DNA from: an uncultured virus (IMG/VR IMGVR_UViG_2061766007_000075)
Lineage: Duplodnaviria > Heunggongvirae > Uroviricota > Caudoviricetes
Reading direction: 5' to 3' (one strand)
DNA: 64,000 nt
Virus record (IMG/VR): IMGVR_UViG_2061766007_000075
Span: 1-64,000 of that record
Numbering within the stretch: position 1 is the stretch's first letter; each line of letters opens with the position of its first letter. Of this stretch, positions 1 through 64,000 are shown in pieces. The translations under genes and the position numbers were made by a program. The notes under the pieces are model-generated. The model was not told where the DNA came from. It saw nothing but the letters and a program-made list of their open reading frames with translations, and searched no databases.

Positions 1-663
1 GCCGCAGCTTCGCTCGGCTCCCAGGCTACGGCCAACGCCAATGCCGAGATGATTCTGAACGCCATCAACGGCACGGACGCCGACGTCCGCCTGCTTGCTA
101 CGACTCTGAACGGCGATGTGGATTCCATTCGCCTCGCTATCAACACCGTCCAGGGCGCCATTGCAAACGTGGCAAATCAGACAGGGCTTACCGGTCTCCA
201 GGTAATTAACGAGTTGCAGCGAGGCAATTCAGATATTGCGTCACGCATCTGTAGTTGTTGCTGCGAACTCAAGCAAGGCATCCTTACGCAGGGTTTCGAA
301 AACAAGCTTGCCACCGTAAATCAAACTAATACTTTGATGAGCGGCATCGCGGATCTCAAGGCTACGATGATTGACCAGTTCTGTCAGGCCGAGAAGCGCG
401 ACATGCAGGACAAGATTAACACCCAGGGCGACATTATTACTCAGCTCCGTAACGAGGCCGATAACGCACGACAGACCAATGCGGTGGCTGCGATGCTTGC
501 GCCTATTGCAAAGGAAGTGGACGACATAAAATGCAAACTTCCAAGCACGGCCACTGTAAATTATCCCAATTTAGTCGCCGTATCGACTACGCCGAACTAT
601 GGTTTCGGTAGCGGTTTTAATGGCTGGGGCTACGGCATTCCTGGCGGCAGTTACTGGGGATAG
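1..663 (+). CDS. Conserved phage hypothetical coiled-coil protein with CSCCC motif and Gly/Tyr-rich C-terminus (5' partial)
   Basis: Frame is open from base 1; motifs ICSCCCE, QFCQ, IKCK and tail YGFGSGFNGWGYG. Confidence 0.8.
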   Translation, partial: AAASLGSQATANANAEMILNAINGTDADVRLLATTLNGDVDSIRLAINTVQGAIANVANQTGLTGLQVINELQRGNSDIASRICSCCCELKQGILTQGFENKLATVNQTNTLMSGIADLKATMIDQFCQAEKRDMQDKINTQGDIITQLRNEADNARQTNAVAAMLAPIAKEVDDIKCKLPSTATVNYPNLVAVSTTPNYGFGSGFNGWGYGIPGGSYWG

Positions 664-671
664 TGTTTAAC

Positions 672-705
672 TGAATAGGTGGAGCGCAAAAACTCCGCCT
701 ATTCA
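672..705 (+). other. Intercistronic stem-loop without U-tract
   Basis: TGAATAGGTGGAG (672-684) pairs with CTCCGCCTATTCA (693-705). Confidence 0.65.
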
Positions 706-721
706 TAAAAACTACGATAAT

Positions 722-1060
722 ATGGCAAGATGGCCCTTTCAGTACGTTAACATAAACGGCATTCCGACCATTCAGGCTCGTTCCGTTACCGTCTCAGAAA
801 CCTCGGTTGATTTCAAGTTCAACCCGGACTGGGATCGCAGACCTTTCCGTGGGCTCATCCTCGTGTATCTTTCCGAGGCAATCCCGGAAGGGACAACTAC
901 TACCCTGCCCATCCGTTTTTCTATGGCTGGCACCACAAGCAACGTGACACTCGCCGGCGGAGACAACTGGACGGTTGCAGATGTACCAGGTGTAGGTGTT
1001 TACCTACTTTATTATGATCGGCTGGCAGATACTCTCCAGCTGTTGGCACCAACAATTTAA
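722..1060 (+). CDS. Hypothetical beta-rich protein
   Basis: 112-aa ORF, A-rich start context, operon spacing. Confidence 0.8.
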   Translation: MARWPFQYVNINGIPTIQARSVTVSETSVDFKFNPDWDRRPFRGLILVYLSEAIPEGTTTTLPIRFSMAGTTSNVTLAGGDNWTVADVPGVGVYLLYYDRLADTLQLLAPTI

Positions 1061-1072
1061 TCACAAACAATT

Positions 1073-1588
1073 ATGCTCAGCACACTTAGACAAGGCACAC
1101 CGGTATTCGTGATTTTCCGAAACGGTCCCCGCGTCGCAACCGCGAAAGTTGCTCAAATTTCAAGTCAGTATCCTCCGCAGTTTAATCTGCAGATGGCTCA
1201 AATGGGGAATAATATGTCCCCGATGTTTGACCTTACCCTGGAATTGGACGGGAAAGCAGAACTGTTCCAGAGGATTCCGGTAAACACCTCAATAGCGGAG
1301 TTCCCCGAGAAGGGAATAATCCTCAGTGAAACCCGAGAAGGCGTCGTCAATGAGGTTTCCGCCATCCGGGGCAATGCCGTATCCGAACTGGACAAGCGCT
1401 CGTATTACGAGCAGACCGTCGCCAACTGCGACCAAATCCTTCTGGATATCAATCCGGATTTAAAGCGGGAGCAGGAGCAGGCGGCCAAGATTTCCCAACT
1501 CGAGGAGCGGCTGGCAGGAATGAGTGACCAGCTCGCAGCGATTACGGGGATGATCTCCAAGTCGCTGGGCAAAAAGAAGGAGGAATAA
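1073..1588 (+). CDS. Hypothetical protein with C-terminal coiled coil
   Basis: 171-aa ORF in operon; heptad-like C-terminus. Confidence 0.8.
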   Translation: MLSTLRQGTPVFVIFRNGPRVATAKVAQISSQYPPQFNLQMAQMGNNMSPMFDLTLELDGKAELFQRIPVNTSIAEFPEKGIILSETREGVVNEVSAIRGNAVSELDKRSYYEQTVANCDQILLDINPDLKREQEQAAKISQLEERLAGMSDQLAAITGMISKSLGKKKEE

Positions 1589-1591
1589 CAA

Positions 1592-1861
1592 ATGGGATAC
1601 TCAGTTTACAACTTCAAGGGCGGGCGCCATCACGCCGAAAGCGAGGCCGATGAATTCTTCGAGGCAGCCGAGAAGGCTCGCAAAGCCGTCGAGAAGATGC
1701 ACGATCTCGCCTGCGAGATGGAAGACCGTTACTCCGAGCGTTATTACGGCGAACGTTACGACAGGCGTGCCGACCGTTATGATCGCCGTGACCACGAAAT
1801 GTGGGACGACGATATGTACGGCGATCGCAGACGTCGCGACTCCCGTGGACGCTATATGTAG
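1592..1861 (+). CDS. Hypothetical R/D/Y-rich low-complexity protein
   Basis: YGERYDRR repeats; ends RRRDSRGRYM. Confidence 0.8.
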   Translation: MGYSVYNFKGGRHHAESEADEFFEAAEKARKAVEKMHDLACEMEDRYSERYYGERYDRRADRYDRRDHEMWDDDMYGDRRRRDSRGRYM

Positions 1862-1869
1862 AACTAACC

Positions 1870-1892
1870 GGGGCGGGGCAACTCGCCCCTTT
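1870..1892 (+). terminator. GNRA-capped hairpin, weak terminator or stabiliser
   Basis: GGGGCGGG-GCAA-CTCGCCCC-TTT. Confidence 0.55.
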
Positions 1893-1906
1893 AAAAAACG
1901 ACCTAT

Positions 1907-2311
1907 ATGGCAGAAAGAATTGACGACTACGATGTGATGCCCAAGGGGCTTCGCCTCTACTTAAGTTACAACGGACGCCATTTCAGCAAGCCTCTCTATG
2001 AGTGGGCTGTAATGATGATGGAAACGCGAACCGGGGAAAAGGTCAGACCTGTCGAAAAGAGTGCTTTCGAGGAAAAGATGAGGGCAAACGGCATTACGCT
2101 GAAGAACGACAAGGGCTACGACGGTCCGTATGTCTGGGCAATGGGCACCTCAGACTACCTGGGATCGTCCGTCCCGGATGAACCCCATCTCGCCAAGTAC
2201 GTTGCTGACTACATTGACGACAAAGACGGCAGTCCGACACGAGCCTTTGATGAATTCTATGCCAAGACAATGGCTCTCGGCATACCGATTGTCTGGGAAG
2301 ATGTCATATGA
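1907..2311 (+). CDS. Conserved phage hypothetical helical protein
   Basis: 134-aa ORF; ATGA overlap with the next gene. Confidence 0.8.
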   Translation: MAERIDDYDVMPKGLRLYLSYNGRHFSKPLYEWAVMMMETRTGEKVRPVEKSAFEEKMRANGITLKNDKGYDGPYVWAMGTSDYLGSSVPDEPHLAKYVADYIDDKDGSPTRAFDEFYAKTMALGIPIVWEDVI

Positions 2312-2718
2312 TTGTCCGTCGGTTAAGGCTCCAGCGCTGGGATTTTGAATTCTATTTCTCCTTCGACATATACGATAAGGAGCGCATCTTGGACGCCCTC
2401 TTCTGGGCAGACGCGCCCGATTCTCTCGTTTCCCAAGTGTCAGAGAATATCAGCGCTGGGCGCCTTAACGAGGGCTTCTGCTACAGCAATCCCTGGCTAA
2501 GAAGAACCGTCCTCGGAACGGGGATGGCTAGTTCCGGGCCGGAGGTGCTAAACTCAATGGTCCACGAAATAATCCACATCTGCCAGCATATCGCTCTGGA
2601 AGATGGGATTGACCCGTACAGCGAGGAATTCGCCTATCTGGGCGGGGATATAGCACGCGACGTGTCAGACATCGTATGCGAGCTGTCCTGCCCGCATTGC
2701 AATAACAGGCGCGAGTAG
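2308..2718 (+). CDS. Putative HExxH zinc metalloprotease-like protein
   Basis: VHEIIH...SEEFAY motif; C-terminal CPHC. Confidence 0.6.
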   Translation: MIVRRLRLQRWDFEFYFSFDIYDKERILDALFWADAPDSLVSQVSENISAGRLNEGFCYSNPWLRRTVLGTGMASSGPEVLNSMVHEIIHICQHIALEDGIDPYSEEFAYLGGDIARDVSDIVCELSCPHCNNRRE

Positions 2719-2740
2719 CGGCAAGTTGCGCTCGGCCTAT

Positions 2741-2776
2741 AAGCCCTGGGTTTTGCGGTTCCCAGGGCTTTCTTTT
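2741..2776. terminator. Intrinsic terminator at the convergence of the two transcription units
   Basis: Perfect 10-bp inverted repeat AAGCCCTGGG/CCCAGGGCTT followed by TCTTTT. Confidence 0.8.
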
Positions 2777-2863
2777 AATATCTTCTGTTAGCAATAAGCC
2801 GTCGAGCGATATGAGTGCAGGTGTATCCCCGTCGGTTTTGCGGTTGCCGACGGGTATTTGTGG

Positions 2864-3088
2864 TTATGGACAGATATAGTCCGCAAGGTCGAACGCCTTG
2901 CTGTAGAAGTACGCGACAGGGATGTGCGCCTCGGCAATGAACTTCCTAACGGTTTTCCACTTGGGCACAGTCTTGCCGTTCTCAATTTTTGACAACGCGG
3001 ACGGCGTGCAGCCTATCATTTCCGCGACCTTCGCTCGGGACAGACCAATCTCCTCTCGAACGGTTCTAAATGCATTTCCGATGTTCAT
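2864..3088 (-). CDS. XRE/Cro-like HTH transcriptional regulator
   Basis: VREEIGLSRAKVAEMIGCTPSALSKIENGKTVP, HTH_3 pattern. Confidence 0.9.
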   Translation of the reverse strand: MNIGNAFRTVREEIGLSRAKVAEMIGCTPSALSKIENGKTVPKWKTVRKFIAEAHIPVAYFYSKAFDLADYICP

Positions 3089-3447
3089 AGTTTATTCTTG
3101 TATAAAAGTACATCGCCTTCAATCTCTTCCTCTTCTTCCTCAAAGTAAGCGTTTCCCATCGCTTCAGAGAGAAACGACGAAAAACAACACACGAATTTCT
3201 CGTTATCGTTCAACTCAGTCTCGCCCATAGTCTTAAGAATGGAATGTGTCAGTTCGTGATAAAAGGTGTTTATCTTACTCCCCTCTGACTGCGAATCGGT
3301 CTTGTTGAAATGCTCGGCGATTTCAATGAAACCGCCACACAGATTACATATACCCGCGCAGTTGTCGTCACTGCGGTCCACTTGCCTCACCGTCATCTCC
3401 GCTCCGCCGACCTTGAATTTCTTCGGAATCTTCACATACTTTTTCAT
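3085..3447 (-). CDS. HExxH metallopeptidase-like protein
   Basis: TFYHELTHSIL motif; acidic tail. Confidence 0.6.
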   Translation of the reverse strand: MKKYVKIPKKFKVGGAEMTVRQVDRSDDNCAGICNLCGGFIEIAEHFNKTDSQSEGSKINTFYHELTHSILKTMGETELNDNEKFVCCFSSFLSEAMGNAYFEEEEEEIEGDVLLYKNKL

Positions 3448-3586
3448 CTTTTTTATCTTTTTTATCGCTATTAAATGTTATTCGTATCCCCTCCCACGGG
3501 AGAATCATTGCTATCAGAAGCATCAGCCCGAGCCAGTGCAAAAAGTTTCCAAAAAAGAACTCGCAGATAAATTTAACCGTTTCCAT
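3368..3586 (-). CDS. Small putative membrane protein
   Basis: Hydrophobic stretch FLHWLGLMLLIAMILPW; fills operon gap but overlaps its neighbour. Confidence 0.5.
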   Translation of the reverse strand: METVKFICEFFFGNFLHWLGLMLLIAMILPWEGIRITFNSDKKDKKDEKVCEDSEEIQGRRSGDDGEASGPQ

Positions 3587-3902
3587 TGTCCTTCCTTAAC
3601 ATCTCAAGTTCCACTACCGAGCACGCTAACGCCATCCATGTTTCACACAAAAAAGCCTCTCTTCTCCCAACAAAGCGCACTTTGCCCCAGAACTTACGCT
3701 TACTGACGAAATGATTTTCGGAGAGTTTAGGCTTTTCAATAGAACTGAGATATATCCATTCATGAATATAAGCACCGAGGGCTTTGTCATAATAGACAAA
3801 ATGCTTTACGCGCCTCCCGTTATCTGAGTTATCGCTTTGTATCCTTGTCTCAAACCGTATTTCGTCGAGATTGGCAAATCGTATTGTCTCTAATCTAATC
3901 AT
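3573..3902 (-). CDS. Hypothetical protein
   Basis: Coupled ORF in the leftward operon. Confidence 0.65.
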   Translation of the reverse strand: MIRLETIRFANLDEIRFETRIQSDNSDNGRRVKHFVYYDKALGAYIHEWIYLSSIEKPKLSENHFVSKRKFWGKVRFVGRREAFLCETWMALACSVVELEMLRKDNGNG

Positions 3903-4324
3903 CTGTTTTCCCTCCTTTCGTTAAATAACCGCAGAACTTCGGTATAAATGTTCTGCTCTCCGACTATTTTTCCTTCGCCGATAATATCCATTGCGATTGT
4001 TACTATGGTTGAAGCATCCTCCCAAGTCAACGTAAGGTCTTTCCCCCTCACCTCATCCATAAACTCGTCCACATCGACTCCCTCCCAGGACTTCTTGGCG
4101 AGCGCTATCTTCTCGTCGAGCTCTTTCATCGCCTTGTCAGCATCTCGGCTTTCCTCCCCTAGTTCATTCACCGCCTCTGCTCCGAGTTGCACCCCGTGGA
4201 GAAATCTGCAAGCTCCGTAGGTCTCGGCGATTTGCTCAACAGCATTGGAGATGTTCTCTTGGGGCATCCCGTAGTAGGCGAGGATTTTCTCAAGGACGGT
4301 GGTGTTGTCTGGCGTAGTGTTCAT
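3899..4324 (-). CDS. Hypothetical protein
   Basis: 4-nt overlaps with both neighbours. Confidence 0.75.
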   Translation of the reverse strand: MNTTPDNTTVLEKILAYYGMPQENISNAVEQIAETYGACRFLHGVQLGAEAVNELGEESRDADKAMKELDEKIALAKKSWEGVDVDEFMDEVRGKDLTLTWEDASTIVTIAMDIIGEGKIVGEQNIYTEVLRLFNERRENR

Positions 4325-4746
4325 AGTTCAATCTCCTTTTCAATTCCGCAAAGCCGAAAGGCGTGTTGAAGTTCGTGGACATTTTCAATGTCACATGAGT
4401 GTACCATGTTTATTCCGCCTTCGTGAGAACAAGTCGTTTCAATCCTTGTTAACAATGCAACGCCACTCCTCAATCCCTTGTAAAATGTAATTGTAACGGT
4501 TGTACTTTTACGCTCCCATATACCTCCCCACGCATACTCTCCAATGATACAACTGCTACCTTTGTCAGTTTGCTTAAACCCGTTTTTCTCCAAGATTTCG
4601 GGCGTGAGGGGGATAGGGTCAATAATCTCTATATTTGAAATGCGTCGGGTTGTTTCTATAATACCATCACAAGTTAGCGATGTAACTCTTGCATTCTCGT
4701 CCCCATCAGCCACCCAGTCTCCGAGCATTAACTCTTGTGCTTTCAT
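4321..4746 (-). CDS. Conserved phage hypothetical protein (YopX-like pattern)
   Basis: ELMLGDWV...PIPLTPEILEKNGF...VHELQHAFRLCGI. Confidence 0.7.
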   Translation of the reverse strand: MKAQELMLGDWVADGDENARVTSLTCDGIIETTRRISNIEIIDPIPLTPEILEKNGFKQTDKGSSCIIGEYAWGGIWERKSTTVTITFYKGLRSGVALLTRIETTCSHEGGINMVHSCDIENVHELQHAFRLCGIEKEIEL

Positions 4747-4767
4747 TTGCTTCCCTCATTTCTTGCG

Positions 4768-5217
4768 TTAAAATCCGCATTCAATAGCCGTATTCACACA
4801 CTCCGTATCAATGTAATAACTGATAAGTTCTTGAATAGTCATTTTTACTTTTCTGCCGATGCAATTAAATTCAATGACCTTCTCCAAATCCACCTCCGGC
4901 TGTTCCTGCTCATAAAACCCAGTACATTCATACACACCGTTTTCGTTTATCAGACTTCGCATTCCACCGTGCGGATTATAACAACAATCATCTTTTCCAT
5001 GATGGATACATTTTGAGCATATTTCTTCCGGATGTTCCTGCTGGAGAGAGTTCTTTTCCAAACGAGTAATCACAGCCAGGACTTCACGAAAAGCATTTAT
5101 CCTGCACATCTGCAAGAGTATAGTTTCTCTATCTACCGGGGCTGGTTCGCTTTCTAATTCTGCAATTTTCCCCTTTATCTCGGAAGTTAGTTTGTCGGTG
5201 TCAATGTATTTTGCCAT
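4768..5217 (-). CDS. Hypothetical protein with Cys cluster
   Basis: CSKCIHH...CC...C motif. Confidence 0.7.
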   Translation of the reverse strand: MAKYIDTDKLTSEIKGKIAELESEPAPVDRETILLQMCRINAFREVLAVITRLEKNSLQQEHPEEICSKCIHHGKDDCCYNPHGGMRSLINENGVYECTGFYEQEQPEVDLEKVIEFNCIGRKVKMTIQELISYYIDTECVNTAIECGF

Positions 5218-5314
5218 AATCTAATCAATTAAAAAGGGTGCAAGCTTGCCCGCTTCCAACGAGACCAGTTTTTCAAGGACTGATAACATTGCACCCTATG
5301 TTTTTACATCAGTT

Positions 5315-6073
5315 TCATGCCTCTGACTTAAGTCTTTTCAGCGTATTCTCAAGTAAGGAGATAGTCTGCTTCTTCATATCAGACTTTATAACGTCAAGAG
5401 TATTATTTACTGCAACTGTCTGCACATCATCTTTCCTATCTGAATTCATGTTGGATGATGTGGCAATATATTTTGCAGCATTAACAAGAGCTTCAGGTTC
5501 AATAATACTGTTGATAGCTCCAAGTACATCCTCGAATCCTTTGAATGAGACCTCACACCATGTCCACCCGTCTCCTATTGACCGGTACACTTTGCCTGAT
5601 GTGCCTTCTTCCCAGGAATCCATGACAACCGTTATATGTGAGATAGGTTCGCTGTAGATATTCTTCATGACAAAACTATCACCGAGACCCCTGCCACCCC
5701 AGCAGAACTTCTCTCCCCACTGAGGCATACTGAAACCTAGTAATTCCATGTAATCCCTCACATAGTGCATTACCTTGTATGGTTCTCTTGTTACAGGACA
5801 ATACACATAGGATGGAAAGGGCTTACTTTCATTGTCCTTTTTAGCTTGTGATAGCATTTTTGAAAAGGCATTGTAAGGTTCTCCATTGTACATGTATTTG
5901 TAGAAGTCTCCATCCTTGACAAGTTCGAACGATGTAACATAGTTGAAGCCCTTGTGGAAGACATTAACTTTATTGTCCTTGTCTGGGAGCAATATTATGT
6001 CATACTCATCCATCAATGTCTTCAGCAAACCATCTCTTTGGTAAATTGCTTTTACTGGTCTTCCTCGTTTCAT
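5315..6073 (-). CDS. Hypothetical protein
   Basis: 252-aa ORF in an AT-richer block. Confidence 0.75.
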   Translation of the reverse strand: MKRGRPVKAIYQRDGLLKTLMDEYDIILLPDKDNKVNVFHKGFNYVTSFELVKDGDFYKYMYNGEPYNAFSKMLSQAKKDNESKPFPSYVYCPVTREPYKVMHYVRDYMELLGFSMPQWGEKFCWGGRGLGDSFVMKNIYSEPISHITVVMDSWEEGTSGKVYRSIGDGWTWCEVSFKGFEDVLGAINSIIEPEALVNAAKYIATSSNMNSDRKDDVQTVAVNNTLDVIKSDMKKQTISLLENTLKRLKSEA

Positions 6074-6116
6074 ATTTAATTTATTTTAATATCTCAATCT
6101 GCTCCTCACTGGGTTT

Positions 6117-7151
6117 CTATTGAGTAGGAATCTCATCGTTATAATAAAGTTTCTTTAATTCCTCAAATAATTCACAAAGAGTTGATGCTGGATATCCGTT
6201 TTGAAATTCTCCTTTAAGAGCCGTTTCAAAAGCATCCATTTCTTGCTTGCTGGGTTTCCAATGAGGTTGAGGACGGAGAGATTTGAGCCAAATAATACAT
6301 TCTTTTGCATCTTCTCCATACAGTGAATTTGGATAAATGAAACTACAGAGATGATTAGTTATTTTATCTCGCATCTCCTCATCCTCCTCGCTCCACTCTG
6401 TCACGTTAAGCTCTTTACTTGGATACTTAAGTGCTTCTTTCCCAACGTAAAACCAGATACCTCGTACAATGTCCTTTAATGTTTTATCATCAATAAGTAT
6501 AGTAGAAGACATACTACCATCTTCACTATGCCAAGTTAGTTTATCGTCAAGGAGATTCCGTATATTCTCTTCAAAATTATCGCTCCACTCTGCTGGCTTC
6601 TGCTCTTTCTGTAACTCTGCGTCTATTTCATCAGATACTCTTTTCATTACCTCTGGGTTACAATTCTCCACACACTTGTCAAACAGAGCATTTCTCTTGG
6701 TGTAGTTAGGTTCTTTCTGCTTTTCGAGGTATGAGAGAATATTCTTAATCGGCTCTCCTGCAAACGTACCTATTGCCTGATTTGCCAACATAGAATTAAA
6801 CCCTCTCATCATAGCTTTCCGTATCCTCTCATCCTCACTCTCCTTTTCTCTTACAATAACTTTTCCGTCTTTAATAGTTGCCTCCATACCTTCTGGAATG
6901 GTATATTCCCAACCTTTTAATTCGGAGTCTTTTGCTCTAAAAAGGTCTTCATAAACACTATCAAATGCCTCTTGCATAAATTCACTTGGATTATATATTG
7001 CATTTAATAGTTCTTCATCCTCGTTCTCTGCAAGTTCGGGGAAGATATTTTCATATCGTGCAACTGCAGAATATTCTTCAACTGCCTTTGCATTATCACG
7101 ATACATTCTTGCTTTTTCAAGTGCTTCGTTGTATTTCTTTTTGTAATCCAT
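6117..7151 (-). CDS. Modular repeat-type phage hypothetical protein
   Basis: Recurrent ESEDERIRK, QKPAEWS, EWSEEDE and WKPS motifs. Confidence 0.8.
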   Translation of the reverse strand: MDYKKKYNEALEKARMYRDNAKAVEEYSAVARYENIFPELAENEDEELLNAIYNPSEFMQEAFDSVYEDLFRAKDSELKGWEYTIPEGMEATIKDGKVIVREKESEDERIRKAMMRGFNSMLANQAIGTFAGEPIKNILSYLEKQKEPNYTKRNALFDKCVENCNPEVMKRVSDEIDAELQKEQKPAEWSDNFEENIRNLLDDKLTWHSEDGSMSSTILIDDKTLKDIVRGIWFYVGKEALKYPSKELNVTEWSEEDEEMRDKITNHLCSFIYPNSLYGEDAKECIIWLKSLRPQPHWKPSKQEMDAFETALKGEFQNGYPASTLCELFEELKKLYYNDEIPTQ

Positions 7152-7175
7152 ATCTAAATCAAATTTTTAATTTTT

Positions 7176-7258
7176 AAAAAAGAACAGCAGAACCAAGTTG
7201 GAAATCATTCCCGCCCCCCTATTTTAGAAGTTAGACAAGAAATTGATTCTGCTGTTCT
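7176..7258 (-). terminator. Large-loop hairpin with U-tract (terminator or structured RNA)
   Basis: AGAACAGCAGAA (7181-7192) / TTCTGCTGTTCT (7247-7258); A-run 7176-7180 gives a U-tract on the minus strand. Confidence 0.55.
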
Positions 7259-7261
7259 CGA

Positions 7262-7483
7262 CTAGTTCTTACCTAAAAACTCCTTTGCAATCGCCTTTGC
7301 TCGACGAAGCCGAGCTTGATCCTCGATTGTCAGCTTGTCACACTTGCTGTAAGCATACTCTATATCCGTTTCTGTTCCAGAGATAACGGCGACAAGTATC
7401 TGCAAGTATACCTTCATCAAGGCAGAGAGTTCAATATCGCAGCCAATCTCTTTCTCGGCTGGCGTGATAATTTTAGCGTCCAT
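7262..7483 (-). CDS. Hypothetical protein
   Basis: 73-aa ORF on the operon strand. Confidence 0.6.
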   Translation of the reverse strand: MDAKIITPAEKEIGCDIELSALMKVYLQILVAVISGTETDIEYAYSKCDKLTIEDQARLRRAKAIAKEFLGKN

Positions 7484-7634
7484 ATCGTATTTCTTTCGTT
7501 ATCTCATACCCAGGATACCGCAGCAGCAGATCGGTGTAGAAGTCCTGCGCCTTCCTCTCGTCGCGGAAAGTCCAAGACTTGCCTCCGCCCAATCCGTTGC
7601 GAACATATTCAAGTCTGACGATAATTTCCATTAC

Positions 7635-8201
7635 TTATTCTTCCTCTTTTGCCGATTCCCTCACATACAAATCCAAAGACTCATGCATCTTCAGCGACGA
7701 CGAACCGCGCCCGAACTGCGCCAAGAACTTCCCATCTGGGCTGTCGTATATCATCCCGTCATTGTCCTCGTAAGCAAGTTCCATGCCGTTCTCTTCTATG
7801 ATGTCGCGCGCCTCCTCGCGAGACAGTGCGCGGAAACTAAGAATCGGCAGTCCCTTTTCGGTGAATGTGCCTTGCTTTGGCACAAACGACGCGAGCGCCC
7901 ATTCGGTAGTGAATCCCGTGCCGATTATAATCGAGCGGACCTTATACTGAAACACCAATATCCCTGAAGCGTCGGCCCATATCTGCTCTCGATTGGCGAG
8001 GTAGTCTTCCAAGGAATGTTTCCCAAAGCTAAATCCGTAGGTGCTGAGGTGCTTTTTAACAGCTCTGAGGGTCGCGTCGCCGACGCCTTTGAGTTTCCCA
8101 AGCGACTTCCGCTTAATAAATCTGCACTCGGTGGGAGAGAAAAGTCCATATGCGCTGAGAAGCACTTCTATCTTGTCATCTTTAGTGTTCTGTTTACTCA
8201 T
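7635..8201 (-). CDS. Hypothetical protein with N-terminal RNA polymerase alpha-CTD-like HhH domain
   Basis: LSAYGL...SLGKLKGVGDATLRAVKKHLSTYGFSF. Confidence 0.55.
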   Translation of the reverse strand: MSKQNTKDDKIEVLLSAYGLFSPTECRFIKRKSLGKLKGVGDATLRAVKKHLSTYGFSFGKHSLEDYLANREQIWADASGILVFQYKVRSIIIGTGFTTEWALASFVPKQGTFTEKGLPILSFRALSREEARDIIEENGMELAYEDNDGMIYDSPDGKFLAQFGRGSSSLKMHESLDLYVRESAKEEE

Positions 8202-8820
8202 TATTGTATGTTTTTAGCCATTTTGTCGTTTTGCTGATATAACTCTGTATCGCGTCATGCAAACGTGTGCTTGTGTTCGGGTTGACGTCGTCTTTAATAA
8301 AGCATACCATGTTCGTTAATTTGTGAGAGCGGTTACGTATTCTCTCGAGTTCGGCACAAACTTCGTGATGCCCTGATTTCGTGTAGAATATCTCGCCCCA
8401 AGTAATCTGCGCGACTTGCGAGAAGATGTTGCAGAGCATAAGGCTTGCGACAGTCTTCTGCGCGTCGAAAGAGCACTCCTTGACTAAGTCCATAATTGCG
8501 ACTCGCATAAGCATCATCTCATTGGCGATGAAATCCTCGTAAGCGTCCATCATGTCTATGACGAAATCTCTCTGCTCCGCGTCAAGCGTGCGGAAGAGCC
8601 GCTGATTAAACATTCGGTAATCCGCTTGCCAAGCCTTAATCAGCATCTTCGCATTTTGCCTCGCGCCAATAGGAACGACCTCTCGCGAGAACTCTAGCTG
8701 CGCGCAGTCCATAATAATGAACGGCAAGAGGGGAGCGATGTCGTCCTCGCCCCGCTCGCCCGAAAGCAAGCAGAGCCTATGCGCTTTGCAAAAGGTCGAT
8801 ATTACGTCCGATACCCTCAT
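8194..8820 (-). CDS. Hypothetical protein
   Basis: 208-aa coupled ORF. Confidence 0.75.
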   Translation of the reverse strand: MRVSDVISTFCKAHRLCLLSGERGEDDIAPLLPFIIMDCAQLEFSREVVPIGARQNAKMLIKAWQADYRMFNQRLFRTLDAEQRDFVIDMMDAYEDFIANEMMLMRVAIMDLVKECSFDAQKTVASLMLCNIFSQVAQITWGEIFYTKSGHHEVCAELERIRNRSHKLTNMVCFIKDDVNPNTSTRLHDAIQSYISKTTKWLKTYNNE

Positions 8821-9116
8821 AACACATCTATGACGCCTACTTCATCTTCGTCACGGTCGGGAAGGTCTTGGATATATTCGATCGACCTAATGCTAACGTC
8901 ATCGATGTCCCAATCATAGTCGTGCTCGTAGTCATAGTTCTGAGCGACTATCCGCGCTTGCTCTTCCGAGAGCGCCCAAACCACGAGTTTAATATCGGCA
9001 GAGTCCTTAACCTTGTAGTCGAACACCCCCGAGCCTTTCCACTGCCATGGGCATGAAGCGTCTTCGGCGTAATAATGCCCGTCAATACACACACTTATTA
9101 TGTACTTCTTTAACAT
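8817..9116 (-). CDS. Acidic hypothetical protein
   Basis: Coupled ORF, D/E-rich C-terminus. Confidence 0.75.
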   Translation of the reverse strand: MLKKYIISVCIDGHYYAEDASCPWQWKGSGVFDYKVKDSADIKLVVWALSEEQARIVAQNYDYEHDYDWDIDDVSIRSIEYIQDLPDRDEDEVGVIDVL

Positions 9117-9127
9117 GTTTCACAGAT

Positions 9128-9889
9128 TTAAATTACCGCATCCCATTCTTTTATCCAACGCGAAAGCGTGCCCTTGCACAACGGATGCCCATATCTTGTG
9201 CAGTAGACATCAGGCTGCTCCTCGTAGGCTTCTTGCGACCATGCGAGAATCTCATTGAAGGTCTTGCCTCGGAGGTGCATCTTCTCCGCGTCGCTGTAGA
9301 GTTTATTCGTGGACCGCCACGCAGACGCCTTCTTTGTGTGAGCGACGCCCGCAGCGGCACCAGCTATCTTACCATAGTTATGCCCTTTCTTCGCACCGAG
9401 TTTCTCGCACCAACGACCCGACTTGGAGAAGAAGCCTCCGTCCTTAGCGAGCCGAGCCTTGCGATCATCGAGCGTAGACTGTGTACGAGAACAGATTAGT
9501 TCCTTTTCAATTTGAGCAGCAAAGCCAAATGAAAACAGAATCATCTGGTCCATTGCCTTCAAGTCGGCGCAGTTGAGGTCAAGCCCCATTTTCGTCACGA
9601 TTAACCGCACCTTCCTCGGGGCAAGTTCATCATTGACAAGTTTATTCAAATCGGCCATCGAACGGCCCAATCGTGACACCTCAGAGCAAAGAAGGACGTC
9701 GCCTGCCTTCATGCGGCGGACAAGTTTATACAGATTTCTCTCCTTGTACGAGACGCCACCACTGACGCCCTCGTCTTTCTCGAAAGCGTCAATAGTGATA
9801 CCTCGAGGCTCAGCCCACTCGCGAAGGCTCTGTAATTGTTGAGTTTCGTCCTGTTTGTCGGTAGAAAATCTTATATATGCCGTAGTCAT
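9128..9889 (-). CDS. Serine recombinase (resolvase/invertase family)
   Basis: AYIRFSTDKQ with catalytic Ser, GVSG, GDVLLCSEVSRLGRS, E-helix IEKELICSRT. Confidence 0.92.
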   Translation of the reverse strand: MTTAYIRFSTDKQDETQQLQSLREWAEPRGITIDAFEKDEGVSGGVSYKERNLYKLVRRMKAGDVLLCSEVSRLGRSMADLNKLVNDELAPRKVRLIVTKMGLDLNCADLKAMDQMILFSFGFAAQIEKELICSRTQSTLDDRKARLAKDGGFFSKSGRWCEKLGAKKGHNYGKIAGAAAGVAHTKKASAWRSTNKLYSDAEKMHLRGKTFNEILAWSQEAYEEQPDVYCTRYGHPLCKGTLSRWIKEWDAVI

Positions 9890-10022
9890 AACTACCTCCT
9901 TGCGAGCATGTCATCAAGATATGCCGCCATTATAATTAAGAACAACATGGCTACCTCTTCTCATTAAAAAGTTCGGGTAAGAAGGACAGTGCGCATAATA
10001 TATAAGCAATGATAAACATGCC

Positions 10023-10346
10023 TTAATCCTCCGACATTCCAATAAAGTCCCTAATCATGGAGAAATAATTGTTTATTGTCGCCATCTGCATATTGGCATA
10101 TATGTGCGCGCTGAGATAGTCATCGTCACTGTCATCCCCTCGAAGGAAGATAGTGACTGTTATCTCGCGATCTTCAGTGTCGCCGTATTCGGCAAGAAGG
10201 TCTTCTTCTGTGTTACCCTCTTCCTCGTCGAGAGGATAAACGCGCGCGCCTATATCGAATGTGTGAATACTGTTGTCAAGTGCCCAAGACTGAATGTCTT
10301 GGAGCTCGCGGAGAATCTCCGCCATTTTCTGTCTGTTCTGTTCCAT
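10023..10346 (-). CDS. Acidic hypothetical protein
   Basis: 107-aa ORF directly after a promoter. Confidence 0.75.
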   Translation of the reverse strand: MEQNRQKMAEILRELQDIQSWALDNSIHTFDIGARVYPLDEEEGNTEEDLLAEYGDTEDREITVTIFLRGDDSDDDYLSAHIYANMQMATINNYFSMIRDFIGMSED

Positions 10347-10353
10347 CGCTTTG

Positions 10354-10385
10354 CAAATTTAGTTATTTTTATTGTGCCTTGCAAG
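10354..10385 (-). promoter_or_regulatory. Bacteroidetes sigma-A type promoter
   Basis: Minus strand CTTG-N20-TAAATTTG, 7 nt before ATG 10346. Confidence 0.65.
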
Positions 10386-10397
10386 AAATATGCCGAA

Positions 10398-10853
10398 TTA
10401 TCCGTAGATTAACTCGCCAAACATGATAATCTGCATCAAGCATTCTGCTTCGAGATTGTCCATCTCGCCCTCTCCCGCGAGGAAATGCCATGCGCATTTG
10501 CGAATCCAATCTTCATAGTCCTCGGAGTCATCATCGAACTTCCCGCTGAACGCCTTTTCAAGCCCCTTGCGAATATCTTCAAGCCCGATGAGGTATATCC
10601 CGTCATCGTCTTCGTCAACGCGACCGAGAGTGCCGTAAACTTCGCCTTCGGCATAATGGTCGATGCATTCTATCTTCTTGCCCGCGAGCAGTGCTTTCGC
10701 CCAGACATCCTCGCGACAATCACCGCACATAATATCTAACCCTTCGCGGTCGGGGGCGTAGCACTCGAGCCAAGATGAGCCGTAAGTAGCAGTGCAAAGA
10801 AGGTCTGCAAGGTCTTCTTGCGTAAGGTCTGTGATTTTAACTTCAAGTTTCAT
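10398..10853 (-). CDS. Acidic hypothetical protein
   Basis: Start reassigned to ATG 10853 (MKLEVKITDL), coupled to the upstream stop. Confidence 0.75.
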   Translation of the reverse strand: MKLEVKITDLTQEDLADLLCTATYGSSWLECYAPDREGLDIMCGDCREDVWAKALLAGKKIECIDHYAEGEVYGTLGRVDEDDDGIYLIGLEDIRKGLEKAFSGKFDDDSEDYEDWIRKCAWHFLAGEGEMDNLEAECLMQIIMFGELIYG

Positions 10854-11047
10854 ATCTCTAGCAGTTTCTGTGTGTACTCTAACATTTCTTTCTGGTTCTT
10901 GATTCCGTCGTAACGGCAGAACTCGCGGATGTTTGCCTTCGTGCCGTCCGTCTTTGCTATGTAAGCAGTGGCGTGAAAGCCTCTGCCGAAAGACCAATGC
11001 TCAAGCGCATTGACCTCGATAATCCAATCTTTGTAATGGCGTGTCAT
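10850..11047 (-). CDS. Hypothetical protein
   Basis: MTRHYKDW..., coupled ORF. Confidence 0.65.
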   Translation of the reverse strand: MTRHYKDWIIEVNALEHWSFGRGFHATAYIAKTDGTKANIREFCRYDGIKNQKEMLEYTQKLLEI

Positions 11048-11049
11048 AC

Positions 11050-11286
11050 TTAGAAAATTTTGATCCAATAAGTGTCTGTCGTGAGAAGCCCCTTAGCGTC
11101 ATAATTGAAGGTCTCCTCGAACTCTTGAAGAGTATAAGTTCCAAGGAGAGGGTCTTTATTTCCAACAACCTTCATCTGGCGTCCGACCTCTCTAATAATT
11201 GCGTCGGGAAACATCTCGGTAAGGCCCCGAATGCCGTCCCATTTCTCTGGCAGTAAATCCCATCTGCCCACATAAACATTCTTCAT
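11050..11286 (-). CDS. Hypothetical protein
   Basis: Coupled ORF. Confidence 0.7.
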   Translation of the reverse strand: MKNVYVGRWDLLPEKWDGIRGLTEMFPDAIIREVGRQMKVVGNKDPLLGTYTLQEFEETFNYDAKGLLTTDTYWIKIF

Positions 11287-11441
11287 TTCTTATAAATTTT
11301 ATCAGGTTCTTCTCCTAACAGATGTTTGCGGACAATCTGCCCGCCATCCATAAGCCATAGTTTCGCTTCATCGAGCCGAAACGAATTGAACACACATTTC
11401 CCATTGGGGTCGTATGTGTAGTAGCGATACTTGTATCTCAT
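11283..11441 (-). CDS. Small hypothetical protein (52 aa, not in the ORF track)
   Basis: MRYKYRYYTYDPNG...; 4-nt overlaps on both sides. Confidence 0.6.
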   Translation of the reverse strand: MRYKYRYYTYDPNGKCVFNSFRLDEAKLWLMDGGQIVRKHLLGEEPDKIYKK

Positions 11442-11818
11442 TTCTTTTTCTGCGATTTAACGATAGTGACTTTCTTGCCCGCGTTGACAAGGATTTTGAC
11501 TGCCGCCCAAATTTTCGCGCTCATCTGGTCTGCGAAGAAATGGAAATCATCGCAGTTGTTATAAACTCCATTTTTTACGCAGGTCTTTAAATGTTTCGTA
11601 TCAGCAAAGAATCCAATAACCTGCACCATCTTATCTCCCTTATGGCATTTCTTTCCGAATTGCTCATAATCCTCAGCAACCTTGTAGAAATACATATCCG
11701 CCCAAAGGCAATTAGCGTGGCATAACCAGTTACGAAATTTACGCTCGGGCTCGTCTGGCCATTTCTCGACTTTCGTGTAGTAACCGATGCGGTTTCTGTA
11801 AGATACATTCAGTGGCAT
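11438..11818 (-). CDS. Hypothetical protein
   Basis: 126-aa coupled ORF. Confidence 0.75.
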   Translation of the reverse strand: MPLNVSYRNRIGYYTKVEKWPDEPERKFRNWLCHANCLWADMYFYKVAEDYEQFGKKCHKGDKMVQVIGFFADTKHLKTCVKNGVYNNCDDFHFFADQMSAKIWAAVKILVNAGKKVTIVKSQKKK

Positions 11819-11820
11819 AA

Positions 11821-12096
11821 CTAAAAATCTTTAATGGTTGTGGAAATAAGAAATTCATGGGAGAGGTCTGCATCCTCGCCAAGAGAGAGAGGCTCGCTGT
11901 TCTGATTGCCGAGCGTGCACTCAGCGAGGATATCGCAGAAGTCGCGAGGGATTTCTATGCCTCGCTCTTCCTCTTCCGTTATAAGAGCGTCATCAAGGAG
12001 AACTGCGAGTCCGCATTCTGTCCCCGATACATATGTCTGAGCAAAAATCTGCCCGTCAGCGCACTTTTCGATGATTGTTCCAATGTAGTGTTTCAT
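11821..12096 (-). CDS. Acidic hypothetical protein
   Basis: Coupled ORF. Confidence 0.7.
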   Translation of the reverse strand: MKHYIGTIIEKCADGQIFAQTYVSGTECGLAVLLDDALITEEEERGIEIPRDFCDILAECTLGNQNSEPLSLGEDADLSHEFLISTTIKDF

Positions 12097-12245
12097 CTTT
12101 CAACTTTTGCTAGTTTAATGTATTCCTTCGCTTGGTTTATGTACCAAAGCACTTCGCGGTCGTAATCGTAGTCATAAACATGCTTCCCCAAGTCGCATAG
12201 TAACTGCTCAGCCTCATCAAGCATTTCTTTTGTGTCAGTTCTCAT
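12093..12245 (-). CDS. Small hypothetical protein (50 aa, not in the ORF track)
   Basis: MRTDTKEMLDEAEQ...; fills the operon gap. Confidence 0.6.
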   Translation of the reverse strand: MRTDTKEMLDEAEQLLCDLGKHVYDYDYDREVLWYINQAKEYIKLAKVER

Positions 12246-12248
12246 TCC

Positions 12249-12551
12249 CTACACCTCCACCGCAACAAGGTTGAATACATTGAAACAACGCCACCCCGTC
12301 ACCGTCAAATCCCAATACTTGACGAGCGTCGGCACATCGGGCTTGGCCTCGCCGACAGGCTCCCACAAACTGCCATCCTCTTGCACCATCTTCTCTCTCA
12401 CGAGCGTGCCCACCGCCTCTCGTATCGTCCCATCTTTCTTCTTGAACTGAAACCTCACTGCGGTTTCCATCATCTTGCTCTCAAGGAGCATAATCTCGTC
12501 GGCCTTCATCTCATTAAGACCGAGCGTAACCAACTGTTCTTTCGTTTTCAT
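12249..12551 (-). CDS. WYL_2/DUF2693-like SH3 beta-barrel protein
   Basis: FQFKKKDGTIREAVGTL...YWDL...WRCF signature. Confidence 0.8.
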   Translation of the reverse strand: MKTKEQLVTLGLNEMKADEIMLLESKMMETAVRFQFKKKDGTIREAVGTLVREKMVQEDGSLWEPVGEAKPDVPTLVKYWDLTVTGWRCFNVFNLVAVEV

Positions 12552-12571
12552 TGCTTTGTTTTTTAATAACT

Positions 12572-12877
12572 TTATATTTCCTCGCAGTCACCATCGACCG
12601 CATTTGCCGCGCAATCAAATACGAGCCACGACAGCTTGCGCGTTCTGTCGGCAGACCTGTGTTCCAACTCCGTGTCATCGCAGAAGAACTCATCCCACCA
12701 TGCGTTGAGTTCATCTTCTGAGATAGCGTCAAGTTGGCTCTTGATCTCGGGCAGTTCCATCGCCCTTGCAATGTCCTCATCGCAGTCACCGCTATGGCAA
12801 CAGCATCGGATAATATCCTCCACCATCTCCAAGTAAATCACATGCGACGAACCACTGCTTACAAGATAGTTTTTCAT
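12572..12877 (-). CDS. Acidic, Cys-containing hypothetical protein
   Basis: CCCHSGDCDED motif; D/E-rich. Confidence 0.7.
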   Translation of the reverse strand: MKNYLVSSGSSHVIYLEMVEDIIRCCCHSGDCDEDIARAMELPEIKSQLDAISEDELNAWWDEFFCDDTELEHRSADRTRKLSWLVFDCAANAVDGDCEEI

Positions 12878-13104
12878 TCCTCAAACATTTTAAGTTGCTC
12901 TTCTAATTCCGCAATCCTCTTACGGATGTTCTCGGGCGTGTCATACACTCGCCATCCCCTTACCGCACCTCCGCGAAGGACGGCAATCTGTACTTGCTGA
13001 TAAGTGGCGCCAAGGGTGCGCGCCGCATCATTGTGCGACGCAAACACCTTCGATTCGCCCGTTGCGGTGTTGACCGCGAAAATCTTCTTCTCTGAATTTG
13101 CCAT
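12874..13104 (-). CDS. NUMOD1-like HTH DNA-binding protein
   Basis: TGESKVFASHNDAARTLG...GWRV pattern. Confidence 0.65.
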   Translation of the reverse strand: MANSEKKIFAVNTATGESKVFASHNDAARTLGATYQQVQIAVLRGGAVRGWRVYDTPENIRKRIAELEEQLKMFEE

Positions 13105-13105
13105 G

Positions 13106-13252
13106 TTACTTCCTCTTTACAAACTTGTCGATGTACTGCTTCCACTGACCTGCAGTGTCGAATCTGAGCCATTGGTCTTCGATAAGGCTCTTCCACTGAC
13201 GACCGCTTTCCACAAGAAAGAAGCCCTCGTACGTAAGAATGATATCGCTCAT
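13106..13252 (-). CDS. Small hypothetical protein (48 aa, not in the ORF track)
   Basis: MSDIILTYEGFF...; fills the operon gap. Confidence 0.55.
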   Translation of the reverse strand: MSDIILTYEGFFLVESGRQWKSLIEDQWLRFDTAGQWKQYIDKFVKRK

Positions 13253-13524
13253 GCCTCAATCACATTTTCTATCTCGGATATCTGGTCCTCGATGCTGGTC
13301 GCAATGTCGTCTAACTCGTCTGTGATGCCTTCGAGCGTGTCGGCATTATACTGCATCTGCTCACCGCGCTCACTCTCTTGCACCCCCTCGGGCAAGTTGT
13401 CATAACAATCTTGCTCTTCCTCATAGCATGAGTCCACCATGTCGCGGGCCTCAAAGATAATACCCTGCGCATCGACCAACATTTCAATCGCTTTTTTCAG
13501 CTCATTTCGTCTTTCTCTGTTCAT
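13249..13524 (-). CDS. Acidic helical-hairpin hypothetical protein
   Basis: MNRERRNEL...EEEQDCYDNLPEGVQESERGE; start reassigned to 13524. Confidence 0.75.
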   Translation of the reverse strand: MNRERRNELKKAIEMLVDAQGIIFEARDMVDSCYEEEQDCYDNLPEGVQESERGEQMQYNADTLEGITDELDDIATSIEDQISEIENVIEA

Positions 13525-13678
13525 AAACATCATTATATACGGTGCATAAAAACCAAGCGACAAGGACGAGCACCACCGCACCTATACCGCCTTTCCATAC
13601 CTCCCATTTAAAGGCGACCACGGCAATCGGTATGAGAATCACCGCGTAGCCTATCCATTTTTTCATAATATGCAAATA

Positions 13679-13897
13679 CTATGCCGAGAAATCCCCTTCG
13701 ACGAAATTGACAAACTCGTACTCTCTGAAAACAACATCGTCGGGGACAATCTCGTCTGCGTTGGCAATGTCGCCCCAAGACGGATGGTCGTAGTCAACAC
13801 CGAATATCTCGGCAAACATACCCTCTTCCGCCATCCGACACATATAATCGCCCTTCAGCTCAGTCAACTGAGCGCGCGATAACTCTCTTACGTCCAT
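13679..13897 (-). CDS. Acidic hypothetical protein
   Basis: MDVRELSRAQLTELK..., operon ORF. Confidence 0.7.
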   Translation of the reverse strand: MDVRELSRAQLTELKGDYMCRMAEEGMFAEIFGVDYDHPSWGDIANADEIVPDDVVFREYEFVNFVEGDFSA

Positions 13898-13899
13898 AA

Positions 13900-14190
13900 T
13901 CAGTCCTCCTTCCTATCTTCATCTATCTGCCAAGCGACCTCGCGGAGAATGCCGATGCACTCATCCACAACCCTCTCCGAAAGATTGTCAATAGTAATGT
14001 ACGATTCGGGTCCGTCATCACCGAACAATCTCACAATAATAGCGGGCACTTCAAGGCTGATTTCCACAACCGTCAAGTTGTCGCCAATATTAAACCTCTG
14101 GAGATTGTTGAGTTCCACAAATTTGACCTCGCGGTCGCGATAAGCGCCAATCACAAGCAACTGCGCTTCTCTGAATGTCATCTTTTCCAT
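13900..14190 (-). CDS. Hypothetical protein
   Basis: Operon ORF. Confidence 0.7.
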   Translation of the reverse strand: MEKMTFREAQLLVIGAYRDREVKFVELNNLQRFNIGDNLTVVEISLEVPAIIVRLFGDDGPESYITIDNLSERVVDECIGILREVAWQIDEDRKED

Positions 14191-14194
14191 AATC

Positions 14195-14653
14195 TTACCT
14201 ATTTAAATATGCCTCAACCGCCTCTTCCCTTGTCTTGTAATACTCACCACGCTCGAGGTAGTACGCGCACCCCCCTACGTTGGTGTGGTACTCCCACTCA
14301 CCGAGCCTCCACCTAACCGACTCGACGCGGAGCTGACAGATGCCATTATCTCCACGGATAGCGTACACTACATCATCTATGTCGAACTTCGATTCGTGCG
14401 TCGCAACTGTCGGCAGCTCCTCGCGGACGCCATAAAGAAGATATCTCTTGGCCGCGTCGACCGACGAGAATACCCTATTGGCGTCTACCTCGGCATAAGT
14501 CTTAGCAGTGCCGTACTTGTCATGATAATTGACCAACTTGTCGATGTCATACGAGTTGGGCGTGTTCAGACGGACATACTCGCCTTTGAGCAGTCCGTTC
14601 TGCGAAAGGACAAAAACCTCTTGCCCTTTCTTGAATTTTTCAAAAACTTTCAT
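14195..14653 (-). CDS. Hypothetical protein with two tandem SH3/KOW-like repeats
   Basis: KFKKGQEVFVL...VFSSVDAAKRYL and KFDIDDVVYAI...YYKTREEAVEAYL; start reassigned to 14653. Confidence 0.7.
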   Translation of the reverse strand: MKVFEKFKKGQEVFVLSQNGLLKGEYVRLNTPNSYDIDKLVNYHDKYGTAKTYAEVDANRVFSSVDAAKRYLLYGVREELPTVATHESKFDIDDVVYAIRGDNGICQLRVESVRWRLGEWEYHTNVGGCAYYLERGEYYKTREEAVEAYLNR

Positions 14654-14687
14654 AATAAGTGTATTCAAAAAGTTAAATGTCCCATAA

Positions 14688-15185
14688 CTAAAACAAATAT
14701 TTTCCAAACTTAAATGTGTGCCAATGATTCCCGACGCAGATATCCTCGCCCTCGAGCATCTTCTCAGCACCCCTTGCGGTCAGGGGACGAATCTCGAAGT
14801 AGTTGGTCTCGTCATGATGCATCGCGCTCACATGAACCACTCCGTTCTCTAATGTAACCTCAATGTCATCGCAGCTGCCCCAACACTTCTTGATTGCCTC
14901 GCCCAACGAATCGCACATCTCATTCTCAATGACAGGCTCTCCCCACCACAATCCGAGCCGACCACTTATGACGCATGGCGTCTTGTCCCACTCGGTGTAA
15001 CGAAGATTGACGAAGAAATCATCGACATCGCCCCATACTCGCATATGAATCCAACTCCAATAATTGTTGCTATCCTCTTCGGCTGGTTCGATGCCGTTAT
15101 CCTCGCAGTCCTCTACATAATCCTTGTAAGAGTACCCGCCCTCGCAATATGTGTCGAGGTAGGTGATAGGTTTGTACTTTTTCAT
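14688..15185 (-). CDS. Acidic hypothetical protein
   Basis: GRLGLWWG and AMHHDETNYF motifs. Confidence 0.75.
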   Translation of the reverse strand: MKKYKPITYLDTYCEGGYSYKDYVEDCEDNGIEPAEEDSNNYWSWIHMRVWGDVDDFFVNLRYTEWDKTPCVISGRLGLWWGEPVIENEMCDSLGEAIKKCWGSCDDIEVTLENGVVHVSAMHHDETNYFEIRPLTARGAEKMLEGEDICVGNHWHTFKFGKYLF

Positions 15186-15436
15186 TCCTCAATAATTCTT
15201 TTGCAGTTCTCAATAAACTTTCTGACCTTGTCGGATGTTGGTCTTTCCTTCAATTCGAGTTCATCAATTGGCTCACTCCCATTCCAATAATTTGAGTAGA
15301 AATAGCCAATAAGATACTTGCATCCCTCGCCATCGCGGATGAGGTCATCATAGGAACGGAATCTCTGTCCAAAGTAGTCCTCATAGACAAACCAAATCAC
15401 TCCGTTCTTCGTCTTGGTTCTCGCTTTCATAATCAA
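15182..15436 (-). CDS. Hypothetical protein
   Basis: Coupled ORF. Confidence 0.7.
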   Translation of the reverse strand: MIMKARTKTKNGVIWFVYEDYFGQRFRSYDDLIRDGEGCKYLIGYFYSNYWNGSEPIDELELKERPTSDKVRKFIENCKRIIEE

Positions 15437-15478
15437 GTCCTTCTAAAACTCGTGTTATTCCTAATCTCGTAAGCCAAT

Positions 15479-15703
15479 TCATATCTCCGTCATCACTATA
15501 TCTTCAACATCAATCCCTTCAATGAAGTCCACCGCATATCCGTTCTCGTCCGCCCACTCACTCGCGGCATCCTCAATCTCGTTACGGAAGCCGTAGTCAA
15601 TCGGCATCCTACGCCCGATGTGACGCAAGGCAAGTTCGACCTTCACGTCCCAATCTTCAATGTGCTCAGCGCAATACTGCGCCACTTGTTTCAATGGTTC
15701 CAT
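15479..15703 (-). CDS. Acidic hypothetical protein
   Basis: Start reassigned to MEPLKQVAQY. Confidence 0.65.
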   Translation of the reverse strand: MEPLKQVAQYCAEHIEDWDVKVELALRHIGRRMPIDYGFRNEIEDAASEWADENGYAVDFIEGIDVEDIVMTEI

Positions 15704-15908
15704 AAATCTTATTAACAATGTGTTCAACATCAAAGCATGCGTTCTCGACATACCACCCAACGGGGATCAGCGCAATATCCTCCGCGACCACGACCTCGTC
15801 AAGTTCGGGGCTTACTGCGAGGTAAGCAGGTTGCCAGTCCTCGTCGTCTCCGTAAAACTCCGACTGAGACTTGGCAACCATCTCCCTCAACTCCTTAATT
15901 GTTGTCAT
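15666..15908 (-). CDS. Acidic hypothetical protein
   Basis: Start reassigned to MTTIKELREM. Confidence 0.65.
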   Translation of the reverse strand: MTTIKELREMVAKSQSEFYGDDEDWQPAYLAVSPELDEVVVAEDIALIPVGWYVENACFDVEHIVNKIYGTIETSGAVLR

Positions 15909-16332
15909 AGTACACCTCCACTTTCTTCGCGTCACTCAGATTGTCCCACCAATCGTCAATGGCGTCACCCTCTTCCAACTGCGCGTCCTCATCGTCAGGG
16001 TCCGCTCCGCTAATGCCGCTAATCTCGGACTTCTCGTCATATCCAAGGTCATCCCACCACTGCTCCGCCTCTTCCAAATCTCTCTCGCTCCAACCCTCCT
16101 CGTACGCCTCCCAATCACGATAACCGAGCTCCTCGGCAATCCAATCTCTCTCAAACCAAAGAATGTCGTTGATTGCCGTGTCGGTCGGTACATCCTCACT
16201 GCAACCGAAATAGTCCACCAATATCCTCTCGACATCGTCGCAATCGCCTTTCTCCTTGATGACGTCGAGCGTGACACGTCCGCCCGACCATGCCTCGAAC
16301 TGCTCGAGGCTGCTTTCTACTTTGTATTCCAT
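15895..16332 (-). CDS. Extremely acidic protein (DNA-mimic candidate)
   Basis: About one third D/E; FEAWSGG and INDILWF motifs; internal WWDxL repeat. Confidence 0.75.
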   Translation of the reverse strand: MEYKVESSLEQFEAWSGGRVTLDVIKEKGDCDDVERILVDYFGCSEDVPTDTAINDILWFERDWIAEELGYRDWEAYEEGWSERDLEEAEQWWDDLGYDEKSEISGISGADPDDEDAQLEEGDAIDDWWDNLSDAKKVEVYYDNN

Positions 16333-16334
16333 AA

Positions 16335-16757
16335 CTAAAAAACTTTATCGTCCTTGAATTCCATATCCCCAACGCAATCCACAATCTGTCGAATCAAATC
16401 CTCAGTGAGTTCGACCTCGTCATTCCACTGGTCATCCAATCCCAACTCGCTTATCGCGCGGTCAATCATCGTCCGCACTCCCTCAATGACCATACAGACC
16501 ATGTACGCCTCAGGGTTCGCAAACGGGTTCTGAACCTCGCCAAAGTTATCTCTCGCGTAATCGTAGTAGTCCGCTGCGTCCCACATCCATTCTTTCAGAT
16601 ACTCCATGGCCTCCGCCGTCGAATAAGTCAGCGTTCCGTCGCAATTCGGGCCTTCGGTAATCGTGAAGCCCAAGTCGTACAGATACACATTCTGTCCCTC
16701 GTAATCTCCGAGGTGGTCTGCAATGTAACTCTTGCAGTAGTCAATAAATGTTTCCAT
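16335..16757 (-). CDS. Acidic helical protein (Ocr-like candidate)
   Basis: D/E-rich 140-aa ORF in the early arm. Confidence 0.7.
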   Translation of the reverse strand: METFIDYCKSYIADHLGDYEGQNVYLYDLGFTITEGPNCDGTLTYSTAEAMEYLKEWMWDAADYYDYARDNFGEVQNPFANPEAYMVCMVIEGVRTMIDRAISELGLDDQWNDEVELTEDLIRQIVDCVGDMEFKDDKVF

Positions 16758-16759
16758 AG

Positions 16760-17059
16760 TTAATCAATTTTATAAAGCCACACTTCTCTGTCATCTTCTT
16801 CGTACTGCTCCGCGTTGTTCCGCACAAGCACAACGTCGCACGGGTTCTCCGCGTCAAACGGATAGAACCGATTCGCGTCGCACTGCCACAACACAAGGTA
16901 AATGCCCTCGGTTATGTCACCTCGCTTAAGGCGGAAATCCACAAAGTAAGACTCGACCCACACCTTCGGAGCATTAAACCCCGAATAGGTCGCTAAATCC
17001 GCACACTCGGCCAATGCACTATCGTACACCATTGCCCTGATAATCTCAATCGCTTTCAT
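16760..17059 (-). CDS. Hypothetical protein
   Basis: Operon ORF. Confidence 0.7.
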   Translation of the reverse strand: MKAIEIIRAMVYDSALAECADLATYSGFNAPKVWVESYFVDFRLKRGDITEGIYLVLWQCDANRFYPFDAENPCDVVLVRNNAEQYEEDDREVWLYKID

Positions 17060-17181
17060 GTTATTTCATTCTTTGAATTTTGACATCATCGTATCCGTCA
17101 TCTCTGTACTCCCAAGCCAAGTCCTCGGCTTCGCGGAGAGTAAGGTATTCGTCATTTACCTCCATGCCGCCTACCCATACA

Positions 17182-17505
17182 CTATATGCTTTCATCTTTC
17201 TTGAATCTTAATCCGTTCATATCGATTACAATCTTATTGCCCAACGGCTTCTTTGTTCCGTTCAGCCACTGATAATAGACGTGGTCATAACTGCACCCCA
17301 TAAGTGCCGCCAACTCGTCAAACACCCTCTCCCTTACAACACTATCGTCCGCACCTAACAAGGCGTAGATATTTCCCCCGACTTGAAGGCATTCGAACAC
17401 ATCTTGGAAAGTGATGGCGCGGTTCATATTCTCCACGCCCCAATCATCGTGCGGAAACCTATCGGCATACCACACGCATAATTTCGTCTGTCCGTTCGTT
17501 TCCAT
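17182..17505 (-). CDS. Hypothetical protein
   Basis: METNGQ...DDSVVRERVFDELA...VYYQW. Confidence 0.7.
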   Translation of the reverse strand: METNGQTKLCVWYADRFPHDDWGVENMNRAITFQDVFECLQVGGNIYALLGADDSVVRERVFDELAALMGCSYDHVYYQWLNGTKKPLGNKIVIDMNGLRFKKDESI

Positions 17506-17506
17506 A

Positions 17507-17815
17507 CTATACAAAACTCACTGCGGACTCCGTTTCGCTCAGCATGACGGATTCCTGATTGAACACTTCCTTTAACGCCTCAATCATGCTCGTCACTTTC
17601 GGTCGCTCCGCCCCCGCTATCTCAATCCTCAACGACACCTCCACAACGGGCGTCCCGTCCTCGTGCGTATAAACGCCATACGCTTGGCTAATCGTGCCGT
17701 AGCCAATCCGACTAAGCACCAAGTTATTCGCAATCTTGTACGCCTCAATCGTGTCGTACTTTTGCGTCTTGCTGTCTTTGTCATTCAGACCTAACAGAAT
17801 CGTGTAAGTTTTCAT
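17507..17815 (-). CDS. DUF3574-like / SAM lyase-like protein
   Basis: GLNDKD, GVYTHEDG...E and FNQESVML motifs. Confidence 0.6.
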   Translation of the reverse strand: MKTYTILLGLNDKDSKTQKYDTIEAYKIANNLVLSRIGYGTISQAYGVYTHEDGTPVVEVSLRIEIAGAERPKVTSMIEALKEVFNQESVMLSETESAVSFV

Positions 17816-17830
17816 TTCTCGTTTCCATTT

Positions 17831-18022
17831 TTATTGTTCCACTTCTTCTGCCTCTTCCTCTCCCTCCTCGGCCAAGTCGCTCTCGAATACCTCGCGAGCC
17901 GACTCTATCTCCTCAGTCGTTATCTCTACGCTCACCCCAACCATGGCGGCATAATCGAGCACCGCCAATTCGGTCGCGACCACTCCCAGCAGCCCGACCA
18001 CCGCTAACCTATAACCCTTCAT
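17831..18022 (-). CDS. Small acidic hypothetical protein
   Basis: Operon ORF with Glu-rich tail. Confidence 0.6.
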   Translation of the reverse strand: MKGYRLAVVGLLGVVATELAVLDYAAMVGVSVEITTEEIESAREVFESDLAEEGEEEAEEVEQ

Positions 18023-18024
18023 CG

Positions 18025-18186
18025 CTAATTCAGTCTAACATCCCACTCCGCCATGCTCGCAGGGCACTCGTCCCAGGGCATCACATCATATCGCTGGCAT
18101 AACCACATGAACTTGATTCGTCCATAACCCTCTCCGAGTTTGGACACGAGCCTATCGTAGACCCGTCGCATAGATGTACTTCTCAT
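18025..18186 (-). CDS. Small hypothetical protein
   Basis: Start reassigned to MRSTSMRR after an A-rich leader. Confidence 0.55.
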   Translation of the reverse strand: MRSTSMRRVYDRLVSKLGEGYGRIKFMWLCQRYDVMPWDECPASMAEWDVRLN

Positions 18187-18240
18187 CGCTTTGGTTGTTT
18201 TATTGTTGTCCGTTCGCCTCAATCAACCTGAATTTTTGTC

Positions 18241-18540
18241 CTATATTTCAAACATGTCTACTATCATCCGTTCAAACTGCTCCCAAGTCTTCACCGCTCT
18301 CCGGTTGAATTCGGCAAGAATCTGGTCGGTCCTAAATACTTGCTCGCATGCGTAATACTCGCTCGGATAGCTGACCACTAACTCGCGCACCTCGTCCGTC
18401 TCCCAGTTGAAATCCGCATCGCAGAAATTCTCCCACATCCCAATCTTACGCTTCCGTACCTCGGCATGGAATCGCTTGCCGTACTTCGCGGCTATCTCGT
18501 TGACGGCCTTCGCAAAGACCTTGCTCACCTTGACTTTCAT
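18241..18540 (-). CDS. Hypothetical protein
   Basis: Operon ORF. Confidence 0.7.
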   Translation of the reverse strand: MKVKVSKVFAKAVNEIAAKYGKRFHAEVRKRKIGMWENFCDADFNWETDEVRELVVSYPSEYYACEQVFRTDQILAEFNRRAVKTWEQFERMIVDMFEI

Positions 18541-18740
18541 ATTATCGCCTCCTCAATCCATTTCGTTTCGTCATAGCCCATAGCAAGGCGCATCATGTCG
18601 CGTCCGCGCATCTCGCCCAATGACGCGAATACCTCCGCGTCGTCGCGGTCAATCATTACTCGCTCGCCCTCGTGGTTCGCTAATACTTTGCAGATTCCGG
18701 CAACCTTGGCCCAAAAATGCGGATTGTTGTAGTTGTTCAT
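18537..18740 (-). CDS. Hypothetical protein
   Basis: Coupled ORF. Confidence 0.65.
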   Translation of the reverse strand: MNNYNNPHFWAKVAGICKVLANHEGERVMIDRDDAEVFASLGEMRGRDMMRLAMGYDETKWIEEAII

Positions 18741-18744
18741 TGCT

Positions 18745-18948
18745 TTATCTCGTTATGATTGTGTTGTTATTCGCCCATACCCTCGCAAGCTGTTCGTCCA
18801 TGGCGCAATACTCCCGCCAATACTCCAAAAGAGTCGCCTTCGGCATGATGCCAAGCCACTCCCACGCGCCAAATTTCTCGCGCTTGAATCGTTCGCAATA
18901 ATACAGGGCCTCCTGTAGTTCGGCCTTTTTCATCTTGTTCGCCTTCAT
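18745..18948 (-). CDS. Hypothetical protein
   Basis: Start reassigned to MKANKMKK after an A-rich leader. Confidence 0.6.
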   Translation of the reverse strand: MKANKMKKAELQEALYYCERFKREKFGAWEWLGIMPKATLLEYWREYCAMDEQLARVWANNNTIITR

Positions 18949-19014
18949 CGTTTTATAACTTTTATGTTTCGTTTGCTGATCCTCGGACGCAACTAAGTTG
19001 TTACACCCGTTCCA

Positions 19015-19051
19015 TTGCGGACGCGCAGGGAATCGAACCCCGCTCGTCCAA
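19015..19051 (-). ncRNA. tRNA-like T-loop minihelix
   Basis: Minus strand GGACG-A-GCGGGG-TTCGATT-CCCTGC-G-CGTCC. Confidence 0.6.
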
Positions 19052-19550
19052 GCCGTTCGCGTCAATATTTCTTTTGCCCGTCTACCATAGACAGTTTTTA
19101 ACGCCATAGCCACATGCCAATCGTGTGCGCAGGTTATTCGCCCGCACACACTATCTATTTCATTGCCGAGGCCGACCCGTTCGCATCATGGCGTCGCTCT
19201 ATCGCTCCGCGAACATCGTTTTGCCTTACTCCCGAACAACTTCAACGGGTTTACCCATAGCAGTGGACTTGCTATCGTCCACGCACAAGCCACCCACATG
19301 CCCCCTCAATCATTCAATTACATGCAGTTTACCCTGAGGCGTACTGGCTCCCGCTTGTTGTTTTTCATGTCGGCCAGGTTGTCTTTGCTGGCCTCGATGG
19401 GTGCTCACTCGCCGCCTGCCCCCGTTCGGGGGTGGTTCGGGTCGCTTACATTGTTACCCTGTCCCAGAAGCGCGCTTTATTATAGTGTGCGGCTGGGTGC
19501 ACACTCCACAAGTTTACAAGCCGTAACAAGTAAACAGGCGTATTTTTGTA

Positions 19551-19600
19551 GGCAGGCGGGCAGGAATCGAACCTGCACACAAGCGCACCAGCGCGCCCGC
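19551..19600 (-). ncRNA. Truncated tRNA-like element (acceptor stem, small hairpin, T-arm)
   Basis: Minus strand GCGGGCG...GCAGG-TTCGATT-CCTGC-C-CGCCTGC. Confidence 0.6.
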
Positions 19601-19618
19601 AGGGGCTTGTTTAGTCCC

Positions 19619-20092
19619 TTATTTGTCACCCTTTGCGGGGACGGGGTCACCTATCGCGTGACGGGTCACGCCCCCCCTGTTCACAAAGTTACGCAGGGCA
19701 ACACGCAGGACGGAGGCCGCACAAGCCGCGCCCCTTAAGACCTTTTCTTTGTAGACCTTTTTCCCTTGTTCATTCTTGCCCACGATAAGCAGGACCCCGT
19801 CAGGCGTCTGGATAGGATAACACGCGCACGCGATATTATACGGGGTTTTGTAAATACTTTTTGCAAGACTTGCAATGTCGCGGGCGTTTTTGTCACCTTT
19901 GCAAAGGACATTAAAACCCTGTTCAATCCATGACAGGTAATTAGCCAGGGCCGCCTGTGTACTTTTGTTTGTTTCTACTCTTGCGGTCCTTTCGTCCTTT
20001 TTTGTGTCGAAAGTCCTAAAGCCGCGGGTAATTTTTCCGTCTACCTTTTTGGTTTCAAATAGGCTTACATTCTTTTTAACATTCTTTTTCAT
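19619..20092 (-). CDS. Basic hypothetical protein, first gene of the leftward arm
   Basis: 157-aa K/R-rich ORF after a promoter. Confidence 0.75.
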   Translation of the reverse strand: MKKNVKKNVSLFETKKVDGKITRGFRTFDTKKDERTARVETNKSTQAALANYLSWIEQGFNVLCKGDKNARDIASLAKSIYKTPYNIACACYPIQTPDGVLLIVGKNEQGKKVYKEKVLRGAACAASVLRVALRNFVNRGGVTRHAIGDPVPAKGDK

Positions 20093-20152
20093 AATACATA
20101 AAATTTAAATGGTTAATATTTCAACGTGGGTTATATCATCATAACCACAGTG

Positions 20153-20184
20153 CAAAATTACATACTATCTGCGTACGTGTCAAT
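20153..20184 (-). promoter_or_regulatory. Leftward early promoter
   Basis: Minus strand ATTG-N20-TAATTTTG. Confidence 0.6.
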
Positions 20185-20662
20185 ACCTTTTTTCAATAAA
20201 TTTTTATCGATGTCGATAAAAACTAACAATTTGTAACACAAAACCTTAAATTTGATTACAATCTGTAAAAACTTTCGAACAAAAAATATCAATCTGTAAA
20301 AACTTTCCGACAAAGTGCTTACAATTTGTTAAGTGCTTGATTTTCAACGCTTTACAAAGTGCCCATATTTATATATAATAAGGTATCGCGCGCGCGAAAG
20401 TATGTAACAGAAATGTTTCATGCAGTGCCCCGCGAAGGGGCGCGATTGTGCCAAAATATGGCACATTATCGAAAAACGATAATTTGGGGTGGGCTTCAAT
20501 TTCCCGTACTATTTAAACGTCCGTCTATTTATTGCAACCTTTTGAGCCTCAAAGGGTAGCGGGGTATTTTGGCCGACCTAATGTGGAAGCACTGTGGTTA
20601 GATTCTGAAATTTTTTTACTGCATTTTCTCGCGTGCGCGCGTGTATAAGTGCTACTATTTGT

Positions 20663-21014
20663 ATATCACGAGGAGACATGAAAAAATGTAGGTCGATGTA
20701 CCCTTACCACCAATTCTGTACTAACTACACCGAAACTACACCTATCTAATATATTATTTATTAATACTTTACATTATTTAGTGTAGTAATGTAGTTAAGT
20801 AATAAATAAAACAGTATGTAAGATATGGAGAAAAAACGGTATATATCAACGGGAACAAAAAAGTAATATATAGGAAAAAAACTACACTGAACTACACTAA
20901 ACTACATGGAATAGGGGTTAAGTGTTTGACTTTCAGCGAGATGTAGCGATGTAGTTTGCGATGTAGTCGTCTACACAAACTACACTGAACTACACTGACC
21001 GCTCCTCGTGATGT
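20663..21014. repeat. Iteron-like (A)CTACAC/TGTAG repeat array bracketed by an inverted repeat; probable replication origin
   Basis: More than 10 CTACA/TGTAG units in both orientations around AT-rich tracts; ATCACGAGGAG (20665-20675) / CTCCTCGTGAT (21002-21012). Confidence 0.7.
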
Positions 21015-21137
21015 AAAAAAATGGTGTTTTTCTTGCGTAAGTCAAAAATATGTATTTTCTTTGTGGTCGAGAAATGCGGGGATTTAGGTGTTATGAAGAA
21101 GATGATATAGTATTATGAAGAAGCATATTTAGGTGTT

Positions 21138-21707
21138 ATGAAGAAATACAGTTTTTTGGACAAGTTCCGTTTGACCGACCGCTTCAAGGAAGGGAAGGTC
21201 AGTTTGATTTTTGACAATATCATTGACGCTGACGGCAAGGACTCTGTCACCGAGGACGGTAGGTACTATGAGTTCAGTGACGGTGAACGCATCCATACCA
21301 AGTGGGCTGTCGGCGACAGTGTTGTGGTGATGTCGAGCTACCGTGACGAGGGATTGGACGAGCGCATCTTCGGCAACTCCCAAGGATGGATGCGGAAGCA
21401 GTGCGCCAATCCGAAGTATATGCTCAATCACTTCGTGGTCGACCGCGTGCGTTGCGTGCGCGTGTGCGATATTACTGAGGAGGAGTTCTTGCGGATGGGC
21501 GTGACGAAGACGGCGAACGGGCTGTACCATCTCGGCGGCGAATGCGGAGGGTTCGAGCAAGACTACCGCGAACTGCTGAAGCGGTACTTCGATAAGGTGT
21601 CGAAAGTGCCGTTCGCGATGAACCCGTGGGTTGTGCTGTACGACATCACTCCGTGCGTGGCGGTGCGAATAGAGGAAGCGAGGTATCTTAAGGAGATTGA
21701 GGAGTAG
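21138..21707 (+). CDS. ASCH/PUA-like domain protein
   Basis: VRCVRVCDITEEEFLRMGV...NPWVVLY pattern. Confidence 0.6.
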   Translation: MKKYSFLDKFRLTDRFKEGKVSLIFDNIIDADGKDSVTEDGRYYEFSDGERIHTKWAVGDSVVVMSSYRDEGLDERIFGNSQGWMRKQCANPKYMLNHFVVDRVRCVRVCDITEEEFLRMGVTKTANGLYHLGGECGGFEQDYRELLKRYFDKVSKVPFAMNPWVVLYDITPCVAVRIEEARYLKEIEE

Positions 21708-21710
21708 AGA

Positions 21711-22187
21711 GTGGCACGTAGTTTGCAAGGGAGCGCGAGTATGAACGAAAGGAAGGTCATAGGAGTTGGTGGCGGTCGGTACAGCGTCGACTGCGAAGGA
21801 GTGGTATGGCGCGACGGTCTGCCGTTGAAGGCGATCGGCGGTGTCGGCGTGAATATAGAGGGGAAGCGCGTGAATATCGCGTACCTTGTCGCGAGGGCGT
21901 GGGTGGCCAACCCGAGAGCGTGCAAATGGGTGCGTCACCGCAACGGCGATGTGACCGACAACCGCGCGGCTAACCTTGAGTGGTGTGACGAGAAGGAGGA
22001 GAGGCGGAGAGGACCGAAGCCCATTGAGAGGTGGTGCGGTGCATGGGATGCCGAGGGCGAGTGCGTCGGTATGTGGCGGAATGTGTCGGAGGCGTCGATG
22101 GAGACGTGGGTCGGACCTCGCGCCGTGCGCGATGCGTGCAACGGTCGGCAGAAGACCGCGGGCGGCTTGGTGTGGCGGTGGTGCTGA
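21711..22187 (+). CDS. HNH endonuclease with C-terminal NUMOD1-like domain
   Basis: LVARAWVANP...VRHRNGDVTDNRAANLEWC; SEAS...TAGGLVWR; true start may be ATG 21741. Confidence 0.8.
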   Translation: MARSLQGSASMNERKVIGVGGGRYSVDCEGVVWRDGLPLKAIGGVGVNIEGKRVNIAYLVARAWVANPRACKWVRHRNGDVTDNRAANLEWCDEKEERRRGPKPIERWCGAWDAEGECVGMWRNVSEASMETWVGPRAVRDACNGRQKTAGGLVWRWC

Positions 22188-22232
22188 GAGAAAGGTGGTT
22201 GATTTAAGTAAAACCTTAAGTAAATAGTAGTT

Positions 22233-22472
22233 ATGATGAAAATTTTTGAAAAGGTGTTCTATCTGAACACGGCGACTTGGAATGTCGAAGAAGGTAAGAT
22301 CGTGAAGATAACGATTATGCCGAGCGGAGTCCATAAGGACGAGAAAGGCGAGGATGTGCTCGACGGAGAACTCGTGTTCTACGAACTTGAGAACAGAATC
22401 GTCCTCACCGAGAAGGAAGCGTTCTCGACGAAGGCCGAGGTGAAGGCGCAGATGCTTCGCGTGGCGAAGTAG
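22233..22472 (+). CDS. Hypothetical protein
   Basis: 79-aa ORF. Confidence 0.7.
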   Translation: MMKIFEKVFYLNTATWNVEEGKIVKITIMPSGVHKDEKGEDVLDGELVFYELENRIVLTEKEAFSTKAEVKAQMLRVAK

Positions 22473-22485
22473 GCGCGAAGGGATT

Positions 22486-22604
22486 AGTGGAGTAGCTCAG
22501 CGGTAGAGCATTGGCAAGGAGCGAGTATCGGCATACGCGTTACAACCGAGTAAGGTCTCGCTTGATAAGTCCAAGGGGCGGAGGTCCGAATCCTCCCTCC
22601 GCTA
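22486..22604 (+). ncRNA. tRNA-like RNA with greatly extended anticodon arm
   Basis: Acceptor AGTGGAG/CTCCGCT; D-arm GCTC-AGCGGTA-GAGC; stem TTGG/CCAA enclosing 56 nt; T-arm GGAGG-TCCGAAT-CCTCC; no encoded CCA. Confidence 0.8.
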
Positions 22605-22630
22605 CGAAAAAGTTTAATGGGTACAAAATT

Positions 22631-23791
22631 ATGGGAAAAATCGTATTGAGCAACCGTGTGGCTCAAGACCAATACACGGATTATGTAAGAGACGCCTTCG
22701 ACCTTTCGGTCGGCGATGTATGCACTGTGGAGATACCGATGAATTTCGACCTCGAGCATATGGGCGATTGGAACATCGGCCTTCTCGTGGGGGCGAGCGG
22801 TAGCGGGAAATCGCAGATACTGAACCGCCTCGGAGGAAGTATGGCCGCGCAGTTCGATAATAGCAAGACACTGATATCGAATTTCGACAACATGTCGCCG
22901 ACAGATGCGGCGGAGTGCTTGTGTGCTATGGGTCTGAGCAGTGTTCCCTCGTGGTTGCGTCCTTACGGAGTGCTGAGCAACGGCGAGAAGTACCGTGCGG
23001 AGTTGGCGTGGATAGTGGCGCACGCGAAGGAAGGTGAGATAGTAAGGATGGACGAGTACACGAGCGTGGTGGATAGGAATGTGGCGAAGAGTATGTCGAA
23101 TGCGTTGCAGAAGTATGTGCGGAGGAGGGGGCTGAAGGTGCTGTTGGCGAGTTGTCACTATGACATCATCGAGTGGTTGCAGCCCGATTGGGTGTATGAC
23201 TTAGACAAGGGAGGCGTACTCGAGAGAGGCGACTGTCTTCGGCAAGGGCGACCGCCTATTTCGCTACGGGTGTATCGTACCGAGCCTGATACTTGGCGCA
23301 TCTTCGCGAAGCATCACTATATAACCGCCGATATGAATATGGGCGCAAGCTGTTACTGCTTCGAATGGGATGGCAAGACCGTCGGGTTCTGCTCGGTGTT
23401 GGCGAACCCAGGCAAGGGTCTCGAGAATGCTTGGCGGATATCACGATTGGTGGTTTTGCCTGATTTCCAAGGATTAGGTCTTGGGAGGCATATCGCGGAG
23501 TTCATCTCTAGTATTTACGCGAACGAGGGGTATCGGATGTATATAAAGACGGTCAATCCGAGGCTTGGTGAGTATTTCAAGCGGAGTCCGCTATGGGAAC
23601 CGACGGGGTATAACGGTCGCGTCCGTGGTATCAGCGAATCGGATGCTGAGCGATACGCGAACCGTCTGACGAGGGCGTCTTATTGCTATAAGTATGTTGG
23701 TGACAAGGTGTCTGGGTTTGAAGACTTGACTCTGCCGATAGAGAAGATGCGCAAGGCGAAATCTTTGGAGGGGCAATTAAGTTTGTTTTAG
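22631..23791 (+). CDS. ABC-type ATPase fused to GNAT acyltransferase (Mom-like modification enzyme candidate)
   Basis: Walker A GASGSGKS, signature LSNGEKYR, Walker B MDE, H-loop SCH; GNAT RLVVLPDFQGLGLG; start reassigned to ATG 22631. Confidence 0.85.
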   Translation: MGKIVLSNRVAQDQYTDYVRDAFDLSVGDVCTVEIPMNFDLEHMGDWNIGLLVGASGSGKSQILNRLGGSMAAQFDNSKTLISNFDNMSPTDAAECLCAMGLSSVPSWLRPYGVLSNGEKYRAELAWIVAHAKEGEIVRMDEYTSVVDRNVAKSMSNALQKYVRRRGLKVLLASCHYDIIEWLQPDWVYDLDKGGVLERGDCLRQGRPPISLRVYRTEPDTWRIFAKHHYITADMNMGASCYCFEWDGKTVGFCSVLANPGKGLENAWRISRLVVLPDFQGLGLGRHIAEFISSIYANEGYRMYIKTVNPRLGEYFKRSPLWEPTGYNGRVRGISESDAERYANRLTRASYCYKYVGDKVSGFEDLTLPIEKMRKAKSLEGQLSLF

Positions 23792-23812
23792 AGAAGAATT
23801 TAGTTATATTTG
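23782..23812 (+). promoter_or_regulatory. Bacteroidetes sigma-A type promoter
   Basis: TTTG-N19-TATATTTG. Confidence 0.75.
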
Positions 23813-23816
23813 CATT

Positions 23817-23912
23817 TCCGCGCTTAATGGGTACGGCGCAAGGAGAAGAATCGGGACAGAGCAGTCAGGGAGTACCCACCCTCTTCGGAGGCGCCTGACT
23901 GTTCTGTCTTTT
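23817..23912 (+). ncRNA. Structured leader RNA (two hairpins, possible pseudoknot, U-tract)
   Basis: 15-bp stem 23855-23869/23894-23908 followed by TTTT; inner cUUCGg hairpin; loop TGGGTAC complementary to GTACCCA. Confidence 0.65.
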
Positions 23913-23934
23913 GTACTGAAAAACCGCAAGTTCA

Positions 23935-25410
23935 GTGAAGTACGATAAGATAGTAGATTATTTATGTTCGACAGCGGGGGCGTCCTTCCCTTCTGCGGGC
24001 TTGTCGGATGACCGCATCAACAAGCGTTCAGAGGCGGGCATTGCGATTGCGATGCGCCGTTATGTCTGCGGCATGGACGGGGACGAGGGTAACGACTTCT
24101 TCAAGGCGGACGAGGACGGTCAGATGTATATCTTCAACGGATGTTACTTCGAGATACTGTCCGAGGAGACCTTCCGCGAGATTATCTGTCGTGTCTTGGA
24201 GCGGATGGATGTGGGTATCGTTTATCAGACGGGGTCGGTGAATATCATCAAGGACTACTGTATGAACCGTCTCGTCGGTGACGAGCGGTGTCGGTGGGTA
24301 CCTGACCGCAGGTACATCTGTTTTCAGAACGGGGTGTTCGACCTCGTGGATATGAAACTCCACGACTTTGATGTGAAGTACAAGACGGATATCGTGTTGG
24401 ATTTCGATTTCGTCGACGGTGCTCGATCAGCGCTTTGGGACAATGTCTTGGGCAGGACGGTACCTGACGAGACGATGCGCGAGACTTTCCATCAGTATTG
24501 CGGTTGTTTTTTGGCGAAGCGGAGCGAGTACAAGATCGAGTACATCTGCTTCGTTGTCGGTGAGGGTCAGAACGGCAAGAGTATTATCTGCAAGGCCGTG
24601 GTGAATATGTTGGGGCACGCTGTGGCGAGCAGCTATAGCCCCGAGCAGTTGTTTAAGAGCAGTCAGATGGAGTATCACTTGGCCGACGTGAACGGCAAGA
24701 TTGTGAATTACTGCGATGAAGTGAGCAACAAGGACTTCAGCGGTGGGGATTTCAAGCAGTTCGTGAGCGGCGGAGCGTTCACGGGGCGTCATCCGTACTC
24801 GAAGAGGCCGACGAAGGTCGACAAGATACCGCTTATGCTCTGTTGTGCGAACAAAATTCCGCCTACCACGGACGATACCGAGGGCTATTTTAGGAGATTT
24901 TTGGTCATTTTAGCCCCGAATCACATCGACGATAGGGACAAGGACCCTATGTTGGAGATGAAGTTGCAGGCTCCCGATGTGAAGGCGGCGATATTCAACT
25001 GGGTTCTCGAGGGATATAAGGCATTTATTGCGAATGACGGGAAGATTGACATTTCGGGCTCCGTGAAGGAGGTTGTCGAGGAGATGAAGGCGAACGCGAA
25101 CTCGCTGAGGCGGTGGATTGACACGATGGGGTATGTTGCGGCGCAGCCCGAGTCGGCGCATGCGAGCGGATGGAAGTCTTTGAAGGAGTGGGTGCAAGAG
25201 TATATCCACTACTGTCAAGACTGGGGCGAGACGCCTCGTAGCCGCAGTGCCGTGACGGAACAGTTCAAGAAGATGGGCGCGGTATCGGCGAGAAGGAGCG
25301 ATGGGATATGGTATTATTTGGAGGTGAAGCCGCTTGCGGCGGAGAAGGCAGAAGAAGGAGAGGAGAGGATTGGGTTTAACGCGAGTTTGGAAGACGATTT
25401 ACCGTTTTGA
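23935..25410 (+). CDS. SF3 helicase (D5-like / P4 primase C-terminal family)
   Basis: FQNGVFDL (D5_N), Walker A GEGQNGKS, Walker B YCDE, CANKIP, GYFRRF. Confidence 0.9.
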   Translation: MKYDKIVDYLCSTAGASFPSAGLSDDRINKRSEAGIAIAMRRYVCGMDGDEGNDFFKADEDGQMYIFNGCYFEILSEETFREIICRVLERMDVGIVYQTGSVNIIKDYCMNRLVGDERCRWVPDRRYICFQNGVFDLVDMKLHDFDVKYKTDIVLDFDFVDGARSALWDNVLGRTVPDETMRETFHQYCGCFLAKRSEYKIEYICFVVGEGQNGKSIICKAVVNMLGHAVASSYSPEQLFKSSQMEYHLADVNGKIVNYCDEVSNKDFSGGDFKQFVSGGAFTGRHPYSKRPTKVDKIPLMLCCANKIPPTTDDTEGYFRRFLVILAPNHIDDRDKDPMLEMKLQAPDVKAAIFNWVLEGYKAFIANDGKIDISGSVKEVVEEMKANANSLRRWIDTMGYVAAQPESAHASGWKSLKEWVQEYIHYCQDWGETPRSRSAVTEQFKKMGAVSARRSDGIWYYLEVKPLAAEKAEEGEERIGFNASLEDDLPF

Positions 25411-25423
25411 TAGTCAATGAGTT

Positions 25424-26368
25424 ATGGGTAGGAGTTATAGTTTTGCTTATGATCCCATCGCGGCATTGCGGAATGCGCCGAGACTGATGGGTATGGAGTT
25501 GCGCGAGTGCGGAGTGAACAAACTCTGCGGGGGGTACTACCTCAACGGGGATATGCACCCTTGGAGGCGCGACAAACTGAAGGTATTTATCAGTCATGGC
25601 AGTGTATGGTGCGCTGAGGAGGGCGGTCGATGCGTGAGCCTCCCGCAGTGGTTGGTCGAGTTCGGTCACTGCGCGGACTTCAAGGAGGCGCTGAGTGTGA
25701 TAAAGGGGCAGAGCCAAGCGATTGATTGGAGCGAGCGGAAGGTTCGGCTGACAGAGAGCGTGGTGAAGTATGTCCCGAAGGATGTGCTGATAGGGGCGAA
25801 GGGGTACGAGCTGAGCGGGAATACCCTTTTTGCTTGGTTCTGCACGATGTTCCCCGAGGATAAGGTGCGTGAGGCGTTTGATAGGTATAACGTGACGGTT
25901 GACGCGAAGGGATTGACGGTCTTTTGGTCGGTGGATCAGAACGGAAGGGTACTGCACGATAAGAGGATGCGGTTCTTCAACAACGGGCATCGTGATAAGG
26001 ATTTCGGCGGCACGCGAGAGTACAAGACTGCAGACGGCTACTCGGCTCGGTGTTTCTTCGGGGCGCACTTGATTGGAGACGCGACGGAGATACTTGTGGT
26101 GGAGTCGGAGCGTACGGCGCTGATGCTGTACCTCGTCACGGGGAAGGTCGCGGTCGCTACGGCGGGAAAGAACAACCTCCGCGAGAAGGACGAGAGGTTT
26201 GTCTGCTACCCCGACAAGGATGCCTTCGAGGAATGGGAGGCGACGGGGAACAAGTGCGTCCGTTGGTTTGATGAATGGGAACTGCCGTTTCGGGACCAGC
26301 CGCCTACGGCGGACGTCTTGGACATGATTGAATGGCGTTATAGGGCTGGTTACGGGCTGTATCTTTGA
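25424..26368 (+). CDS. Toprim-domain primase-like protein (DUF6371-like)
   Basis: CFFGAHL, ILVVESERTAL, ATAG, YPDKD motifs. Confidence 0.7.
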   Translation: MGRSYSFAYDPIAALRNAPRLMGMELRECGVNKLCGGYYLNGDMHPWRRDKLKVFISHGSVWCAEEGGRCVSLPQWLVEFGHCADFKEALSVIKGQSQAIDWSERKVRLTESVVKYVPKDVLIGAKGYELSGNTLFAWFCTMFPEDKVREAFDRYNVTVDAKGLTVFWSVDQNGRVLHDKRMRFFNNGHRDKDFGGTREYKTADGYSARCFFGAHLIGDATEILVVESERTALMLYLVTGKVAVATAGKNNLREKDERFVCYPDKDAFEEWEATGNKCVRWFDEWELPFRDQPPTADVLDMIEWRYRAGYGLYL

Positions 26369-26399
26369 TTTGGAACGGAATTTGCTTGTCGAGCGAGTT

Positions 26400-26822
26400 A
26401 TGTGTATTTGGAATTGTGCATCGGCTGAGCGCCACTGTGATTACTGCTGTTATTATGGCGGTTGTGAGGAGCGTCCCGAGTGGGACGATTCGCGGGTGCC
26501 GAAGAAGGTCTTTGAAGGATACTACCGTGCCGCTTGCGAGATAGCCCAAGGGGATGTACTTGCAAGGAGTCGCCTCTTCTCGCGTGTTTGGGGGCGGTTT
26601 TTCATTGCCTATAAGTTGCGGGAGCAAGGATATACGGTCACAGCGGTGGCCAACGCGATTAGGAAGCATCACGCGACGGTCATTTTCGGCGTACGGCAAG
26701 TGGAAAGTATGCTTCGGATGCCGAATATATATATAAAGGAGACAAAACTTTGGAATAAATTTGAAAAATGTTTAAAAAGATTCGGAAATGGTGGCTCTTC
26801 CATGTCGTCAATCACAAGGTGA
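26400..26822 (+). CDS. Cys-rich N-terminus plus DnaA C-terminal-like HTH protein
   Basis: C..C....HCDYCC...C; GYTVTAVANAIRKHHATVIFGVRQV. Confidence 0.6.
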   Translation: MCIWNCASAERHCDYCCYYGGCEERPEWDDSRVPKKVFEGYYRAACEIAQGDVLARSRLFSRVWGRFFIAYKLREQGYTVTAVANAIRKHHATVIFGVRQVESMLRMPNIYIKETKLWNKFEKCLKRFGNGGSSMSSITR

Positions 26823-27235
26823 GAGAGGGCGAAAAGGGCGGTTTTAAGTGGTGTTTTCGTCGTTTTTGGCTCGAAATATCGACTCAGAGCGGCAATTTCG
26901 TTGCGCGGTTCACTGCTGCGGAGCATCCGTACGGGTATTTGGCTGCGGGTGAGACGGACGAGAACATCCACGGCTTTGCGCAGATACTGTACGAAGTAGG
27001 TATGTTGCTGACGACCGACCAAGGCTTCGCGAACGATATCGGCAAGGCGATTAACAAGTATCAGAAGCGTCTTGAGAAGGCTGCGGAAGTAGTCGAGGAC
27101 GAGACAGAGGAGAAAATCGCCGTTGAGGAGGTGAAGGCGGTGACGCAAGTGTCGCAGATGCCGAAGAGGTACCGCAAGAAGAACGACCGCAAGGTGGACA
27201 AGAGGCTTAAGAAGGCAGTTAAAAAGGCGGAGTAA
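26768..27235 (+). CDS. Hypothetical protein
   Basis: 155-aa ORF with basic tail. Confidence 0.7.
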   Translation: MFKKIRKWWLFHVVNHKVREGEKGGFKWCFRRFWLEISTQSGNFVARFTAAEHPYGYLAAGETDENIHGFAQILYEVGMLLTTDQGFANDIGKAINKYQKRLEKAAEVVEDETEEKIAVEEVKAVTQVSQMPKRYRKKNDRKVDKRLKKAVKKAE

Positions 27236-27236
27236 G

Positions 27237-27470
27237 ATGGAAGAGCAGAGTAATGCGGTAGAGCGAGTGCTTGCTCATGTAGACGGCCTTTTGGAGCTAC
27301 AGCGGAAGATTGATGAGTACGAGAGGTTTCTTGGAGACCTTACGGTGATGCTGATGTGCCCCGAGAAAGAGCACAGATGTATACAACACAATGTCGAGCT
27401 TGGGGACTTCATCTGGCGCAAGGTCGAGGAACTGATTAAGGAGAACCGCGAACTGAAGAAGAAAGGATGA
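27237..27470 (+). CDS. Hypothetical protein
   Basis: Coupled ORF. Confidence 0.7.
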   Translation: MEEQSNAVERVLAHVDGLLELQRKIDEYERFLGDLTVMLMCPEKEHRCIQHNVELGDFIWRKVEELIKENRELKKKG

Positions 27471-28429
27471 CCTTACGAGAATTGCAAGAGAGGCAGTCGT
27501 GGAGTCTTCAGCAGAAGATTGACCACTCGCTTTACACGATTGAGAATTTCCTCGCAGGTGTTGACGGCATGGCTTATGTGGCGTTCAGCGGAGGGAAGGA
27601 CTCGACGGTGTTGCTTGACCTTGTGAGGGTTGTCGACAAGGATGTCCCCGCAGTGTTTTGCAACACGGGGAACGAGTGGCCAGAGATCGTGCAGTTCGTC
27701 CGCTCCTTGAAGGCGACGGAGGGCTATAACATCGTCGAGGTTCATCCGAAGAAGACTTGCCGCGAGTATTGGGCGCAGTTCGGCTTCCCGCTTATAAGCA
27801 AAGAGACTGCGAACAAGTTGAGTTATATGAAGAGGAGCCCCGATACTCAGACGGCGAAGGTGGCGATGTCGGAAGACTCGTTTTATAAGTGCCCGAAGAG
27901 GTGGCGATTCCTTGCCGAGCAAGAATTCTTCTGCTCGGCGCGATGCTGTGGGGCTCTGAAGCATAACCCATCGGAGATTTACGAGAGGAAGACGGGGCGT
28001 CATCCTATTACGGGCACCATGGCCGAGGAATCTCTGACCCGACAGCGTGCTTACTTGAAAAAAGGAGGATGTAATGTCTTCGGTTCGAGGGCAGAGAGCA
28101 CGCCTCTTGCGATATGGACAGAGCGTGATATTTGGGATTATATTCGGTCGCGTGACTTGAAGGTCGCCGATATCTACTATAAGGGGGCGACTCGGACGAG
28201 GTGCGTCGGTTGTGGCTTCGGAGCCCATCTCGCGGATGACCATCGTTTTGACCTTTTGTATAAGCTCTATCCGAAGTATTATAAGATGATAATGGATTAC
28301 GAGAATAACGGCGTCAAATACCGTGACGCCATAAGGCTCATTTTTAAAAAAGAAGGAAAAAAACTGCCCGACGACCCGAAAGACAACATTCCCGATTGGG
28401 CACGGCACCCTTTTTGCAAGAAACCCTAA
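27467..28429 (+). CDS. PAPS reductase-family (PP-loop, Fe-S) protein
   Basis: AFSGGKDSTV, NTGNEWPE, CCGALK, PLAIWT, RTRCVGCGF. Confidence 0.88.
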   Translation: MTLRELQERQSWSLQQKIDHSLYTIENFLAGVDGMAYVAFSGGKDSTVLLDLVRVVDKDVPAVFCNTGNEWPEIVQFVRSLKATEGYNIVEVHPKKTCREYWAQFGFPLISKETANKLSYMKRSPDTQTAKVAMSEDSFYKCPKRWRFLAEQEFFCSARCCGALKHNPSEIYERKTGRHPITGTMAEESLTRQRAYLKKGGCNVFGSRAESTPLAIWTERDIWDYIRSRDLKVADIYYKGATRTRCVGCGFGAHLADDHRFDLLYKLYPKYYKMIMDYENNGVKYRDAIRLIFKKEGKKLPDDPKDNIPDWARHPFCKKP

Positions 28430-28443
28430 AAATTTGATTTTAT

Positions 28444-28992
28444 ATGGAAGACCAAAGAAACATTCATTACCGCAAAGGTGGGAAACTGACTCACTGCGGT
28501 GTCGAGTGCTTGCCCGATGGCAAGGACATCGAACGGATTATCATCGCTCGGATTGAGTACAAGGAGACCGAGATGATTAACGGGAGGCAGGAGAGTGGTG
28601 TTTGGCTCGCGCATTTCGCTCCGAACCCCTACACTGACTTACCGATGATACTGAACGCGACGAACAGGAAGAGGCTCGTGAAGCAGTTCCCCGAGTGCGG
28701 CGGATACCCTGCGAGGCTCGAGAATGTCGCGGTGAGGCTGACGAAGGAGCTGACTCGTGATGTGCAGGACGGAGGGGACACGTGGGGCTTGCGAATCAGC
28801 AAGATTCCCGCTGCAGCAGCGGCGACGACAGCGAAGAAGATCATCACGAAGGACAAGATTGACCTCGTGATTGACTGGGCGAAGAAGAACGGTCTTGGCA
28901 TCGACGCGATTAGGGAGAAGTACATCTTCTCGGGCGAGGAGGTTGAGAACGCCGTTATTGATGGTATAACAAATGATGATTTGCCGCAATGA
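28444..28992 (+). CDS. Hypothetical protein, possible ssDNA-binding/annealing partner of the YqaJ nuclease
   Basis: PMILNATNRKRL motif; position upstream of the exonuclease. Confidence 0.5.
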   Translation: MEDQRNIHYRKGGKLTHCGVECLPDGKDIERIIIARIEYKETEMINGRQESGVWLAHFAPNPYTDLPMILNATNRKRLVKQFPECGGYPARLENVAVRLTKELTRDVQDGGDTWGLRISKIPAAAAATTAKKIITKDKIDLVIDWAKKNGLGIDAIREKYIFSGEEVENAVIDGITNDDLPQ

Positions 28993-29171
28993 AACTGACT
29001 GAAGAAGAGAAACGGAGCGTGTGGGTGAAGTTCGCTTGCGCACTGCTGAGCAACCCGACTATCGCGGATGGAAAGATTTTTAACGTAGAAGGGATAGTCG
29101 ACGTCTGCTGTGACTTGGCTGACGAGATGGTTAAAAACTTTGAAGCCACCTTTGTATACGACGATGAATAA
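28989..29171 (+). CDS. Small hypothetical protein
   Basis: Coupled ORF. Confidence 0.65.
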   Translation: MKLTEEEKRSVWVKFACALLSNPTIADGKIFNVEGIVDVCCDLADEMVKNFEATFVYDDE

Positions 29172-29901
29172 GGAACAAAAATGGAAGAAGCAGAGGCTCG
29201 GTAACATCACTGCCTCTGAGCTGTCGAATCTCACGAGTGCTTCGGGTAAGATTATCGACGGGAATATCGATTATATCCGTTCGAAGCGCTTTGAGCGCAA
29301 CCACGGATTCTCCCTCCCTGTAACATCGAAGGCAATGGAGGCGGGACATGAGGGAGAGCCGTATGCCGTGGCATGGTATCGCGAGAATTATGCTTCCCCC
29401 GAGATTATTTACTCGCAAGAACTGCCCGAAATCCCCGTCTGGATGAATCCCGACGTGCCGAACTTCGGCGCAAGCCCCGATGCTTTTACCGAGGACGAGC
29501 GTATCGAGATGGAGATCAAATGCACCATCGGGAACAGCACGATTGAGTTTTTCTTTGACCCCGCCACCGCATACGAGGAAAAGAAGGCTCGCGTATGGAA
29601 GGAGCACGGACCGCAGATGCTTGGTCAGTTTGTCTCGAACCCGCGTTTGGAGAAGATATGGCTTCTGAAATACTGCCCTGCGAACGACCTTATCGACGAT
29701 GACCTCGATTCTCCTCTTGCGCCGTGGCGTGGAGTAATATTTGAATTTGAGAGAAAGAACTTTGAGGCATCGATTGCAGAGATGGCTGAGCGGATCAATC
29801 TCTTCAACGCGATGATTGCTTCGGATATCAACCCTTCGCAGTTTAAGGAGGGGAAGTGGTATTTGACGAGCAATGGCGAACTTAAGAAAAAGGACAAATG
29901 A
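29164..29901 (+). CDS. YqaJ/lambda-exonuclease family nuclease
   Basis: W...RLGNITAS, AMEAGHEGEP, GASPDA, EIKC. Confidence 0.88.
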   Translation: MNKEQKWKKQRLGNITASELSNLTSASGKIIDGNIDYIRSKRFERNHGFSLPVTSKAMEAGHEGEPYAVAWYRENYASPEIIYSQELPEIPVWMNPDVPNFGASPDAFTEDERIEMEIKCTIGNSTIEFFFDPATAYEEKKARVWKEHGPQMLGQFVSNPRLEKIWLLKYCPANDLIDDDLDSPLAPWRGVIFEFERKNFEASIAEMAERINLFNAMIASDINPSQFKEGKWYLTSNGELKKKDK

Positions 29902-30061
29902 AAGAAATAATTGGCAATAGCGTCTATGTCGACGGCATAGAGAAAGTGAGGCTTATCGCGCTCAGAGGCGGCGTATATCATACCGAGCGGACAGCCGACT
30001 GCCTTGTCGGGGAGTGGCTTGATATCTTGCTTTGGCTTCGCGAGAACGATTATCCTGCGGT

Positions 30062-30631
30062 ATGAGCGACCCTCTGAACAGAACGACAGCGAAGCACGCG
30101 CTCCGTTTTTTCGATGTCTGCTTTAAGCGCGGAGTCCTTGATGCTTGCGAATATGGTGACGATTTCGGTGCTCGCGAGTTTGTTGAAAAGCACTCGCGAG
30201 CATGGGATTTCGGTGTTTTGGGTGAACCCGATGACTTTGATTGGAGGATGTGGCGTTTCATCCTTTACCGCTGGGCGCGCCAAGCGAACGGTCTCGGTAA
30301 ATTCGCCGAGTCGTATATCTACCAAGTGACCAAGAAGAACTACTTGTGGTACCTCCTCCCCTACTGTATGCGCTTTTACATGATGGGCATAAAGGAGTGG
30401 ATGGATTACCCCAATAGGAGCGGTATTGAGCGGTTCAAGATGACGACGGCGGTGCATTGGAACCCCGAGGCGTCGAAGATTCGCAGGATGTCGCGATCGG
30501 ATTACATTTGGCAGATGCAAGAGTTTGCGTATCAGTTCCGCCGCGCGACCGAGGCGACTGAATATCTCAGCCAAGAGGCGATGGACGATTACTGCAAGGC
30601 GATACATAAACTGACGAAGAGTTATGCCTAA
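30062..30631 (+). CDS. Hypothetical protein
   Basis: Start reassigned to ATG 30062. Confidence 0.7.
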   Translation: MSDPLNRTTAKHALRFFDVCFKRGVLDACEYGDDFGAREFVEKHSRAWDFGVLGEPDDFDWRMWRFILYRWARQANGLGKFAESYIYQVTKKNYLWYLLPYCMRFYMMGIKEWMDYPNRSGIERFKMTTAVHWNPEASKIRRMSRSDYIWQMQEFAYQFRRATEATEYLSQEAMDDYCKAIHKLTKSYA

Positions 30632-30980
30632 GATTTTCCGCGCGCCGCACGAGTTACCTTCACCACTGCGGTACGACTATATCCTTTTGCCCTACGGCGT
30701 TTACTATAAGAAGACCGCAGAGTTCCTTGACGCGAAGGCGAGCGACACATTGCGTTTTTTTAACGGCCCCGATGTGCCGATAGTGTCGGTGCAGTTGGTT
30801 GAGCAACGCTCGGTCGTCGATGCGCTTTGCCTTATGCGGTACGGAGTGCCTTGGATGGCGGCTTTCCGCAAGTGGCTGTCTTATGCGAGGATGGAGGGCA
30901 ACGGAAGGGATATCTTGGATAAGGACAAGTGTATAATGGTTGTTTATGGCAGCACGGAGACTGCAAGCGAAGTACGCTGA
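30624..30980 (+). CDS. Hypothetical protein
   Basis: Coupled ORF. Confidence 0.7.
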   Translation: MPKIFRAPHELPSPLRYDYILLPYGVYYKKTAEFLDAKASDTLRFFNGPDVPIVSVQLVEQRSVVDALCLMRYGVPWMAAFRKWLSYARMEGNGRDILDKDKCIMVVYGSTETASEVR

Positions 30981-31236
30981 GCGTATCTTATGTCCGCGTA
31001 GCGCCCTCGGAGAAGTGGGGACAGGGGATTTAAACTTAATTACCGCCGATGGCGTTGAATGCGCTGTCCGCTTCTTAGGGACATGGAACAATGCCGAGGG
31101 GCGATTCAACGACGACCTTGAGATGGTCTGCCAAAACCAACTTGGCATAGGATTTGATACAGTTAGGTCGATATGGATATCTCGGCTTAATGGGATGTCC
31201 GATATTTGGGATATGATTGAACTTAAAAAACTATAG
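30940..31236 (+). CDS. Hypothetical protein
   Basis: Operon ORF. Confidence 0.6.
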   Translation: MFMAARRLQAKYAERILCPRSALGEVGTGDLNLITADGVECAVRFLGTWNNAEGRFNDDLEMVCQNQLGIGFDTVRSIWISRLNGMSDIWDMIELKKL

Positions 31237-31238
31237 TA

Positions 31239-31619
31239 ATGAGAACAGAAGACTTATTTAGGTATGGTGTTACTCCCAAGGAGGGGAAGAACGCTGGCAG
31301 GAGATACCGCGTGGTATCCATTAACGAGAAAGGATTGGTTCTGAGGGAATGGGACAATGAGACCTTCGGCCCTGACTTAAAACATGGCGAGTACCAACTG
31401 TGGGAGCCCGAGCACACGCTGTTTGACAGTGGTGATATTGCTCCGACATGGGGCAACCTCAAGAAAGCAATGGAGGCGGCAAAGGTGAGCGACGACACGG
31501 AATTTGTCGTTATGCCCGACGATTTCGGTCTATTTGGCATCTGTGAGCCCGCGCATTTCAGTGTGAGAACGCTTAGGGTTGTCTACGAGAAGCCGAAGAA
31601 GTGCATATTAGTTCAGTGA
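31239..31619 (+). CDS. Hypothetical protein
   Basis: Operon ORF. Confidence 0.7.
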   Translation: MRTEDLFRYGVTPKEGKNAGRRYRVVSINEKGLVLREWDNETFGPDLKHGEYQLWEPEHTLFDSGDIAPTWGNLKKAMEAAKVSDDTEFVVMPDDFGLFGICEPAHFSVRTLRVVYEKPKKCILVQ

Positions 31620-33115
31620 TTCAACTTCGAGGATATCAAGACGACTTGCTTCGCGAAGCTCGCAAGGCTCTCGCGAGGCATCGCCACATTATTGTGCAGT
31701 CCCCCACGGGCAGCGGCAAGGGCGTCCTTATAGGCTCAATGGCGAGTCAAAGCAAGTACCCCGTACTTATCCTTGCCCATAGCGAAGAGATTCTGAAGCA
31801 GGACGCTGGACACGCAAGGAAATGGGGCGCGGATGTTGCTGAGGTGTTCGCCAAGACGCGGAAGCGTCCCGAAGAGAAGTGCTGTTGTATGATGGCACAG
31901 ACGTTGCGACAGCGCTTGAAGAAGCAAGAGTGGGCAGAGTGGTTTAACGGCTTCGGCTTTTTCATTATAGACGAGTGTCATAGGTCCGAATTCGACTTCG
32001 TGTTTGAGCATCCGTCAATGCGGAAGAAATTCGTGGTAGGGTTGTCGGCTTCTCCCGCGCGTTATGGGCAGATGCGGCAGCTCGGGATGGATTACGATGA
32101 GGTCGTTACGGGTCCGCAAGTCTCAGAACTTGTCCGCGACGGGTATCTCTGCCGATGCAAGTTGTACTCGCTTGATGCGCCTTCGTTGGAGGATGTCGAG
32201 TGGTCTTACGGTCGCGGCGATTACAACCTCGGGCAGATGGCATCCAAATTTAAGTCTAAGGCCCGCTATGTGGGCGCCGTTGAGAACTACCAGAGGGTCT
32301 GCCCCGGCGAGAAGGCTCTGGTGTTCTGTTGCTCTTCTGAGCAGACCATACAGTTGACGAAAGCGTTCTGTGATGCGGGGATCGACGCTCGGTACTGCCT
32401 CTCGGGGGACTTCGATGAGGATGAGGAGTACAGTGGCGAGCGAAAGTCGGTGGTCGAAGCCTTTGCAAGAGGCGAATTCCCCGTCTTGGTTAACTTTGGC
32501 TTGTTCACGACGGGCATTGACATCCCCGACATAAAGGTTGTGATGCTGATGTTCTCCACCACTTCCCTCGTGAAGTACCTTCAGTGCTTAGGTAGGGCGT
32601 CGCGAGTCGCCGTGGGTAAGAATAACGAGTTTATTTGCCTCGATTTCGGGCTAAATTTCGAGCGATTGGGGAGGTACGAGGACTATCGGACTTGGGGTGT
32701 TTGGCACAACTCAAGCGCGGGCGGTGGAGTACCTCCTGTCAAGGAGTGCCCTCAGTGTCACCGCTTGGTTCCCGTGTCGTGGACGGATTGCAAGTTCTGC
32801 GGCTACCATTGGCCGTCTCAACAAGAGGTGTATCAGACGGAATTGCACGAGATTGTCGCCCAAGAGACAGAAGAGGAGACCTTGGAGCAGTATGTCGCGA
32901 AGAAAAAACTTGAGGGGTGGTCGAACAATCGCATCCTTGTCGCGGTGTGTATCAAGAATGCCGACAATCAGAAGGAAGCGTTTATGCGGGCTATTGAGGT
33001 GCTTAGAACCAAGCACGGAGCAACCCTCTCCCCGAAGTATTGGTTTTTCTTTAAGAAAGAAATACTGAGCAAGGTAAAGATGAAAAAGGAAGATAACGAA
33101 CCGAGATTGTTATAA
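31601..33115 (+). CDS. SF2 DExH helicase with zinc ribbon
   Basis: LRGYQ, SPTGSGKG, IIDECH, SASP, TGIDIP, QCLGRASR, CPQC...CKFC. Confidence 0.93.
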   Translation: MHISSVIQLRGYQDDLLREARKALARHRHIIVQSPTGSGKGVLIGSMASQSKYPVLILAHSEEILKQDAGHARKWGADVAEVFAKTRKRPEEKCCCMMAQTLRQRLKKQEWAEWFNGFGFFIIDECHRSEFDFVFEHPSMRKKFVVGLSASPARYGQMRQLGMDYDEVVTGPQVSELVRDGYLCRCKLYSLDAPSLEDVEWSYGRGDYNLGQMASKFKSKARYVGAVENYQRVCPGEKALVFCCSSEQTIQLTKAFCDAGIDARYCLSGDFDEDEEYSGERKSVVEAFARGEFPVLVNFGLFTTGIDIPDIKVVMLMFSTTSLVKYLQCLGRASRVAVGKNNEFICLDFGLNFERLGRYEDYRTWGVWHNSSAGGGVPPVKECPQCHRLVPVSWTDCKFCGYHWPSQQEVYQTELHEIVAQETEEETLEQYVAKKKLEGWSNNRILVAVCIKNADNQKEAFMRAIEVLRTKHGATLSPKYWFFFKKEILSKVKMKKEDNEPRLL

Positions 33116-33116
33116 G

Positions 33117-33635
33117 ATGAATACAAGTTTTGAAAGGACAACCGCGTCCGATGAGTGGTGGACTCCGAAATGGATTGTAGATGCCCTTGGGCACTTTGAT
33201 TTAGACCCTTGCGAGCCTGTCGCGCCAAGATATAAACTAGCGGATATGGGCTATACAAAGGAGGATGACGGACTTTCCCGACCGTGGTTCGGGCGAGTGT
33301 GGTGTAATCCTCCCTACAGCCAACCGCTGTTAGATCAGTTTTGCAGAAAAATGGCGGAACACCGAGACGGTATTATCTTGGTTTTCGCGCGGATGGGGAA
33401 TAAGACAATTCAGAATATCCTACTTCCCAATGCTGATGCCATTTTGTTCTTGAGGCACCGTATTCGTTTTGTTTCTCCCAATGGGGAGAAGGGTAGTGCG
33501 GGGTGCGATTCGTGTCTTATTGCCTTTGGGGAAAACAATGTGAGGGCACTTGCCCATAGCGGACTTGACGGTTTTCTGATGGTAAGATACGGGGAATGGG
33601 GTAACGTATTCTCCAAACAAGTTATGACTTTTTGA
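33117..33635 (+). CDS. Phage DNA N6-adenine methyltransferase (Dam-like)
   Basis: DEWWTP, FDLDPC, DGL, WCNPPYS, RIRF. Confidence 0.9.
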   Translation: MNTSFERTTASDEWWTPKWIVDALGHFDLDPCEPVAPRYKLADMGYTKEDDGLSRPWFGRVWCNPPYSQPLLDQFCRKMAEHRDGIILVFARMGNKTIQNILLPNADAILFLRHRIRFVSPNGEKGSAGCDSCLIAFGENNVRALAHSGLDGFLMVRYGEWGNVFSKQVMTF

Positions 33636-33644
33636 GTATGGGAT

Positions 33645-33848
33645 ATGGAGGCATCTAAGGAGAAGATTCGGGAATTATGGGATTCCGACCTTACTGCACT
33701 TGTCGTGCCGCCCGACCCGCGTCGGTATTTATACTTGAGTTTTGATGTGAGCGATGAAGATGCCGCGACAGTAGAGGTCGAGCACAAGGATTATGACCTT
33801 GAGTATTACGAGAAGAAGTTGAACGAATTCCCGGAGATAAAGATATGA
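33645..33848 (+). CDS. Hypothetical protein
   Basis: Operon ORF. Confidence 0.6.
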   Translation: MEASKEKIRELWDSDLTALVVPPDPRRYLYLSFDVSDEDAATVEVEHKDYDLEYYEKKLNEFPEIKI

Positions 33849-33894
33849 AATCAGTAATCTACGAGTTTGCCCGAGCAAATGAAAGGAGTAAAAA

Positions 33895-34128
33895 TTGAGT
33901 AATATGAAACAAGAAACTAAATCAATGATTATCGTATGTGATGGATGCGGAGAGCACTTCCACGATGGAAATGACTTCTGCTCTTACATTGACGATGAGA
34001 ACGGAGAACTTATTGAGCAGTCCGCTCTTGATAGCGAATGGAAGAAATTCGGGGACAAGCACTATTGCCCAGATTGCTATGAACTTGATGATAAAGACCA
34101 TTATCACACCAAAGACGGAATGGTCTAG
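33895..34128 (+). CDS. Small zinc-ribbon protein
   Basis: CDGC...HYCPDC. Confidence 0.7.
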   Translation: MSNMKQETKSMIIVCDGCGEHFHDGNDFCSYIDDENGELIEQSALDSEWKKFGDKHYCPDCYELDDKDHYHTKDGMV

Positions 34129-34154
34129 GATTCAGAAACCGAAAAAGAGGTAAT

Positions 34155-34349
34155 ATGAAACCAGGAGACGAGGTATGGTTCTTTTACGCCGCAACGCAAG
34201 CGATCATGGCGGCACTTGCGCAGGAAGTTATAGAATATCCAAGCGGAAGTGTTTGGATTGTAACGGAATTAGAGTGCGGGATACTGAATCGTGACATCTT
34301 CCCCACCCGCGAGGCGCTGTGCGAGCATTACAGGAAGATATTTGAGTGA
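34155..34349 (+). CDS. Hypothetical protein
   Basis: MKPGDEVWF...IFPTREALC. Confidence 0.65.
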   Translation: MKPGDEVWFFYAATQAIMAALAQEVIEYPSGSVWIVTELECGILNRDIFPTREALCEHYRKIFE

Positions 34350-34350
34350 T

Positions 34351-34566
34351 ATGCAGATAGCAATCGAGAAAAAATACATTGGCTTGACGGATCACGACCA
34401 CCAAGAAGCGCTCGAATGGTGTAAGGCTTGCCTCCAGAAGCGAATAGACCAAGACAAACTCAATGATCAGGTCGACTGGAATGACCTTGTCGTCAAAGAT
34501 GAAAAAGTTAACGAATATGGATGGTACATAATGGAGTGCCGCCTTCCGCTTAAAGAATTGTTTTGA
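34351..34566 (+). CDS. Hypothetical protein
   Basis: Start reassigned to ATG 34351. Confidence 0.6.
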   Translation: MQIAIEKKYIGLTDHDHQEALEWCKACLQKRIDQDKLNDQVDWNDLVVKDEKVNEYGWYIMECRLPLKELF

Positions 34567-34567
34567 T

Positions 34568-34993
34568 ATGCAAGTTTTCGTACCATACCCTTCGCCGATA
34601 GATGTGGCGAGATGCCTTGACAAGAAGAGGCTAAATAAGCAAGAAATAGAATGCACTCAAATACTAAAAGCGAATAGCGGAGTTTCAAGCGCATGGAAGA
34701 ACCACCCTGCGTCTAAAATGTATCAGCCGTATGAACAGTGGCTTCTTTATTATCGCGCTTGCATTATTCGGCTCATCGACGGCAATCTCGACCTTGCCCA
34801 AATATGGAGTAATCGTGCCGATAGGATTCGCCCGCCCTTTCTCACCGAAGACTTCTGCGACCAGCACAAACGCCGTCTCTACACCAAAGCGCCCGACCTT
34901 TATCCGCAGTTCGCCGAGTACGGCAAAAGTGACGAAAATTGGTATTTTGTGGACGGTAGCATAGTAAAATATGTGAATGGAAAGAAAATTTGA
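34568..34993 (+). CDS. Pyrimidine-dimer DNA glycosylase-like protein (T4 endonuclease V superfamily)
   Basis: MQVFVPY...LDKKRLNKQEIECTQIL...WKNHPASKMY...PPFL...HKRRLYTKAPDLY. Confidence 0.8.
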   Translation: MQVFVPYPSPIDVARCLDKKRLNKQEIECTQILKANSGVSSAWKNHPASKMYQPYEQWLLYYRACIIRLIDGNLDLAQIWSNRADRIRPPFLTEDFCDQHKRRLYTKAPDLYPQFAEYGKSDENWYFVDGSIVKYVNGKKI

Positions 34994-34994
34994 T

Positions 34995-35002
34995 TATCTT
35001 TG
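34995..35002 (+). promoter_or_regulatory. -7 promoter box
   Basis: TATCTTTG 17 nt before ATG 35020. Confidence 0.55.
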
Positions 35003-35019
35003 CACAAAACGATACAGAC

Positions 35020-35319
35020 ATGAAATTTTATTTCCCTTATCCGTCTCCTTTCGAGACCGCGCAGTGCTTGTCTGAGATTGACCTTAATTCTCAGATCAAG
35101 GCGATATCTTCGCACAAGCCCTACAACGAATGGCTTGACAGATGCCGAATCTGTTTTGAATATTACGCCGAGGGCCGTATGGAACTTGCTCGCTGGTGGA
35201 GTAGTCATGCTGACATGGTGCGCCCGACCGACATTGACGAGAAATACTGCGCTGCCGACCGCGCCGCCTTGTATAAGAAGGCGCCGAAGCGTTACGAGAG
35301 GTTCAAGTCGGAAGAGTAA
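35020..35319 (+). CDS. Truncated paralogue of the preceding glycosylase-like gene
   Basis: Shares PYPSP...A.CL, PY..WL, LA..WS..AD..RP and LY.KAP..Y..F. Confidence 0.75.
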   Translation: MKFYFPYPSPFETAQCLSEIDLNSQIKAISSHKPYNEWLDRCRICFEYYAEGRMELARWWSSHADMVRPTDIDEKYCAADRAALYKKAPKRYERFKSEE

Positions 35320-35720
35320 TGGCGGAATGCGGAGAGCGGTTGACGCCTCGTCAGCGCAAGCAAGAGGAGGCTCGCCTTCAAGCGCGGTGCTTTCAGAGGT
35401 GTTGGAATGAATATCCCGAGACGAGGAGATTGCTTTTTCATGTGGAGAACGAAGCGCCCCATGGCAACGTCATTGAGGGGGCTCGTAGGAAGGCTCTCGG
35501 TCTTGTCGCGGGCGTGGCGGACCTTCTCTTGCTGATGCCTCGTGGGAAATGGCACGGGCTCTGCATAGAGATGAAGACTTTGTCTCGCAGTTCTCGTCAG
35601 CGCACAGAACAGCGAGAGTGGCAGATGCTTGTTGAGTCCCAAGGATACCGTTACGAAGTTATTCGGACCGAGGAAGATTTTTTCGCTCTTATCCGCGAAT
35701 ATCTTGCACTTCCGCATTAG
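35319..35720 (+). CDS. VRR-NUC domain nuclease
   Basis: EARLQ, LFHVENE, GLVAGVADL, IEMKT, Q..EQREW. Confidence 0.88.
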   Translation: MAECGERLTPRQRKQEEARLQARCFQRCWNEYPETRRLLFHVENEAPHGNVIEGARRKALGLVAGVADLLLLMPRGKWHGLCIEMKTLSRSSRQRTEQREWQMLVESQGYRYEVIRTEEDFFALIREYLALPH

Positions 35721-35734
35721 TTTTAGTATCTTTG
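35703..35734 (+). promoter_or_regulatory. Bacteroidetes promoter
   Basis: CTTG-N20-TATCTTTG, 4 nt before ATG 35739. Confidence 0.65.
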
Positions 35735-35738
35735 CATT

Positions 35739-36296
35739 ATGTCGCGAACATCCATACCGCTCCGTCCGAGTAACTTTACCTCGTCTCTTAGAGTAGACGA
35801 GATGAATGCATTGACTTGGCTTGTCATCTCGGGCTGTCCGCGCAAGGACGCTTTCACGACCTTTGTCCGTCCCGACATGGTCGGGTCGAAGGCAAAAGCA
35901 GCAGTTGATGACTATATAAAGCAATTCTTCGCAAGAAAGGAGGTCAGAGATTATCTCGACGCCTATCAGAAGACGCTTGATGCTTTCCTTAACCCGACTC
36001 CCGTGAAGAAAGAGCCGAAGGGGTCTCTTGAGGAGCGGAAAGCAAAGGCAAAGACTAAATTAGTAGAATTTGCCATGAACCTTGCCGACGATATCGAGAA
36101 CGCGCAGGACCCCGAATTCGTCCTCAAGATGGCAGATAAGGCGGGACTCCTCGACAGCGACGAAGAGGTGGAGGAACTCCCGAGGAGATACCTCCCCGTG
36201 ACGTGTTCGGAATGTGCTTATCGAAAATTCGTCGAGGAGAACTGCGAAGTTGTTAATGACGGCACGGAACTTGCAAGTGACGACGATACCGTTTGA
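35739..36296 (+). CDS. Hypothetical protein, possible terminase small subunit
   Basis: Helical 185-aa ORF two genes upstream of the large terminase; positional inference only. Confidence 0.45.
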   Translation: MSRTSIPLRPSNFTSSLRVDEMNALTWLVISGCPRKDAFTTFVRPDMVGSKAKAAVDDYIKQFFARKEVRDYLDAYQKTLDAFLNPTPVKKEPKGSLEERKAKAKTKLVEFAMNLADDIENAQDPEFVLKMADKAGLLDSDEEVEELPRRYLPVTCSECAYRKFVEENCEVVNDGTELASDDDTV

Positions 36297-36316
36297 AGTT
36301 CGGTCATTGCTTTGGT

Positions 36317-36354
36317 TGGGGCGGTTACTTTCACGCTTTGTGCCGCCCCATTTT
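36317..36354 (+). terminator. Hairpin with short U-tract
   Basis: TGGGGCGG/CCGCCCCA followed by TTTT. Confidence 0.5.
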
Positions 36355-36377
36355 ATGAAACTTTATTATAAATCGAT

Positions 36378-36677
36378 ATGGAAGTAAAAGGTAAAATCAC
36401 AGCGATTCCGCCCGCAAGGAGCGGAGTCTCGGGCAGGGGCCCATGGAAGAAAGCATTTATCGTCGTCCGCTATGAGGAAGGCGACCATCCGAAGAGCATT
36501 ATGCTCTCGAACATGAACAAGGCAGAAGAGTTCGAAAGACTTGCCGTCGGTCAGAGTGGGACATTCAAGTTCGACTGCTCCGTCCGCGAGAACAACGGCA
36601 ATTTCTATATGGACATTAACTGTTGGTCATGGCAGATAGATCAGTCTTCCGCTCCGAGCGCGGGAGAACCGTTCTGA
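36378..36677 (+). CDS. DUF3127-like OB-fold (SSB-like) protein
   Basis: MEVKGKI...GVS...WKK...E.NG.FY.DINCW, tail ending PF. Confidence 0.75.
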   Translation: MEVKGKITAIPPARSGVSGRGPWKKAFIVVRYEEGDHPKSIMLSNMNKAEEFERLAVGQSGTFKFDCSVRENNGNFYMDINCWSWQIDQSSAPSAGEPF

Positions 36678-36704
36678 CAAATCCATAATACCTAACTAAC
36701 AAAA

Positions 36705-36738
36705 GAGCGCATCAGAAATGGTGCGCTTAATTTTTTTT
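36705..36738 (+). terminator. Intrinsic terminator
   Basis: GAGCGCATCA-GAAA-TGGTGCGCTT then a T8 run. Confidence 0.7.
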
Positions 36739-36740
36739 AC

Positions 36741-36748
36741 TATATTTG
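36741..36748 (+). promoter_or_regulatory. -7 promoter box
   Basis: TATATTTG 6 nt before ATG 36755. Confidence 0.6.
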
Positions 36749-36754
36749 CGGAGT

Positions 36755-38494
36755 ATGTTCCGATTAGTCAACCATAACGCAACATTCCCTTCTCTTTACG
36801 AGCACGTAGAGAGGCAACTTCCTACTGCCAAGGACAAGGGGTGGGACAAGGTCGGCGGTTTTTTGCTTCGTGAAAAGACAGACTTTATGCCGCAACCTGG
36901 ACTGCAAGAAAGATTCATTCAGTGCAACAGTAACATTATTTTCTTGTGTGGAGCGGCCACTATGGGGAAGAGTTATGCTATGCTTATGAAGTTCCTCAAG
37001 GGGATGGACAAGCCCGGTTTTGCTGGTCGTTTTATCTCAATGCGCCTTGCGGACTCGAAGAAGGGTACTTCCATCTACAGAGATGCGATGGAGTTACTTG
37101 GCAACTATGCGGATTGTGAGGTAAACTCGAGCGATTCGCCAACCTTTGCATGGCCGAAATACAACTCTGCAGTACAGCTTATCCATAGCAATTTTAATGT
37201 CGACAACCCTACGGAGTGGGACGACTTTAAGGAACTTGCGAAGAAGAACCAAGCGAGTCTGATACAAATCGATGAGGGCACGGCGATGTCTTTCAAAATG
37301 TTTACCTATTGGATGAGCCGAAACCGTGATTCCTCAGGGATGAAGCCTCAGATAACGATGTCCTTTAATGCGGAATTCACTCATTGGACGACGACATTGC
37401 TGTTGAACGCGGGGTATATCAATCCCGAGACATATTACATCTACCCCGAGATGAACGGCGTGACAAAGTATATGTATTTTGCGGGCGACGATGTCAACGA
37501 TGTGATTATCGGCGATACTGCGGAGGCGGTTGCTGATGCGGCGGGGATAACGCTTTCTGAGGCGGATATTGCGGCTGGGCTTACTAAGGCGGATATGGTC
37601 AAGAGTTTTACCATGTTCACGGGCGAGGCATCTGATAATCGTAAACTTGTCGCCGCGACGGGTGGCGGTTCGGTCGCCAACCTCCACGCTGTCGGTAAGA
37701 CTCAAAGGAATGTGCTTAAAGGGGCCTATTTTGGACCTCAGAACAATGAGCGCTCAAGCGTGACCAAACAGATGGTTCTTGACCTCGCGACAAACCCTAT
37801 CTCTGATGATGAGAACATGTACGCCACTATGGATATCTCTGGTGCGGAGTCTGATTCCGACGTGTGTCAAATGGTTTTATGGAAGGGGCTTCGTATTATT
37901 GCTATAGAGGCGTATAAGGGCGACATGAAAGAAATTGTGTACTGGATAGAGGGCATGCTTGAAAAATACGGCGTCCCGATGAAGAACTTTGCCTTTGACG
38001 CCACGGGGATGGGCTTCTTTTTGAAGAGTTACGTGAATGCGAACCCGATTACGGCGAACAAGACGGCGATACAAGAATTGGACGAGAACGGCAATCCAGT
38101 CACCTTCGAGCAGTATTTCAACGTGAGGAGTCAGTTGCTTGGTAAGACTCGGGTTTTGTTTGAGACGGGGAAATTAAGCACTAGCCTTGACCTCAACGAT
38201 AAATTCGTCTACGGCAAGAAAGGAGCGATGCGCACACTCCGCGATATCTTGTTTGATGAGATTGACCTCTTTATCTCCACGACGAAAAATAAGCGGATAT
38301 ATTATCTCAGCAAAAACGAGTATAAGGCTCGCCACCAGAAGAACTCTCCTGACTTGATGGATTCAATTTGTCTCCGTGCATTCTTCGAGTTGGACGCTCG
38401 CCCCAAGAAACAGCCCGCCCCCGAGATAGAGGACGACGCTTATGATGACTTGTTTATAAATTACAGTGCTGGACGCGGCACCGTGTGGATATAA
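36755..38494 (+). CDS. terL: Terminase large subunit
   Basis: PQPGLQ, Walker A GAATMGKS, Walker B IQIDEG, nuclease MDISG / FDATGMG / SPDLMDS. Confidence 0.88.
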   Translation: MFRLVNHNATFPSLYEHVERQLPTAKDKGWDKVGGFLLREKTDFMPQPGLQERFIQCNSNIIFLCGAATMGKSYAMLMKFLKGMDKPGFAGRFISMRLADSKKGTSIYRDAMELLGNYADCEVNSSDSPTFAWPKYNSAVQLIHSNFNVDNPTEWDDFKELAKKNQASLIQIDEGTAMSFKMFTYWMSRNRDSSGMKPQITMSFNAEFTHWTTTLLLNAGYINPETYYIYPEMNGVTKYMYFAGDDVNDVIIGDTAEAVADAAGITLSEADIAAGLTKADMVKSFTMFTGEASDNRKLVAATGGGSVANLHAVGKTQRNVLKGAYFGPQNNERSSVTKQMVLDLATNPISDDENMYATMDISGAESDSDVCQMVLWKGLRIIAIEAYKGDMKEIVYWIEGMLEKYGVPMKNFAFDATGMGFFLKSYVNANPITANKTAIQELDENGNPVTFEQYFNVRSQLLGKTRVLFETGKLSTSLDLNDKFVYGKKGAMRTLRDILFDEIDLFISTTKNKRIYYLSKNEYKARHQKNSPDLMDSICLRAFFELDARPKKQPAPEIEDDAYDDLFINYSAGRGTVWI

Positions 38495-38514
38495 TAATTT
38501 AATCGCGATTAACC

Positions 38515-40086
38515 ATGAACATTAGTGAACATTTCAAGAAAGACTATTGGACACGAAGGGTGCACCCAGATGTCCGCGACCCGAGATTCTCGTCGGGATA
38601 TATCCCTGCGCAGAGCATCCCTGGGTCGTGCAACACAATTAACTTGACTCAGCAGGACTTTTTGAACGAACTGTCTCCCGCCGCCCACATTATTAACTCG
38701 TCGATAATGTCGACCCGCCCTATTTGGGGTCCAACTGGGAAGAAGGACGAAAAGGGCAAAGAGGAGATAGGCATTGTTGGATACGACAATGTTGAGGTTG
38801 TGCCTCTCGGTTGGCAAGAGTTCATCAGCAACAACAAGGTTGCACACATGTCTGCAGACGGCTTTGTTCTTGCGAACGAGACCGAGGACGAGGATACCTT
38901 TAACAAGATGCAGTCATGGTTTGACTACATCGGCATCCAAGACGCTTTCAAGGAAGCGTGTTATTACACCGAGCGTTCGGGCGATGCCGGTGTTTACATT
39001 CGTCAAACGGGTCCCGATAAAATTGAGTGGGATGTCTATTCCATTGAAAAGGGATATGTTATTTATCCGCAGAGGGATGACGACGGCGACCCGATATATT
39101 ATATAAAGTACACAATCAATCAGCGCGAGGCGGTTGATATTATCTCCAAAACGGGCGTTGAGACATGGCTTAAGGCCGACGAAAAGGAGGATGAGAATTC
39201 CATTTTCAATAAAATCATAAAATGGTTTAAGGGGGCAGACAAGGTGCGCTCAGACGACGGCTATATCCGAGTGAAGAAGGTTCCATCTCAGCTTGGCGGC
39301 GGGCTTATCCCGTTTGTGTACTTTAGGGTACCAGATGTTTCTTGGGGTCCTGCGGAACTGAGCATCGAGTCTCTTGAAAATGCTTGCAGTTATGTCGCCG
39401 AAGAAGTGAAGAACACGGCTTTCCCGATACTGTTCTTGAAGTCCGAGAAACTTGTCAGCCTCCCGCCGTCAAACCTGAACGGCAAGACGATCGGCGTCAA
39501 GGGGACGTCGGATGCTCTCGCGAACTCCGACGCGAAGTTTTTGTCGCCGCCTAATGCAAGCGATATCGCGACCTTGCATATTAAGGAACTCCGCGACAAT
39601 ATTATCCACACAACGATGACGGCTATTATTGAGCCTGAAATCATGAAGCAGGGCGCCGACAGCAGCACTTCGATAAAGATACTATTCCGTCCCGAGATAG
39701 AATGGGCGCAGTTGCGTTGGATTTACTACGCGAAGCCCATTCGTCGGTTGGTGGAGATATGCCAAAACCTCATTGACAAGGTTGAAGACGCCGCTGCGGG
39801 CAAGTACGCTAAACTGCGTGTCTCTGTATGGCAGTCGATATGGATTCCCGAGAATGAGGCGGAGCGCGTGAAGATTGAACTTGACCAATATTACGCGGGG
39901 GTCAAGAGTCGCAAGGCGGCTATGATTGATATAGGCAACACTCACCTTGGAGACATGGAGCAGATAATGAAGGAAAAGGAGGAGCAGATGGCCCTCGAAG
40001 CAAAATATGGCTCGACAAAAAAGGAGGTTAACCCCAACATCCCGAACGTGACCAACCAAGCAGAGAATCAGCCTCTTGGGAAGTAA
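38515..40086 (+). CDS. Portal protein (SPP1-like)
   Basis: Follows terL; 523 aa; GDAGVY, IPFVYFR, WIPENE...E, SRKAAM motifs. Confidence 0.8.
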   Translation: MNISEHFKKDYWTRRVHPDVRDPRFSSGYIPAQSIPGSCNTINLTQQDFLNELSPAAHIINSSIMSTRPIWGPTGKKDEKGKEEIGIVGYDNVEVVPLGWQEFISNNKVAHMSADGFVLANETEDEDTFNKMQSWFDYIGIQDAFKEACYYTERSGDAGVYIRQTGPDKIEWDVYSIEKGYVIYPQRDDDGDPIYYIKYTINQREAVDIISKTGVETWLKADEKEDENSIFNKIIKWFKGADKVRSDDGYIRVKKVPSQLGGGLIPFVYFRVPDVSWGPAELSIESLENACSYVAEEVKNTAFPILFLKSEKLVSLPPSNLNGKTIGVKGTSDALANSDAKFLSPPNASDIATLHIKELRDNIIHTTMTAIIEPEIMKQGADSSTSIKILFRPEIEWAQLRWIYYAKPIRRLVEICQNLIDKVEDAAAGKYAKLRVSVWQSIWIPENEAERVKIELDQYYAGVKSRKAAMIDIGNTHLGDMEQIMKEKEEQMALEAKYGSTKKEVNPNIPNVTNQAENQPLGK

Positions 40087-40173
40087 ATAAAAAACCGACA
40101 AGAGCATCACACCCGTGTCGGAAAAAACCAAAAACACACAACATATGGACTACAATGTTCAAAGGCAAAAATA
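40084..40173 (-). ncRNA. Candidate antisense small RNA with its own promoter and terminator
   Basis: Minus strand TATTTTTG box (40166-40173), U/G-rich body, CCGACA/TGTCGG hairpin, U-tract. Confidence 0.4.
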
Positions 40174-40213
40174 GAAAAAATATTTTACATTTGCATAAAT
40201 CGTGCTAAAACAT

Positions 40214-40244
40214 TTTGTGAATTGAAAAAAAGCGAGTAAATTTG
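40214..40244 (+). promoter_or_regulatory. Capsid operon promoter
   Basis: TTTG-N19-TAAATTTG. Confidence 0.7.
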
Positions 40245-40266
40245 CCACAAACAAAAAAAATATTTC

Positions 40267-40968
40267 ATGAAGAAAAAAATTCAAGACGCGTTGGAACTAG
40301 CTTATAAGGATAAGTTAGGGCTGACCGACAAAAAAGTCTACGCAAGGGTTGCCGCGCTTGGTGAAACTTATGTAGCATCTGACGAAGACATCCCCGCTTT
40401 TGTTGAAAAGGCCGAGGATATCTTGAAGGGATTTCAAGGAGTTGCAGACCAGGGTCGCACATTGGAGACGGCCAATTCCAAGATTGCGGAACTGGAGGCG
40501 AAGTTGAAAGCTCTTGAAAACAAGGGTGACGATGGCGGAGACCCTAACGACCCGACCAAAAAGGTCGATTGGCAGGCGACTCTGCAAGAGGCAATCAAAA
40601 ATGCCGTTGCGCCGCTTACCGCCGAAATCGCAGCCCTCAAGTCCTCTTCATCAGCGAAAGAGGCTCTCGCATCCGCGCATGACACTTTCTTCGGAGGCGA
40701 TTACGCCAAGAAGTACAAGGAGCAAGCTGAGGACGCATGGGCGTATGCCGTTGACATGAACGAGGCAACTGGCAGTAAGATGACCGCAGACGAACTAAAC
40801 ACAAAGGCAACCGAGTTCTTCAATCGGTCTGTCGCGCGCTTAGGCGTTGACACGAGCAAGCCTTTCCCCGCCGATTCATCCGTGAACGACAAGGAAGGCA
40901 CGACCGATTGGAGCGCCGAGCGTGAGCGTTTGATCGCCGAAGGTCGTATTGCGCCGGACAAAAAGTAA
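40267..40968 (+). CDS. Capsid scaffolding protein (putative)
   Basis: Charged coiled-coil protein between portal and capsid genes. Confidence 0.65.
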   Translation: MKKKIQDALELAYKDKLGLTDKKVYARVAALGETYVASDEDIPAFVEKAEDILKGFQGVADQGRTLETANSKIAELEAKLKALENKGDDGGDPNDPTKKVDWQATLQEAIKNAVAPLTAEIAALKSSSSAKEALASAHDTFFGGDYAKKYKEQAEDAWAYAVDMNEATGSKMTADELNTKATEFFNRSVARLGVDTSKPFPADSSVNDKEGTTDWSAERERLIAEGRIAPDKK

Positions 40969-40992
40969 GTTTAACCCCAAATCTATTCAGAA

Positions 40993-41646
40993 ATGAGTAA
41001 CTACGGCAATTCTTTTTTCTCTCCCGCTGTCAAGCAGTTCTCGGGCGCATCCGTCCCCGTATGGCTTGATGTCAAGGAGCGCAAGATTGCAGGTGGCTCC
41101 TTCAGCATCAGCGGGCTCGCAAAGGGCTCGAAGATTCCTGTTGGAACTCCCGTCAATCTCGCCAAGATGGGTGGCACCGCTGTCATCCTCGACGCCTATG
41201 TAGTTCAGTCCAATGTGGCGGCTGATGGCACATCCCTTGTCGTCAAGTCTCTGACAGGCGTCATCCCTGACCCGAGCGGTCTCGTCGTTGGCAAGGTCAC
41301 TGAGACTACGGGAATCGCTGCCAAAGCCGTCGAACTTGGCACTGGCACTGAAGGCTCGGGCGCCGACGCAGGTAAGTTCACCTTTACCATCACCGCGAAT
41401 TCCCTCGGCGCACTGACCGCAGGCGATATTCTTTACATCTGCGCAGAAGCTGGCAGCAGCAAGGCTATGCTCCGTCCTACGGGACTTTCATGGCACGAGG
41501 TTGTTGTCGACGAAGGTGTCGGCACCGCCACCTATGGTACCGTCGCTGTCGTGACCAAGGGTCAGATTCTCGCAGACCGCGCCCCTCAGATCAGCGCTTA
41601 CTTCAAGTCGCTTCTCCCGGGCATCACCTTTGAGTATGAATCTTAA
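40993..41646 (+). CDS. Head decoration/stabilising protein (putative)
   Basis: G/A/T/V-rich beta protein directly before the MCP; high-expression codon bias. Confidence 0.6.
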   Translation: MSNYGNSFFSPAVKQFSGASVPVWLDVKERKIAGGSFSISGLAKGSKIPVGTPVNLAKMGGTAVILDAYVVQSNVAADGTSLVVKSLTGVIPDPSGLVVGKVTETTGIAAKAVELGTGTEGSGADAGKFTFTITANSLGALTAGDILYICAEAGSSKAMLRPTGLSWHEVVVDEGVGTATYGTVAVVTKGQILADRAPQISAYFKSLLPGITFEYES

Positions 41647-41663
41647 TTTAGGAGGACAGAACT

Positions 41664-42881
41664 ATGAATCGTTATAGTGAAGGCTTTTACACACTTATGC
41701 AGGAAGCTGGCATCCTCTCCTCCAAGAGTTTTGACTTGTACGTCAAGGATGTCGTTGGCTTCGGCAACATTCAGTCCCTCAACCTCGATGGTTTCTCGTG
41801 GGACCCCTATTCTTCGCTGACTTTTGATTATCAGCAGCTCATCGCGAGCAACCGCCTCAAGGTTATGGCGACCTATGTCGACAAAGATTCCGAGGCGATT
41901 CCTCTCGGTACCGAGGGCTTTGAGATGACTCGTGGAGTTGTCCCTCGTCAGAAGGCTCGTTTCATCTGGGATGAGGACGACTATCGTAAGTATCTCGACG
42001 CCGTCGCGAAACTTGAGTTCCAGAACGGCTCTGCGAAGCAGTACGCTCTCGACCTTCTTTTCAACGGTCTGAGCGACATCAAGAGCGCTCACGAGCTCTC
42101 TATGACCTATCAGCGCGACCAGATGGTCTCCAACCGTGGACTGACCCTCAGCGCTGACAACAACCCTCGCGGTATCACTGGTCTTACTTTCAGCGCAAGC
42201 GTTCCTGCCGCCAATGTGACCACCCTTACGGGCGACTATCGTTGGTTCACCAGCACGACTGACAAGGACACTGCTCACGAAGGCTCATCCTCTGACCCCG
42301 TCAAGGATGTCCGCACCATAATTCGCTCGATGAAGCGCAAGGGCTACAACAACATCATGGTTGAAGTCGACGAGGCTTCTTGGCTCGAGGATATGGACCA
42401 CAGCAAGTGGCGCACCGCCGCTGGCTACCTCGTCCGTCCCGACCTCGTGCTCGCCGCCAACAATGACGCCAACGCCCTTATCGTCGGTAAGAACCTTGGT
42501 GACGACCAGATGAAGGATGCTTTCGCACGTATCATCGGCGTTCCTCTCGCGAACATCAAGTTCCGTCAGGGTCTCGCCGCTGTCGAGAAGCTCAGTGGCA
42601 AGGGCCCCGAGGCTACTCTCGCTCGTACTTCCATGAGGACTTTCAACGCGAACACCTATGTGTTCTACCCTGCTGGTCCTCTCGGAACCATTAAGAGCGT
42701 CAAGCCTCTCGTCCCCGACGCCTCTGCGATGTACGCCACCTTCTTCGGAGGTCGTGGTCTCATCCAGTACGAGTACGACGCGAAGCACAAGACTCAGGAT
42801 TGGTGGTCAGAGCTGACCGCTCTCTGCGTGCCGAACCGCCCGCAGGAGATGTTCTACCTCATCACCTATTCCGCCTCCTAA
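41664..42881 (+). CDS. Major capsid protein
   Basis: 405 aa; position; strong C/T-ending codon bias; SDPVKD and ALCVP motifs of gpE-like capsids. Confidence 0.8.
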   Translation: MNRYSEGFYTLMQEAGILSSKSFDLYVKDVVGFGNIQSLNLDGFSWDPYSSLTFDYQQLIASNRLKVMATYVDKDSEAIPLGTEGFEMTRGVVPRQKARFIWDEDDYRKYLDAVAKLEFQNGSAKQYALDLLFNGLSDIKSAHELSMTYQRDQMVSNRGLTLSADNNPRGITGLTFSASVPAANVTTLTGDYRWFTSTTDKDTAHEGSSSDPVKDVRTIIRSMKRKGYNNIMVEVDEASWLEDMDHSKWRTAAGYLVRPDLVLAANNDANALIVGKNLGDDQMKDAFARIIGVPLANIKFRQGLAAVEKLSGKGPEATLARTSMRTFNANTYVFYPAGPLGTIKSVKPLVPDASAMYATFFGGRGLIQYEYDAKHKTQDWWSELTALCVPNRPQEMFYLITYSAS

Positions 42882-42893
42882 ATCCATTGAAGT

Positions 42894-43301
42894 ATGACTG
42901 TCGAAGATTATCTGCGTAGTTTAGTGCCGGGGCTTGACTTGCAAGACAATGTTGTCGAGCGAGCGGCACTGAGTCCTATCGAGGTCGAATTAGAGCCTCT
43001 TGAGATGGACGATGAAGTTGATTCGGAGAATTTGTCCGAAACAGATTTTCGGATGCGTCTGGACTACGCATCTTCGACGATCTTCTATTCGGTGTTGGGG
43101 GTTTTCGCGGGGGGAGGCTATTCCGAGCAAGTCGGAGATGTCCGTGCGAGCCGTGGTGGTTACACTATCACGATGGCGGACAGGGCTCGCTTCAAATCGA
43201 TGGGCGATGCCCTCAGAGAGAAGTGGGGCTTCGAGGTCGAGGATGAAGACTCCTCAAGCGAAATGTATGATGCGAGTTCTTTGAGATATGCAGTTCATTG
43301 A
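42894..43301 (+). CDS. Head-tail adaptor (putative)
   Basis: Position after MCP; SEQVGD.RASRGG motif. Confidence 0.6.
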   Translation: MTVEDYLRSLVPGLDLQDNVVERAALSPIEVELEPLEMDDEVDSENLSETDFRMRLDYASSTIFYSVLGVFAGGGYSEQVGDVRASRGGYTITMADRARFKSMGDALREKWGFEVEDEDSSSEMYDASSLRYAVH

Positions 43302-43623
43302 TTTTCGTGACACTTGTGTCATTGCCCGAGATACGGGGCAGAAAGATAAATGGGACGAGCCCGAGCGCGAGACGATATATGACGGACCGTGCCTCTATGA
43401 AGAGCGCGGAACGGCATATGCTCGCTCGATAATCACTCGTGCGCCTACAGTCTTTCTTCCCGAGGTAAATGGCGATGTGCAAATCAACGACCACATTGAG
43501 ATAACGACCGAGTACGGTCGAACCATCAATGGGAATGTTGAGATCGTGCGCGACATTAACATGCCTTGGAGGAGCAATGTCCAATGCACGAGAATCGAAA
43601 TTAAACAAGCACAAGGGAGTTAA
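43288..43623 (+). CDS. Head closure protein (putative)
   Basis: DTCVIAR...IYDGPC pattern; position. Confidence 0.6.
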   Translation: MQFIDFRDTCVIARDTGQKDKWDEPERETIYDGPCLYEERGTAYARSIITRAPTVFLPEVNGDVQINDHIEITTEYGRTINGNVEIVRDINMPWRSNVQCTRIEIKQAQGS

Positions 43624-43625
43624 CA

Positions 43626-44213
43626 ATGGCAGTAAGGGCAGGCGCGACATTAGATTGGGGACAAACCTCGAGGGGTTTCGCCGAGGCGTTACTCGATGCG
43701 GGGATAACCGTCACCAAGAACGCCGCAAAGAAACTCGGCGTAGCCTGCGAAGAAGCCATCAAGAGCCTCGATTGGATGTGGCCTCGTGGTAAAGACAACG
43801 GGCCATACAAGTCGGGGTATCGAGGTGGTGATGCTGACCATCCGTGGTATACGGGTAATCTCCACGATAGCGTCGCGTGCGGTGTCGCTGATGGCACGAG
43901 ACTTCTGCAAGCTACGGCAAGTTACATGCCTCCCGCAGCAAAAGTCGCACAGCACTATAAAGGACAGATTGTCGACGGCGCTGAACTTGGGCCCGAAGCC
44001 CTTCAGCGCGCCGCTCACACTTTTGGAGCGGGCGTTGGTGGATTACGAGCCATTATGGTCGTGGGTGTGCCTTACGCAGATTTGGTTAACAGTTCCGATG
44101 CTCACTTTGATTTCATGTCTGAACTGTCGGAGTATTTTGTAGGAGAAGTCAAGGGGGCTCTTGTAGACCTCCCAAAACAATCGGTTATTGCTAAACCAAG
44201 AAGAAGAAGATGA
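43626..44213 (+). CDS. Neck/tail-completion protein (HK97 gp10-like)
   Basis: TGNLHDS and VPYA..VN motifs. Confidence 0.65.
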   Translation: MAVRAGATLDWGQTSRGFAEALLDAGITVTKNAAKKLGVACEEAIKSLDWMWPRGKDNGPYKSGYRGGDADHPWYTGNLHDSVACGVADGTRLLQATASYMPPAAKVAQHYKGQIVDGAELGPEALQRAAHTFGAGVGGLRAIMVVGVPYADLVNSSDAHFDFMSELSEYFVGEVKGALVDLPKQSVIAKPRRRR

Positions 44214-44692
44214 TGCACCCTTCGCTCATACAGCCTGATGCGGAACTCAGCGCTTATCTTAAGGATAAGGTCACTGTCGGTTCCGCCTCGGCAAAGGTCA
44301 CGGTCTACCGTGATTGGGAGCGTCCGACTAATGGGCTTCCTTCTGACTTTATCGTCGTTTACATGAACGGCGACATGGAAGGGCTCGGTAGCGGAGTGGA
44401 CTTCGCAAGGGGCAACATAATGGTTGGCTTATACTGCAAAATGAACGACGACGGTTCAGTGAAGATTAACCGCGTTCAGAACATTCTATGTCAGTTTGAT
44501 GACATACTCAGTGGTCTGACAACGGAGAACTACCATTTCGAATACGACATGCCTCGCTTCATAACCCCCACACAACCGAATCAGACTTCGGGATATTCGA
44601 TGAGCGTCCTCAACTTAAAGTGGACAACTAATCAAAATTTCAGCAACCCAAAAACAGTTATAGAAAATGGCAACAATAATTGGCAAAGTTGA
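44210..44692 (+). CDS. Tail terminator (putative)
   Basis: Position before the tail tube; size. Confidence 0.55.
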   Translation: MMHPSLIQPDAELSAYLKDKVTVGSASAKVTVYRDWERPTNGLPSDFIVVYMNGDMEGLGSGVDFARGNIMVGLYCKMNDDGSVKINRVQNILCQFDDILSGLTTENYHFEYDMPRFITPTQPNQTSGYSMSVLNLKWTTNQNFSNPKTVIENGNNNWQS

Positions 44693-45254
44693 CGCCGCAA
44701 CTGTCCCGTTTGTAGGACAGGGCGACCTTATCATCTTCGACTCCGCGTTTGCTAACAGCAAGACCTATGCTGATGCCAAACTTTCTGACTTTCAGAACCC
44801 TGTTTCTCTTGGTCAGATAGTGCAGGACAGCACCTCTTGGGAGGGTGAAGATGTCTCTACCGACCAGATTCTTGACGAGCAGGGCAACCTCATCACCGCC
44901 AAGGTCACTGCCGGTACTCTCTCCTTCTCCTTCGATATCGCCTCCACGAGCGCGAACATGATGAAGAAGTTCATGGCTGGCNNNNNNNNNNCCCCCGCCT
45001 ATCTGAACACGAGCTCTCCTGTTCCGAGCGCTGTTGGTTTCGGTGTTGAGCTTCCCGTCTTCACGTGCCCTATCATGGTCGCAGACCAGGAGAAGAAGCG
45101 CGCTTGGGTCTATCCGAAGGCCAAGATTACCTCGAACCTTTCCTACAGCGACGGTCTCTACCGTATCCACGCTGTCGTGCTCGCCGAGCAGGTCGATACC
45201 GCTTCCCTCAAGACTGGTATCCTCCTCGAAGGCGCTCTCAAGTACGAGTCCTAA
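44667..45254 (+). CDS. Major tail tube protein (contains assembly gap 44982-44991)
   Basis: Position, high-expression codon bias, followed by a terminator. Confidence 0.7.
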   Translation: MATIIGKVDAATVPFVGQGDLIIFDSAFANSKTYADAKLSDFQNPVSLGQIVQDSTSWEGEDVSTDQILDEQGNLITAKVTAGTLSFSFDIASTSANMMKKFMAGXXXXPAYLNTSSPVPSAVGFGVELPVFTCPIMVADQEKKRAWVYPKAKITSNLSYSDGLYRIHAVVLAEQVDTASLKTGILLEGALKYES

Positions 45255-45282
45255 TCTTCGTCGAGAAGACACAACCGAATTG

Positions 45283-45310
45283 GGGCGGGCTATTGCGCCC
45301 GCCCTTTTTT
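45283..45310 (+). terminator. Intrinsic terminator
   Basis: GGGCGGGC-TATTGC-GCCCGCCC-TTTTTT. Confidence 0.85.
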
Positions 45311-45314
45311 CATT

Positions 45315-46061
45315 ATGGGGAAAGTCCTTGTTGTAATACCCTACTGCTCTGAAGGAGCGCAAGGGAGAGAACTTGAATATGCGGTTGCTGGATGGCGCCG
45401 TCATTTCAAGGAAGACTACTTGATTGTCATCGCGGGAGAATACCACCCCGTCGTGGAAAGCGGTGACGATATTATCTGCATCGAATCTGAGCGTGTCCCC
45501 GAGATTGAAGACCAATACAGGCCGCATCTCGACTATGTCTCTTGTTTCAAGAAAGTTCATGCGGCATTCCCCGACAGTGAAGGGTTTATCTTCGTCGCTG
45601 ACGACTGCTATGCCGTGAACGACTTCGACCTCGTCGATGTTAAGGTACTAAAGGCAATTAACGGTCCGATATTCCGTGTTGCGAACCCCTACAACAAATG
45701 GGAGGTCGATGCCGCCAAGACGAGATGGGAGTTGTCGAAAGCGGGCTATCCGCTGAACAATTACACTACGCACCTTCCGCAATGGTACGATTGGGACAAG
45801 ATACAGCAGATATGGGACATGTTCGACATGGAGCATGTTAGTTACTGCATTGAGGACTTGTACTATAATATCCATTATGCGGATAGATTGCCAATTCTTC
45901 TGAATGAGGACGGAGGCAACATGAAATTGGGGGTGTACTCGGAAGGGTACGATATGGACTTTCTGCAGTCCGCGATAGGGCACAAGATATGGATAACGAA
46001 CTCCCCCGTCGGATGGAGCCCTATCCTTGAAGAGTTTTTAACAAAATATTATGGAATCTAA
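45315..46061 (+). CDS. Stealth-like / GT-A fold sugar(-phosphate) transferase
   Basis: VVIPY...ELEYAV, FIFVADD, NYTTHLP, EDLYYN motifs. Confidence 0.6.
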   Translation: MGKVLVVIPYCSEGAQGRELEYAVAGWRRHFKEDYLIVIAGEYHPVVESGDDIICIESERVPEIEDQYRPHLDYVSCFKKVHAAFPDSEGFIFVADDCYAVNDFDLVDVKVLKAINGPIFRVANPYNKWEVDAAKTRWELSKAGYPLNNYTTHLPQWYDWDKIQQIWDMFDMEHVSYCIEDLYYNIHYADRLPILLNEDGGNMKLGVYSEGYDMDFLQSAIGHKIWITNSPVGWSPILEEFLTKYYGI

Positions 46062-46581
46062 ATCGGAACAGTTCTTACATGGTGCTTATGAAACCATCGT
46101 GCATGCGCCATGCGTGGTTGAGGTTGGCGGGCGCAAGTACAAAGTGCGCCAAGTGGCACAGAAGGTCAAGACCAAGATTCAACTGCTTGAACTTGAGGCG
46201 CAATATCTTGAGGCGAAAGGTAAAGAGGGGACGGACATAAAGGACGCGAAGCGGATAGCGAAGAAACTGTATTCGCTTCACTCCAAGAAGGCGGCTTATT
46301 ACCTTCTTGGGAATTGGGCGCTTTTTGCGCCATGGTTGTGGGCGCTGAAATGGCGTATTCTGCAACTGCGGGGAAACGAAGTCACATTTAGAATTAACGC
46401 AGCGGGGGCGATAAGCGAAGACTTGGGTTTTTTCAAAGCCAACTTGCAACTCTCAAAGCAGGAACGCGAGCTTTGTATGAAGCAGGTTGGCGAAGTCGCC
46501 AAGCAGCAGCAAGAGCGGCTGGAAAGCGTGATGAATATGTTGGAGAAGGACGCTTTGGGGATAAGGGAGGACGACAAGTAA
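46051..46581 (+). CDS. Tail assembly chaperone (G-like)
   Basis: Position upstream of the tape measure; overlapping -1 frame ORF. Confidence 0.6.
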   Translation: MESKSEQFLHGAYETIVHAPCVVEVGGRKYKVRQVAQKVKTKIQLLELEAQYLEAKGKEGTDIKDAKRIAKKLYSLHSKKAAYYLLGNWALFAPWLWALKWRILQLRGNEVTFRINAAGAISEDLGFFKANLQLSKQERELCMKQVGEVAKQQQERLESVMNMLEKDALGIREDDK

Positions 46582-46901
46582 ACTCGGCGTTCTCTTGCTC
46601 AGAGCATAACGAGCGGATTAAACATATATACGGCAACTACGGATTTTGGTCATGGTTCCGCTATTGGTACATCGATTCCGTGAACTACGTGACGATGTTG
46701 TTGCTCGACAAGGGCTACTTTGACTACGACTTCGAGAAAGTCGAGAAAGAGGTGAGATGGGAAGACACGATCAAAAGTGACGAAGAGGTCTCAGATATGC
46801 TCGCAATGTTCGGCATGGGCCCGAAGGTACAAGCGGCGAGGAGACCCGAAACGGCAGAGGAAATTCAAGATTATCTTATAAAAAACATGAAGGAGGAATA
46901 G
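46473..46901 (+). CDS. Tail assembly chaperone extension (T-like, probably via -1 frameshift)
   Basis: -1 frame open from 46425 to 46901; no convincing start of its own. Confidence 0.5.
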   Translation: MYEAGWRSRQAAARAAGKRDEYVGEGRFGDKGGRQVNSAFSCSEHNERIKHIYGNYGFWSWFRYWYIDSVNYVTMLLLDKGYFDYDFEKVEKEVRWEDTIKSDEEVSDMLAMFGMGPKVQAARRPETAEEIQDYLIKNMKEE

Positions 46902-46904
46902 GTT

Positions 46905-49900
46905 ATGGCAGAAGGTGTAAAAATACCAGTAGTAATCGATATTGAAGGGGCGTTTAATGCAGCTGCTAAGAGCGTTAAGACAGCAATGGACCCTTTACGC
47001 GATGCGATTGAATCCGCGCCGCTATCTCTTTTTATAGATGTCAAGATTCCGAATAAAGGGAAGAAAGTCCTTATCGAACTTTTCGACGACGCGAGGACTT
47101 CTACAGAGGAATTCCAAATAGCACTCAATCAAGTTATACAGAAGATTGACAAAATTGCGCTCAAGGGTGGGTTCAATTTAGGCAAGGGTCTTTCGGAAGA
47201 TGAACGGAATCTCCTCGAAGCTGCTACTCTCCTTGAAAGGAAACTGACAGGCGTCGGCGATGAGGCGTCTGCTATGACTCGCGTCTTCTCCATTAACATG
47301 AAACGAGCCGAGGCCGACTTACAGAAGTATGCCTCGCAACTCGACAAATTAACGATCAAACAGAACCGTCTCAAGAAATTCGATGCTAACGGCCTTGTTA
47401 GCACCAAGCAGTCGTCTCAGTATAAGAGGGTCTCGACAGAGATCGACGGCATGAACCTTAAGATTGCCCAAACAAGGCAATTCCTTGCCGCATGCAGCGT
47501 TGAACTTGATAAAATCACTCACGGAAGCAAGAATGCGGGAGTAGCCATGTCCGTGCTTCCGTCCGAGGCGGTAAAGATGGCTGAGGGCTTTCGCCAAGGC
47601 TCTGTTTACCTCGCGCAATGGAATGCTGCATTAGGTACGGCGAATAATAGAATGGGGATGCTCTTAAAGAGTGCCGCGTCGTTATTTGCACTCCACGCCG
47701 CTACAAGTTTTGTAAGGAATGTCAGAGAGGTTACGTCTGAATTTGAAATGCAGAGAGTCGCGCTCGGCGGTATTATTCAAGATACCGAGATGGCGGGAAA
47801 GCTCTTCAAACGGATCAAGGCAGCGGCAATTCAGTCCCCGTTCGAAATTAAAGACCTAGTCTCCTTTACAAAGCAGCTTTCAGCTTATCGTATCGAAACT
47901 GAGAACTTGTTTGATGTCACGATGAGGTTGGCCGACATCTCTGCTGGTCTCGGCGTCGATATGTCTCGCCTTGTTCTTGCATACGGTCAGGTCCGCGCCG
48001 CGTCTGTTTTGCGTGGTCAAGAACTTCGTCAGTTCACCGAAGCGGGCATCCCTCTCGTTGAGTTGCTTGCAAAGAAATTTGAGAAGTTAGGTAGGGTTGG
48101 CACGACAACCGCCGATGTCTTTGAACTTATATCCAAACGAGCTGTCCCCTTTAGAATGATTGAGGAGATATTCAACGATATGACATCTGCGGGAGGCATC
48201 TTCTACAAGATGCAAGAGAAACAGTCTGAGACGCTTAAGGGCCAGTGGATGAAGTTAAAAGACGCTCTTTCTATTATGTACGATGAGATAGGTAACACGC
48301 GTGTCGTACATGGCGCCATGGAGACGCTTATGAAGGACGCGATGAAACTCATGCAGAATTGGAAAGAGGCATCAAAGTACATAGGCATTGCCGTTACCGC
48401 CCTTACTGCATATAAAATTGCGCTTATTAACGCTAGGATCGCGGAGAATGCGCTGACTGCGGCACAAGTGTCTGAGATTTCTGCCCTTCAGCTTAATGTA
48501 GTGCAAAGAAATAGGGTGATTGCGTCTTTATTTGGAGAGACGGCAGCCACGAAGGTGCAAGTTGCGATGGGGAATCTGTATGTCGCCGTAAAAAGGCGCG
48601 AGCTAGCGGCGACTAATCTTTTTACCGCGTCTCTATACAGAATGACGGCGGCCTTACTTGCGAATCCGTATGCTATCGCCCTCGCGGGGATTGCGGCCCT
48701 TGTCGCTATTCTAATTAAGTTTACAATTAAAAGTAAAGAGGCCAAAATAACCGTTGATGCTTTCCAAAAGTCAATAGCGAGCTTTGACAAGGCAAAAACT
48801 CACGCCAACGATATAAGTAATCTTTGTGATGTCTATGATGAGTTAAGCAAGAAGGCGACAAGGACAAAAGACGAAGAAGAAAAATTAGCAAGGGTAACTA
48901 AGGATTTGGCAAAAGCATATCCGTCCGCAGTTTCTGGCGCTGAAAATCATACGCGAGCAATAACTCTTGATACAACCGCCATTCGAGAAAGAAATGACGC
49001 AGTAAAAGAAGCAATTAAGCTGTCCTTGCTCCAAGATAAGGCGATGGCGGAGGCAGAAATATCCAACCTACAAGCAGAATATAATCAAATCTCGGAGACA
49101 TTAAAGCGCGGTACTGTTATTAAAGGCGCTTTTGGCGGCACTTGGGAGGAGGTGCTCACCGAAGAACAAAAGGCTCGTTTAGGTTCAAGACTAATTGAAT
49201 TAGAGCAATTATTGGGAGATTTTAGGGAAGCGAGTAATGAAGCCGAGGAGTCTATTAAAGAATTTTCGGCAGAGCTTATTGGCCCCGAGGTCCCTAAATT
49301 TTTCGGAGACGCTTGGAGAATGCAAATTTCTCAATATACAGTCATGCTCGATGAGGCTGCGGGAAAGACACAAGTCTTTGGCGACGACCAAATCAAGCAG
49401 TTTAAAAGCGTTAAAGACGCATGTGACGAAGCCGCGAAAGGATATAAGGAGCAGGCCAAACTTGTTGAGTTTTATGCAAAAGCGTTAGAGAAGGCGACGG
49501 GCAAGCAGAAGGAACAATTACTCTCGCTAAAGACAAACGCGGAGGCGATGAAGAACATCTATGGGCAAGTTCTTACTGATTACAACGCATGGAATCTTGT
49601 TGAAGAAAAGAAGCCTCGCGGCGGCGACAAGCGGTTATCGAACCTTAACAAGAGAATCAGCGAGATAAAGAACGCATATAATAAATATAACGAACTTCTG
49701 AAATACGTCAGCAAGGAGAATGCCCTTCTTAATATTGACGAGATGTTCCCCACCCTTGAGGGTTGGCAACCGACTTATGAGAATATGCTCGGTAAGTTAG
49801 AAAAAGAACTTAAAGATGTCGAGGAGAGCAGAAAGAAGAAACCATACGACCCCGTCCTTCTCGATATGGAGCGTGTCTTGCGTAAGGAGATTGCCCAAGT

Positions 49901-52205
49901 TAAGTTTGATAAGATTAAGAAGGATATTGAAGAACAACTTCAGAAACTTTCTAATGAGATTAAACGTAGTGAGGCGGCACAAAATTTCTATCGTAATATT
50001 CTTGGAACAACTGGTGATACGGAATTATCAAGAACACTGACGGTCGCTGTCTATGGCAATATTGGCGAAGATTTTGAGAAGCGCATCGAAAAGGAACTTG
50101 ATAATGCTTTTGCGCGCATAGACCCGAGCGAGATGGACCAAACCGCTTATGAGGAATTAATTAAGGCGCGTGTAGATAAGAACTTCGATGCTATTAGGGA
50201 CAACATAGACAAGATACCCGAGAATGTTAGGTCTATGTATTTGAAGATTCTTGATGAGGTAGACAAGTATAACTCAAGCCTTCAGAAAAAGTTTGCTGAC
50301 GCCATCGCCAAGTCTGGCAACGCCGCTCAAAGAATTGCCACCATTGAGGCGAAGGCAAATCAAGATATTCTAGACCTTCAGCAAGCGGCGGCGCAAGCCA
50401 CAGCCAAGGCCAAGACACAGAAAGAAAAAGACGCGATTAACGCAGCTCTAGAGCAATCAATAGAAATGATAGAGGGCAAGAAGCGTCTTGACATTTTTAA
50501 GGCGAGCGAGGACTATATAAGATACTTTGCCGAGTTGAATGTCATGACTGCAGAAGAGGCGGCTAAAATACAAGGAGATTTTAAGCAACAACTTTACGAC
50601 GCTTTCAGGACAGGCGCCATAGGTGCTGATGAACTTGTTCGCTCTCTGCGCGCGGTCGATAAACAGTTCAATAAGATAACAAAAATATCAACGGATTTCA
50701 CAACATATCTTTCTGATGGCATTGACGGCATCATTAAGCGTTTCGAAGACTATGCCACGACGGTAGAATATATCGGCGCAAAGATTGGCAAAGGGGAATC
50801 CTTGACTGCGGGAGAGACGCAGTTCGCCGACAAGATGCTTAAGAGATTTGCAAGCACTTATGGCGACGACCAAATTAAGAATGTAAAGAGCGTTTCCGAA
50901 CTTTTAGAACAATTCCCTAAAAACAAGGAAGGGCTACAATCCGCTGGTATGGCCTTCTCTCAGATGGGGCAAGGTATGTCGGCTATGGCGGGCAAGGGTT
51001 CTGCCGCCCTCGCCATCGTCGATGCTATCTTCAAGGCGATTAACGGCGCTATTACGGGCATCCAAGAGTTTATCGACGAGCTGAACCGCACGCGTACCGA
51101 GGAGAACAAAGTCGCGGAGGGAATGAAGTACATCAGCGACATAAACAAATATGTTTATGAGGGATGGGAAAAAGTAAAGGCAGGAGATGTTATCGGCTCC
51201 TTGATGAACCTTGCTTCTGCAGTCGCTTCTGTTACAAGCAATATTCAAGAGGACAAAGTTAAGCGGTTCAACGACGAAATTAAGGACCAAGACCGCCTCT
51301 TGAAGCGTCTAACCTATTCTTACGAGCGCTTGACTCAGCAAGAGGAGAAACTCTTCGGCGCCGACTTTATCGAGTCGCAGAATCAGAAACTCGCGGTGCT
51401 TCAAGCACAAAGGGAAGCATATCTTCGTCAAGCGGCGGCAGAAGCGGCGAAAGGCAAGAGCTCTGATAGCGACAAGGTTCAAGAGTACAAGGATTTGGCT
51501 CGCGACATCGCGGACCAAATCTCTGACATGTACGACGAGATACAGCAGAAGTTCCTCGGCACCGACCTTGCGTCGGCTTCGCGTGATTTCGCGTCTGCAT
51601 GGATTGACGCATACGAGGAATTCAGTAGCACGACAGATGCCATCAATGACAAGTTCGAGGAGATGATTAAGAACATGGTCATTGAGTCTATGGCGGCTAA
51701 GATTATTGAGCGGAACCTTTCTTCTGTCTTTGACCTTGTTGACAAACTCACCGAAGATGACGGTCAGCTTACAGTAACCGACGCGGCGTTAGTCGCCTCC
51801 AAGATGAAGGGCTCCATCGAGGATATCAATGTCGGCATGACGAACCTCATGACTCAGCTCGATGCCGTCGGCATCAACTTCCGCTCAATGGGTTCGGGGC
51901 TCACTGGTATCGCGAAGGACTTTCAAGGTGCTAGCGAGGAGTCTATTCTTGGACTCTCCGCTGGGGTCAACACGCAAAACTTCTACATGTCGCTTATCCA
52001 CGACGACGTACAGACAATTAAGTCGATTCTGTCGGGGACAACGACGGCTCCGAACATCAATGTTTCCGTGCTCCCCGAGACAGACCCGCTGCGAAACCAT
52101 GTTTCAAACATCAATGTAAATCTCGCGGAATTGCTCCGTAAAGTAAACAGTGTAATTACTTCGGGAAGTTCGAGCACAAATACAGCTTTTATTGCTGTGA
52201 AGTAA
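46905..52205 (+). CDS. Tape measure protein
   Basis: 1766-aa helical protein; SPFE...KQLSAY...LADISAG...AYGQV...QELRQFTEAGIP tape-measure domain. Confidence 0.92.
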   Translation: MAEGVKIPVVIDIEGAFNAAAKSVKTAMDPLRDAIESAPLSLFIDVKIPNKGKKVLIELFDDARTSTEEFQIALNQVIQKIDKIALKGGFNLGKGLSEDERNLLEAATLLERKLTGVGDEASAMTRVFSINMKRAEADLQKYASQLDKLTIKQNRLKKFDANGLVSTKQSSQYKRVSTEIDGMNLKIAQTRQFLAACSVELDKITHGSKNAGVAMSVLPSEAVKMAEGFRQGSVYLAQWNAALGTANNRMGMLLKSAASLFALHAATSFVRNVREVTSEFEMQRVALGGIIQDTEMAGKLFKRIKAAAIQSPFEIKDLVSFTKQLSAYRIETENLFDVTMRLADISAGLGVDMSRLVLAYGQVRAASVLRGQELRQFTEAGIPLVELLAKKFEKLGRVGTTTADVFELISKRAVPFRMIEEIFNDMTSAGGIFYKMQEKQSETLKGQWMKLKDALSIMYDEIGNTRVVHGAMETLMKDAMKLMQNWKEASKYIGIAVTALTAYKIALINARIAENALTAAQVSEISALQLNVVQRNRVIASLFGETAATKVQVAMGNLYVAVKRRELAATNLFTASLYRMTAALLANPYAIALAGIAALVAILIKFTIKSKEAKITVDAFQKSIASFDKAKTHANDISNLCDVYDELSKKATRTKDEEEKLARVTKDLAKAYPSAVSGAENHTRAITLDTTAIRERNDAVKEAIKLSLLQDKAMAEAEISNLQAEYNQISETLKRGTVIKGAFGGTWEEVLTEEQKARLGSRLIELEQLLGDFREASNEAEESIKEFSAELIGPEVPKFFGDAWRMQISQYTVMLDEAAGKTQVFGDDQIKQFKSVKDACDEAAKGYKEQAKLVEFYAKALEKATGKQKEQLLSLKTNAEAMKNIYGQVLTDYNAWNLVEEKKPRGGDKRLSNLNKRISEIKNAYNKYNELLKYVSKENALLNIDEMFPTLEGWQPTYENMLGKLEKELKDVEESRKKKPYDPVLLDMERVLRKEIAQVKFDKIKKDIEEQLQKLSNEIKRSEAAQNFYRNILGTTGDTELSRTLTVAVYGNIGEDFEKRIEKELDNAFARIDPSEMDQTAYEELIKARVDKNFDAIRDNIDKIPENVRSMYLKILDEVDKYNSSLQKKFADAIAKSGNAAQRIATIEAKANQDILDLQQAAAQATAKAKTQKEKDAINAALEQSIEMIEGKKRLDIFKASEDYIRYFAELNVMTAEEAAKIQGDFKQQLYDAFRTGAIGADELVRSLRAVDKQFNKITKISTDFTTYLSDGIDGIIKRFEDYATTVEYIGAKIGKGESLTAGETQFADKMLKRFASTYGDDQIKNVKSVSELLEQFPKNKEGLQSAGMAFSQMGQGMSAMAGKGSAALAIVDAIFKAINGAITGIQEFIDELNRTRTEENKVAEGMKYISDINKYVYEGWEKVKAGDVIGSLMNLASAVASVTSNIQEDKVKRFNDEIKDQDRLLKRLTYSYERLTQQEEKLFGADFIESQNQKLAVLQAQREAYLRQAAAEAAKGKSSDSDKVQEYKDLARDIADQISDMYDEIQQKFLGTDLASASRDFASAWIDAYEEFSSTTDAINDKFEEMIKNMVIESMAAKIIERNLSSVFDLVDKLTEDDGQLTVTDAALVASKMKGSIEDINVGMTNLMTQLDAVGINFRSMGSGLTGIAKDFQGASEESILGLSAGVNTQNFYMSLIHDDVQTIKSILSGTTTAPNINVSVLPETDPLRNHVSNINVNLAELLRKVNSVITSGSSSTNTAFIAVK

Positions 52206-52217
52206 AATTATTTTTTG

Positions 52218-52225
52218 TACCTTTG
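52218..52225 (+). promoter_or_regulatory. -7 promoter box
   Basis: TACCTTTG 4 nt before ATG 52230. Confidence 0.5.
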
Positions 52226-52229
52226 TGGT

Positions 52230-52718
52230 ATGATGGAATCAAATTGGAAAAAGATACTTCGGCGCGGGGCCTCCTTACACCATATGTGCGAGGAGAACCG
52301 CTCCGCGCTTGAAGAATGTGGTTCCAAAAGTGACGCCATCGCTCTTTACAAAAAGACTATTGATTGGGCTCTCGAGGAGGGTTATCCTTCATTACAAGTA
52401 TTGGAGTCGGAGTTCTCCGACTGCGAGGCTGACGGCGTCTTCGTTGGCAAACATTTTAACGGTGAATTGCTCGATGCGCAGCAAGTGTATGTCTTCCACC
52501 ACTGCAGTGGGTGGATTCGTACTGGGCTGAACATTCAAGAGCAGAATATCCCGATGCTTTACTTTGCCAACGGATGCGATATGAAGGTCTTGGGGAACGG
52601 CGTAGGCACCCCCTCATCTCCTTCTCGAGTCCCTCTCTATGTCTTCGGTGACAACAAGGTCAGAACGACCGCAGACGATAACATTGAATGGGTTACATAC
52701 CCCTTTGAAGTAAAATAG
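52230..52718 (+). CDS. Conserved phage hypothetical protein
   Basis: LYKKTIDWALEEGYPS motif; follows the tape measure gene. Confidence 0.75.
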   Translation: MMESNWKKILRRGASLHHMCEENRSALEECGSKSDAIALYKKTIDWALEEGYPSLQVLESEFSDCEADGVFVGKHFNGELLDAQQVYVFHHCSGWIRTGLNIQEQNIPMLYFANGCDMKVLGNGVGTPSSPSRVPLYVFGDNKVRTTADDNIEWVTYPFEVK

Positions 52719-52730
52719 GAGGGCATTATT

Positions 52731-53138
52731 ATGGCAGCAGCGGAAGGTACAGCAACATGGCTCATAGTTCTCGAGAACTGTGTATTGCCGATAGTGACAT
52801 TAATTCTTGGATGGTTTGGCAATGTTTGGCGAAACAAACAGAAGAAGGAGCAAGACATCCTATCGAATGTGCAGCAGATTCTGAACATTCAGAAGGACTA
52901 CATCGCCGAACAGCAGAGTACGCTTCAAGACGCGAAGAATGTCAACAAGCGCCTCGAAGCAAAATTAGACAAGAAAGACCGTGCCATCCGCAAGGCAAAT
53001 GGATGCAAGTGGACTAACGACGGCGACGGATGTCCTGTCCTCGGTGAAGTTGACCGCTTGGAAGACCATTACGTAACTGACTGCGAACATTGCAAATATC
53101 ACCAAGAAGAGAAACCCGAAAGCGAGGAAAAACAATGA
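52731..53138 (+). CDS. Membrane protein, holin/antiholin-like
   Basis: N-terminal TM helix, coiled coil, C-terminal Cys cluster. Confidence 0.5.
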   Translation: MAAAEGTATWLIVLENCVLPIVTLILGWFGNVWRNKQKKEQDILSNVQQILNIQKDYIAEQQSTLQDAKNVNKRLEAKLDKKDRAIRKANGCKWTNDGDGCPVLGEVDRLEDHYVTDCEHCKYHQEEKPESEEKQ

Positions 53139-53647
53139 TAACGGTTAGAGTCAAAATAGGCGACGGTGCTATAACGGATACTGCCGACTTAGGGCTGATT
53201 TACCTCGATTCCGACAAGCGGGTCGGGTCAGACAATAAAGGATATGAATCGACTTCATATCCCGAGGAGGCGGGGGAGCATATTCTTCCGAAGATAGCGG
53301 ATGCTCCGTTCGACTACAAGGTTAAGTTTTTTGTTGACCCGAATTTCTTTTCGGGCAACCCTGTCACTCTTCAAAATGTCAACAAAACCATAAATGCGTT
53401 CAATAAGTCTCTCTATACATTAGCGACGGGCAGTACGCTCAAGACCTACAAACAAGTCACCTTCTACAACGACTACAAGCGCCATAAGATAGTTGGCTAT
53501 CCTTACGAAATATCTGAGGCGACAGACTTTTGGCGCGGTGTGTCGAGTTCGCGCAATGACATCGCCGTCGTCGAATGGACTATAAGAGTGAACGATCCGA
53601 GCCTATGTGAATACGAAACGCCGTTTAGCGATGATTCCTCAAATTAG
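53135..53647 (+). CDS. Distal tail (Dit-like) protein
   Basis: Position before the hub; YPEEAGEH and VTFYNDYK...IVGYP; start reassigned to 53135. Confidence 0.55.
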   Translation: MITVRVKIGDGAITDTADLGLIYLDSDKRVGSDNKGYESTSYPEEAGEHILPKIADAPFDYKVKFFVDPNFFSGNPVTLQNVNKTINAFNKSLYTLATGSTLKTYKQVTFYNDYKRHKIVGYPYEISEATDFWRGVSSSRNDIAVVEWTIRVNDPSLCEYETPFSDDSSN

Positions 53648-56600
53648 CGAAATAAACTTCCCCGTAGACGCAAACGGGCATCAGATAGCGACGCTGTCAT
53701 CGGCGACAGTCTCCATGAGTGACATGGGAGACAAGAACATTACGGCATCAGTTAAGGTCGATGGAGGCATCAAGGTCCCTTTTGAGGGCAGTGACGGCGA
53801 ACCGTGGCAGATAGAGTTCCGTGGCGAGCGCTATATTCAGCCCTTACTGATTCCGCAAGCATCGAAGGGTAACGACTCGCTATTCCAAGTTTTCGACTTG
53901 ACCTTCCAGCATTGGGCGATATATCAGATGAAGCGATTCTTCTTCTGCACACTTGCCCCGATTGAGTCGAGCACTGCCATCGCGGACAAATACATCGCCT
54001 CGCTGACGGTTGACCTCCCTGACTTTGCGAAGGCAATAGACGAGATGCTCGAGTTCTACTTCCCCGACAGAAGTGTATATGTCCATGTCGAGGACGACTC
54101 GTATATCAATCCTTTGTTTGACGACTATGACAAGCAGAGAAAAACCATTGAAATCAGTTATTCTTACATATGGGAAGTTCTCCAAAAGACCTACGAACTT
54201 TTTGATTGTCATTGGGAAATCCGAAAGGACGACAACGACAACTACGCGATATGGTTCGGATACCCCGTCGAGGATGGAGAACTGACCCATGTGTTTCAAT
54301 ATGGTTACGAGGGCGGACTCATGCGAATAGAGAGGCAAGTCCAAGACGATAATATCCGTAACCAAATCCTTGGTCGTGGCGGAGAGAAGAATCTCCCGTA
54401 TATGTACTTCAAGGACTACGAGAAGTTCCATCCGAACAGCACGAGTTCTGCTTACGAGAACATCGGCGACCCCGACCCCGACGCTATCCCCGAATTGGAG
54501 AATGTTTATTTCGACCATCTCCGAGACAGTAATTTCCGTTCGTATATTCAAGGATGGAAAGTCAACCCGCATCGCCAAGCCTCGACAGAAGACGGATGGT
54601 CTGTTACATGGGATGAGAACCTTGAGTTCTTGGAGTCAGATGGAACCGTTTATTCCTTTGATGCTGAGCGCGCCGAGGAGGATTGGGCTTATGCGAAGGG
54701 CGCATCGGATGAGACGTTCGACCCCGTCGAGTATGTCAAGGACGACGAGTCAATAGAGAAGTATGGGCTTTTGCAAGCGGGGCTCGACGACAACGAGAAA
54801 GTCTTCCCGACCATCCAAGGGATGACGAGGGCGCTTCCTTGTATCATTCCCAATCATGGTGTTGACCATACCGTTGTGACTCGAGTCGATGAGGTAGTCG
54901 ACGCCGAGAAGGTTGAGACTGATGAGATTGACACGAGCGACCCGATGTCAAAGGCGGTGACAGAGGAGGGGATGGCGTCGCCGAGGATTGATATCCCCCT
55001 GGCGAGCAGAGATGACCACACGATAAACCAACACGGTATCTTTCACGATTTGGAGATAGAGCTGACGCCGACCGAGAGTGACACTATTGTTGAACTTGAC
55101 GATATCGCCGTCAGAGAAGGTTATCTCGGTAATATTTTGAGCGAGATTGCGATATCTGTAAAGGCAAGCTATAATCTTAGGCTGCGTACAGGATTCTATC
55201 GGGACTCTGCAGGCTCAACTACGGGATTGACGACTATTTACCAACGCGTAACAGTAGAAATCCCCAAAGAGAATTACACGGTAACAGATTTTCGCTTCAT
55301 CGAGAAGTCGACGGGAATCGAATACACAGAGGGCTACACTAATATTCCTGCGGGTGTATATAAGGCCGTTATGACTATTCATATGACCTCGGCGACAGCA
55401 GTGATTTACCATAAGCAAGACCCTGATGGGCGAGTCACTATCCCAGATGGCGCGCGTGCTGGTTCCTCGATGACCGCTGGCTTCTCCTTCGTATTCTCTT
55501 GGGTCAAGTTTAACGGAATGGTTGTCCCAAATCGTAACGGCATCTATCATATTACCGTATCCGCGACTGTCTCCCCGAATGAGACTGCTGTGGTGAATGT
55601 CACGGGCGATACCTTTACGGTGCCCGAGGGAGGCGCGCTCTTCATTGAAGTCCCCGTCACTGCTGATGATAAGGCGTGGTGTGGCATCTCGCACGTAGAC
55701 CGATTGGTCAATACAGCAACTGGGCAAGTCGTCAGTTCGTCGAATATCCCCGCAGGAACATACGAACTCCATGTCGAGATAACTTTCCTTAACCGAGACA
55801 GTGCCAATACTCATACCTTTACGGCGACACTTGGCAATGCTTACGTCTATTTCTCAACAAATGCAGAGTCATGGAAGCCGACGTTCGACATTTGGATAAA
55901 GAACCTCTTTGGTACCGACCGAAAGGCATTCCCCTATGGGGATGCGGGCGATTCGCAGTATGTGCATTCGGTATGGGAAAAACTACAAGCTGCAGAATCA
56001 CAAGAGATGACCGTCACCTTCGCGACGGGCAACCTCTCGGGGCATTCCGATTGGGAATTCAAGGTCGCGAAAGACGGCATCTTCTACGACAGCAGCAAGA
56101 GCATAATCGTCCTTGATGATAATGGTAATGAGCATGAAGTTCAGTCCGAATGGCGCCTAAGACTAATTAAGTCTGACGCCGAGGCTGAGACCATACATAA
56201 GTATGTCCCATATAAGGACTTCGACGCTCACGCGGGGGATTTATTTTTCTTCACGAACATCTACCTCCCATGGGAGTATGTTTTCGCTGCTGAACAAGAG
56301 CTGAATGCGGTAAAGACCGCCGAACTCGAGAAATGCAAGGAAATCCTTCCGACATGGGTTGTCCGACTGGACAAAGTTAGGGTCAGCGAATATGACACAA
56401 ATCTAATAAATCGTATCGCGCTTGGTGGCAGAGTCAAAGTCAAAGACGGTCGCTTCACCGAGGAGGCGGGCGTATGGCTCTTTGTCAAATCGATAACGAT
56501 TACATGGCCCGAAAACTATGATAGCGGCATCGGTCTCCCCGACGTAGATATCGTGCTTAGCGACGAGATCGAAACCGCCGTGTCTACAGTGGAGCGCATC

Positions 56601-58349
56601 CAAGGCGATATCGAGACACTCTCCACACAGATGCGGTCAATTACGGACCTCGAAAGGGCTGTCCGCAAGGTGGGTGACTTGCTTTATCTCCGCAAAGATG
56701 GTGTAGATGAGGTGTCTTACTCCCCAACTCAGTTTGCAAGGACGATGTCGTCGCTCGATTTCCGCACTGGCGCGGTGGGTGGTGCGGGGTGGGCAGTCAG
56801 CACCGACGCTGAGGGGAAGGCTGTCGCGGAGTTTGACAAGGTGATCATACGAGACGAATTGCAAGTCAATAACCTTGTTGTAAACCAAGTATCTGCCGTT
56901 GGCGGATATGAGGTGATGTCGGCGGCAAGTATGATTGTATCTAAGGTCATTGCGATCCCGATGGGCGACGAAGAACCTTACACCGACTACGAGTGCCATT
57001 TCGACCAAAGGGACGGGACTGTAGGGAATCTTTTTGTCGTAGGCGATATCGCGAGGTCCGTCCGCTTTGACGCCGTCAATAACGAGACCTCAAACTATAG
57101 GATGAGGGTCATAGAGGTCGGAGATGATTATATTCGTCTCTCAGGTCAGTACCGTAGTGGTAACTCCGTCCCTCAAGTCGGCGATACTATAGTACAGTAC
57201 GGCAACTATACCGACGAGGATCGACAGAATGTTATCGTACGTTCCGTGATCGGCGACGGCTATGAAGAAATGTTTACGGGCCTTAACAGCGTCACGGCGA
57301 GTGGGTCTTCATATTATTATGCGGGCTCTCTCGACGGGCTCCCGACCTTCTGGATTGGCAACCAATCGTCCTATATCAATTATGCCTCGGGAGAGGTCAA
57401 TATTAAAGCAAGGGTCAACATCTTGCCTGGCTCACAAGGCGCGGACAATATTCTTTCTTGGGTATCGACAGATACTACTGGAGATGTAACCACCATTGCG
57501 GGTGGCGCGGTCTTATCTAATATAGTCGCGGTAGCAAGCGATGGCGAGATGGTCGCGGGGATGAGTTCGTCCTCGCAGTGGGCAGACCCGACTCACGGGA
57601 AGGTTACTTTCTTCTCGGGGACAGATGCTCAGACCGCCCCTGACGATGCCCCCCTGCAGATATACGAGGACGGACACATTAAGGCAACCTCGGCAGATAT
57701 TGAGGGTAAAATCCAGTCTTCGGAAGGCAAGGTCGGAGGATTTACTATTGGCGAGTTTTCGCTAGAAGCCAAACCGAACGACCCAGACGACCCGCGGGAA
57801 AGGAAGGCGCAACTTCGGCTTTCACGATATATGATTTCCTTCGAGGATAGTGATTTTGGGCAGCGCGCTTTTCTTGGGACAAATGTTATCCCCGAACCAG
57901 GTCCCGACGCGGGTGTTTTTCGCGCAGAAGTTAATCAGTCAAGCACCATTCAGGAGAACGCTAAAAACATTTGCGCGTACCTATCTGCGATGGGGACGAA
58001 TCGTAAGAACTATGCGGTTTATGCCCCCTATGGGATGTTCGCCGGCCTTCGCCCTGTCACACAAGCCGTGAGCGCCAATCGGTACCTTACGAGCACCGAT
58101 TTTTGGTTAATCGTGACAGCCCAATGCACGCTGACGCTCCCCGCCGCCCCTCAGGACGGACAGACCTACTTTATCATGGGGACAAGCGGCATGTACAGTA
58201 CCATGTCAACGATAAGCGGCAATACTAAGAATATTCTTAAGGTGAATTCTCTTGGGTCCGAATCGTCTTCGCAGGTGTTCGGCAAAGGTTTGTTTATCCT
58301 AGTCTTTGACGCTTCACAGGATAAATGGTTTATGGCTTCAATAACTTAA
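53631..58349 (+). CDS. Tail tip/baseplate hub protein
   Basis: About 1570 aa; ILGRGGEKNLP, SIEKYG, GDLFFFTNI and beta-rich C-terminal fibre motifs. Confidence 0.8.
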   Translation: MIPQISEINFPVDANGHQIATLSSATVSMSDMGDKNITASVKVDGGIKVPFEGSDGEPWQIEFRGERYIQPLLIPQASKGNDSLFQVFDLTFQHWAIYQMKRFFFCTLAPIESSTAIADKYIASLTVDLPDFAKAIDEMLEFYFPDRSVYVHVEDDSYINPLFDDYDKQRKTIEISYSYIWEVLQKTYELFDCHWEIRKDDNDNYAIWFGYPVEDGELTHVFQYGYEGGLMRIERQVQDDNIRNQILGRGGEKNLPYMYFKDYEKFHPNSTSSAYENIGDPDPDAIPELENVYFDHLRDSNFRSYIQGWKVNPHRQASTEDGWSVTWDENLEFLESDGTVYSFDAERAEEDWAYAKGASDETFDPVEYVKDDESIEKYGLLQAGLDDNEKVFPTIQGMTRALPCIIPNHGVDHTVVTRVDEVVDAEKVETDEIDTSDPMSKAVTEEGMASPRIDIPLASRDDHTINQHGIFHDLEIELTPTESDTIVELDDIAVREGYLGNILSEIAISVKASYNLRLRTGFYRDSAGSTTGLTTIYQRVTVEIPKENYTVTDFRFIEKSTGIEYTEGYTNIPAGVYKAVMTIHMTSATAVIYHKQDPDGRVTIPDGARAGSSMTAGFSFVFSWVKFNGMVVPNRNGIYHITVSATVSPNETAVVNVTGDTFTVPEGGALFIEVPVTADDKAWCGISHVDRLVNTATGQVVSSSNIPAGTYELHVEITFLNRDSANTHTFTATLGNAYVYFSTNAESWKPTFDIWIKNLFGTDRKAFPYGDAGDSQYVHSVWEKLQAAESQEMTVTFATGNLSGHSDWEFKVAKDGIFYDSSKSIIVLDDNGNEHEVQSEWRLRLIKSDAEAETIHKYVPYKDFDAHAGDLFFFTNIYLPWEYVFAAEQELNAVKTAELEKCKEILPTWVVRLDKVRVSEYDTNLINRIALGGRVKVKDGRFTEEAGVWLFVKSITITWPENYDSGIGLPDVDIVLSDEIETAVSTVERIQGDIETLSTQMRSITDLERAVRKVGDLLYLRKDGVDEVSYSPTQFARTMSSLDFRTGAVGGAGWAVSTDAEGKAVAEFDKVIIRDELQVNNLVVNQVSAVGGYEVMSAASMIVSKVIAIPMGDEEPYTDYECHFDQRDGTVGNLFVVGDIARSVRFDAVNNETSNYRMRVIEVGDDYIRLSGQYRSGNSVPQVGDTIVQYGNYTDEDRQNVIVRSVIGDGYEEMFTGLNSVTASGSSYYYAGSLDGLPTFWIGNQSSYINYASGEVNIKARVNILPGSQGADNILSWVSTDTTGDVTTIAGGAVLSNIVAVASDGEMVAGMSSSSQWADPTHGKVTFFSGTDAQTAPDDAPLQIYEDGHIKATSADIEGKIQSSEGKVGGFTIGEFSLEAKPNDPDDPRERKAQLRLSRYMISFEDSDFGQRAFLGTNVIPEPGPDAGVFRAEVNQSSTIQENAKNICAYLSAMGTNRKNYAVYAPYGMFAGLRPVTQAVSANRYLTSTDFWLIVTAQCTLTLPAAPQDGQTYFIMGTSGMYSTMSTISGNTKNILKVNSLGSESSSQVFGKGLFILVFDASQDKWFMASIT

Positions 58350-58361
58350 ACTCTGTAAGAT

Positions 58362-58949
58362 ATGCCTAGTAGCACATTAGACCCCGGCCACTGGAGAGGC
58401 GAGCCAGGAAAAGGTTCTCCAGACGGACGCTTCAAGGAATGGGCGTTTACGCACGACGTCGCATTGATTGCGACAGAGACACTAAACGCAAAGGGCATCA
58501 CCTGCACAAACATACACCCAAGCGGCGAGGATTACCTATCCTTGCCCAATAGGTGTAAGAAAATCAAGGAAATCACTAAGGTGCGCCCAGACAATATCAA
58601 CGTGGATATTCACGTCAACGCAGCAGGGATGGGCGACAAGTGGTATAGCGCACGTGGCTGTCAGGTTAACACGAAGTTGTCCCCCGATCCCGAGTCTATA
58701 CGGTTGGCAAACATTATATACGATGAGATGGTCGCCAAGGGGTTTAAGGTCCGGCCAGACAGCCCGACCAGACACTATCGTCCGAAGAATCTCGCGATGT
58801 GCCGGGATGCAGGCTGCCCGTCCGTGCTGATTGAATTCTTCTTCATGGACAATGAGCAGGACCTGGAGTACCTCTGCTCGGCTATGTCTATATACGAATG
58901 TGCCGAGGTTGTTTCGAATAGCATCTTGAAGTATTTCGGCAAGTTATGA
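58362..58949 (+). CDS. N-acetylmuramoyl-L-alanine amidase (Amidase_3 endolysin)
   Basis: LDPGH, E, DIHVNA, SVLIEFFFMDN. Confidence 0.92.
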   Translation: MPSSTLDPGHWRGEPGKGSPDGRFKEWAFTHDVALIATETLNAKGITCTNIHPSGEDYLSLPNRCKKIKEITKVRPDNINVDIHVNAAGMGDKWYSARGCQVNTKLSPDPESIRLANIIYDEMVAKGFKVRPDSPTRHYRPKNLAMCRDAGCPSVLIEFFFMDNEQDLEYLCSAMSIYECAEVVSNSILKYFGKL

Positions 58950-59458
58950 ACAAGACATCTATCATACTCGCCTGCATTCTTGCGGCAATACTCATCATCG
59001 GGGCTTTCGTCGGCGGATTTTTCGCTGGCAAGGGGAAGCGGCCCGATGTGCAGAGAGACACGGTGACGACTGTCGTTACAATCCGTGACACGCTTACCGT
59101 CTATGAGCCGAAAGAGGTCACAAAGACGGTTATCCGTAAAGAGTACATAGCGGTCACGGATACGGTTGTCGTGAATGATACGACATACATCGCCCTCCCC
59201 GTGGAGAGAAAGGAATACAGGGATTCTAACTACTATGCCGTGGTATCTGGTATCAACCCCTCGCTGGATGAGATTTCGGTATATCCAGAGACCAAGATTA
59301 TCACCAAGGAGGTGACGGTCTATGAGAAGAAGAAACCCACCCGTTTCGGTGTCGGACTGCAAGTGGGCTTCGGTGCGCAGTACGGCATAAGGTCAAAGCA
59401 ATTCGATGCCGGGCCGTATGTGGGCATCGGCATATCATATAACTTCGTAAGATTCTAA
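58946..59458 (+). CDS. Spanin-like membrane protein
   Basis: N-terminal TM, DT-rich stalk, C-terminal beta hairpin PYVGIGISYN; follows the endolysin. Confidence 0.65.
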   Translation: MNKTSIILACILAAILIIGAFVGGFFAGKGKRPDVQRDTVTTVVTIRDTLTVYEPKEVTKTVIRKEYIAVTDTVVVNDTTYIALPVERKEYRDSNYYAVVSGINPSLDEISVYPETKIITKEVTVYEKKKPTRFGVGLQVGFGAQYGIRSKQFDAGPYVGIGISYNFVRF

Positions 59459-59469
59459 TCTCTAATGCC

Positions 59470-59763
59470 ATGAACAGTTACACCATCACCGATTCCAATC
59501 TACAAATTGTGGATTCGTATCAAGTCAGCAAGAAGAAATTCGATCCGTTTCTCAACTCCGTCCAAGCCATACACGGCGACAGCAATGTATGGAAGCGCTC
59601 TCGTTGCTCCCTCAAACTCGAGTGGGCGACGCACAATGCCGCTTACGCAATGCACATTATGCGTAGCAGGACTAAGGATGTCGACCTTAATTACCCTCAG
59701 CCATTTTATATCCAAGCGGCATACACAATCGTGGGTGTTTTTGTTTGGGTTTTTATAAAATAG
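59470..59763 (+). CDS. Hypothetical protein with C-terminal TM segment
   Basis: EWATHNAAY...RTKDVDL motif. Confidence 0.7.
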   Translation: MNSYTITDSNLQIVDSYQVSKKKFDPFLNSVQAIHGDSNVWKRSRCSLKLEWATHNAAYAMHIMRSRTKDVDLNYPQPFYIQAAYTIVGVFVWVFIK

Positions 59764-59776
59764 TTTCGTATCTTTG
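59744..59776 (+). promoter_or_regulatory. Bacteroidetes promoter
   Basis: TTTG-N21-TATCTTTG. Confidence 0.65.
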
Positions 59777-59792
59777 CTGAAACTGATTCAAT

Positions 59793-60104
59793 ATGGCAGA
59801 AAGGAATTATTTACCGAACGACCTTAAGTACATTGTCGACATCAAGGCGGCGGGCTTTGATATGGACATCAACGAGTGGAGTGTCGGCGTAAAATGCGGT
59901 TCGAAAATCGTACATATATATACAAAGGATGAATGCATCCGCGACGATAACGGGAAGTGGTTTGTTTGCATCGAGAAGGAGGTCTTGAAAAAAGGGGACC
60001 TCTATCTGATTGGCTACGCGGAGGTCCCCGACTCGGATTTCCCCGACGGTTATCGCAGCGAATGCGATAGATCGCCGAAACTCGGCACATTGGAAGCGTT
60101 ATGA
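59793..60104 (+). CDS. Hypothetical protein (tail fibre-associated)
   Basis: VPDSDFPDGYRSE motif; upstream of the fibre gene. Confidence 0.7.
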   Translation: MAERNYLPNDLKYIVDIKAAGFDMDINEWSVGVKCGSKIVHIYTKDECIRDDNGKWFVCIEKEVLKKGDLYLIGYAEVPDSDFPDGYRSECDRSPKLGTLEAL

Positions 60105-60295
60105 GTTGTCTTTCCTTCGACGCCACCCGAATAGGGGGCACGAAAATTACCGCGACGAGGGTGCGCGATTTCAGCGCCACTTTCGCTTTGGTATGTGGGA
60201 CAAATCTCGCGGGCGAGTATCAACTCCTCTTCGCGAGCGATGGGCAGCTCTATACATCGGACGGCGGTTATATAATGGTAAAACGGAGGGCTTAA
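60101..60295 (+). CDS. Small hypothetical protein
   Basis: Coupled ORF. Confidence 0.6.
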   Translation: MSCLSFDATRIGGTKITATRVRDFSATFALVCGTNLAGEYQLLFASDGQLYTSDGGYIMVKRRA

Positions 60296-60296
60296 T

Positions 60297-63200
60297 ATGG
60301 CAGGAACAAAACTTACTCAGACGGGCGAACAAGTCCAATACTTACTCAACAATGCCATTCAGACAAAACTGTCTGAACTTGAAAACGACATGGGGTATAT
60401 TACCGAAGATGCCGTTGCTGAGGCATTAACGGGCAAGGCCGACAAGGGATTTGCGACCACGAATCAGTCTGTATATATTAAATACGGGGTATCGGACAAA
60501 TGTGCTTACATCGTCCGCATATCTTTTGATAGCCGCGCGATTGAAGACACTATTCTGTTATATCAGTCGGGGCTGACTGCTGACGGACCTCGCCTCTACA
60601 AACTCACCGACTCAGGCAAGGCTATTGAAGTCGACCTTATGGGTAAGATGTGGACAAGCGAGCGTTGGTGCCGTATCAGCTGCTTCGTAGTGGGATACAA
60701 GAGTATGAGACTCATTCCGCTGTATGACGAGACTGATATCGCCGACTCATTGCCCGACGGCGTAACCTATATTGAAGGATACCGAGTTTCACCCCTCCCG
60801 TTATACCAAGAGAGACTAGTAGATGGCGAGAACATAAAGACCATTGACGGGACCGCCATCCTTGGGGAAGGCAACCTCGCTCTGAGAGATGTGAAGTATG
60901 TCTCTCAGTCGCTGTCGGAAGAAGAGAAGGCTCAAGCGAGGACGAATATCGGGGCATCGTCAGCGAGCGATATCGAGACCATAAATGCCAAAATCCCTTC
61001 CGCCGCATCTCCCTCCAACCAGCTTGCGGACAAGGCTTATGTCAACGAGAAGATACAGACCGAGACGGCGACCTTCAAGGGATGCTATGATGATTGGGAG
61101 GACATACTCTACGGCGGTGTGACCGCTGATAATAATGACTATTTGGTATTGCTCGATGCAAGTGGGTATGCCCCCCTTGTGGATGGGAATGGTAGTTATT
61201 TTATCGATGAGGTTGTAACCGACCATAATACCTTGTACAAATGTATCGCTCCCGTCAACTACGAAGAGACTCCGGAAGCGCCCCTCCCTTATAATGATGA
61301 AGAGAATCTTCATTGGGAAGAGGCATCGAGCAATCCTAAGTACGAAGGCACTTGGCGTTTCAAGTATGCCGCAAACGGGGCGTACAATCCATACAACTGG
61401 CTCCCCGAATACCAGATTAACGAGGAGCCTTTGACGCAGGCGCAGCTCGATGCTCTGAACAGCGGCATAACTGCGAACAAGGTGAGCAAACTGGATGCGC
61501 TACCGACGAACTCCGAACTTGAGACGGCGCTCGGTGGCAAGGAGGACAAAACCAACAAGGTAAACACAATCGTCGGCAACGAATCCAATACAACGAAATA
61601 TGCCTCCACGAAAGCCGTTGCAGATGCTATCGCAAAAGTCAAGGCTTCCTACTGGGACGCATCTTCCGACAAAGACTTCACGATTCGGCTGGATGAGAGT
61701 GTCTCGACCCTCAGGCTCGATATTTTCGCGGAGACATCCGACCTCCCAGCAGAGAAAGGGAAGGCCATCATCATACTGAACACCACCGCCACCGCAAGCG
61801 AGGCGTCCGTAATTGAACTCGCGGGAACGAGCCTTTTGGGGTATCAGCTTGTCACATATAATGGGCACAAATACTTTTATCTCGATAGAAGAGGCGGTGC
61901 TGTGGTAGATGTTAACATAGACGTCTACGTTACCCTTCTCTCTGGCACCTTGCCGACAGTACATCTTTATGATGCGGATGTATTATATGATGGGGGAGCG
62001 ACCTTCACTGACTTCGCGGCGGTCACTCGATTCCAAGAGACCCTTGTCTCAGGCACGAACATCAAGACCATCAACGGTTCAACTATCCTCGGCAGCGGAA
62101 ACCTTGAGATAAACGGCGCGTTCAAGGCGGAGTACGGCACTACCACCTATGCCGAGGTGTCTGCCGCCTTCAACGCCGGCAAGGTCGTAACCATAGAGGT
62201 TGAATGGGCAAGTGGATATGAAACTCTTTACCTTACTTCATACAACGGGGATACCGGCCTGTTCTTCTTCTCCTCTCCCGTTGAGCAGGATATGATAAGG
62301 TCTTGCTATGTGGATGATGCGGATAATTGGAGCAGCATCTTCACCTTCGAGCCACAGATGTATGCCCTTGTCACCGCTCTCTCCAGTAGTTCCGATAATT
62401 CGCACTACCCTTCCGCGAAGGCCGTGTATGATGAGCTCGCTACGAAGGCGAGTGCTACCATAGAAACCTATATCCCCGCACAGGCATCGGCAAATAACCA
62501 GCTTGCGGACAAGAACTTCGTCAATAGCTCTATCCAGACCGCCACTGCGACCTTCAAGGGGAATTGGGAGACGTGGGCAGATGTGCCTACTGACTACACC
62601 GACTATCCCGACGAGACGAAACCCGACAACAACGACTATATGGTCGTGCGGGATGCGAGAGGCTATGCGCCTGCGTGGAGCGCTACAAAGACCTATGCGA
62701 GTGGCGACCTTGTTTGCTACGATGATCTTCTCTACAAGAGCCTTGAATCCCATCAGCATGGTAATCAGCCGGATGAAAGCCCTTCCTATTGGGAGATGGT
62801 TGATAGCAACCCCGCTTACGAAGGTACTTGGAGATTCAAGTACAACGGCTCTTGGGATGCTGACGGCAAGGAAGGCTGGCGCCCCGAATACCAGGTGAAC
62901 GAGAAACCCCTCACGGCGGCTCAACTCGCGGCCCTTAACTCCGGCATCACCGACACGAAGGTGGCGAAACTGGACGCCCTGCCCGCGACGATTCCGACGG
63001 AGGTATTCTGGTGTACCTATGGTACTACCACTTATGCTGAAATTACCGCTGCGATTAGTGCAGGCAAGGCAGTAATGCTTTTATACAATTCCAACCGACA
63101 GTTTACACTTGCAGGTCTTCACGCAGGATCATATGCGTTTAATGAAACCTCTGGAAGTACAATATATACCATAGAGTGCTCTACACAGTCTGCGTGGACA

Positions 63201-64000
63201 CACACAGGCGTAGCGTGGGAGAAAACATCCTACAAGAAGTCCTCTTGGTCGTCCGCCCCGAACAACACCAACTATCCCTCCGAGAAACTCGTCAAGGACA
63301 GCATCGACGCGGTGGCGGATGCGCTCGGCAAGATGGGTGTCATCTCGCAGGTGCAGACCTGGAGCGGGACGGGCAGTCAGCCTCGCACCTACACGATAGA
63401 TCCCGACTCCATTGTCCGTGGAATTATTCCGCAGGCGAACATAGACCTCTTTGAGAGCGCAGGAGCGGTGTTCAATGCAACGAGCGGATATTTTGAGCTG
63501 AACGGACTGACGGATATTTCATACGATGAAATGAAGGAGATTTATGGATATAAAGGTGCTTCCGATATGGCTGGGCAGGTCGGTAACAATACATTACGGA
63601 ATCTCCCTACTTGTCCGAGAACCCTTTTCCCCATAACGCAGAACGTGGCGGGGGCAAGCTATATAAACTTCCTGCGAGTTTGCACAACATCTTATAATCC
63701 ATCGCGGATAGAGTCGATATGTATAGGAAAGTCCTCATCTGATTTACTGATGGGGAATAATATGGAAAACCTTATATATAATTGCCAATATCTAAAATAC
63801 GTCGGAATTCAAGGGTCTCTTAATCCTACATCATCTGCTTCCGTCACTAACTTTGCGACGTCGTGCTATAATTTGGAGGAGATTAAGATAACAGGCTTGG
63901 CGAAAAACATAGGTTTCAACCAATCTTCCTTATTGTCTGCTGCCTCCGTTGCCTACATGATTACCAACGCCGGAACTGCGACCATCACCATCACCCTGCA
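60297..64000 (+). CDS. Tail fibre / receptor-binding protein (3' partial, over 1230 aa; missing from the ORF track)
   Basis: ATG 60297 (MAGTKLTQTGEQVQ); same frame reads AYMITNAGTATITITL at the window end; internal repeats and LRR-like C-terminal region. Confidence 0.8.
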   Translation, partial: MAGTKLTQTGEQVQYLLNNAIQTKLSELENDMGYITEDAVAEALTGKADKGFATTNQSVYIKYGVSDKCAYIVRISFDSRAIEDTILLYQSGLTADGPRLYKLTDSGKAIEVDLMGKMWTSERWCRISCFVVGYKSMRLIPLYDETDIADSLPDGVTYIEGYRVSPLPLYQERLVDGENIKTIDGTAILGEGNLALRDVKYVSQSLSEEEKAQARTNIGASSASDIETINAKIPSAASPSNQLADKAYVNEKIQTETATFKGCYDDWEDILYGGVTADNNDYLVLLDASGYAPLVDGNGSYFIDEVVTDHNTLYKCIAPVNYEETPEAPLPYNDEENLHWEEASSNPKYEGTWRFKYAANGAYNPYNWLPEYQINEEPLTQAQLDALNSGITANKVSKLDALPTNSELETALGGKEDKTNKVNTIVGNESNTTKYASTKAVADAIAKVKASYWDASSDKDFTIRLDESVSTLRLDIFAETSDLPAEKGKAIIILNTTATASEASVIELAGTSLLGYQLVTYNGHKYFYLDRRGGAVVDVNIDVYVTLLSGTLPTVHLYDADVLYDGGATFTDFAAVTRFQETLVSGTNIKTINGSTILGSGNLEINGAFKAEYGTTTYAEVSAAFNAGKVVTIEVEWASGYETLYLTSYNGDTGLFFFSSPVEQDMIRSCYVDDADNWSSIFTFEPQMYALVTALSSSSDNSHYPSAKAVYDELATKASATIETYIPAQASANNQLADKNFVNSSIQTATATFKGNWETWADVPTDYTDYPDETKPDNNDYMVVRDARGYAPAWSATKTYASGDLVCYDDLLYKSLESHQHGNQPDESPSYWEMVDSNPAYEGTWRFKYNGSWDADGKEGWRPEYQVNEKPLTAAQLAALNSGITDTKVAKLDALPATIPTEVFWCTYGTTTYAEITAAISAGKAVMLLYNSNRQFTLAGLHAGSYAFNETSGSTIYTIECSTQSAWTHTGVAWEKTSYKKSSWSSAPNNTNYPSEKLVKDSIDAVADALGKMGVISQVQTWSGTGSQPRTYTIDPDSIVRGIIPQANIDLFESAGAVFNATSGYFELNGLTDISYDEMKEIYGYKGASDMAGQVGNNTLRNLPTCPRTLFPITQNVAGASYINFLRVCTTSYNPSRIESICIGKSSSDLLMGNNMENLIYNCQYLKYVGIQGSLNPTSSASVTNFATSCYNLEEIKITGLAKNIGFNQSSLLSAASVAYMITNAGTATITITL

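Follow-up and report, generated by a model that had tools for sequence, protein, structure and literature searches.

Plant mitochondria contain t-elements, tRNA-like sequences for which a role is proposed (Forner et al. 2007, PMC1920247) as cis-signals for RNase P and/or RNase Z. Among bacteriophages, the Lak megaphages have 'enigmatic' introns in their tRNA genes, according to Devoto et al. (2019, PMC6784885). The first entry of Table S6 in that source (PMC6784885) shows an insert of 93 nt, placed by prediction after position 36 (sequence positions 37–129), which contains a T-loop-like sequence, ggttcgaatcc. In a literature search on short inserts in phage tRNAs this report (PMC6784885) was the only one found.

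The subject of the present analysis is a tRNA-shaped gene of 119 nt, read directly from the sequence at positions 22486–22604 (+) of the genome of an uncultured phage. The element is a real tRNA-derived gene, the body of which is intact and the anticodon arm of which is greatly enlarged.

The locus and its neighbours

The window, by which is meant the whole 64,000-nt stretch of DNA that was analysed, makes up nearly all of an IMG/VR record of 65,782 bases, estimated to be 91% complete. Sequencing runs containing the phage are labelled as bovine gut metagenome. Tailed-phage genes encoding a terminase, portal protein, major head protein, tape measure protein, endolysin and small serine recombinase are present, as is an early and replication block on the + strand, which starts at ~21 kb and encodes an HNH endonuclease, an ATPase–GNAT protein, a D5-type primase, a PAPS reductase, a helicase, a Dam methylase and a VRR-NUC nuclease. 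The element lies within this block, with the following features around it:

21711–22187, + strand, HNH endonuclease gene (phrog_59, 8.2e-16; weak Pfam HNH_3 match), ~300 nt upstream of the element
22233–22472, + strand, upstream ORF of 79 aa, no family, with its stop 13 nt before the element
22486–22604, + strand, tRNA-shaped gene, acceptor stem 22486–22492 / 22597–22603, discriminator A at 22604
22631–23791, + strand, gene for a fusion of an ABC-type ATPase and a GNAT acetyltransferase (phrog_11143, 4.5e-122; Acetyltransf_1, 5e-09; ABC ATPase matches), starting 26 nt after the element

The nearest terminase among GenBank phages is that of Parabacteroides phages (39% identity), many prophage relatives of the ATPase–GNAT gene are found in Prevotella and other Bacteroidales, and the Bacteroidetes −33/−7 promoter motif (TTTG, 17–23 nt, TAnnTTTG) occurs 4 times against 1.16 expected. 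These three observations make a member of the Bacteroidales the probable host. The motifs are located at 23782–23812, 40214–40244 and 59744–59776 (+) and at 56372–56401 (−), one of them preceding the primase gene and another the head genes. Neither a sigma-70-like nor a Bacteroidetes-type promoter was detected directly upstream of the element, the nearest being at 20076–20379 and 23782–23812. The locus has the make-up of a t-element, in that a tRNA-like body with an unusable arm is situated between two genes that share its strand, and the interval contains no promoter match. Use of the element as an attP site was also considered and is unlikely; the only recombinase gene (9128–9886) is 12.6 kb off.

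No viral relatives of the upstream 79-aa protein were found. The ATPase–GNAT fusion, in a family with no assigned function (phrog_11143), is widespread, its relatives numbering 321 in viral, at least 571 in metagenome and 93 in genome sequences, of which L058, L064, L191, L227 and L236 were singled out. In tRNA-rich phages the gene can sit within tRNA arrays, with a tRNA within ~20 nt on both sides in L064, L191 and L236. Overall, tRNAs were present in the flanks of these relatives at 10 of 80 viral, 15 of 80 metagenome and 2 of 80 genome loci.

An intact tRNA body with an expanded anticodon arm

An earlier, sequence-only reading of this DNA had described an intact acceptor stem with U3.G70, U8-A9, a D arm, a 5-nt variable loop and a T arm, together with a TTGG/CCAA stem enclosing 56 nt. 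Inspection of the sequence and alignment to the Rfam tRNA model confirmed all of these. The acceptor stem is AGTGGAG/CTCCGCT (7 bp with U3.G70), U8-A9 stands 5' of the D arm and the variable loop is GGGGC. The arms are as follows:

22495–22509, + strand, D arm, GCTC-AGCGGTA-GAGC, of elongator type (C11-G24, U12-A23), from sequence and Rfam alignment
22511–22574, + strand, expanded anticodon arm, TTGG at 22511–22514 and CCAA at 22571–22574 with 56 nt (22515–22570) between, from Rfam alignment and constrained fold
22519–22563, + strand, 7-bp stem GAGCGAG (22519–22525) / CTCGCTT (22557–22563) with the part it encloses, from pair probabilities
22532–22545, + strand, apical stretch CATACGCGTTACAA, the 14-nt loop of the sequence-only reading, from sequence
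22562–22568, + strand, TTGATAA, putative leftover anticodon loop of Ile(GAU) type, with the two 5'-most bases forming pairs of the 7-bp stem
22580–22596, + strand, T arm, GGAGG-TCCGAAT-CCTCC (C55), from sequence and Rfam alignment

The stems of the body are fully paired (acceptor 7/7, D 4/4 and T 5/5), none of the 16 pairs being broken, and the bases that make tertiary contacts are in place. The element scores 47.4 bits against RF00005, for which the gathering score is 29, with an E-value of 5.2e-07 that refers to the whole 64-kb window, both strands and all families. Model positions 1–71 are covered, with 56 nt where the model has 9, and this is the sole tRNA match in the whole 65,782-base record. 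ARAGORN made no call at the element with default settings. Measured against a canonical tRNA, the cloverleaf body is complete, apart from the change of U55 to C, whereas an anticodon stem of 5 bp with a 7-nt loop (U33, purine at 37) is absent.

Neither the T-loop sequence nor the 3' end sets the element apart. U55 is near-universal in the T loop, and TCCGAAT had been taken as an oddity. However, TCCGAAT combined with the same D arm was retrieved from 28 viral loci, representing 22 distinct sequences, of which 19 have an anticodon region of normal length; 9 of the 22 passed a strict test, and those that failed were mostly one stem pair short. The same T loop is frequent in phage initiator-like tRNAs. 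Phage tRNAs that carry it and are ordinary in other respects cover many specificities (L381–L408, L241–L298), and among them are initiator-like ones ending in ...CGCTA. C55 was therefore rejected as a hallmark of a non-decoding class, since it is common in phage tRNAs of normal appearance. The discriminator A is followed by CGA in the DNA, so that CCA is, as had been noted, not encoded; this absence is no oddity either, given that CCA is encoded by only 6 of 37 tRNA genes in one Prevotellaceae genome, from the likely host group.

Folding with the cloverleaf enforced gave pair probabilities of 0.94–1.0 for GAGCGAG/CTCGCTT, and of 0.64–0.71 without that constraint. This stem of the original proposal consequently stands. 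The same does not apply to the second, TCGG/CCGA, which has a probability of ~0.05 against ~0.3 for an alternative pairing, UUAC/GUAA, leaving the inner part of the arm ambiguous. The arm is modelled as a long irregular rod with the old anticodon in an internal loop, in which G-A-U-A-A of the old loop would be unpaired. Fold stability is no better than that of shuffled sequences (z = −0.87 for the whole RNA and −0.48 for the arm). The apical stretch had been suggested as a guide or antisense display. A search of the whole window for complements to CATACGCGTTACAA, with up to 3 mismatches, returned only the self-match, with 4.5 expected by chance, and the lack of a complementary site in the window counts against such a role on the phage's own RNA.

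The TTGATAA motif is present where the sequence-only reading had placed it, and its surroundings give an indication of ancestry. If 22516–22561 (46 nt) and an extra T at 22570 are both removed, the arm becomes TTGGC-TTGATAA-GCCAA, a perfect arm of Ile(GAU) type. Elsewhere, the likeness is to Bacteroidales initiator tRNA-Met (L412, L414, L456), in the T arm and the 3' strand of the acceptor stem; the TTGG/CCAA of the element also resembles the TTGGG/CCCAA stem of those tRNAs. Counted by eye, the stretch that begins with the T arm and ends one base beyond the discriminator shares 25 of 26 bases with one Bacteroidales initiator tRNA (L456), and the T arm equals that of Bacteroidales initiator tRNAs except for C55. 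The initiator tRNAs of two Prevotellaceae genomes are 88% identical to the element over 33 nt. Unlike these initiators, the element has A1-U72 rather than a 1x72 mismatch, an elongator-type D stem and C55, and lacks a CAU loop. By the same count by eye, all stem differences from the initiator type (L456, L412) keep pairing: there are double changes at 11-24 and 12-23 in the D stem and at 31-39, and single changes in the acceptor stem at positions 1, 3 and 6, that at position 1 turning the 1x72 mismatch into A-U. Since pairing is kept throughout, the ancestor evolved as a working tRNA. These sequence comparisons indicate descent from a tRNA under normal tRNA constraints, with two later insertions, both in the anticodon arm.

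Relatives, introns and other insert-bearing phage tRNAs

Searches of IMG/VR with the exact 3' half of the element, or with an 18-mer of the apical region, yielded no homologue. Nor did a pattern comprising the C55 T loop and GCTA, the 58 loci from the same database being mostly ordinary initiator-like and other tRNAs. A blastn search of GenBank phages gave a match limited to the D arm, and Bacteroidales genomes (401 from one family and 401 from the order) gave matches to the T arm and acceptor only, including two confirmed tRNA-Met genes. The element was absent from the surroundings of the ATPase–GNAT relatives, at 80 loci each of viral, metagenome and genome origin; the closest of the relatives of that gene (62% identity) have a small ORF in its place and no tRNA-like element upstream. 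There is no second copy of the insert in the window. A 17-mer from a loose contig end was tried as a lead to relatives and discarded, its matches being in coding DNA only. An identity ranking of the element body against the collected tRNAs is biased, in that the search patterns had selected those tRNAs.

Three contigs overlap the locus or resemble it. Contig X6, from a related phage in another cattle-gut run, retains 22587–22634, differing at 7 of 48 letters, beyond which it runs on in unlike sequence. The 41 matching letters (~85%) cover the 3' 18 nt of the element plus the spacer, the 5' strand and the arm being outside the fragment. Contig X5, also from a cattle-gut run, reads '...CCGCTAC' ~16 nt before the start of its ATPase–GNAT gene, with the 5' strand again outside the fragment; its sequence hints at a tRNA-type 3' end. 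Contig X8, of 173 nt, is from an RNA library that possibly includes DNA, and spans 22341–22513, crossing the upstream stop codon. It has 28 letters inside the element, too few under the bridging rule used for it to count as spanning the predicted RNase P site. Neither the end of X8 at 22513 nor the X6 gap at 22474–22586 carries evidential weight, and assembled contigs do not show RNA ends.

The possibility that the enlarged arm contains an intron was examined at the level of the insert itself. No single excision restores a standard anticodon arm, as the sequence-only reading had anticipated. The only clean solution, removal of 22515–22559 (45 nt), yields UUGGGC-UUGAUAA-GUCCAA, with a 6-bp stem. 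Group I introns are about 200 nt or more in length, with a conserved core. The insert, at 45–56 nt, has no such core, and the earlier judgement that it is too short for a group I intron holds, with no Intron_gpI match at the gathering score or at E ≤ 1. Rfam 15 matched the tRNA family alone in 22400–22700 at E ≤ 1, with no group I intron or small ribozyme, and a search with the insert by itself gave nothing at E ≤ 10. For want of a covariance-model match in Rfam, small self-cleaving ribozymes (hammerhead, twister, pistol, hatchet, hairpin and HDV-like) were rejected. The same applies to tmRNA, Y RNA (YrlA) and other Rfam tRNA mimics, ARAGORN likewise finding no tmRNA. An archaeal or eukaryal bulge-helix-bulge (BHB) intron was discarded as well: with a motif of two 3-nt bulges on opposite strands, a 4-bp helix between them and flanking helices, the geometry having been reasoned from the anticodon-intron pairing, the canonical form is absent from the element. 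The mirror form matches once, but also matches in 801 of 2000 shuffles. With introns allowed, ARAGORN called a tRNA-Glu(ctc) with a 40-nt intron. This was set aside; its stem uses position 26, three of the five pairs are G.U and a 13-nt variable region is left.

A broader comparison was made with a pattern consisting of the element's D arm, 55–85 nt, and then a T loop with T or C at position 55, which retrieved 79 viral loci with 62 distinct sequences, or 63 including that of the window. An intact body, defined as at least 6/7 acceptor pairs and at least 4/5 T-stem pairs, is present in 47 of the 63, and the other 16 include pairs of neighbouring tRNAs. When the arm was scored as clean if one excision gave a 5-bp stem and a 7-nt loop with U33 and R37, a perfect arm was restored in 25 of the 46 other intact-bodied, insert-bearing phage tRNAs, against 51 of 3150 shuffled controls. 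The window element is among the 22 of 47 that fail. Clean inserts are most often between positions 28/29 or 29/30, and that of the window is at 29/30 to 31/32. No relative of the insert was detected by nhmmer and blastn among all the collected loci, the clean-intron group included. A class of real, restorable mini-inserts therefore exists in phage tRNAs, and the window element behaves differently. Indeed, while the clean mini-inserts (40–56 nt, in the 5' strand of the anticodon stem) share with it the kind of gene, the insert size and a neighbouring position, theirs restore a perfect arm (25/46), whereas that of the window neither does so nor shares their sequence. No splicing route for the restorable inserts was found in the literature.

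Several individual loci may be recorded here. Restorable inserts of 40–56 nt (among L082–L160) interrupt tRNAs for Gln, Lys, Asn, Cys, Ile and others, and several of them end in ...GTTACTT. In L093, L131 and L153, a tRNA-Asn(GTT) has a 49-nt insert in the anticodon loop that resembles an acceptor stem plus T arm (GGGAGA...CGAGTTCGATTCTCG...TCTCC), recalling the Lak phage 'intron that may encode a tRNA'. At L106, 1488–1600 (−), within a phage tRNA array, a 5' tRNA fragment (acceptor, D arm and half of the anticodon arm) is fused to a complete tRNA-Ile(GAU), which from its sequence looks like the replacement of one tRNA gene by another. In the two related contigs L086 and L100 (G404, G405), a normal tRNA-Trp(CCA) is followed ~300 nt downstream by a tRNA look-alike, located after an excisionase-like gene, whose body is of the window element's kind (C55) and whose intact TCGGC/GCCGA stem carries a 39-nt loop. 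Finally, L090, L118, L123, L130 and L143 are tRNA look-alikes of ~121 nt in which a CGC triloop on a 5-bp stem replaces the anticodon loop. This family, of five distinct members from phages or prophages, has a long, nearly invariant extra arm and varies on both sides of its stems (acceptor GGGTCGG, GAAGCGG or GGGGCGG; arm CCCGA, CCCTT or CCCAA), and these two-sided changes imply that the structure is under selection.

Possible origins and functions, and comparison with known systems

The sequence-only reading had proposed a non-decoding tRNA scaffold. With an intact body, no intron or ribozyme class and no standard arm, this fits best, yet is no more than plausible. The particular roles suggested with it, as a decoy for anticodon nucleases, a guide or antisense display or a non-ribosomal aminoacyl donor, drew no support from the analysis. 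Two simpler readings absent from that proposal are a cutting signal for tRNA-processing enzymes within an operon and a tRNA gene in decay. In the form preferred here, to which rather less than an even chance is tentatively given, the element would be a non-decoding, tRNA-shaped RNA from a once-functional Ile(GAU)-type tRNA, co-transcribed with the early operon and excised by the host enzymes RNase P and RNase Z. The ancestral tRNA, of Ile(GAU) type but with the T arm and acceptor 3' strand of the Bacteroidales initiator, would have gained ~46 nt just 5' of the anticodon loop and one T in the 3' strand of the stem. Having no promoter of its own, the element would be transcribed as part of the early operon. 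RNase P and RNase Z recognise an intact body of acceptor stem, T arm and D arm. To judge from shape alone, host RNase P could recognise the body and cut before A22486, where position −1 is U, and RNase Z, no CCA being encoded, could cut after A22604. The element might in this way act as punctuation, splitting the upstream messages from that for ATPase–GNAT, which would gain a 5' end of its own, and releasing a 119-nt tRNA-shaped RNA unable to decode. Confinement of both lesions to the anticodon arm supports this preferred reading, as do the pair-keeping differences from the initiator type, the lack of a promoter match directly upstream and the 3' part retained in contig X6, and the CGC-triloop family would, by analogy, support the keeping of a non-decoding body. 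Against it are the failure to recover a homologue from the collections searched, the closest ATPase–GNAT relatives having no such element, and a fold energy like that of shuffled sequences. Moreover, a punctuating role leaves the 56-nt arm unexplained, since any ordinary tRNA would serve, and a recently broken tRNA gene would be just as likely to have an intact body.

The element may instead be a functionless, decaying relic, in which a once-functional tRNA was disrupted in the DNA by an inserted or rearranged stretch, to which other tRNA sequence or the nearby HNH homing endonuclease may have contributed. This is a possible explanation, although the less likely of the two, and it is as good as the preferred reading at accounting for an insert found only once, a pair of lesions and an unremarkable fold. 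The ~46-nt and 1-nt (T) insertions are independent lesions in the anticodon arm, the insert has neither a relative in the collections searched nor a second copy in the window, the HNH gene is 300 nt upstream and the fold energies are unremarkable. In addition, GAGCGAG plus TA matches the 5' acceptor strand of 1 of 418 distinct tRNAs, the tRNA-Ile(GAU) of L106, and CTCGCTTGATAAG equals the start of the anticodon arm of another phage tRNA-Ile. However, these two matches use the same CTCGC in different roles, so that at least one must be due to chance, and the idea of the insert as a shrunken, nested tRNA-Ile was abandoned because the short matches contradict each other. Nor is a relic easily reconciled with 0 of 16 broken pairs in the acceptor, D and T stems and with tertiary-contact bases that are all in place. 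By simple arithmetic, two random indels in a 72-nt tRNA would both fall in the 17-nt arm ~6% of the time. Phage genomes, furthermore, are compact, and contig X6 keeps the 3' part at 85% identity.

An intron-bearing tRNA-Ile(GAU), in which the insert would be removed by a protein-dependent cut-and-rejoin route to give a product that decodes AUU and AUC, is improbable, although such a route must operate on the many phage tRNAs with inserts of 40–56 nt. TTGATAA is directly 3' of the insert, and A1-U72 and A73 fit tRNAs of Ile(GAU) type, of which they are features. Short inserts nearby are common in phage tRNAs, a position before 29 or 30 being the most frequent among the 25 clean cases, and the insertion point at 29/30 to 31/32 adjoins that hotspot. 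Precise removal would nevertheless give a bulged U (46 nt out) or a 6-bp stem (45 nt out), neither of which is standard, and a spliced tRNA-Ile is possible if either is tolerated. Other points against splicing are the lack of a ribozyme, group I or BHB signature, an insert with no sequence in common with the clean-intron group, and a PHROGs scan of 75 window ORFs, many of them unmatched, in which no RNA ligase, RtcB or kinase-phosphatase came up. The difference between the window element and the restorable class makes an intron less likely still. Rather more doubtful again is a non-decoding tRNA that has a function in its own right, in which GAU-A-A would act as a decoy for anticodon-directed host nucleases, IleRS or modification enzymes, or the RNA would be a partner or substrate of the ATPase–GNAT protein. 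G-A-U-A-A is unpaired in the predicted rod, the acceptor end and elbow are intact, and the next gene, relatives of which sit inside the tRNA arrays of tRNA-rich phages, encodes a GNAT acetyltransferase; some GNAT toxins acetylate aminoacyl-tRNA. However, no homologue was found in the collections searched. No such element accompanies the GNAT gene in its closest relatives, prophage relatives of that gene are rarely near a tRNA (2 of 80 loci), and nothing ties the phage to an anticodon nuclease. A selected, chargeable, non-decoding tRNA, serving as decoy for anticodon-directed defence nucleases or tRNA-binding enzymes, or as ABC-ATPase–GNAT partner, with a rod too long for the ribosome, or alternatively a novel protein-dependent splicing route of Bacteroidales phages with the 6-bp stem tolerated, is regarded as a long shot.

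Whatever its function, the window element is a variant within a kind of phage element that recurs but has been poorly described. Short inserts in tRNA genes, and non-decoding look-alikes, are frequent in phage contigs, one narrow pattern having retrieved 79 viral loci. If such elements are cutting signals, phages would be shaping their early messages with host tRNA-processing enzymes, as plant mitochondria do, whereas decoys or spliced tRNAs would point to an unknown means of defence evasion or an unknown bacterial tRNA splicing route. The present locus is an unconserved single example, and its main value is to show an insert whose excision fails to restore the tRNA.

With respect to described systems, the group I intron of Azoarcus pre-tRNA-Ile (PMC13168695) interrupts, as here, a bacterial-type tRNA-Ile in its anticodon region. 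In contrast to group I introns in bacterial tRNA genes, the window insert is short and has no Rfam match. The Lak tRNA genes (PMC6784885) share with the window element a gut Bacteroidales phage setting and a short insert near the anticodon that falls in no known intron class. They differ in that a standard tRNA is predicted after removal of the insert from the first Lak entry of Table S6, whereas the window insert, of 45–46 nt at 29/30 to 31/32, leaves no standard arm. The nearest described analogue is provided by the t-elements of plant mitochondria (PMC1920247). In contrast to those, the window element belongs to a bacterial phage, has a full cloverleaf with an enlarged arm and is known from its sequence alone; in common with them, it is tRNA-like, probably does not decode and is found beside mRNA ends or genes.
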